Assembly (NCBI RefSeq): GCF_003334315.1
Contig: NZ_QOWR01000127.1
DNA: 898 nucleotides
From: Escherichia coli
GTDB taxonomy: Bacteria > Pseudomonadota > Gammaproteobacteria > Enterobacterales > Enterobacteriaceae
Direction: 5' to 3' (one strand)
Positions 1 through 898 of the stretch are shown piece by piece. The notes beneath the pieces are model-generated. The model worked only from the letters and a program-made list of their open reading frames with translations. It ran no database searches and had not been told where the DNA came from. Numbering within the stretch: the first letter of the stretch is position 1; each line of letters opens with the position of its first letter. The translations under genes and the position numbers were made by a program.

Positions 1-149
1 GGTTGAGAAGCGGTGTAAGTGAACTGCAGTTGCCATGTTTTACGGCAGTGAGAGCAGAGATAGCGCTGATGTCCGGCGGTGCTTTTGCCGTTACGCACCA
101 CCCCGTCAGTAGCTGAACAGGAGGGACAGCTGATAGAAACAGAAGCCAC
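1..149 (-). CDS. insA: IS1 InsA (transposition inhibitor / N-terminal part of the InsAB' transposase), 5' part only, runs off the window edge
   Basis: Minus-strand translation from the GTG whose complement is at 147..149: [50 protein letters not shown], continuing past position 1. It includes the CxxC...CxxC zinc-finger-like motif typical of InsA. Confidence 0.88.
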
Positions 150-181
150 TGGAGCACCTCAAAAACACCATCATACACTAA

Positions 182-204
182 ATCAGTAAGTTGGCATCAT
201 CACC
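182..204 (-). repeat. IS1 terminal inverted repeat (IRL-like), 23 bp, outermost base at 204
   Basis: Minus-strand sequence GGTGATGATGCCAACTTACTGAT against the canonical IRL GGTGATGCTGCCAACTTACTGAT as I remember it; the single difference is at window position 197. Confidence 0.8.
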
Positions 205-268
205 GTAGATGAGTTGTGTAAGAAAGTGACAAGTTGGATGTATTCGCATCCTGGAGAGAGAATTAGAT

Positions 269-487
269 ATGAACGTTTTAAGACACGTTAATGCGATTAA
301 CATGGGAGTGTGCATTCTAATTTGGGTTATTGGATGTGCAAATGCTAAAGTTCTTAAACGATGTATATTACCCGCTCCTGATGGTGGCGTAGAAAAACTA
401 TCAAAACCCAACTTACATGGAGTAATTAAAAAAGTTGATTTGAACACAAATGAAGCGGAAATTAAAATAAAAGAGGGGGGGCAGTGA
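269..487 (+). CDS. Putative small lipoprotein, 72 aa as written; possibly the N-terminal part of a longer frameshifted gene
   Basis: ORF from the track. Shine-Dalgarno-like GGAGAGAG at 253..260, about 8 nt before the ATG at 269. The N-terminus MNVLRHVNAINMGVCILIWVIGC has a basic n-region, a hydrophobic core and a lipobox-like V-I-G-C with Cys23; Ala at +2 suggests outer-membrane sorting by the Lol rule. The mature part is Lys-rich, as expected for AT-rich acquired DNA. No family recognised. Confidence 0.55.
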   Translation: MNVLRHVNAINMGVCILIWVIGCANAKVLKRCILPAPDGGVEKLSKPNLHGVIKKVDLNTNEAEIKIKEGGQ

Positions 488-660
488 GTTTTATTTTTAA
501 TGAGGAAACATTGTATTTTACTGTTTTTGGTGGGGATTTTATTATGGATGATTTAAAAAAAGTAAAAAATACGGAAGCATGGGTATGGTATAAAAATTGC
601 GATAGTAAAAATAAAAATGTGGCAGTTGAACTTCTTCAAATCTACGAATTGCATCAATGA
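484..660 (+). CDS. Small ORF of 58 codons from GTG 484 (or 38 aa from ATG 544); probably the C-terminal part of the upstream lipoprotein gene, separated by a frameshift in a G7 tract
   Basis: The frame is open from 466 to the TGA at 658..660, about 65 codons without a stop in ~30% GC DNA, which is unlikely by chance. Translation: VSFIFNEETLYFTVFGGDFIMDDLKKVKNTEAWVWYKNCDSKNKNVAVELLQIYELHQ. GTG 484 lies only ~3 nt after the G-run (poor spacing for initiation); ATG 544 has GGTGGGG at 529..535 with ~8 nt spacing. It is not in the supplied ORF track, presumably because it is short. Confidence 0.4.
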   Translation: MSFIFNEETLYFTVFGGDFIMDDLKKVKNTEAWVWYKNCDSKNKNVAVELLQIYELHQ

Positions 661-700
661 AAAATATAGTTAAATAGAGGAGGTTATTAATAGCAGGAAA

Positions 701-724
701 AGCATCACGTGATGCTGATTTTTT
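701..724 (+). terminator. Candidate rho-independent terminator: perfect 16-bp palindrome followed by a T6 run
   Basis: AGCATCACGTGATGCT (701..716) is a perfect palindrome (6-8 bp stem), followed by GA and TTTTTT (719..724). It sits 41 nt after the stop at 658..660. On the minus strand it is preceded by A6 and followed by only T3, so it is weaker in that direction but could act bidirectionally. Confidence 0.4.
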
Positions 725-806
725 GCACTAAATAATTCGCGCTAATGTTCAATAGTTAATATATCCCTCATCAGGGAAAGATCACCGGTGTGCCGTAGGC
801 ACAAAG

Positions 807-829
807 ATGCAAAACGGGACGTTTTGCAT
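807..829. repeat. Inverted repeat ATGCAAAACG-GGA-CGTTTTGCAT (10-bp arms, 3-bp spacer); possible operator or RNA hairpin
   Basis: Perfect arm complementarity seen directly. A 6-bp-stem inverted repeat TGTGCC-GTA-GGCACA lies at 789..803 and an 8-bp palindrome CACCGGTG at 783..790. No T-run follows, so it does not look like a classical terminator. Confidence 0.3.
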
Positions 830-898
830 GTAATAAGCATAAGCTTGTGAAGAGATGGTGGCAGGCCCACCGGGATCTGCTGTCGGAAGTCGGTCCCA

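Follow-up and report, generated by a model that had tools for sequence, protein, structure and literature searches.

Features of the window

The window, by which we mean the whole stretch of 898 bp that was analysed, matches the chromosome of E. coli PSS-13 with 100% identity along its entire length (NZ_AP027704.1 3687009-3687906, minus strand). Among 5,426 complete E. coli genomes, PSS-13 is the only one with a full-length match free of differences. The search of the plasmid collection returned IS1 matches, one 87%-identical copy of positions 205-898 and one chromosome-like record, and nothing else; a plasmid origin of the window was rejected. The 87%-identical copy is located on a 149-kb E. 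coli plasmid (CP044307.1 24236-24936), where it comprises the rhs tail, the immunity gene and the downstream region. No gene is entered at these positions in the gene table of the plasmid.

Positions 1-204 are the left (IRL) 204 bp of a complete IS1 on the minus strand, and they differ from the IS1A of K-12 at a single base. The terminal inverted repeat IRL (ATCAGTAAGTTGGCATCATCACC; variant form GGTGATGATGCCAACTTACTGAT) occupies 182-204, also on the minus strand, and has A instead of C at IS1 nucleotide 8 (window position 197). The 5' part of insA starts from a GTG codon at 149-147 and is read on the minus strand toward position 1, away from the junction. The first-pass annotation had placed the IS1 end at 204 with insA transcribed away from it, had counted a spacer of 64 bp (205-268) up to the ATG codon at 269, and had given GTAGATGAG as the flanking 9 bp at 205-213; all three readings were borne out. 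The complete element is 768 bp long (5437-6204 of the PSS-13 locus, L001) and carries both inverted repeats, IRR (GGTAATGACTCCAACTTATTGAT) at the far end and IRL (GGTGATGATGCCAACTTACTGAT) at the junction end. This length, together with the imperfect terminal inverted repeats of ∼23-30 bp, identifies it as an IS1. The programmed -1 frameshift between insA and insB' is taken from the RefSeq annotation ('IS1-like element IS1A family transposase, programmed frameshift'). The PSS-13 genome is rich in IS1, with at least 40 IS1 places.

To the right of the junction, on the plus strand, lies the 3' remnant of rhsG (205-291), which consists of codons 1383-1410 (VDELCKKVTSWMYSHPGERIRYERFKTR) and the stop codon at 289-291. 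This remnant is contiguous with an RHS core gene in BE2-5, GCA_012987705.1 and B379; the intact gene encodes 1,410 aa and ends at window-equivalent 289-291. It is followed on the same strand by the putative immunity gene, dsORF-g1, which is present in two pieces: an N-terminal fragment of 72 aa (269-487; UniProt O52674), having a signal peptide with the lipobox VIGC, and a C-terminal fragment of 58 aa (484-660) in the -1 frame, having no signal peptide. A G7 homopolymer at 474-480 separates the two. The immunity ORF overlaps the end of rhsG by 23 bp, as it does in the intact loci. Downstream of it, a terminator-like hairpin (AGCATCACGTGATGCT) with a T run after it is found at 701-724 (plus strand), at the same site as in the intact locus. 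The GC content is 39% at 205-268 and 33% at 269-660, compared to 64% in the rhs core.

The right-hand end of the window (857-898, plus strand) matches the first 42 positions of the group II intron D1-D4-2 motif (Rfam RF01999) with 30.6 bits, the match being cut by the window end. This feature is separate from the IS1 finding. The full-length match in the PSS-13 locus (L001 6857-6977) scores 81.8 bits (gathering score 36; E 1.8e-16), and it sits between the terminator of the immunity gene and the ISAs1/H-rpt transposase gene. As no match to group II domain V/VI was found near it, it is either an isolated intron fragment or a part of the H-rpt leader.

IS1 joins flanks that are 27.3 kb apart in the intact locus

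IS1 normally generates target duplications of 8-9 bp (PMC12428005). We observed that the 9 bp outside IRR, located inside a truncated tssD/hcp gene, are GAATGCATT, and those outside IRL are GTAGATGAG; comparison of 8-12 bp at both sides of the element revealed no target duplication. IS1 copies in H10407, H9Ecoli and WCHEC050613 that share this IRL variant served as the positive control, and showed perfect 9-bp duplications. The pre-insertion locus, which the first-pass annotation had suggested reconstructing from genomes that lack the insertion, could be obtained from BE2-5 and B379. In these genomes, the two flanks are collinear, in the same order and orientation as around the PSS-13 element, and are separated by 12,407 bp in BE2-5, which is itself degraded, and by 27,308 bp in B379, which has the complete cluster.

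In PSS-13, the second hcp gene (tssD2) breaks off midway at IS1 (IRR at the left, IRL at the right), and the sequence resumes beyond the element at rhsG codon 1383, the junction 204/205 falling exactly after codon 1382. The DNA lost comprises the rest of hcp2, vasL, tssM, tssA, vasI, tssH, icmH, tssK, tssJ, tagH, tssG, tssF, tssE, tssC, tssB, hcp1, vgrG and rhsG codons 1-1382. As 27,308 bp separate the flanks in an intact genome, IS1 replaces the T6SS-2 cluster and rhsG codons 1-1382. A single IS copy without direct repeats, whose flanks are collinear in the ancestor, is the arrangement expected of an IS-mediated deletion. Therefore, we are confident that an IS1-associated deletion in the T6SS-2/rhsG island, beside the aspV tRNA gene of PSS-13, has its right-hand junction at 204/205.

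The sequence had originally been read as a simple insertion of IS1 that ends 64 bp short of a lipoprotein gene, duplicates 8-9 bp of the target and displaces only a local promoter. This reading is in keeping with the usual behaviour of IS1 and with the completeness of the element, both inverted repeats of which are present. However, GAATGCATT and GTAGATGAG are unrelated, the flanks are not adjacent in genomes without the element but 27.3 kb apart, and the spacer is rhsG coding sequence. The first-pass annotation had itself remarked that a missing direct repeat at the other IS1 end would suggest a rearrangement, and that repeat is absent. The simple-insertion reading is thus already refuted, and we give it practically no probability. 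Its further suggestion, that an upstream gene and the native promoter might have been removed, turned out to be correct, as rhsG codons 1-1382 and the genes upstream are deleted.

The 64-bp spacer itself is coding sequence of the rhsG toxin, and not a promoter region. The view of 205-268 as the upstream region of the lipoprotein gene was not upheld, as these positions belong to the 3' end of rhsG, with the stop codon at 289-291.

Route of the deletion

The most likely route to this arrangement consists of two steps. One IS1 would first have inserted in the AT-rich 3' end of rhsG, and an intramolecular replicative transposition from the other end of this element ('adjacent deletion') would then have followed; such a route would leave a single IS1 without direct repeats. 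IS1-mediated adjacent deletion was reportedly described by Reif and Saedler in 1975. PMC9330008, citing Turlan & Chandler 1995, describes deletions arising from intramolecular transposition of IS1, after which the remaining element lacks direct repeats. The PSS-13 junction resembles these products in having a single complete IS1 without direct repeats, between collinear flanks that are far apart in the ancestor. It departs from the full scheme in that the simple-insertion intermediate was not found among the 5,426 complete genomes.

A simple insertion at 204/205 is predicted to have the left junction GAAGATGTAGATGAG joined to GGTAATGACTCC, and an insertion in hcp2 would carry ...GGAATGCATT on either side of IS1. 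Among the 5,426 complete genomes, PSS-13 and ET745, both with deletion alleles, were the only ones with the right junction, and PSS-13 alone had the left one; there was no ancestor having IS1 at either junction together with a duplication. As this ancestor was not found, we infer the order of the two events.

The sister allele, ET745, has a right junction identical to that of PSS-13; at the left, its original junction reaches 268 bp deeper into hcp2. A second IS1 in inverted orientation is also present, and an inverted 9-bp repeat (TGAAACCGA) bounds it. This arrangement is the signature, and a classic product, of intramolecular replicative transposition of IS1 at this very copy; inversion, a second IS1 and an inverted 9-bp repeat make ET745 the companion outcome of adjacent deletion.

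In the ET745 locus (L004 440-3204), the two inverted IS1 copies flank an inverted hcp2-ykfM segment of 1.2 kb, a textbook replicative inversion. The only difference between the two copies is a patch of six bases at IS1 nt 247-265, and both are 94-95% identical to the PSS-13 copy.

We compared 11 genomes in which IS1 adjoins the immunity gene, taken from matches ranked by similarity to the window, including its IRL side. Their right junctions map at window-equivalent 97, 205 (PSS-13 and ET745), 206 (J31 and fS25a, with IS1 flipped), 245, 254, 270, ∼286, 304 and 305, that is, at no fewer than nine distinct positions between 97 and 305, with three alleles within 1 bp of 204/205. The left junctions all differ, and range in position from the vicinity of aspV to the interior of rhsG. 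None of the 11 IS1-bounded alleles has a duplication at IS1. The clustering of the junctions and the orientation of the element were not treated as significant, as genomes resembling the query on its IRL side were placed higher in the ranking.

One hybrid IS1 would also be left if two IS1 copies in direct orientation, one inserted earlier in hcp2 and the other in the 3' end of rhsG, had undergone RecA-dependent homologous recombination, and the absence of a duplication is predicted by this route too. It would suit a genome with so many IS1 copies, and is consistent with the mosaic nature of the PSS-13 element, which is IS1B-like on the IRL side and IS1A-like on the IRR side, as well as with the 11 IS1-bounded alleles, all of which differ in the left flank and most of which differ in the right. 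However, two prior insertions in the same orientation are needed, and neither was found as an intermediate in the 5,426 complete genomes. Mosaicism is frequent in all the IS1 copies that we compared, and is thus weak evidence. ET745, with its shared right junction, its different left junction and its signature of replicative inversion, favours transposase-driven events at an anchored copy. We consider recombination between two copies possible but rather doubtful, and favour an IS1 anchored in the rhsG tail followed by adjacent deletion as the most likely route.

The same junctions could be taken to mean that the AT-rich boundary of the rhsG tail and the immunity gene is a recurrent IS1 target, with repeated and independent IS1-bounded losses of T6SS-2 across E. 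coli, and that slippage between G7, G8 and G9 serves as a switch for the orphan immunity gene. We regard this combined proposal as unlikely.

In other E. coli genomes, IS1 junctions at window-equivalent 97-305 adjoin or cut the immunity gene. A simple IS1 insertion within the immunity gene (after ...GVIKKV) was seen in two proteins (P0009 and P0018), from KTE197 and FORC_081-like strains.

The substitution in IRL

The single base in IRL at which the window copy departs from the canonical repeat had been noticed at position 197 in the first reading of the sequence. With the K-12 IS1A (NC_000913.3 19796-20563) as the reference, both this difference and the canonical repeat assumed there proved to be correct: window 1-204 has exactly one difference, C to A at IS1 nucleotide 8 (T instead of G at window 197), K-12 IS1A reading GGTGATGCTGCC and the window copy GGTGATGATGCC. 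The entire PSS-13 element differs from IS1A at six of its 768 positions (8, 262, 298, 301, 304 and 561). It is a mosaic, having A8 and 262C/298C/301C/304T as in IS1B-like copies, and being IS1A-like at 393, 396 and 444.

Of the 5,426 complete genomes, 339 contain the exact 33-mer with the variant (window 172-204), at 2,076 places in total and in up to 37 copies per genome; ETEC H10407 and ATCC 8739 are among the strains that carry it. We checked four such copies, which sit on two different IS1 backbones. Three of them, in H10407, H9Ecoli and WCHEC050613, are flanked by perfect 9-bp duplications (GTGAATGAC, CTGCAACAG and AACGAACTG), and the fourth, in ATCC 8739, has no duplication. The A8 variant is a minor, recurrent and transposition-competent form of IRL. 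As it is found on at least two IS1 backbones, the proposal that it marks one distinct isoform was rejected.

According to PMC12428005, IRL overlaps a weak insA promoter. In our consensus scan, the only promoter-like match on the minus strand within IRL was ATGCCA-16-TATGAT at 197-170, the first base of which is position 197. No effect of the variant on this promoter is predicted, because C and A both mismatch the consensus T.

The rhsG tail encodes a putative L,D-transpeptidase-like toxin

In the intact relatives, the Rhs core motif DPxGL is present as DPIGL at residue 1231 and DPLGL at residue 1253, and is followed by a variable C-terminal domain; the GC content, which is 64% in the core, falls to 27-49% in the tail. 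In Pfam, this C-terminal domain matches YkuD (L,D-transpeptidase catalytic domain; E 3.6e-5), and it contains the motif H-x18-TMGC-TRAQNED. The IS1 junction of PSS-13 is located 8 codons past the catalytic Cys of this tail. Judged from its sequence, the C-terminal toxin domain of RhsG is a putative L,D-transpeptidase (YkuD)-like domain. A PDB sequence search with this domain gave no match, and no NCBIfam family matched it, the 130-aa immunity protein described below or the two fragments of the latter.

A known parallel is given by the L,D-transpeptidase-like Tlde1/Tldi1 pairs of Salmonella: the toxin is delivered by a T6SS and has the YkuD-type motif H...(S/T)xGC, and its partner is a secreted immunity protein; the action of the toxin on peptidoglycan in the periplasm was counted as a further likeness. 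The Tlde1 motif is HXX14-17-(S/T)HGCh (PMC9638812), in contrast to TMGC-T in RhsG. Unlike Tlde1, which is a free-standing effector, the RhsG toxin is the C-terminal domain of an Rhs protein, and no PDB chain, the solved Tlde1a structure included, matched it in sequence.

The putative immunity gene is split by a frameshift

The first-pass annotation had called the ORF at 269 a lipoprotein gene. The lipoprotein signal is present, with R5 in the n-region, the hydrophobic stretch INMGVCILIWV and the lipobox V-I-G-C23; the ORF itself, however, is not a complete gene but the N-terminal fragment of a frameshifted, putative Rhs immunity gene of 130 aa. One G added to the tract at 474-480 fuses the ORF at 269-487 with that at 484-660 into a single ORF of 130 aa. 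The protein of this G8 allele (P0001) was found on at least 1,000 contigs, and also in the intact locus of GCA_012987705.1.

The 72-aa product of the window is identical to the UniProt entry O52674, 'DsORF-g1'. The RhsG element with dsORF-g1 reportedly comes from the 1998 work of Wang, Zhao and Hill. The window is like this element in the identical 72-aa ORF and in the ISAs1/H-rpt transposase gene that follows; it is unlike it in that only the last 28 rhsG codons are kept, and in that the 72-aa 'dsORF' turns out here to be the first half of a gene for 130 aa.

A search of 1.8 billion representatives yielded 64 relatives of the immunity protein. Those of full length (118-151 aa, 28-50% identity) have signal peptides and align in one continuous stretch across residue 72, where the window copy is broken. 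C32, P35, D38, G51, G88 and G89 are invariant among them, and W107 and C111 are nearly so. Most homologues have a signal peptide but no lipobox, which means that conservation extends to secretion and not to lipidation. Residues 50-99 of the fused protein match Pfam DUF4367 weakly (E 4.6e-4), a match that we used only to show that the domain spans the frameshift. In the AlphaFold model (pLDDT 88), an N-terminal helix (residues 7-25) is followed by a single beta domain (residues 49-127); as the modelled domain runs straight through residue 72, the frameshift is predicted to cut one domain in two.

A PDB sequence search with the immunity profile gave no match, and a PDB fold search with the model gave only weak matches to small beta barrels, none of them convincing. 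The best of these had an E-value of 6e-3, and no fold family was assigned to the protein.

The context of the homologues is that of an Rhs toxin-immunity module: in the intact relatives, a core with a variable tail is followed by a small downstream ORF, and the pairing is conserved in distant relatives. The gene for one homologue (P0055, 34% identity) is found 3 nt downstream of an Rhs-type tail that is homologous to the C-terminal domain of RhsG (WVHGGGS...PTMGCTRAQNQDVEELCKK), and that for another (P0039, 50% identity) belongs to an array that also includes the immunity genes Imm57, Rap1a and MafI2. From position, conserved pairing and a secretion signal appropriate to a toxin that acts in the periplasm, we infer that the small ORF is probably the cognate periplasmic or lipoprotein immunity gene for the YkuD-like Rhs toxin domain.

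The array that contains P0039 (L018 3376-9552) is a tandem series of small genes matching Imm57, Rap1a, DUF7668 and MafI2. It is located between housekeeping genes and looks like an orphan-immunity island.

The length of the G tract, calls of which can be wrong in assemblies, varies among strains. G7 was seen in PSS-13, BE2-5, CFSAN061772, OkiPb01684, LR-17-1 and HeN100; G8, which leaves the ORF intact, in ET745, J31, fS25a, TST3, S1-INA-02-A, AR Bank #0346 and GCA_012987705.1; and G9 in 2023CK-01509 and B379. In B379, an apparently intact rhsG and T6SS stand beside the G9-frameshifted immunity gene, a pairing that points to either a homopolymer sequencing error or a real slippage.

Expression of the putative orphan immunity gene

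In the intact locus, the immunity gene is the last gene of hcp1-vgrG-rhsG-immunity, and it was probably co-transcribed with them formerly. The only plus-strand promoter match within ∼700 bp upstream in that locus is a weak 9/12 site ∼335 bp from the ATG codon of the immunity gene; this site lies inside rhsG, in DNA that is deleted in PSS-13. Upstream of IS1 in PSS-13, nothing reads in the plus direction for 1.9 kb. On the plus strand of 182-268, our consensus scan, which tests for consensus only, found no sigma70-like -35/-10 pair with a spacing of 16-18 bp, in agreement with the first-pass annotation, in which no convincing pair had been seen in 205-268. The weak match GTGACA reported there is present, at 226-231 and not at 225-230.

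IS1 could in principle supply the missing promoter. The hexamer TTGGCA at 191-196 matches TTGACA at five of six positions and faces outward, so that together with the flanking DNA it might form a fusion promoter; the orphan immunity gene would then be expressed, and the junction selected for that. Fusion promoters of IS1 are documented (Prentki et al. 1986 and others, as cited in PMC9330008), and IRL faces the gene in several independent alleles. However, there is no TAnnnT-type hexamer 16-18 bp downstream, GTTGTG, TTGTGT and TGTGTA at 213-220 not being -10-like; no -10 at the right spacing was found in PSS-13 or in the other junction alleles read by eye, and the candidate was rejected. The orientation bias is an artefact of the ranking, as the query contained the IRL side, and the immunity gene of PSS-13 is frameshifted. 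As other alleles cut its ATG codon or coding sequence (window-equivalent 270, ∼286 and 304/305), there is no sign of selection for expression. We consider a fusion promoter very unlikely.

Thus, because the former promoter has been lost, no substitute for it can be recognised and the G7 tract shifts the frame, the immunity gene of PSS-13 would most likely be a silent, non-functional and decaying orphan, with the reservation that a missing consensus promoter does not prove missing transcription.

Decay of the T6SS-2/rhsG island

The T6SS-2/rhsG locus at aspV was lost in ST410 by deletions involving rhsG (Cummins et al. 2023, PMC10711316). The ST410 and PSS-13 losses concern the same locus (tssA-M, two hcp genes, vgrG and rhsG) and are multi-kb deletions with one endpoint in rhsG. 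The ST410 deletions are of 21.0 and 19.8 kb with no mobile element at the junction, whereas that of PSS-13 is of 27.3 kb and bounded by IS1.

BE2-5 (L002/L003) and CFSAN061772 (L015) have a degraded T6SS-2 locus, though without IS1. The degraded loci without IS1 show a tssJ/vasL fusion, an rhsG that lacks the N-terminus and an rhsG-tagH junction, and there is no mobile element at the breakpoints.

The T6SS-2 locus decays by several routes. What is seen in PSS-13 is an ordinary scar of an IS1 deletion, in a T6SS/Rhs island that is undergoing decay. Public data and the literature already contain the phenomenon, the locus and the IS1 variant, and the current picture of IS1, Rhs and T6SS biology is unchanged. 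What changes is the reading of the window: the supposed promoter region is the stump of a toxin gene, and IS1 marks the scar of a deletion and not an insertion. One more route, bounded by IS1, is added to the documented losses of T6SS-2/rhsG in E. coli, and the long-annotated 72-aa dsORF-g1 is seen to be half of a secreted, putative immunity protein of 130 aa that is paired with a YkuD-like Rhs toxin.

Follow-up and report, generated by a model that had tools for sequence, protein, structure and literature searches.

The AT-rich segment beside IS1 in an Escherichia coli contig as a probable relic of an Rhs toxin–immunity element

Layout of the window and its source locus

The window, i.e., the whole stretch of 898 nucleotides analysed here, is 100% identical to the aspV/yafV type VI secretion (T6SS-1) island of E. 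coli PSS-13, where the gene order is hcp', IS1, rhs tip, two ORFs, ISAs1 and yafV. Segment counts and a sliding profile gave GC fractions of 0.510 for positions 1–204, 0.333 for 205–780 and 0.534 for 781–898, bearing out the low GC that the original prediction had described for the middle segment. The left end of IS1 occupies positions 1–204 on the minus strand, with its terminal inverted repeat ending at 204 and insA starting at about 149 and running leftward, and the reverse complement of 204..1 starts GGTGATGATGCCAACTTACTGAT. The element is complete at 768 bp, bounded by GGTGATGATGCC... and GGTAATGACTCC... and without a 9-bp target duplication, and its length, terminal inverted repeats and insA/insB identify it as IS1; in PSS-13 it is annotated as an IS1A-family transposase with a programmed frameshift. 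A search of plasmids returned thousands of matches to the IS1 segment (98–99% identical) and just two to the cassette, one being an 87%-identical copy in CP044307.1 and the other lying in a 4.8-Mb record, which is too large to be a plasmid.

Positions 205–291 on the plus strand hold the last 28 codons of an Rhs toxin (VDELCKKVTSWMYSHPGERIRYERFKTR) and its TAA stop. They close a C-terminal domain that is an L,D-peptidase of the YkuD type, and the Rhs CDS of strain BE2-5 ends in the identical sequence. The cassette thus contains more than the split gene and palindrome to which it had been reduced, and the partner toxin that had been reported as missing from the window is partly visible in it. 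The two ORFs of the split gene follow at 269–660. The palindrome itself is real, as a consensus scan placed a terminator-like hairpin at 693–726 (plus strand), with a core stem at 701–716 and a T-run at 719–724, and its folding energy of −14.4 kcal/mol (z = −4.2) was equalled in 0 of 200 shuffles. The right boundary lies at about 768–772, where other ISAs1/H-repeat copies begin matching, rather than at 780, and the supposed GC-rich flank at 781–898 is not genome flank; it is the leader of an ISAs1-family (H-repeat) element whose left end and leader span 768–898 on the plus strand. The ISAs1 transposase gene would start at about 1091, beyond the window, has a GC content of 41.6% and is annotated downstream at all related loci. 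The first 42 nt of a 121-nt structured RNA, RF01999 (group-II-D1D4-2), were located inside this leader at 857–898 (plus strand). In the window alone the match scores 30.6 bits, being cut by the window end, and in its full context (L001, 12653–12773) the whole model is matched with 81.8 bits and E = 1.9e-16. A local GC peak coincides with the RF01999 match. A minus-strand ORF of 89 aa (178–447) was dismissed, since it spans the IS1 junction and is antisense to a conserved gene.

At fuller loci the order is vgrG, Rhs, the downstream gene, ISAs1 and yafV, and the locus at the yafV site adjoins vgrG and a complete T6SS-1 gene set. GC content falls along the element, from 62.8% for the Rhs core to 43.7% for the C-terminal domain and 32.4% for the downstream gene. 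The core carries YD repeats and the PxxxxDPxGL demarcation, ending at DPIGL/DPLGL, after which a variable tip of 153 aa follows; it scores 2508 bits with the NCBIfam RHS_core equivalog (cut-off 2000) and also matches Rhs_assc_core, and only the last 28 codons of this protein are kept in the window. At least 80% of window positions 205–898 was found in 865 complete E. coli genomes, and at each locus listed or fetched the match corresponds to the 3' Rhs tip together with the overlapping downstream gene.

The deleted toxin was assigned to YkuD (PF03734) by profile (E = 3.4e-5), by fold and by its conserved His, Cys and Arg residues. Full C-terminal domains match the Pfam model with E values of 3e-5 to 6e-5, as do 12 of the 17 toxin family members at E ≤ 0.001. 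The family motif reads RWxHGGGSGL..PRQGWKPTxGCTRAQNEDV, with H96-G-G-G and R120 invariant throughout and G117, C118 and T119 almost so. An AlphaFold model of the toxin domain (mean pLDDT 81) predicts a fold resembling L,D-carboxypeptidases and L,D-transpeptidases, and the top nine PDB fold matches all have the L,D-transpeptidase fold, comprising Csd6, a YkuD-type enzyme, Bd1075 and Ldtfm, with Foldseek probabilities of 0.99–1.00, along with YcbB, an A. baumannii L,D-transpeptidase and Tlde1a. A PDB sequence search with the tip gave chance-level matches only, and NCBIfam has no family for the tip or for the small downstream protein. Where the Tlde1/Ldt motif (S/T-H-G-C) has its second catalytic His, E. 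coli has Met and the residue varies among family members (T-x-G-C), so the toxin may use a different chemistry.

The sequences on the two sides of this IS1 copy are separated by 27,308 bp in strain EC26 and by 12,407 bp in BE2-5. An IS1-associated deletion of about 27.3 kb took away everything between a point within hcp and the last 28 codons of rhs, the T6SS genes and vgrG included, and in this way orphaned the downstream gene. Orphan status on AT-rich acquired DNA, as originally proposed, is supported; the AT-rich cassette is, however, no independent mobile module but the variable end of an Rhs element that was cut by IS1.

The split gene and its G-run

The gene downstream of the toxin spans 269–660 on the plus strand, and its start overlaps the toxin 3' end by 23 nt, an overlap seen at all E. 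coli loci inspected. Its N-terminal part (269–487, 72 codons) encodes a signal peptide, the lipobox VIGC with Cys23, the motif C32-x-L-P-x-P-D-G-G and G51, and ends in a premature TGA. The C-terminal part (484–660, 58 codons) lies in the −1 frame and carries the conserved FGG(88-89)D, W107 and C111, and the two ORFs share a GTGA overlap. A run of seven G at 475–481 (plus strand) is the frameshift site, since eight G restore an intact 130-aa frame, and adding one G reproduced protein P0001 except for one later residue, L128F. The original description of a split lipoprotein gene holds for the two ORFs and the split; for the lipoprotein, the agreement is at pattern level.

The gene was found in 1015 of 5426 complete E. 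coli genomes and is therefore not an ordinary core-genome gene, and in 71% of the E. coli copies it is a single ORF of 130 codons. E. coli K-12 does not have it, whereas strain 120899 has intact vgrG, rhs and G8 gene at this locus. Among the 1015 carriers, 719 have the G8 tract, 184 have G7 and 52 have G9; some of the length calls could be homopolymer errors of long-read assemblies. With seven G instead of the in-frame eight, the half with the signal peptide is truncated at codon 72 and the other half lacks an export signal, and this would be the second lesion that makes the system in the window a relic; this copy of the gene is most likely dead.

A living G7 allele was also considered, in which the G-run would serve as a slipped-strand switch of immunity between G7, G8 and G9, or as a site of −1 ribosomal slippage or of transcriptional slippage that yields some full-length protein from G7, and by which a lineage could tune the output of an exported immunity protein. 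The tract is polymorphic among the carriers, G7 and G9 both occur on one identical 560-bp haplotype, and G7 appears again on a second haplotype at another Rhs locus, pointing to recurrent change; moreover, the retention of G7 in 184 genomes could mean that the allele is not entirely useless. The first ORF reads GAG GGG GGG across the run, formally an X_XXY_YYZ slippery heptamer (G_GGG_GGG), and a −1 slip would yield ...KEGG-AVSF..., exactly the G8 protein. However, no stimulatory structure was detected downstream (MFE −6 kcal/mol, z = +1.2, with 179 of 200 shuffles folding as well), no Shine-Dalgarno-like element stands at the usual upstream distance, and a −1 slip cannot rescue the G9 alleles. 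A working G-run is further opposed by the possible length-call errors and by the state of the loci themselves, as all nine inspected G7/G9 loci at the yafV site have the toxin or the secretion system partly broken too, through a stop in vgrG or in tssM, a frameshifted or truncated Rhs, or a deletion. We consider a functional G-run improbable. The co-occurrence of G7 and G9 with broken loci fits decay under relaxed selection, in which G7 would be a loss-of-function allele.

The encoded protein and its pairing with the toxin

An exhaustive search of 1.84 billion cluster representatives returned 64 matches to the small protein, with signal peptides and with motifs conserved in both halves. The distant relatives, at 24–45% identity, are proteins of about 130 aa that have a signal peptide and two conserved cysteines. 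A word-indexed protein search returned E. coli/Shigella copies and fragments only, a PDB sequence search gave no match, and a scan of 100,044 species-representative genomes with a 4-sequence alignment found one locus, on an E. coli-like contig in a 'Collinsella' MAG, indicating that the family is rare among such genomes. HMM searches with the 37 family members found no matching Pfam or NCBIfam model. A Pfam DUF4367 match of the small protein (E = 4.6e-4) was rejected as probably spurious, because it was seen in only 1 of the 37 members.

The AlphaFold model of the joined 130-aa protein (mean pLDDT 89.6) predicts a small beta-barrel, which among solved folds comes closest to an S-layer assembly domain, CusF, SilF and IF1 (target-normalised TM-score 0.55–0.70). 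The N-terminus agrees with the lipobox rule PROSITE PS00013 ({DERK}(6)-[LIVMFWSTAG](2)-[LIVMFYSTAGCQ]-[AGS]-C, with Cys at 15–35 and K/R in the first seven residues) through GVCILIWVIGC, Cys23 and Arg5, so that the lipoprotein signal originally proposed is matched as a pattern, and a 98%-identical Shigella protein bears the UniProt name 'Lipoprotein'. The lipobox is found in just 3 of the 37 members, and an A-N-A (AxA) signal-peptidase-I site directly follows Cys23.

The guess that the gene encodes an immunity protein of an Rhs, CDI or T6SS toxin system is supported by its overlap with the end of the Rhs toxin gene and by the recurrence of the pairing in relatives. The downstream gene overlaps the tip and travels with it, and the same toxin-gene pair also lies at the RhsE locus of strain C8. 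Between more distant members of the two families the adjacency recurs at L021 and L037/L038, in unrelated metagenome contig sets. Homologue P0072 (27% identical in alignment A2, 35% over the matched stretch) begins only 3 nt behind a gene of this toxin family (E = 2e-73), and P0066 (34% in A2, 40% over the matched stretch) comes after an Rhs C-terminus that carries the toxin domain too (E = 3e-75). P0058 (45% in A2, 50% over the matched stretch) stands in an array of orphan immunity genes that includes Imm57, Rap1a and MafI2, and P0069 lies directly beside a fragment of Rhs, with a full Rhs gene nearby. The toxin was not seen in four of the nine homologue contexts, among which three contigs hold less than 0.7 kb upstream and one has about 4 kb. 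Other members of the toxin family have a protein of about 200 aa downstream, also with a signal peptide; the immunity-profile test showed these proteins to be unrelated to the small protein, so they form a second partner family, and a different partner that likewise has a signal peptide fits a periplasmic target.

It is very improbable that the small protein is instead an unrelated exported or lipoprotein passenger of the AT-rich Rhs tip, with a metal-binding or envelope role. Generic small beta-barrels as the nearest solved folds, no match to a Pfam or NCBIfam immunity family and homologues with no visible toxin would agree with a passenger, but the CusF fold match is weak, the overlap with the toxin stop codon is the canonical position of an immunity gene, the pairing recurs at such low identity in two unrelated contig sets, and one homologue lies in a poly-immunity array. 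An immunity protein for the L,D-peptidase toxin tip is the reading supported by the gene contexts. A pair of genuine small genes with translational coupling is hardly credible for the two ORFs, despite the GTGA stop/start overlap, the G-rich Shine-Dalgarno-like run just upstream of the GTG and the two RefSeq proteins (WP_001101841.1 and WP_000008098.1), because the distant homologues are all single proteins of about 120–150 aa that align unbroken over residues ~17–127 and across the junction, which makes both ORFs one domain, because conserved residues including both cysteines flank the junction, and because most E. coli copies have the 130-codon ORF and the second ORF has no signal peptide.

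Taken as a whole, with a probability of roughly 0.8, the AT-rich segment belongs to an Rhs polymorphic-toxin element in the E. coli T6SS-1 island between aspV and yafV, of which it is the variable 3' end, and is present here as a relic with an orphaned, frameshifted immunity gene.

Relation to known systems and proposed function

Rhs-CT/CTI modules of enterobacterial T6SS (Koskiniemi 2013; Ma 2017) are summarised in PMC6730261. The locus resembles Rhs-CT/RhsI pairs in its GC-rich core up to PxxxxDPxGL, its AT-rich variable tip and the small gene overlapping the stop, as well as in the adjacent vgrG and T6SS cluster and the H-repeat/ISAs1 behind it; tips and immunity genes are often orphaned in those systems. 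Most of the characterised E. coli Rhs tips are nucleases or other toxins that act in the cytoplasm and have cytoplasmic immunity proteins, whereas the tip here has a predicted peptidoglycan-type L,D-peptidase fold and its partner an export signal, with the toxin lost and the gene frameshifted in the window.

Rhs-fused L,D-peptidase toxin domains were predicted earlier (PMC3482391), and Tox-LD-peptidase toxins were described there together with immunity proteins of the Imm16 or Imm57 families (Zhang et al. 2012, PMC3482391). Like these, the toxin has a predicted L,D-peptidase domain that ends an Rhs-repeat protein and is T6SS-associated, and a further link is the homologue P0058, which lies between Imm57 genes in its array. 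Imm57 is described as mostly alpha-helical, in contrast to the predicted beta-barrel with a signal peptide encoded in the window, and no PF10987 (DUF2750) or PF15596 match was obtained for the small protein and its 37 homologues, placing it outside Imm16 and Imm57.

The closest functional parallel concerns Tlde1/Tldi1 (Tae5/Tai5) of the Salmonella SPI-6 T6SS, in which the effector is an L,D-carboxypeptidase/transpeptidase (DUF2778) and the immunity protein is periplasmic (DUF2195). The toxicity of Tlde1 is confined to the periplasm, and an immunity protein exported through Sec neutralises it (10.1101/2020.02.18.954545; PMC9638812); Rhs-fused versions are mentioned in the preprint 10.1101/2020.02.18.954545. 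The two systems would share T6SS delivery, an L,D-transpeptidase-related fold, catalytic His and Cys residues and a Sec signal on the immunity protein. However, the toxin matches Pfam YkuD and not DUF2778, has T-x-G-C-T-R in place of S/T-H-G-C and is fused to Rhs rather than free-standing, and its partner is not DUF2195; no DUF2778 match was found in the toxin and 17 homologues, and no DUF2195 match in the small protein and 37 homologues. Tlde1a was not found by the PDB sequence search, and the fold match to 7uma was weak (rank 9, probability 0.38). On these comparisons, the system is predicted to work like Tlde1/Tldi1 and yet is not a member of it.

After true family members, the best AFDB50 fold matches of the small protein were to DUF5666/DUF3221 (E = 1e-5 to 1e-4). 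Weak Pfam matches to these domains occur in a few family members, with 0 of the 37 reaching E ≤ 0.001. To our knowledge, DUF5666/DUF3221 have no functional link to toxins. The 130-aa protein may define a family of immunity proteins for L,D-peptidase toxins that has no Pfam or NCBIfam match.

In the mechanism that we propose, T6SS-1 would carry the Rhs tip to the periplasm of adjacent cells, where, in the manner of the L,D-peptidase effector Tlde1, its His/Cys active site would attack the stem peptides of peptidoglycan. The small protein would be exported by its signal peptide, possibly with a lipid anchor at Cys23, would fold as a small beta-barrel that is probably clamped by a Cys32–Cys111 disulfide, and would bind and block the toxin. 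No experiments on this toxin or on the small protein were found in the literature searched.

The odd AT-rich patch is in this way explained as a well-understood type of genomic debris, an Rhs/T6SS weapon locus that was probably dismantled by IS1 while its antidote gene lingers and decays. An Rhs toxin with a predicted cell-wall L,D-peptidase tip is widespread in E. coli, in about one-fifth of the complete genomes, with a partner that is probably an exported beta-barrel protein matching no Pfam or NCBIfam family. The G-run of its immunity gene appears to be mutable, with three length alleles coexisting in the species.

An Rhs toxin tail and an interrupted small gene

A low GC content had been proposed for 205-780, and this was borne out by computation on the window, with a value of 0.333 against 0.510 at 1-204 and 0.534 at 781-898. 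The left end of an IS1 element (768 bp when complete) occupies 1-204, with its terminal repeat ending at 204 and insA directed away from the cassette. It is followed at 205-291 by the 3′ end of an Rhs gene, comprising its last 28 codons (VDELCKKVTSWMYSHPGERIRYERFKTR) and the stop codon; the original prediction had seen no partner toxin gene in the window and had thus missed this tail. The two small ORFs that it described as a split gene are present on the + strand, ORF1 at 269-487 (72 aa) and ORF2 at 484-660 (58 aa), flanking a stretch of seven G (475-481) and joined by a GTGA stop/start overlap, and the start at 269 falls within the final 23 nt of the toxin gene. Its terminator-like palindrome is a real, strong hairpin at 693-726, with a core stem at 701-716 and a T-run after it, which folds at -14.4 kcal/mol (z = -4.2; 0 of 200 shuffles equally stable).

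One extra G in the run fuses ORF1 and ORF2 into a protein of 130 aa that is identical, except for L128F, to P0001, which stands for a cluster of 1292 E. coli sequences. Among 1.84 billion cluster representatives, searched exhaustively, 64 matched the joined protein. The distant homologues are about 120-150 aa long, carry N-terminal signal peptides and align without a break across residues ~17-127; in A2, the alignment of the family, they share 23-45% identity with the E. coli protein. Conserved residues are located both N-terminal (C32, L34, P35, D38 and G51) and C-terminal (G88, G89, W107 and C111) to the frameshift. Judged from these alignments, the small gene is a single gene, broken in the window. 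The joined protein was modelled with confidence (mean pLDDT 89.6) as a signal helix and then a small beta-barrel, and the nearest folds were DUF5666/DUF3221-type barrels and CusF-like proteins. Searches of Pfam, NCBIfam and PDB with the small protein gave no fitting family, and the putative immunity family as a whole matches no Pfam or NCBIfam model. Some family members, among which are P0070 (175 aa) and P0077 (643 aa, five matched stretches), hold two to five tandem immunity domains per polypeptide.

The prediction of a lipoprotein stood in part, as export of the small protein is well supported and lipidation is possible. The E. coli protein agrees with the PROSITE lipobox rule (GVCILIWVIGC, Cys23, Arg5), and a Shigella protein with 98% identity carries the UniProt name 'Lipoprotein'. 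However, the lipobox was observed in only 3 of the 37 family members, the others having plain signal peptides that end just ahead of the conserved cysteine, and the E. coli protein itself has an A-N-A signal-peptidase-I site immediately after Cys23.

The L,D-peptidase tip and its probable immunity gene

The intact Rhs protein carries a 153-aa tip beyond the DPIGL/DPLGL demarcation, and this tip matches Pfam YkuD, the L,D-transpeptidase catalytic domain (E = 3e-5 to 6e-5), as do 12 of its 17 homologues (31-54% identity) at E ≤ 0.001. The tip family shares the conserved motif RWxHGGGSGL..PRQGWKPTxGCTRAQNEDV, with invariant H96 and R120 and a nearly invariant C118. The nine best PDB matches of the AlphaFold model of the tip (mean pLDDT 81) were all L,D-transpeptidase-fold proteins, namely Csd6, a YkuD-type enzyme, Bd1075, Ldtfm (three entries), YcbB, an A. 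baumannii L,D-transpeptidase and, weakly, Tlde1a. Zhang et al. (PMC3482391) had already predicted Rhs proteins with L,D-peptidase tips. Tlde1, a related free-standing effector, is toxic in the periplasm only, and its immunity protein, which neutralises it, is Sec-exported (bioRxiv 10.1101/2020.02.18.954545; PMC9638812).

The reading of the small gene as a polymorphic-toxin immunity gene, with Rhs among the candidates, was supported by its position, by recurrent pairing with toxin homologues and by an immunity array. The overlap with the toxin stop codon, a canonical immunity position, was observed at all E. coli loci inspected. The pair also occurs in E. coli C8 at a different Rhs locus, RhsE, adjoining pptA/yddH. 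On a metagenome contig (L021), the homologue P0072 (27% identity in A2; 35% over the matched stretch) begins 3 nt past a member of the tip's toxin family (E = 2e-73 by hmmsearch), and at L037/L038, the homologue P0066 (34%; 40%) lies directly after an Rhs C-terminus that bears this toxin domain (E = 3e-75), with a row of small signal-peptide proteins beyond it. The homologue P0058 (45%; 50%) has Imm57, Rap1a and MafI2 immunity genes as its neighbours in an array, and the homologue P0069 abuts an Rhs fragment close to a full Rhs gene. Downstream of other toxin-family members lies an unrelated signal-peptide protein of ~200 aa (L003 4597-5190, L007 3645-4253, L009 1299-1904) without a Pfam family, probably representing a further immunity family for the same toxin type; its signal peptide fits a periplasmic site of toxin action.

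Among known systems, Tlde1/Tldi1 is the closest likeness in mechanism, but the family tests failed, on DUF2195 for the immunity protein and on DUF2778 for the toxin, the latter matching neither the tip nor any of its 17 homologues. Nor does the small protein match Imm16 or Imm57, the predicted Tox-LD-peptidase partners. No experimental work on the pair was found in the literature searched.

The T6SS-1 island and insertion sequences

The chromosome of E. coli PSS-13 is 100% identical to the entire window. Window 205-898 was matched in 2575 complete-genome E. coli records and at least 80% covered in 865; the remaining matches concern the ISAs1 part only, other ISAs1 copies first matching at 768-772. 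Every locus that was listed or fetched has an 'RHS element core protein' as the feature beneath 205-291. In E. coli EC26, the small gene is carried by the E. coli T6SS-1 island, which runs from the aspV tRNA, a yafT-like lipoprotein, ykfM, a hypothetical gene and hcp through vasL, tssM, tssA, vasI, tssH, icmH, tssK, tssJ, tagH, tssG, tssF, tssE, tssC and tssB to hcp, vgrG, rhs, the small gene, ISAs1, yafV, ivy and fadE. GC falls from 62.8% in the Rhs core to 43.7% in the C-terminal tip and 32.4% in the small gene, with 41.6% in the ISAs1 transposase and 54.7% in yafV, the same profile as the classical Rhs composite pattern. The flank previously taken as GC-rich is instead a local GC peak inside the ISAs1 (H-repeat) element, the leader of which extends from ~768 to the window end. 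Between the ISAs1 left end and the transposase gene, this leader holds a match to Rfam RF01999 (group-II-D1D4-2) at 857-898, continuing to ~977 (L001 12653-12773), which scores 30.6 bits within the window and 81.8 bits (E = 1.9e-16, whole 118-nt model) in full context; no group II intron D5/D6 match and no intron-encoded protein were found near it.

No 9-bp target duplication surrounds the IS1, its left flank falls within hcp, and the distance between the two flanks is 27,308 bp in EC26 and 12,407 bp in BE2-5, where the island was already eroded, so the IS1 marks a deletion, which therefore took the secretion apparatus, vgrG and all of rhs except what remains of the tip. In NEBExpress, an E. 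coli B derivative, an independently inserted IS1 of opposite orientation (L030 4096-4863) lies within codon 12 of the immunity gene, with its junction at window 303/304 and with everything upstream deleted back to a ykfM remnant; the annotated ORF starts within the end of the IS1 (LESLPGVCILIW...) and no longer has the positively charged beginning of the signal peptide. Protein fragments P0004, P0005 and P0009 are further fusions and, together with the E. coli B insertion, make the gene appear a repeated IS target.

The C8 locus (L025, 610-5220) holds the tip and a split G7 gene at the RhsE site beside pptA-yddH-nhoA, with an intact Rhs core protein and SNPs otherwise as in G8 strains, and speaks for movement of the tip-plus-immunity cassette from one Rhs locus to another. 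A 149-kb plasmid of E. coli from chicken meat (CP044307.1 24236-24936) also bears a copy of window 205-898 with 87% identity, under which no gene is listed. A protein 99% identical to that of E. coli is encoded on a 2.6-kb contig of a Collinsella sp. MAG (JAIJJM010000460.1); this contig is most likely mis-binned Escherichia.

G-run alleles and decay of the locus

Exact matches among the 1015 complete genomes carrying the segment gave 719 with eight G (G8, intact frame), 184 with seven (G7, split, as in the window), 52 with nine (G9, split) and 60 with other variants. An identical 560-bp haplotype carries both G7 and G9, and a second haplotype, at RhsE, has G7 too, so the run has probably changed length more than once. 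This polymorphism would suit a G7 run working by phase variation or by -1 recoding, as would the ORF1-frame reading GAG GGG GGG, formally a -1 slippery heptamer (G_GGG_GGG) at which a slip would yield exactly the G8 protein, but no stimulatory structure was found downstream of the run, making either unlikely.

All nine G7/G9 loci inspected at the yafV site bear a further lesion in the weapon: a stop in vgrG or in tssM, a frameshift, stop or truncation in Rhs, or a deletion. The single inspected locus with intact vgrG and rhs, on which intactness was judged, is G8. However, two further G8 loci are eroded too, so the inspected loci show general decay rather than a clean association of allele and lesion. 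From the window allele, the exported half ends at codon 72 and the second half has no export signal, so that a functional product is unlikely. The small gene and the toxin tip together belong to the Rhs toxin/immunity class, and the copy in the window is a doubly disabled relic.

Follow-up and report, generated by a model that had tools for sequence, protein, structure and literature searches.

The window analysed here, an 898-nt stretch of DNA that occurs letter for letter in the chromosome of E. coli PSS-13, carries at positions 269–660 a single gene for an exported protein of ~130 aa, interrupted by a frameshift in a run of seven G residues (G7). Our preferred explanation, to which we assign a probability of about 70%, is that a real slippage event from G8 to G7 inactivated an immunity gene that had been orphaned by IS1, and that the locus is decaying at a mutational hotspot. 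According to this model, the gene would encode a Sec-exported small β-barrel protein and overlaps the sequence for the toxin tip of an Rhs protein delivered by the T6SS. A G8 run situated in a variable surface loop is easily altered in length by replication slippage, and in this genome one G would have been lost. Translation of the G7 allele would then end after 72 residues, such that two of the six β-strands would be kept while the conserved C-terminal half would be out of frame. By then, IS1 would have removed the gene for the toxin together with the greater part of the secretion system, leaving the immunity gene without its partner. A real inactivating frameshift was one of several options listed in an earlier note on this DNA, and it provides the best fit; the reading given in that note included neither IS1, nor the Rhs toxin tail, nor a role in immunity. 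The frameshift is itself an event of an ordinary kind.

The G run and the two reading frames

The features of the window that are relevant to this model are listed below.

1–204, minus strand: left end of IS1, with its terminal inverted repeat at 182–204; it abuts the IS1A transposase coding sequence in PSS-13
205–291, plus strand: Rhs toxin remnant consisting of the last 28 codons (VDELCKKVTSWMYSHPGERIRYERFKTR) and the stop codon, the catalytic part being gone; it matches the 3′ end of full-length Rhs coding sequences elsewhere
269–487, plus strand: 5′ part of the candidate immunity gene in the G7 allele, 72 aa comprising a signal peptide, a CxLPxPDGG motif and the first two predicted β-strands, followed by a premature stop
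475–481, plus strand: G7 homopolymer and frameshift site; the in-frame G8 allele encodes E-G-G-A in a variable loop
481–660, plus strand: 3′ part of the candidate immunity gene, out of frame; it would encode strands 3–6 with an invariant FGGD and the nearly invariant W107 and C111
701–724, plus strand: hairpin resembling a terminator (AGCATC-ACGT-GATGCT, then a T run), 40 nt past the stop codon of the gene and the sole such site after it

The 72-aa ORF ends in ...KIKEGGQ-stop, the final codons being GAG (473–475), GGG, GGG, CAG and the TGA stop (485–487). The second frame contains a stop at 463–465 and is open from 466 to 660. Thus, the window's single G7 run at 475–481, the ORF at 269–487 and the open frame at 466–660 all lie where the earlier note had placed them. 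The annotators (PGAP and the ORF listing) give a separate 58-aa ORF at 484–660, the GTG start codon of which overlaps the TGA stop. That note had also claimed that one extra G would fuse the frames into a protein of ~130 aa. Addition of one G to G7 does so, and the fused protein (...KIKEGGAVSFIFNEETLYF...HQ) is exactly the 130-aa WP_001101839.1 of G8 genomes, in which GAG GGG GGG GCA is read as E-G-G-A. Restoration of the frame from G7 corresponds to a −1 shift in which one G is read again, which is equivalent to the insertion of one G. The 72-aa product is WP_001101841.1 and corresponds to UniProt O52674 (DsORF-g1), a name that dates to Sanger-era work, namely the 1998 description of RhsG.

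The G7 run exceeds chance expectation. The expected number of such runs was 0.03 per window, and only 5 of 200 dinucleotide-preserving shuffles contained one. The G+C content of the immunity gene is 33%, and no other run of at least seven G or C residues was found in 77 kb of flanking E. coli sequence.

The earlier note argued that the full-length form, joined from the two ORFs, is or recently was functional, and our analysis led to a similar conclusion, with the ORFs as halves of one protein whose full-length form is the functional one. Positions 269–660 are one gene for a protein of ~130 aa because G8, which gives a single coding sequence, is the majority allele (~71%, see below), because homologues span the junction, and because the modelled fold is a single domain. 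An exhaustive HMMER search of 1.84 billion representatives gave 64 matches. About 40 distant homologues (28–50% identity) are single secreted proteins of 120–145 aa that align across the junction, and every short match was a variant at least 80% identical, and mostly more than 90% identical, to the E. coli query. Neither half alone was found as a homologue below 90% identity in the protein or HMMER searches. In the alignment of the homologues, P35, D38 and G51 upstream of the junction and G88 and G89 downstream of it are invariant, C32, W107 and C111 are nearly invariant, and the position of the G tract is a gapped, variable loop. The G tract is absent from the closest distant homologue (50% identity).

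An AlphaFold model built on the homologue alignment (pLDDT 88.9) predicts one small β-barrel with strands at residues 49–57, 62–67, 72–76, 82–85, 102–107 and 122–125, with the break falling between strands 2 and 3. The 72-aa product would therefore contain the signal peptide and two of the six strands, and the 58-aa product lacks a signal peptide. A search of this model against the PDB with Foldseek gave only weak matches to OB-like barrels (CusF and IF1), none of which had an E-value of 0.001 or below, and for this reason we draw no functional inference from them. No usable family emerged when the sequence of the 130-aa protein was compared with Pfam, NCBIfam and the PDB. DUF4367 was considered as its family and rejected, the match being weak (E = 4.6e-4) and shared by only one of 35 family members. 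A word-indexed protein search with the fused protein returned near-identical E. coli entries only and was uninformative with respect to the junction. The terminator-like hairpin is found only after the gene, with no terminator-like site detected between the 72-aa and 58-aa ORFs, in keeping with transcription of both as one unit.

Inspection of the N-terminal region revealed that V-I-G-C at residues 20–23 fits the lipobox pattern formally. A normal signal peptidase I site (A-N-A followed by K) lies three residues past this sequence, the Cys of V-I-G-C is not conserved in the homologues, and one source names the protein 'Lipoprotein'. Judged from these features, it is uncertain whether the 130-aa protein is a lipoprotein.

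The IS1 junction and the Rhs toxin tip

In PSS-13, IS1 links a truncated tssD (Hcp) gene to window base 205, and similarity to Rhs-bearing strains begins at that same base. In strains without IS1, the sequence from base 205 onward is the 3′ end of the coding sequence for a ~1410-aa Rhs protein, located downstream of vgrG. Because IS1 joins truncated tssD to base 205, the gene for the Rhs toxin and the greater part of the T6SS cluster have been replaced by IS1 in this strain. Among complete genomes, only PSS-13 (G7) and ET745 have this IS1 junction; the junction of ET745 is identical to that of the window, but its tract is G8. This finding fits loss of the G after the toxin had been deleted, which is the order of events that we favor.

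The terminal repeat of IS1 has a T at position 197 in the window and a G in ET745. At least 10 other genomes carry IS1 at different points in or near the immunity gene. E. coli B/BL21 is among these cases, with similarity starting at window base 304.

In related strains the Rhs protein has the properties of a T6SS Rhs effector, with a core that ends in PxxxxDPxGL, a variable tip, and vgrG and tss genes upstream. The tip consists of the 153 aa that follow the PIRYTDPLGL motif. Residues 34–134 of the tip match Pfam YkuD (PF03734, E = 3.4e-5), and the tip carries the sequence WLHGGG...TMGCTRAQNED, with the conserved His and the catalytic-Cys motif H...GC(T)R. The intact toxin tip of other strains is predicted to be L,D-transpeptidase (YkuD)-like. 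No significant match of the tip was obtained with DUF2778, with NCBIfam models or, by sequence, with solved structures.

A YkuD-like tip should attack peptidoglycan in the periplasm, such that the exported protein encoded downstream is most likely a periplasmic immunity protein. The 130-aa protein is thus a candidate for the immunity protein of the Rhs cell-wall toxin, and most likely has this role given its position, its export signal and the context of its homologues. The start of its gene overlaps the end of the Rhs coding sequence by 23 nt; overlap with the 3′ end of the toxin gene is the usual position of an Rhs immunity gene. The 50%-identical homologue (P0025) is encoded in an array of immunity genes (Imm57, Rap1a and MafI2), and another distant homologue sits in an Rhs array. 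No adjacent YkuD toxin was present in the neighborhoods of the five distant homologues examined. The gene upstream of one distant homologue was considered as a toxin candidate and was rejected, its product having a polyphosphate-kinase-like C-terminus. The metagenome contig encoding P0025 (L008:2376-8552) contains a one-directional array of small genes in which Imm57 occurs twice, together with Rap1a, DUF7668 and MafI2. No toxin gene is in view there, and the array looks like an orphan immunity-gene island.

The YkuD-like tip and the immunity gene also occur at a second Rhs locus, beside pptA/yddH (L016, L019 and L020). The first Rhs locus (L001 and others) adjoins yafV, and its SNP haplotypes differ slightly from those of the pptA/yddH locus. 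The presence of the same tip–immunity module at two Rhs loci suggests that tips have been exchanged between Rhs elements. In strain ETEC1702 (L017:2947-6087), a 1046-aa 'VgrG' coding sequence continues directly into the tail of the Rhs toxin and terminates at the stop codon that Rhs normally uses. A deletion apparently fused vgrG to the Rhs C-terminus in this strain, and the immunity gene there is G7.

Length of the G run among E. coli genomes

Alleles were counted as exact matches among the 1015 complete E. coli genomes that carry the locus.

G8: 718 of 1015 genomes (~71%), a single 393-nt coding sequence (WP_001101839.1)
G7: 184 of 1015 genomes
G9: 52 of 1015 genomes
G6: 12–14 of 1015 genomes
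G10: seen once, in STECUZB006

The comparison with related genomes and the protein searches that the earlier note had proposed therefore revealed a prevailing G8 and homologues that span the junction, rather than a consistent G7 with two independently conserved small proteins. One identical SNP haplotype carries all five lengths (G6, G7, G8, G9 and G10), and G7 and G8 each occur on three SNP haplotypes, at two chromosomal Rhs loci. The distribution of G7 and G8 implies at least three independent G8-to-G7 changes, in addition to changes to other lengths. From these comparisons, the poly-G tract is a slippage-prone hotspot at which slippage has occurred repeatedly. G7 is uniform across the listed O121 and O121:H19 isolates, and G9 is uniform in the Ec-050 serial isolates (T0, T5 and T20) as well as in related dog and human isolates. 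Uniform lengths within strain groups speak against noise from assembly and likewise against switching at a very high rate. The 72-aa, 58-aa and 130-aa products are each encoded on at least 1000 contigs. Plasmid pC27A-2 (87.8% identity) was considered as a source of a divergent homologue and was rejected, as its record is riddled with indels.

We also compared the frame of the immunity gene with the state of the Rhs gene. A small sample of 22 genomes, not chosen at random, included 10 with G8, of which 5 had an intact Rhs ORF, and 12 with an out-of-frame tract, of which likewise 5 did, and hence there was no association between frame state and Rhs ORF integrity in this sample. Since out-of-frame alleles also occur in genomes that still have the toxin, simple decay following its loss does not account for the whole pattern. 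A full-length Rhs ORF together with an out-of-frame immunity gene is present in VR50 (G7), NCTC9104 (G9) and ETEC1722 (G6), and in VR50 vgrG is intact as well. These three strains might escape self-intoxication because the T6SS is silent, because frameshifting is leaky or because the toxin is inactive.

Phase variation, an option raised in the earlier note, is borne out in that the tract is hypermutable between lineages, but not in that its lengths are stable within clones. In its adaptive form, slipped-strand mispairing would have the poly-G tract switch immunity reversibly on (G8) and off (G6, G7, G9 and G10), with both states being selected. This explanation is favored by the five tract lengths on one SNP haplotype with their repeated independent changes, by the out-of-frame state of at least about a quarter of the carriers, and by the coexistence of off alleles with intact toxin genes. 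Moreover, the tract is highly improbable in DNA of 33% G+C and sits in a tolerant loop. However, the uniform lengths in clones and in the Ec-050 serial isolates indicate that switching would be slower than in classical systems, there is no evident benefit from turning off an immunity protein, and the tract is missing from the closest distant homologue (50% identity). Furthermore, strains share at least 99% identity over the whole module, so that persistence of the tract is no sign of selection for it. We consider adaptive phase variation unlikely. It seems less probable again that poly-G serves as a working immunity switch, or that G7 cells have low-level immunity via −1 slippage. If this were true, the tract would be a simple-sequence contingency locus in E. 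coli governing interbacterial conflict, and the existence of out-of-frame alleles alongside intact toxin genes would be explained.

A homopolymer sequencing or assembly error in this genome, which would mean that the genome really has G8 and an undamaged gene, is improbable. Long-read assemblies are prone to errors in G runs of 7–8, the one other complete genome that shares this IS1 junction (ET745) carries G8, and the poor-quality record of pC27A-2 has many indels in this region. On the other hand, G7 is the exact allele of 184 complete genomes, which come from many laboratories, and it is consistent within clones, and the 72-aa product, found on at least 1000 contigs, has been named DsORF-g1 in UniProt. 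The sequencing error suggested in the earlier note is thus unlikely as a general explanation for the G7 allele.

Full-length protein would arise from G7 if ribosomes made a programmed −1 frameshift, or if transcription slipped, on G GGG GGG. The sequence at 475–481 is formally an X XXY YYZ slippery heptamer in register with the ORF at 269–487, as tandem tRNA-Gly slippage would require; a −1 shift gives exactly the G8 product, and a stop codon lies two codons after the heptamer. Some full-length protein could be made from G7 in this way. Nevertheless, no downstream stimulatory structure was identified, the fold z-score being +0.44 with 129 of 200 shuffles folding as well. In addition, the split arrangement is the minority state, the distant homologues are plain single ORFs, and the G9 and G6 alleles would require the opposite shift. 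On these grounds programmed frameshifting, which the earlier note had also listed, is very improbable.

Two real, translationally coupled small genes of 72 and 58 aa, with the G run acting as the Shine-Dalgarno sequence for GTG 484, can be practically discounted: GAGG at 473–476 lies 7 nt before GTG 484, there is a GTGA overlap and both ORFs are annotated by PGAP, but neither half has a stand-alone homologue below 90% identity, and the distant relatives are all continuous across the junction. In addition, a signal peptide is missing from the 58-aa piece, and each half accounts for only a portion of a single barrel.

Known systems and the downstream sequence

A G8-to-G7 frameshift in an orphaned immunity gene places the locus beside several known systems. 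It resembles the poly-G/poly-C contingency loci of Neisseria, Haemophilus and Campylobacter surface genes in that a coding G run of strain-variable length sets the reading frame of an exported protein. It differs from them in that the gene would be an immunity gene rather than one for a surface antigen, and in that the lengths look fixed within clones. Phase variation in E. coli usually occurs by inversion or methylation.

Salmonella Tlde1 is a periplasmic T6SS effector with an L,D-transpeptidase fold that has a Sec-exported immunity protein and is sometimes fused to Rhs (10.1101/2020.02.18.954545; PMC9638812), and polymorphic toxins with L,D-peptidase tips were described in 2012 (PMC3482391). 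The Tlde1/Tldi1 pair (originally Tae5/Tai5) and the module described here have in common an L,D-transpeptidase-related T6SS toxin, an Rhs carrier and, next to it, a small Sec-exported candidate immunity protein, features that in our case are predicted from sequence. However, whereas Tlde1 belongs to DUF2778, the toxin tip here matches YkuD (PF03734) only, and the immunity candidate does not belong to DUF2195, the family of Tldi1. In ST410, deletions have removed the T6SS and left an rhsG remnant (PMC10711316). The window is similar in that loss of the T6SS left an Rhs remnant, in this instance with IS1.

Our search of the literature on RhsG and dsORF-g1 revealed no mention that dsORF-g1 is the first half of a 130-aa gene broken by a frameshift, or of a polymorphic poly-G tract, and a search for homopolymeric tracts in T6SS immunity genes, Rhs-YkuD and dsORF yielded nothing on this locus. 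Since 269–660 is one gene, WP_001101841.1 and WP_000008098.1, together with the G6, G9 and G10 variants, which are widespread RefSeq 'hypothetical proteins', are fragments of it, and dsORF-g1, an entry of long standing in the databases, represents its first half. About one-fifth of complete E. coli genomes carry the Rhs module, and roughly a quarter of these are without an in-frame immunity gene, in some cases with an intact toxin ORF. The state of the tract would bear on susceptibility in T6SS competition among gut E. coli. More generally, this uncharacterised family of small exported β-barrels would supply candidate immunity proteins for L,D-transpeptidase-like toxins.

Further downstream, window positions 857–898 (plus strand) are the start of a full-length, strong match to Rfam RF01999 (group-II-D1D4-2), with a score of 81.8 bits compared with a gathering score of 36; the full match is seen at L002:6654-6774 and L001:8653-8773. 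This element is located between the immunity gene and an ISAs1/H-repeat transposase coding sequence. The second Rhs locus has it as well (L019, 62.7 bits), and it is absent from O121:H19 (L016). No D5/D6 match was found beside the element in the 1.8 kb searched, and the next annotated coding sequence is the ISAs1 transposase. The element may represent a fragment of a group II intron, or it may belong to the leader of the H-repeat.

What the first reader, a model, noticed from the sequence alone, without database searches (positions are those of the whole stretch)
701..724. Perfect 16-bp palindrome with central CACGTG, flanked by an A-run and a T-run
AGCATCACGTGATGCT is perfectly self-complementary and sits between a (G)GAAA stretch and GATTTTTT. 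The simplest reading is an intrinsic terminator closing the lipoprotein transcript. A perfect palindrome of this length could also be a dimeric protein binding site, and its placement is compatible with a bidirectional terminator between convergent genes if a minus-strand gene ends nearby.
Basis: seen in the sequence. Interest (0 to 1): 0.3.

Follow-up and report, generated by a model that had tools for sequence, protein, structure and literature searches.

The report
Terminator-like hairpin in IS-end relic
The perfect palindrome is real, but it is the inner edge of a decayed insertion-sequence end (ISAs1/H-rpt family) sitting just after an E. coli Rhs toxin-immunity gene pair, where it probably acts as a modest transcription terminator; this is an ordinary feature.

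Summary
AGCATCACGTGATGCT (701-716) is a perfect 16-bp palindrome, followed by GA and T6 (719-724).

The window is E. coli chromosome, from the aspV-yafV Rhs/T6SS island. It is a patchwork:
- an IS1 end (1-204);
- the last 87 nt of an Rhs toxin gene (205-291);
- a lipoprotein-like immunity-type gene split at a G-run (269-660);
- a 78-nt relic of an ISAs1/H-rpt left end (694-771);
- a second 16-nt IS-end start (772-787);
- the 5' stump of a group II intron (788-898).

The palindrome occupies positions 8-23 of the IS-end relic, and its left arm overlaps the terminal inverted repeat. Intact H-rpt copies pair at only 5 of these 8 positions. No other E. coli H-rpt left end sampled, and only one weak case among 35 other ISAs1-family left ends, has a hairpin plus T-run. 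The feature is therefore specific to this locus.

It has the form of a weak-to-moderate Rho-independent terminator, 40 nt after the stop codon and on the gene's strand. The downstream gene is co-directional, so the bidirectional reading fails.

- Origin as an IS-end relic: high confidence.
- Terminator function: about even odds against a functionless relic.
- Interest: low.

The parts
1..204 (-). Terminal 204 bp of an IS1 element. Its insertion or recombination removed the body of the Rhs core gene in this strain.
   Evidence: an IS1A-family transposase CDS runs into window 1-149 on the minus strand; window 1-204 matches IS1 copies elsewhere (L002, L003) separately from 205-898; thousands of IS1 matches in E. 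coli genomes.
205..291 (+). Last 87 nt (stop TAA 289-291) of an Rhs core protein gene. Its C-terminal tip has a YkuD/L,D-transpeptidase-like domain.
   Evidence: in strain PM4 (L003) window 205-898 follows directly on an intact RHS element core protein CDS (L003 1855-6087). Pfam RHS (E 1.4e-6) and YkuD (E 2.3e-4) in the last 249 aa.
269..660 (+). Rhs-linked downstream ORF (immunity-type, signal peptide with lipobox VIGC). In this strain it is split into 269-487 and 484-660 by a 7-G run at 475-481.
   Evidence: two ORFs; the 8-G allele in L003 gives one 130-aa protein. Pfam DUF4367 (E 4.6e-4) at residues 50-99, spanning the split. G-run lengths of 7, 8 and 9 in different genomes.
694..771 (+). 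Relic of the left end of an ISAs1-family (H-rpt/ISEc1) insertion sequence. Only the first 78 nt are present and there is no transposase gene.
   Evidence: 81% identity to the left end of the intact ISAs1 copy 245 bp downstream (L001 8946-9024); element termini defined from more than 6 different insertion contexts (left CAGGGAAAGATCACG..., right ...CGTAATCTTGCCCTG); 13-16 differences in 79 aligned columns against five intact left ends.
694..709 (+). Terminal inverted-repeat-like sequence of the relic (CAGGAAAAGCATCACG, against the consensus CAGGGMAAGATYACG).
   Evidence: comparison of left and right ends; alignment.
701..716 (+). The perfect 16-bp palindrome. It forms an RNA hairpin with a 6-bp stem (3 G-C pairs) and an ACGU loop.
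719..724 (+). T6 run (U-tract), 2 nt after the stem. A run of 5 or 6 T's is present in all E. coli H-rpt left ends examined.
772..787 (+). Second start of an ISAs1 left end (CAGGGAAAGATCACCG). It serves as the 5' exon of the intron stump that follows.
   Evidence: the same junction occurs in L010 (RhsE locus) and L012.
788..898 (+). 5' stump of an RmInt1-like group II intron. It starts GTGTGCC, continues about 47 nt past the window, and the rest of the intron is deleted.
   Evidence: Rfam RF01999 group-II-D1D4-2 at 81.8 bits (gathering 36) on L001 8857-8977; the same hit in L003, L010, L113, L114 and L121; about 77% identity to a complete S. meliloti intron with the same GTGTGC start, the RF01999 motif about 84 nt in, a 427-aa ORF and D5/D6 (RF00029).

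Best explanation
Identity (shown): the palindrome is part of a 78-nt relic of the left end of an ISAs1-family insertion sequence, the 'H-rpt' of E. coli Rhs elements. The relic starts 33 nt after the stop codon of an Rhs-linked immunity-type gene. The left arm of the palindrome (AGCATCACG) is the inner half of the element's terminal inverted repeat. The right arm replaces the TAACGC found in intact copies with TGATGC, which turns a 5-of-8 quasi-palindrome into a perfect one.

Function (inferred): when the rhs-CT/immunity genes are transcribed, the RNA forms a 6-bp hairpin with a 4-nt loop, followed by GAUUUUUU. It would then act as a modest Rho-independent terminator. That would end the toxin-immunity transcript and keep read-through out of the ISAs1 transposase gene further downstream.

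The hairpin is not a built-in feature of ISAs1 elements. It is specific to this one locus.
For: Origin:
- define the element termini from many insertion contexts and show 81-84% identity of 694-771 to intact left ends.
- L112 and L004 carry the same palindromic end fused to a full ISAs1 copy.

Terminator form:
- The scan hit has 6 pairs, 3 of them G-C, a loop of 4 and a T-rich tail.
- The fold is -14.4 kcal/mol with z = -4.2.
- The site is on the same strand as the upstream ORFs and 40 nt after their stop codon.
- It is the only terminator-like site between those ORFs and the transposase gene.

Locus specificity:
- Of 36 ISAs1-family left ends scanned, the script flagged three. These were the window copy, a weak site in L164, and L117, which one search then showed is not an ISAs1 end. 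That leaves 1 of the other 35.
- No other sampled region upstream of an E. coli ISAs1 transposase gene has such a site.
- All copies of the palindromic variant share the same upstream flank.

Perfecting changes:
- All three differences inside the 16-mer raise complementarity.
- Simulated neutral drift from an intact-type ancestor reaches a perfect palindrome of at least 16 bp in about 0.1% of runs.
Against: - The core hairpin is weak, -6.5 to -7.6 kcal/mol with only 3 G-C pairs.
- Two non-U bases separate the stem from the U-tract.
- Much of the -14.4 kcal/mol comes from A-U and G-U pairing between the upstream A-run and the U-tract itself. That pairing would compete with the U-tract's role in termination.
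- Other Rhs loci have no terminator between the immunity gene and H-rpt, so one is clearly not required.
- All sampled copies of this locus are nearly identical (97-100%), so conservation carries no information.
- No transcript data could be consulted.
Confidence: 0.5

Rival explanations
1. The palindrome is a functionless relic. It is a decayed IS end whose quasi-palindrome became perfect by chance, or by templated (quasi-palindrome strand-switch) mutation. It neither terminates transcription to any useful degree nor binds anything.
For: - The region is a pile of mobile-element debris: IS1, two IS-end fragments and an intron stump.
- The hairpin is weak.
- Other Rhs/H-rpt junctions do without a hairpin.
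- The intact-type sequence is already 5/8 self-complementary, so few changes are needed. Neutral simulation gives about 1e-3, which is not negligible given the thousands of IS relics in genomes.
- Two of the three perfecting changes lie in one arm, and a single strand-switch event could make both. This is inference from the known quasi-palindrome mutation mechanism.
Against: All three changes within the 16-mer go towards complementarity. The hairpin also sits directly before a conserved T6, which is exactly the geometry of a terminator. Any hairpin plus U6 of this kind is expected to cause at least some termination.
Confidence: 0.35
2. The palindrome is a DNA site for a dimeric protein. Candidates are the ISAs1 transposase, since the left arm is the inner half of its terminal repeat and the palindrome presents it in both orientations, or a host regulator that recognises ATCACGTGAT.
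For: The symmetry is perfect over 16 bp. It overlaps the terminal inverted repeat CAGGGMAAGATYACG.
Against: - Intact, presumably functional ISAs1 copies lack the symmetry.
- The relic has no partner right end and no transposase gene of its own.
- I know of no E. coli regulator with this operator (own knowledge), and none was tested.
- The palindrome occurs at a single locus type.
Confidence: 0.08
3. The palindrome is a bidirectional terminator serving convergent transcription units.
For: An A-run lies upstream and a T-run downstream of a symmetric stem. The minus strand also folds, at -9.5 kcal/mol.
Against: - No minus-strand gene ends nearby. The downstream genes are the + strand ISAs1 transposase and then yafV, about 1.5 kb away.
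- The only minus-strand ORF in the window (742-870) lies inside the intron stump.
- The minus-strand tail is only UUUUCC, and z is -2.2.
Confidence: 0.03

Closest known systems
Rho-independent (intrinsic) transcription terminators of E. coli
   Same: A hairpin with G-C pairs, a short loop and a run of six U's, lying a few tens of nt after a stop codon on the coding strand. An upstream A-run can pair with the U-tract.
   Different: The stem is short (6 bp, 3 G-C, about -7 kcal/mol) and two non-U bases precede the U-tract. The site is built from the terminal repeat of an insertion sequence rather than from sequence belonging to the gene. No transcript evidence is available.
H-rpt / ISEc1 (ISAs1 family) insertion sequences of Rhs elements, including the partial H-rpt fragments long noted in Rhs loci (Hill laboratory work, recalled from memory; those papers are not in the library)
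   Same: The terminal CAGG...AAG..ATCACG, the T-run and the GYACTAAATAATTCGC block match. Identity is 81-84% over 78 nt, and the position is immediately downstream of an Rhs immunity-type ORF.
   Different: Only 78 nt remain. The GATC (Dam) site of intact ends is destroyed by an inserted C. TAACGC is replaced by TGATGC, which gives a perfect palindrome seen in no other copy sampled.
Quasi-palindrome template-switch mutation (Ripley model; own knowledge)
   Same: An imperfect inverted repeat has been converted into a perfect one by clustered changes.
   Different: The changes lie in both arms (+C on the left; A>G and C>T on the right). One event cannot explain all three, and the mechanism is not demonstrable from sequence alone.
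IS self-protection against read-through transcription, such as the fold-back RBS sequestration of IS10 and IS50 (own knowledge)
   Same: A structure at the outer end of an IS would limit activation of the transposase gene by outside transcription.
   Different: Here the structure would be a terminator, not RBS sequestration. It is absent from intact ISAs1 copies, so it is not a design feature of the family.

Membership tests
Rho-independent terminator | Stem of at least 5 bp with G-C pairs and a loop of 3-8 nt | tested here: met
   6 pairs, 3 of them G-C, loop ACGU.
Rho-independent terminator | U-rich tract directly 3' of the stem | tested here: met
   GAUUUUUU follows the stem. The six U's start 2 nt after it. 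This spacer is a weakness.
Rho-independent terminator | Hairpin stability in the range of working terminators | tested here: inconclusive
   The core is -6.5 to -7.6 kcal/mol, at the weak end by my own knowledge. The -14.4 kcal/mol fold uses the U-tract itself.
Rho-independent terminator | Lies downstream of, and on the same strand as, the end of a transcription unit | tested here: met
   The site is 40 nt after the stop at 658-660 of the + strand ORFs that follow the Rhs core gene.
Rho-independent terminator | RNA 3' ends map to the U-tract and depend on the stem | not testable with these tools
   No transcript data are available here.
ISAs1-family (H-rpt/ISEc1) left end | Terminal sequence matches the family's inverted repeat | tested here: met
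   CAGGAAAAGCATCACG against CAGGGMAAGATYACG, which was derived from the left and right ends of copies in different contexts.
ISAs1-family (H-rpt/ISEc1) left end | Continuous homology to the sub-terminal region of intact copies | tested here: met
   13-16 differences in 79 columns against five intact left ends; blastn 81%.
ISAs1-family (H-rpt/ISEc1) left end | Followed by a DDE transposase gene and a matching right end (a complete, mobile element) | tested here: not met
   In the window the homology stops at 771 and other debris follows. It is therefore a relic, not an element. In L112 and L004 the same end is joined to a full copy, apparently by recombination between the two direct repeats.
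Bidirectional terminator | Convergent genes end on either side | tested here: not met
   The downstream gene is co-directional, and the nearest minus-strand gene is about 1.5 kb away.
Bidirectional terminator | U-tract after the hairpin on both strands | tested here: not met
   The minus-strand tail is UUUUCC, with a -9.5 kcal/mol fold and z = -2.2.
Group II intron (neighbouring segment 788-898, not the palindrome) | 5' GUGYG, domain-1 structure, RT ORF and D5/D6 | tested here: inconclusive
   The GTGTG start and RF01999 at 81.8 bits are present. There is no RT ORF or D5/D6 in E. coli loci, unlike the complete S. meliloti relative. The segment is a 5' stump only.

The most novel reading that the evidence does not exclude
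The terminal repeat of an insertion sequence was exapted. After an H-rpt landed behind the rhs toxin-immunity pair, three changes that perfect the stem were selected. They turned the IS end's quasi-palindrome plus its native T-run into a working terminator, which closes the toxin-immunity operon and silences the downstream transposase.
Probability: 0.2. Interest if true: 0.3.

Novelty: new member of a known kind. Interest (0 to 1): 0.15.

Why it matters
It matters little beyond annotation. The result shows that an apparently purposeful perfect palindrome is the edge of an IS relic, and that the region downstream of this Rhs immunity gene is layered mobile-element debris. If the hairpin does terminate, it would be a small, tidy example of an IS end being recruited as a gene-end signal. 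It would also define the 3' boundary of an Rhs (YkuD-like toxin)/immunity transcript present in roughly 900 of 5426 complete E. coli genomes.

Tried and rejected
1. An Aeromonas locus (L117) seemed to show an independent 14-bp palindrome plus T-run at the same place in an ISAs1-like left end. One search showed that this stretch belongs to the end of an IS66-like ISKpn15, and that ISAs12 starts only at L117 ~443. I withdrew it as support. The ISKpn31 'left end' with a T-run is uncertain for the same reason.

2. The plasmid record CP044307.1 (L111, 87.8%) looked like a diverged homologue suitable for a conservation test. Its alignment is riddled with single-base indels and probably reflects assembly error, so I did not use it.

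3. The genome-contig scan with TTTTGNNCTAAATAATNCGC was too loose. Most of the 98 loci are chance AT-rich matches. The roughly 30 real ISAs1 left ends carry only the non-palindromic types, apart from copies of this same locus.

4. Conservation or covariation of the stem could not be tested, because all genuine copies of the locus have an identical palindrome.

5. The older Rhs/H-rpt papers (PubMed ids 8387990 and 7868617) are not held, and two text searches gave nothing on H-rpt ends.

6. A family-wide 'terminator at the IS left end' hypothesis was rejected. Among the other 35 left ends sampled, only one weak site was found.

7. The segment 776-945 was compared with the ISAs1 transposase C-terminus and shows no relation.

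Full report
**Observation.** The sequence AGCATCACGTGATGCT lies at 701-716 and is perfectly self-complementary. GGAAA precedes it (696-700), and GA followed by TTTTTT (719-724) comes after it.
- It is the longest perfect palindrome in the window. A perfect palindrome of at least 16 bp turns up in 87 of 5000 dinucleotide-preserving shuffles.
- As RNA, 690-730 on the + strand folds to -14.4 kcal/mol (z = -4.2).
- That figure includes pairing of the upstream A-run with the U-tract. The 6-bp stem and 4-nt loop alone are worth about -6.5 to -7.6 kcal/mol.
- The consensus scan lists it as a terminator-like site.
- The minus strand folds less well (-9.5 kcal/mol, z = -2.2) and ends in UUUUCC.

**Where the window comes from.** The window is 100% identical to the chromosome of E. 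coli PSS-13, in the island between tRNA-Asp (aspV) and yafV that carries T6SS and Rhs remnants. Comparison with strains arranged differently resolves the window as follows.
- 1-204 is the end of an IS1.
- 205-291 is the last 87 nt of an Rhs core gene that is intact in strain PM4. Its tip has RHS and YkuD/L,D-transpeptidase-like Pfam matches.
- 269-660 is the Rhs-linked downstream ORF. It is a single 130-aa lipoprotein-like protein in PM4, with a weak DUF4367 match spanning the middle. In this strain it is split into two ORFs because a G-run has 7 rather than 8 G's.

**What the palindrome is.** BLAST of the window against its own locus showed that 693-771 is repeated at 81% identity about 245 bp downstream, directly upstream of an intact ISAs1-family transposase gene.
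- I collected copies of this element (the H-rpt/ISEc1 of Rhs elements) from unrelated contexts: an O-antigen cluster, the ydcC locus and several Rhs loci.
- These fix its ends. The left end is CAGGGAAAGATCACGTAACGCTGCTTTTTTGTACTAAATAATTCGC... and the right end is ...CGTAATCTTGCCCTG. Together they give a terminal inverted repeat of about 15 bp, CAGGGMAAGATYACG.
- The window copy reads CAGGAAAAGCATCACGTGATGCTGATTTTTTGCAC.
- The palindrome therefore occupies element positions 8-23. Its left arm is the inner half of the terminal repeat, and the T-run is a native, conserved part of the IS end.
- The homology stops at 771, so this is a 78-nt relic.
- Next comes a second IS-end start (772-787), and then the 5' stump of a group II intron (788-898 and about 47 nt beyond).
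- The intron stump is identified by an Rfam RF01999 match at 81.8 bits and by about 77% identity to a complete Sinorhizobium intron with the same GTGTGC start.
- In some strains (L112, L004) the palindromic end is joined directly to a full ISAs1 copy. The sequence pattern fits a deletion by recombination between the two direct repeats, within ACTAAATAATTCGC.

**Is the hairpin a property of the IS family?** No.
- Intact H-rpt left ends read AG-ATCACGTAACGCT at this position, which pairs at only 5 of 8 positions. A second subtype has unrelated sequence there, and these fold weakly.
- I sampled ISAs1-family elements from viral contigs, located their inverted repeats by script, and scanned the first 110 nt of 36 left ends, including the H-rpt subtypes.
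- The script flagged three left ends: the window copy, L164 (weak) and L117. One search showed that L117 is not an ISAs1 end, so 1 of the other 35 remains.
- Among 11 regions upstream of E. coli ISAs1 transposase genes, only this locus has a terminator-like site.
- Every copy of the palindromic variant found, including those from the species-wide scan, has the same upstream flank, so it represents one ancestral insertion.
- All related subtypes share TAACGC where the window has TGATGC. The three differences inside the 16-mer (+C, A>G, C>T) therefore look derived, and all three increase complementarity.
- A crude neutral-drift simulation from an intact-type ancestor, at the observed divergence, gives a perfect palindrome of at least 16 bp in about 0.1% of runs. 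This is suggestive, but it is a post-hoc number.

**How it most likely works.**
- Shown: the origin as an IS-end relic, the hairpin-plus-U6 geometry, and the position 40 nt after the stop codon on the same strand. It is also the only such site before the downstream transposase gene.
- Inferred: that it terminates the rhs-immunity transcript and insulates the transposase gene.
- Against a strong role: the stem is weak, a GA spacer separates it from the U-tract, the A-run competes for the U-tract, and other Rhs/H-rpt junctions have no terminator.
- I put terminator function at about even odds. The main rival is a functionless relic perfected by chance or by templated quasi-palindrome mutation.
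- A protein-binding role is possible, because the left arm is transposase-end sequence, but nothing supports it.
- The bidirectional reading is contradicted by gene order.

**Comparison and novelty.** In form the site is a member of the intrinsic-terminator class, with in-vivo activity untested. In origin it is a member of the ISAs1/H-rpt left-end class, as a relic, because the complete-element criteria are not met. Partial H-rpt fragments in Rhs elements are long known (recalled from memory; those papers are not held). This particular palindromic variant does not appear in anything I could search. It is an ordinary feature with a slightly unusual pedigree: a new member of known kinds, of low interest.

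**Dead ends.**
- An apparent parallel in Aeromonas was withdrawn after one search showed that it lies in an IS66-like element.
- A diverged 'plasmid' homologue is an indel-ridden assembly.
- The genome-wide pattern scan was mostly noise.
- Covariation could not be tested because all copies are identical.

Noticed in passing
window 788-898 (continues to L001 8945/8977): 5' stump of an RmInt1-like group II intron. It starts GTGTGCC right after a 16-nt ISAs1 end start (772-787). Rfam RF01999 group-II-D1D4-2 scores 81.8 bits on L001 8857-8977. The same stump sits upstream of H-rpt in RhsE-type loci (L010, L011) and in L012, L113, L114 and L121. A complete relative in S. meliloti (L185) has the same start, the motif about 84 nt in, a 427-aa ORF and D5/D6. 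No RT ORF or D5/D6 is present in the E. coli loci. About 2,850 of 5,426 E. coli genomes carry the segment.
   Followed up: partly
window 475-481: A homopolymeric G-run lies inside the Rhs-linked immunity-type gene. It has 7 G's in the window, L001, L112 and L113 (gene split into 72-aa and 58-aa ORFs overlapping by GTGA). It has 8 G's in L002, L003 and L062 (one 130-aa ORF) and 9 G's in L004. L113 has the out-of-frame allele next to an apparently intact Rhs toxin gene. This could be slippage-based phase variation, decay, or sequencing error.
   Followed up: partly
window 205-291 and L003 5338-6087: The Rhs core C-terminal tip has a YkuD/L,D-transpeptidase-like domain (Pfam E 2.3e-4). This fits a periplasmic, peptidoglycan-directed toxin paired with a lipoprotein-like immunity protein (lipobox VIGC at residues 20-23). 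In the window the toxin gene is cut off by IS1 at 204/205.
   Followed up: partly
window 677-683: A strong Shine-Dalgarno-like GAGGAGG lies 17 nt after the stop codon and 11 nt before the IS-end relic, with no ORF behind it. It may be the orphaned ribosome-binding site of a gene displaced by the H-rpt insertion.
   Followed up: no
window 701-706 versus L001 8953-8958 and other H-rpt left ends: Intact H-rpt left ends carry GATC (a Dam methylation site) inside the terminal repeat (AAAGATCACG). The right end has GATT instead, and the window variant destroys the site by an inserted C (AAAGCATCACG). Dam control of ISAs1 ends is not something I could check.
   Followed up: no
window 790-802, 807-829, 857-871: There are three tight hairpins in the intron stump: GTGCC-GTA-GGCAC, ATGCAAAACG-GGA-CGTTTTGCAT (10-bp perfect stem), and GGTGG-CAGGC-CCACC. 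The last is the first helix of the RF01999 model. The 10-bp stem is a stronger structure than the palindrome under study.
   Followed up: partly
L001 10228-10268: The full ISAs1 copy at this locus lacks the usual right end. After the transposase stop it reads TAATACCCCGACTCTCCCCGTCC... instead of TCTTGCCCTG, so this copy is probably immobile.
   Followed up: no
L112 1924-2110, L004 2468-2654: Some strains have a shorter arrangement in which the palindromic IS end is fused to the full ISAs1 copy. The crossover lies inside the shared ACTAAATAATTCGC, and about 250 bp (the rest of the relic plus the intron stump) is lost.
   Followed up: partly
L010 2480-2510: In the RhsE-type locus, three ISAs1 end starts are stacked head to tail (TTCAGGGAAAGATCACAGGGAAAGATCATCG) before the intron stump. 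This suggests repeated insertion into, or recombination at, the same terminal sequence.
   Followed up: no
L117 397-415: The end of an IS66-like ISKpn15 element in Aeromonas carries a perfect 14-bp palindrome, GAGACGATCGTCTC, followed by ATTTTT, about 30 nt from its terminus. I first mistook it for an ISAs1 end.
   Followed up: partly
L111 (CP044307.1 21365-27936): This E. coli 'plasmid' record holds the same Rhs-tail/immunity/relic region, with dozens of single-base indels. It is probably uncorrected long-read error. The PLSDB 'plasmid' records NZ_OL790696.1 (4.8 Mb) and NZ_AP026896.1 (4.9 Mb) are evidently chromosomes.
   Followed up: no

Follow-up and report, generated by a model that had tools for sequence, protein, structure and literature searches.

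The question raised by this locus is what produces three inverted repeats crowded between positions 783 and 829 of an 898-nt Escherichia coli sequence (the window), where AT-rich DNA gives way to GC-rich DNA. All three could be read in the sequence where they had been claimed: an 8-bp palindrome, CACCGGTG, at 783-790, the pair TGTGCC/GGCACA at 789-794 and 798-803, and the 10-bp arms ATGCAAAACG and CGTTTTGCAT at 807-816 and 820-829, which a repeat search returned as 100% complementary with a 3-nt gap. The change in composition was likewise borne out, with a GC content of 0.27-0.33 over 450-750 versus 0.42 from 700 on; GC reaches 0.59 in a downstream 121-nt match to Rfam family RF01999, which was found in L002 (strain BE2-5) and starts at window position 857. 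To judge how much of this could arise by chance, 1000 dinucleotide-preserving shuffles of the whole window were searched. Perfect inverted repeats whose arms measured 10 nt and whose loop did not exceed 10 nt occurred in 0.7% of the shuffles (mean 0.010 per window; P ~0.007), while at least one repeat with 6-nt arms and a loop of 3-8 nt was present in 73% of them (mean 1.6), and 3.9 perfect 8-bp palindromes were expected per window where 4 were observed. The repeat at 807-829 alone exceeds chance; neither the 6-bp stem nor the 8-bp palindrome does so when taken singly. With two of the three repeats at chance level, the cluster of the original prediction amounts only to a 10-bp hairpin and its position at a boundary.

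The window belongs to the Rhs/T6SS island of the E. coli chromosome. Positions 1-205 (minus strand) are the terminal part of an IS1 element, including the start of its transposase gene, and abut an Rhs remnant. Window 1-215 has 98-99% IS1 matches in thousands of plasmids, annotated as IS1 family transposase, and the IS1 end at ~205 was read from the start of the non-IS1 matches (query 205). Vector backbone of the p15A/pACYC184 type was considered for 1-200 and rejected, as blast returned IS1. From 206 to 898 the window is 100% identical to L002 7001-7693, a stretch that 865 complete genomes share. At 206-291 (plus strand) lies the C-terminal tip of an Rhs core protein gene, its final 86 nt, cut by IS1; the corresponding CDS of L002 ends at 7086, which is window 291. 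Two overlapping open reading frames of the low-GC Rhs-tip cassette follow on the plus strand, at 269-487 (72 aa) and 484-660 (58 aa); they correspond to the hypothetical proteins WP_001101841.1 and WP_000008098.1, and a search of both against NCBIfam gave no match. The 72-aa product has a hydrophobic N-terminus ending in ...IGC that resembles a lipoprotein signal, and the two frames, which lie downstream of an Rhs toxin end, are plausible candidates for immunity-type genes.

In L002 the window sequence ends 193 nt short of the start codon of a transposase of the ISAs1 family, and the locus is flanked by T6SS genes and, on its opposite side, by yafV-ivy-fadE. Window 120-898, IS1 junction included, recurs in strain PSS-13 at 100% identity; there the IS1A transposase CDS ends within the stretch that corresponds to window 1-205, and IS1 abuts a truncated tssD. 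The cut Rhs core on one side of IS1 and the truncated tssD on the other (L130 1466-2650) suggest an IS1-mediated deletion of most of the T6SS/Rhs cluster. The possibility that the repeats simply fall inside a conserved coding sequence was checked and found not to hold: nearly all of the listed genomes carry no annotated CDS under 741-898.

What the repeats do fall in is the 5' end of a group II intron. The window sequence from 788 onward (GTGTGCCGTAGGCAC) opens with GUGUG at 788-792, which agrees with the GUGYG consensus of intron 5' termini and corresponds both to model position 1 and to nucleotide 1 of a full-length intron. An Rfam scan of the window placed positions 1-42 of RF01999 (group-II-D1D4-2), its first two hairpins, at 857-898 on the plus strand; cut by the window end, this 3'-truncated match scored a sub-threshold 30.6 bits. 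With the flank from L002 added (7652-7772), the whole 118-position RF01999 was matched at 81.8 bits (E 4.7e-17; gathering score 36). The 5' structure of domain I was thus recovered as RF01999 together with helices upstream of it. As an aside, RF01999 lies at intron nt 70-190 in 3/3 full-length introns (L006 2504-2622, L129 2519-2634 and L090 171-288), so that the name 'D1-D4-2' is misleading as to position: the match falls early in domain I, close to its 5' end, and domain IV is a long way off.

The intron itself could be matched to a complete copy in E. coli ATCC 8739, which is 1886 nt long (L129 2450-4335) and sits at the RhsE locus, upstream of pptA. Window 788-898 is identical to nt 1-111 of this intron at 110/111 positions, the one difference being at nt 34, and nt 1-159 of the fragment, which continues beyond the window to that point, are identical to L129 2450-2608 at 157/159. 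The ATCC 8739 intron carries RF01999 at nt 70-185, a 440-aa open reading frame matching the group II reverse transcriptase/maturase family TIGR04416 (424 bits; cut-off 300), and RF00029 (domains V/VI) at 61.9 bits. The window shares with it the 5' exon CAGGGGAAGATCACG (window 772-787), a terminal repeat of the H-rpt element, and also the orientation relative to the ISAs1 transposase gene. A full-length intron E.c.I9 has been described in ATCC 8739, targeting 'Rsh IS (= ISEc1-5)' at a position other than that of E.c.I2 (Leclercq and Cordaux 2012, PMC3522654). We assigned the name E.c.I9 by the agreement of strain, target and copy number with that report, the ATCC 8739 copy being the only full-length E.c.I9 copy examined. 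The same authors listed E.c.I9 fragments in BL21, BL21(DE3), REL606, IAI1, SE11, E24377A, EDL933, Sakai, EC4115 and TW14359 (PMC3522654); in line with this, window 741-898 is matched at 100% by E. coli B derivatives, near 242 kb, and the RhsE copy is found in O157 strains.

We therefore put at roughly 95% the probability that the inverted repeats lie within the first 42 nt of a dead copy of E.c.I9, truncated at its 3' side and lodged in the end of an insertion sequence. The copy as seen here comprises intron nt 1-111 at 788-898 (plus strand). Two other identities were tried and rejected. A class C intron behind the terminator-like palindrome at 701-716 does not fit, the GUGUG standing 66 nt further on and the relatives being RmInt1-like; a retron msr/msd or an IS110-type guide RNA upstream of the transposase was set aside when RF01999 and the full-length intron were matched.

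The position of the intron can be given precisely. The 16 nt in front of it (CAGGGAAAGATCACCG, 772-787, plus strand) are a stub of the left terminal inverted repeat of H-rpt, an Rhs-associated, ISEc1-like element of the ISAs1 family, and form the intron's 5' exon. Ends of ISAs1-family elements typically begin with CAGGG. Intact H-rpt copies start with CAGGGAAAGATCACGTAACGCTG and end with ...CGTAATCTTTCCCTG or ...TTTCGTAATCTTTCCCTG, the ends being imperfect terminal inverted repeats; in L128 the left end reads CAGGGAAAGATCACGTAACGC and the reverse complement of the right end reads CAGGGAAAGATTACGAAAGCC, with a similar right end at RhsE (L003). Terminal inverted repeats of the CAGGG type were thus found to flank the ISAs1 transposase gene, and window 772-787 matches the first 15-16 nt of the left one (CAGGG...). 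When the exons of ATCC 8739 are joined, CAGGGGAAGATCACG runs directly into TAGAAGTACAC. By this sequence comparison the intron is placed between nt 15 and 16 of the H-rpt left terminal repeat, in sense with the transposase gene. An older, diverged left end of an ISAs1-family (H-rpt) element with a leader of ~55 nt precedes the stub at 694-771 (plus strand) and includes the terminal-repeat-like CAGGAAAAGCATCACGTGATGCTG; in a by-eye comparison it parallels L002 7742-7819 (CAGGGAAAGATCACGTAACGCTGATTTTTTGTACTAAATAATTCGC...TTCCTCAT). Within it, the palindrome AGCATCAC/GTGATGCT at 701-716 is followed by a T run and was terminator-like in a consensus scan. Window 772-787 is accordingly the tip of an H-rpt/ISEc1 left terminal repeat and 694-771 an older copy of the same kind of end, so that remnants of at least three H-rpt insertions are stacked at the locus. 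The inverted repeats themselves are not part of H-rpt/ISEc1 and belong to the intron that split its terminal repeat. The rise in GC marks where low-GC DNA of the Rhs tip and the H-rpt leader gives way to ribozyme sequence.

These boundaries bear directly on the proposal that the repeats are a recombination or attachment site delimiting the low-GC Rhs-tip cassette. Mobile-element boundaries do exist here, namely the end of the H-rpt stub (772-787) and the 5' splice site and intron insertion point (787/788), and in other genomes the match to the following element begins at window 768-772. However, it is the insertion-sequence end and the splice site that fix the boundary, rather than the three inverted repeats, and the low-GC cassette ends earlier, its open reading frames stopping at 660 and the older H-rpt fragment taking over from 694. 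Group II introns insert by reverse splicing, and their target is recognised by RNA-DNA pairing, not via hairpins of this kind. So the boundary part of the proposal stands, but the inverted repeats are not themselves the site and do not bound the cassette, and we regard an attachment site as very improbable.

The one repeat that exceeds chance, the 10-bp-arm hairpin at 807-829 (plus strand), occupies intron nt 20-42, the position of the first stem-loop of domain I. Applied to 39 intron 5' ends, MAFFT and RNAalifold misaligned the variable hairpins and yielded no consensus that could be used; a covariance model took their place, for which the 5' ends of 22 RmInt1-type introns were given a structure by hand. 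This model matches window 788-898 over all 111 positions, starting from GUGUG, at 51.7 bits (E 1.6e-10). The inner six pairs of the hairpin (AAAACG/CGUUUU core) are aligned by it to the RmInt1 hairpin AGUUCA-ACA-UGAACU. A scan of the genome collection with a conserved motif yielded ~76 distinct intron 5' ends. In an alignment of 89 distinct intron 5' ends, the hairpin helix (helix 4) has 91% of its cells paired and both-sided changes at 6/6 pairs, counts that favour structure because the alignment was itself fitted to the model, with ~40 of the 89 rows gapped at the hairpin columns where longer hairpins were placed in insert columns. Over all helices, 90% of the cells are paired in this alignment versus 76% in shuffled sequences and 36-49% when the partners are slid. 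In the unaligned sequences of the relatives, a hairpin of unrelated sequence is found at the same place. Meanwhile, the 807-829 hairpin is present in both the minimum-free-energy and the centroid folds, and the fragment folds with z = -3.7 on the plus strand and z = -1.9 on the minus strand. The 10-bp hairpin is thus a conserved stem-loop of domain I, one of the elements by which the ribozyme scaffold folds. The full-length ATCC 8739 copy has a C-A mismatch here (A at intron nt 34) and hence 9/10 pairs, whereas the hairpin of the fragments is a perfect 10 bp. The suggestion of a structured RNA element was therefore right as to origin, a domain I stem-loop of a group II ribozyme, but not as to present role: a 159-nt stub without catalytic domains is expected to have no RNA function now.

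Next to the hairpin, at 833-838 and 839-844, a tandem duplication of ATAAGC is seen relative to the E.c.I2-type intron (L090) and to a copy from Atlantibacter (L104). It is also present in the full-length E.c.I9, which makes it a feature of the lineage rather than of decay, and it creates a small AAGC/GCUU hairpin seen in the fold.

The same hairpin evidence decides against a DNA operator, by which ATGCAAAACG-GGA-CGTTTTGCAT would be a 23-bp palindrome bound by a dimeric regulator of the neighbouring gene. Its dyad symmetry is perfect and unlikely to arise by chance, and the DNA around it is non-coding, with a gene downstream. But the hairpins of unrelated sequence at this position in 89 distinct introns are the signature of RNA pairing, not of protein binding; relatives keep the pairing and not the sequence. 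The site also falls within a contiguous intron match, the nearest downstream gene is 260 nt further on and has its own leader, and blast against E. coli genomes and plasmids found no such palindrome outside the E.c.I9 copies and no cognate regulator gene nearby. We consequently give the operator of the original prediction almost no credence; the CACCGGTG palindrome, too, is absent from other copies. Equally far-fetched is an intrinsic transcription terminator. The stem is strong, with three G-C pairs at its loop end, but no T run follows 807-829 on either strand (the sequence after the stem is GTAATAAGC), and the consensus scan returned only two sites, L002 7496-7511 (window 701-716) and 7860-7879.

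The two smaller repeats can be accounted for within the E.c.I9 fragment. The 6-bp inverted repeat at 789-803 (plus strand) consists of UGUGCC from the invariant 5' end of the intron and a downstream GGCACA; by alignment, RmInt1-type relatives have the 5' strand of an inner helix of domain I at the position of the latter. In these relatives the segment pairs with a strand downstream of the hairpin, forming helix 3, which in the same model-fitted alignment has 79% of its cells paired and both-sided changes at 5/5 pairs. GUGUGC is near-invariant among the relatives, while GCAGCGG, GUAACGG or GCAACGG replaces GGCAC in many of them. Because GGCACA is a strand of another helix and many relatives have no GCAC there, TGTGCC/GGCACA is probably not a real, functional pairing. 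The CACCGGTG palindrome, for its part, spans the exon/intron junction and is missing elsewhere: RhsE has CATCGGTG instead, the PAAR island GCATGGTG and the full-length copy TCACGGTG. It is an accidental palindrome across the splice site.

Comparison with related introns places the fragment in a known lineage. Sensitive blastn against plasmids gave ~79% identity to many copies in Sinorhizobium and Rhizobium. One of them, on pSymA of S. meliloti 2011 (L006), starts with GTGTGCTGCAGAGGCACGG, has RF01999 69 nt downstream, and carries a 427-aa open reading frame and RF00029; its position and length fit RmInt1. RmInt1, of which E.c.I9 is a close relative, belongs to bacterial class D. The two introns have collinear 5' regions with a GUGUGC start, a hairpin at nt 20-42 and the RF01999 hairpins; the distance from GUGUG to the conserved motif AAAGAGCC.TGGT.GTGAGCG is 132 nt in both RmInt1 and E. 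coli, DNA identity is ~79% over nt 54-160, and the RmInt1 reverse transcriptase is 56% identical to the enzyme of full-length E.c.I9. Both have insertion sequences as targets. They differ in the hairpin, which has 6 bp (AGUUCA/UGAACU) in RmInt1 and 10 bp (AUGCAAAACG/CGUUUUGCAU) here, and in the target, the RmInt1 5' exon being ...TTTTCATCGATGAGA and its target presumably ISRm2011-2. Moreover, RmInt1 is an active full-length intron, unlike the 159-nt stub.

An intron of the E.c.I2 type (L090, L128), a name that we inferred from the description in PMC3522654, belongs to the same lineage and uses the same host element. It has the same architecture of RF01999, a 416-aa reverse transcriptase and RF00029, and in L090 it is found at full length and at least 99% identity in 173 E. 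coli genomes. However, it lies inside the H-rpt (ISAs1) transposase open reading frame, after the 5' exon ...GGCGTCTGGACG, and not in the terminal repeat, and its first 53 nt, hairpin included, are of other sequence. Because the L090 intron is only 86% identical to the fragment over nt 54-156, it is to be regarded as a sister of the fragment's intron. Two records from a metagenome-assembled genome binned as 'Collinsella sp.', L089 and L090 (JAIJJM010000460.1 and JAIJJM010000585.1), contain intron and Rhs/H-rpt sequence of E. coli, with 100% identity to E. coli genomes in the case of L090; both are probably mis-binned Enterobacterial contigs. A related intron 5' end was also seen in Atlantibacter hermannii (L104 390-600; RF01999 at 55.5 bits) after a similar exon, ...AGAAAAAGATCACC. 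No reverse transcriptase frame is evident there within the next 800 nt, so this may be a fragment at the same kind of target in another genus.

How much of the intron is left was determined from the genomes that hold this stretch. In L002 and PSS-13 the intron stops after nt 159 and is followed by CAGGGAAAGATCACGTAACG... and a complete H-rpt with its ISAs1 transposase (NF033564, 407 bits). RF00029 (domains V/VI), which full-length copies do match, gave no match in L002 7450-7900 at E up to 10. Neither was a reverse transcriptase/maturase found: the next open reading frame is the ISAs1 transposase, and no ltrA is annotated in L002 or in L130 (PSS-13). In such genomes, then, only intron nt 1-159 of 1886 (111 of them in the window) survive, with a complete H-rpt directly after, whereas the full-length intron has its reverse transcriptase and domains II-VI. 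EBS1 and EBS2 lie in distal domain I; the exon-binding sites, being beyond nt 159, were probably lost as well. Because it has no distal domain I, no domains II-VI and no reverse transcriptase, the stub would be able neither to splice nor to retrohome, and it may be viewed as a fossil carried along with the Rhs/H-rpt locus.

Truncated copies were found at other loci too. At the RhsE-ydcC locus of K-12 and O157 (L003 3020-3250), a 5' fragment of E.c.I9 of ~197 nt ends at the tip of a complete H-rpt; its hairpin GAUCAGA-CGAGA-UCUGAUC matches GUUCGGA-CGAGA-UCCGAGC of RmInt1 with compensatory changes. As the full-length copy is at the RhsE locus, the K-12/O157 fragment is a deleted orthologue of the ATCC 8739 intron. 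A fragment of ~113 nt in the PAAR/WD40 island (L005 3017-3175) also ends at a complete H-rpt tip, and the ~159-nt fragment of L002 (7583-7760) ends exactly at one. L007 (strain KE47) was considered as a divergent full-length copy and rejected; it holds the same short fragment as L005 and gave no Rfam match. The stub is present in 2543 of 5426 complete E. coli genomes, at a median of 1 and a maximum of 4 places per genome, and every locus examined adjoins H-rpt; these copy numbers do not indicate a repeated extragenic palindrome or MITE-type family. An 85-87% identical copy with indels in the hairpins was detected on the 150-kb plasmid pC27A-2 (CP044307.1; L001 5480-5950). It scores 16.7 bits with the same covariance model, versus 51.7 for the window, and looks as expected from neutral decay. 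The plasmid holds the whole composite of old H-rpt end, terminal-repeat stub, intron stub and H-rpt, and its presence there at 85-87% implies that the arrangement is old and moves as a unit.

This distribution could also be taken to mean that the stub has been co-opted, as a putative structured 5' leader ~300 nt upstream of the H-rpt transposase start or a small RNA, either of which would modulate transposase expression, or as a split terminal repeat that would immobilise the insertion sequence. At three loci the next gene downstream, in the same orientation, is that of an ISAs1 transposase; these loci differ in their junctions and yet all keep at least ~113 nt of the intron 5' end; its frequency among the complete genomes and the better-than-shuffled folding of the plus strand point the same way. 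Nevertheless, vertical inheritance of Rhs loci at 95-100% identity explains the high frequency, the diverged plasmid copy has lost most of its structure score, and intact H-rpt copies without any stub exist. Co-option is hence quite unlikely in our estimation. Somewhat less doubtful, though still improbable, is a broader reading in which H-rpt repeatedly inserts into the intron or deletes into it from its own end, a possible cue being that nt 152-170 (GCAGGGGGAACGATCAGA) resemble a terminal-repeat tip, or in which the stub is kept as a transposase leader.

Taken as a dead E.c.I9 fragment, the feature is real, already catalogued and ordinary genomic debris, to which the present analysis contributes no more than the anatomy of its repeats and the precise site of insertion. 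Our literature search for group II intron papers naming ISAs1, Rhs or H-rpt returned nothing relevant. Introns in H-rpt were reportedly noted earlier, by Ferat et al. in 1994, Knoop and Brennicke in 1994, and Dai and Zimmerly in 2002. The result has little import beyond annotation: the locus calls for the label of an E.c.I9 5' fragment within an ISAs1/H-rpt terminal repeat rather than that of a regulatory palindrome. It shows by example how the stubs of dead retroelements give intergenic DNA strong hairpins of statistical significance and abrupt changes in GC. Three loci have each lost the 3' part of the intron while regaining an intact insertion-sequence end; repeated H-rpt insertion or deletion, or retention as a leader, if either were true, would mean that a group II intron and its host insertion sequence interact in a way not yet described. 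As it stands, the finding fits the published picture of Enterobacteria, in which group II introns are inactivated and left behind as single fragments (PMC3522654).

Follow-up and report, generated by a model that had tools for sequence, protein, structure and literature searches.

The last part of a stretch of Escherichia coli DNA of 898 nucleotides, which is referred to as a whole as the window, raises the question of whether it contains one end of a gene that continues past the window edge. In a preliminary description of the window, positions 742–898 were said to be GC-rich and open in several frames on both strands up to the edge, and were taken to imply a flanking gene, the strand of which could not be chosen. 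To answer the question, the flank was compared with the sequence that follows it in a complete chromosome, with complete E. coli genomes, with Rfam and NCBIfam and with related loci. We conclude that the flank is ordinary mobile-element debris, which is already known and is non-functional.

A group II intron remnant at the window edge

The whole window is 100% identical to part of the chromosome of E. coli PSS-13 (NZ_AP027704.1), and a 16.9-kb region of this chromosome (locus L001, in which each coordinate equals the window coordinate plus 8000) was used to extend it. In order, this region carries dnaQ, a tRNA-Asp gene, a partial tssD, IS1, two small ‘hypothetical’ ORFs, an ISAs1-family transposase gene and yafV, with the transposase CDS lying on the plus strand at window-equivalent positions 1091–2227, followed by yafV.

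Within this region, positions 788–898 represent, with high confidence, the beginning of a defunct 5′ remnant of E.c.I9, a class D group II intron; this stub lies on the plus strand, is 159 nt long and ends at position 946. The GTGTG 5′ splice-site motif at 788–792 aligns with the first nucleotide of full-length E.c.I9 and comes right after a terminus of the H-rpt element, placing the GUGYG motif of a group II intron 5′ end exactly at the exon junction. Across 788–946, the sequence is identical to nt 1–159 of the full-length E.c.I9 of strain ATCC 8739 at 157 of 159 positions, and to REL606 (NC_012967, 242510–242668) at all 159, the window holding the first 111 nt of this segment (788–898). These same REL606 coordinates were listed by Leclercq & Cordaux (2012, PLoS One 7:e52268; PMC3522654, Tables S2/S3) for E.c.I9-tr2, a 159-bp fragment found ‘in another Rhs region’ in BL21, BL21(DE3) and REL606, and the assignment of E.c.I9 to class D is also theirs (PMC3522654, Table S2). 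Since positions 788–946 are identical to the published E.c.I9-tr2, the feature has already been catalogued.

The sole strong Rfam match was to RF01999 (group-II-D1D4-2, a domain I substructure), which aligned on the plus strand from 857 to 977, with 857–898 inside the window, and scored 81.8 bits against a gathering threshold of 36 (E ~1e-16, model positions 1–118). The same family was found at the same offset in full-length introns, with 105.5 bits in strain EC-1639 (L006), 92 bits in ATCC 8739 (L010) and 113.7 bits in Sinorhizobium meliloti (L005). We rejected the match at 857–977 as a complete unit, because an alignment with the 193-nt version of the stub at locus L003 puts the end of the intron at 946 and not at 977. 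The last ~31 nt of the match (947–977) are the ISAs1 terminus, GGGAAAGATCAcGTAACGcTGATTT, which stands in for the intron’s own next hairpin, GAACGATCAGACGAGATCTGATC; this 34-nt hairpin is present in the L003 version and has been deleted at the window’s locus. In the full-length intron, nt 153–167 (CAGGGGGAACGATCA; L010, corresponding to window 940–960) resemble the H-rpt left terminus, CAGGGAAAGATCA, and it is because of this resemblance that the Rfam alignment extends into the IS. The resemblance might also have favoured a junction at nt 159.

The stub also has the character of a structured RNA. A perfect 10-bp hairpin on the plus strand at 806–828 (ATGCAAAACG-GGA-CGTTTTGCAT), recognised in the sequence and in the minimum free energy fold, is a stem of intron domain I, and in the full-length intron it is conserved but for one G-to-A change that converts a C-G pair into a U-G wobble in the RNA. 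When the 159-nt stub was folded as RNA, its predicted free energy was −63.9 kcal/mol (z = −3.55 relative to shuffles).

ISAs1/H-rpt ends on both sides of the stub

Immediately 5′ of the stub, on the plus strand at 771–787, lies a copy of the ISAs1/H-rpt left terminus (CAGGGAAAGATCAC) followed by CG, which together form the 5′ exon of the intron homing site, with positions 771–784 repeating the H-rpt terminus. A terminus of 13–15 nt precedes the intron start in every locus examined (L001–L004, L008, L010 and L012). On the 3′ side, a complete ISAs1 element begins at ~947 with the same terminus, right after the intron sequence ends at 946, and has its right end about 1.3 kb outside the window. 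In a BLAST search of 5,426 complete E. coli genomes, the sequence from ~947 onwards proved to be the left end common to all ISAs1/H-rpt copies, thousands of which, including those of K-12, start matching at L001 8944–8947, that is, at the terminus itself. The 5′ exon reads GATCACCG in the window, GATCACG in ATCC 8739 and GATCATC(G) in other loci, so that its junction has drifted by one base. At two other Rhs loci, the terminus occurs twice in tandem just 5′ of the intron start (L003 4988–5016 and L004 4988–5015), with a partial IS1 pseudogene directly upstream of the tandem termini.

A further H-rpt end, in decay, lies at 693–771 on the plus strand. This relic corresponds to the initial ~78 nt of an ISAs1/H-rpt left end, with 81% identity (65/80) to positions 946–1024 and an alignment score of 81, compared with a maximum of 27 in 300 shuffles. 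It ends where the next terminus copy starts, and bases 742–770 of the flank belong to it. The next H-rpt terminus follows the relic directly; H-rpt copies have therefore inserted into each other’s left ends, and the locus provides an example of how mobile elements in Rhs regions nest within and erode one another.

A scan of positions 600–1150 for promoters and terminators yielded only a terminator-like hairpin in the relic (701–716; L001 8701–8716) and weak sites near the start of the transposase gene, with no site inside the stub. The palindrome of the relic, AGCATCACGTGATGCT, runs into a stretch of T (701–725 in all), an arrangement like that of an intrinsic terminator, just after an immunity-like gene.

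Loss of the catalytic and mobility functions

The remnant comprises about the first 40% of ribozyme domain I, and domains II–VI are missing. In full-length E.c.I9, EBS1 (TGATGAT, which pairs with the IBS1 ATCATCG) occupies nt 265–271, past nt 159, and its counterparts lie at nt 268–274 (CGTCCAG) in the EC-1639 intron and at nt 267–273 in the 1,884-nt intron of the S. meliloti plasmid pSymB; this agreement in position between two related full-length introns places EBS1 outside the stub. An EBS2/IBS2 pairing of E.c.I9 was not found by simple complementarity. Domains D5/D6 (RF00029), which are present in L006, L010 and L005, had no match anywhere in the 16.9 kb of L001. Likewise, there was no reverse transcriptase (RT)/maturase CDS or long ORF between the stub and the ISAs1 transposase gene, and no RT gene in L001. 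With EBS1, domains II–VI and the RT all absent, the stub can neither splice nor move, and judging from its sequence we consider it inert.

Distribution of the stub and a possible new role

The unit at 772–946 was detected by BLAST in 2851 of the 5426 complete E. coli genomes (53%), usually once per genome and almost always unannotated, while the interior of the intact intron (nt 194–794) was covered to at least 80% in only 105 genomes (~2%). This excess of stub over intact intron agrees with the published view that such introns survive mostly as inactivated fragments. Stubs of other lengths were found elsewhere, measuring 97 nt (L008), 147 nt (L004, the RhsE/pptA locus), 193 nt (L003) and 460 nt (L012). 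They all share the 5′ junction of the window copy, and in each the intron sequence gives way to a complete H-rpt left terminus that points in the same direction. With the 159 nt of the window copy, this series adds detail to the published account of group II intron extinction in Enterobacteriales and leaves the overall picture unchanged.

That so many genomes carry the stub invites the idea that it has been co-opted, which could have happened in either of two ways. The transposase might still recognise the outer 15-nt terminus as an end and mobilise terminus, stub and ISAs1 together, as one longer IS, between Rhs loci; alternatively, the RNA might form a 5′ leader that insulates or tunes expression of the transposase gene, its structure protecting this gene from transcription entering from the Rhs toxin and immunity genes upstream. 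If true, such a reading would explain how the stub came to be in 53% of E. coli genomes and the intact intron in ~2%, a roughly 20-fold difference. It is consistent with the presence of the same unit, with the H-rpt terminus as its left boundary, at several different Rhs/PAAR loci, with the stable fold of the stub and with its location on the transposase strand, 145 nt upstream of the ATG when the IS leader is counted. The length of the stub, however, differs among loci (97, 147, 159, 193 and 460 nt), so that no single structure has been kept, and H-rpt copies of the K-12 type do entirely without it. Furthermore, neither a promoter-like nor a terminator-like site lies inside the stub, and its near-identity among loci fits recent spread or gene conversion, either of which could account for its near-invariance. 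We therefore regard co-option as improbable, and this holds for the longer-IS and the insulator versions taken jointly. The reading of the stub as inert debris is the one retained below.

No gene across the window edge

What, then, of the open frames? The stops, peptides and composition shift given in the preliminary description all proved to be where it had placed them. One minus-strand frame runs without interruption from 898 to a stop at 782–784, its peptide ending in TADPGGPATISSQAYAYYMQNVPFCIFVPTAHR, and another to a stop at 742–744; a third minus frame, absent from that description, is also open, down to a stop at 771–773. On the plus strand, frames starting at GTG 847 (VKRWWQAHRDLLSEVGP...) and ATG 855 (MVAGPPGSAVGSRS...) reach the window edge without a stop. 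As for composition, the flank is GC-rich relative to its neighbours (53% G+C for 781–898 versus 33% for 205–692) but not in absolute terms, with values of 51% for 1–204 and 55% for 788–946.

To assess how unusual these frames are, positions 742–898 were subjected to 5000 mononucleotide shuffles. The codons open to the edge sum to 197 over the six frames, compared with a mean of 107 (sd 36) in the shuffles, 0.8% of which equalled or exceeded the observed sum; the two longest frames combined were equalled in 14%. The scarcity of stops in the flank is therefore real and mildly unusual, somewhat above chance. Since three frames of one strand are open together, it is better explained by non-coding sequence with few stops than by a gene, and the G+C content of the stub, its self-pairing and its few stops in six frames are explained by its being the leftover of a structured RNA and not of a coding sequence.

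Extension of the sequence past 898 gave the outcome that the preliminary description had itself named as counting against a gene. In NZ_AP027704.1 (window numbering), the plus frames stop at 921, 934 and 983, and the open stretches of the minus strand start no further out than 956, 979 and 1020, so that all six frames are closed within ~120 bases of the edge and the flanking gene that had been implied is absent. The nearest real gene is that of the ISAs1 transposase on the plus strand, which starts 193 nt past the end of the window. The suggestion that the flank is native DNA or DNA of different origin next to a cassette holds in its second part, the different origin being that of mobile-element debris in which ISAs1/H-rpt ends accompany the stub of a group II intron.

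We accordingly consider it extremely unlikely that the flank is the end of a minus-strand gene or the start of a plus-strand gene continuing past 898. Several frames do reach the edge and stops are rarer than in the shuffles, and in one genome a ‘hypothetical protein’ annotated by PGAP covers part of a related stub (L008 3283–3561). Against this, the longest start-to-stop ORF across the flank has only 72 aa (742–960, minus strand), five flank peptides had no match in NCBIfam at E ≤ 1, and RefSeq records no feature on NZ_AP027704.1 between the small ORF ending at 660 and the transposase start at 1091, just as most of the matches in other genomes are without an annotated feature. Moreover, the flank is accounted for base for base by intron RNA and IS termini. 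The PGAP call in L008 extends into the first 46 nt of the related stub and is probably a spurious gene laid over intron and IS debris.

The possibility that the G+C-rich segment is a remnant of a G+C-rich Rhs core or of another chromosomal gene can be dismissed as hardly credible: it does lie in an Rhs region, with the tail of an Rhs toxin gene and an immunity-like gene directly on its 5′ side, and a few of its matches overlap CDSs annotated ‘RHS’ (H71, H81), but those matches are confined to the H-rpt portion of the query, starting at its position 157 or 206, while the segment itself aligns to E.c.I9, matches the model for group II introns as well as full-length introns from their nt 1, and is matched at ~79% by Sinorhizobium and Rhizobium intron copies. 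An IS1 fragment was also rejected, because the partial IS1 pseudogenes annotated by PGAP upstream of related copies fall outside the shared unit, which starts at 771.

In annotations, this stretch is best described as a non-coding remnant of a group II intron (E.c.I9-tr2) flanked by ISAs1/H-rpt ends and not as a candidate gene. More generally, the remnant of a structured RNA, being G+C-rich and stop-poor in six frames, can mimic coding sequence.

Upstream context of the flank

The window opens with the left end of an IS1 on the minus strand, including the start of insA (1–204), which has 98–99% identity to thousands of IS1 copies; PGAP annotates a transposase CDS at L001 7452–8149 (minus). IS1 truncates an Rhs toxin gene on the plus strand, of which only the last 28 codons and the stop (205–291) remain; these align in frame with the end of the RHS core CDS of strain PM4 (L002 2855–7087). 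Overlapping this tail, a 130-codon gene at 269–660 (plus strand), annotated as DUF4367 in PM4, is split by comparison with PM4 into two ORFs, 269–487 (72 aa) and 484–660 (58 aa), with a run of seven G at 475–481 where PM4 has eight. Its position directly after the Rhs toxin gene suggests that it is probably an Rhs immunity gene. The N-terminus of its product resembles a lipoprotein signal (…LIWVIGC).

The IS1 junction lies between window positions 204 and 205 here and between 303 and 304 in REL606, which places IS1 100 bp further upstream in the window strain than in REL606. PM4 retains an intact Rhs gene and carries an IS1 instead inside the downstream H-rpt left end. Elsewhere in L001, between lpcA and yafJ, an Rfam match to naRNA4 (CssrE, RF02564; 74.1 bits, 14981–15058) is unrelated to the stub.

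A proposed history of the locus

The identity and boundaries of the stub, its missing parts, the absence of a gene and the nested truncations are observed directly; from these we infer an order of events and a mechanism of deletion. E.c.I9 would have retrohomed into its natural target, the left end of an ISAs1-family element (Rhs H-rpt), where it entered between nt 15 and 16. This element had probably inserted earlier into the left end of an older H-rpt copy, of which the relic at 693–771 is left. Later, a complete H-rpt left end may have come to sit inside the intron, likely by a second H-rpt insertion and recombination with the resident copy, by deletions promoted by the IS end, or by both, whereby all sequence 3′ of intron nt 159 would have been lost.

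Because retrohoming copies the intron into cDNA from its 3′ end, abortive reverse transcription would leave 3′ fragments. A 5′ stub with an exact 5′ junction thus argues that the whole intron inserted first and that its 3′ part was lost afterwards. A series of deletions that all share an IS end as one breakpoint is the classic signature of IS-promoted adjacent deletion, and the same set of deletions would also follow from H-rpt insertion into the intron and recombination with a resident copy. An intermediate, in which an H-rpt interrupts the intron and the 3′ part is kept, was not found among the partial matches to the intron interior that were compared (L012 and L013), these being further 5′ stubs or decayed copies, so that no intermediate documents the proposed order.

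Comparison with known relatives

The closest relative of the window copy is the published E.c.I9-tr2 of BL21, BL21(DE3) and REL606, which is identical in sequence and shares its class D assignment, its flanks and the Rhs-remnant locus between aspV and yafV. Relative to the REL606 copy, the fragment itself shows no difference, and only the upstream IS1 junction differs.

The full-length E.c.I9 of ATCC 8739 (L010; NC_010468, 2411599–2413485) measures 1887 nt, encodes a 440-aa RT/maturase and carries D5/D6 (RF00029, 61.9 bits). Its first bases, GTGTGCCGTAGG (GTGTGCCGTAGGCACAAAGATGCAAAACGGGAC...), abut CAGGGGAAGATCACG, and on its 3′ side the H-rpt left end resumes as the 3′ exon and leads into the transposase gene, so that the intron lies between H-rpt nt 15 and 16. 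The window copy has the same 5′ exon, the H-rpt left terminus, and the same orientation relative to the ISAs1 transposase; it differs in ending at nt 159 and being followed by a fresh H-rpt terminus, whereas the ATCC 8739 copy continues with H-rpt nt 16. EBS1 itself varies among E.c.I9 copies, reading TGATGAT in ATCC 8739 and TCGTGAT in the O121 strain that carries the 460-nt stub (L012 ~3071–3077), in parallel with two variants of the H-rpt left end, …GATCATC/A… and …GATCACG/T…. This covariation of EBS1 and IBS1 looks like retargeting, as far as can be read from the sequences. The ATCC 8739 copy sits behind the exon variant that does not match.

Leclercq and Cordaux also described E.c.I9-tr1, orthologous fragments of 193 bp in seven strains, including EDL933, Sakai, IAI1, SE11 and E24377A (PMC3522654). 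These fragments and the 97-, 147- and 460-nt stubs derive from the same intron and have the same 5′ junction and the same type of 3′ junction with H-rpt as the window copy, with other truncation points and at other Rhs loci.

In EC-1639 (L006), a complete group II intron with RF01999, RT/maturase and D5/D6 (RF00029) splits an ISAs1 transposase ORF. It is a related class D ribozyme with ~86% nucleotide identity to the window over 102 nt and an RT 60% identical to that of E.c.I9. Like E.c.I9 it targets H-rpt, but it homes into the transposase coding region (after ...CGTCTGGACG) and not into the IS left end, and its EBS1 reads CGTCCAG. By its matching length alone (1891 nt), we class it as E.c.I2-type, and it may be the one that Knoop & Brennicke first reported in 1994.

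More distantly, the RF01999 segment is ~79% identical to many copies on Sinorhizobium and Rhizobium plasmids. Among these, the 1884-nt intron of the S. meliloti 1021 plasmid pSymB (L005), with ~79% identity over this segment and an RT 56% identical to that of E.c.I9, carries EBS1 at the same position in another host and at another IS target. We take this intron to be probably RmInt1, the model intron of class D. For the probable RmInt1-type intron, decay into fragments has been described in Sinorhizobium genomes (PMC4181065, PMC4496777).
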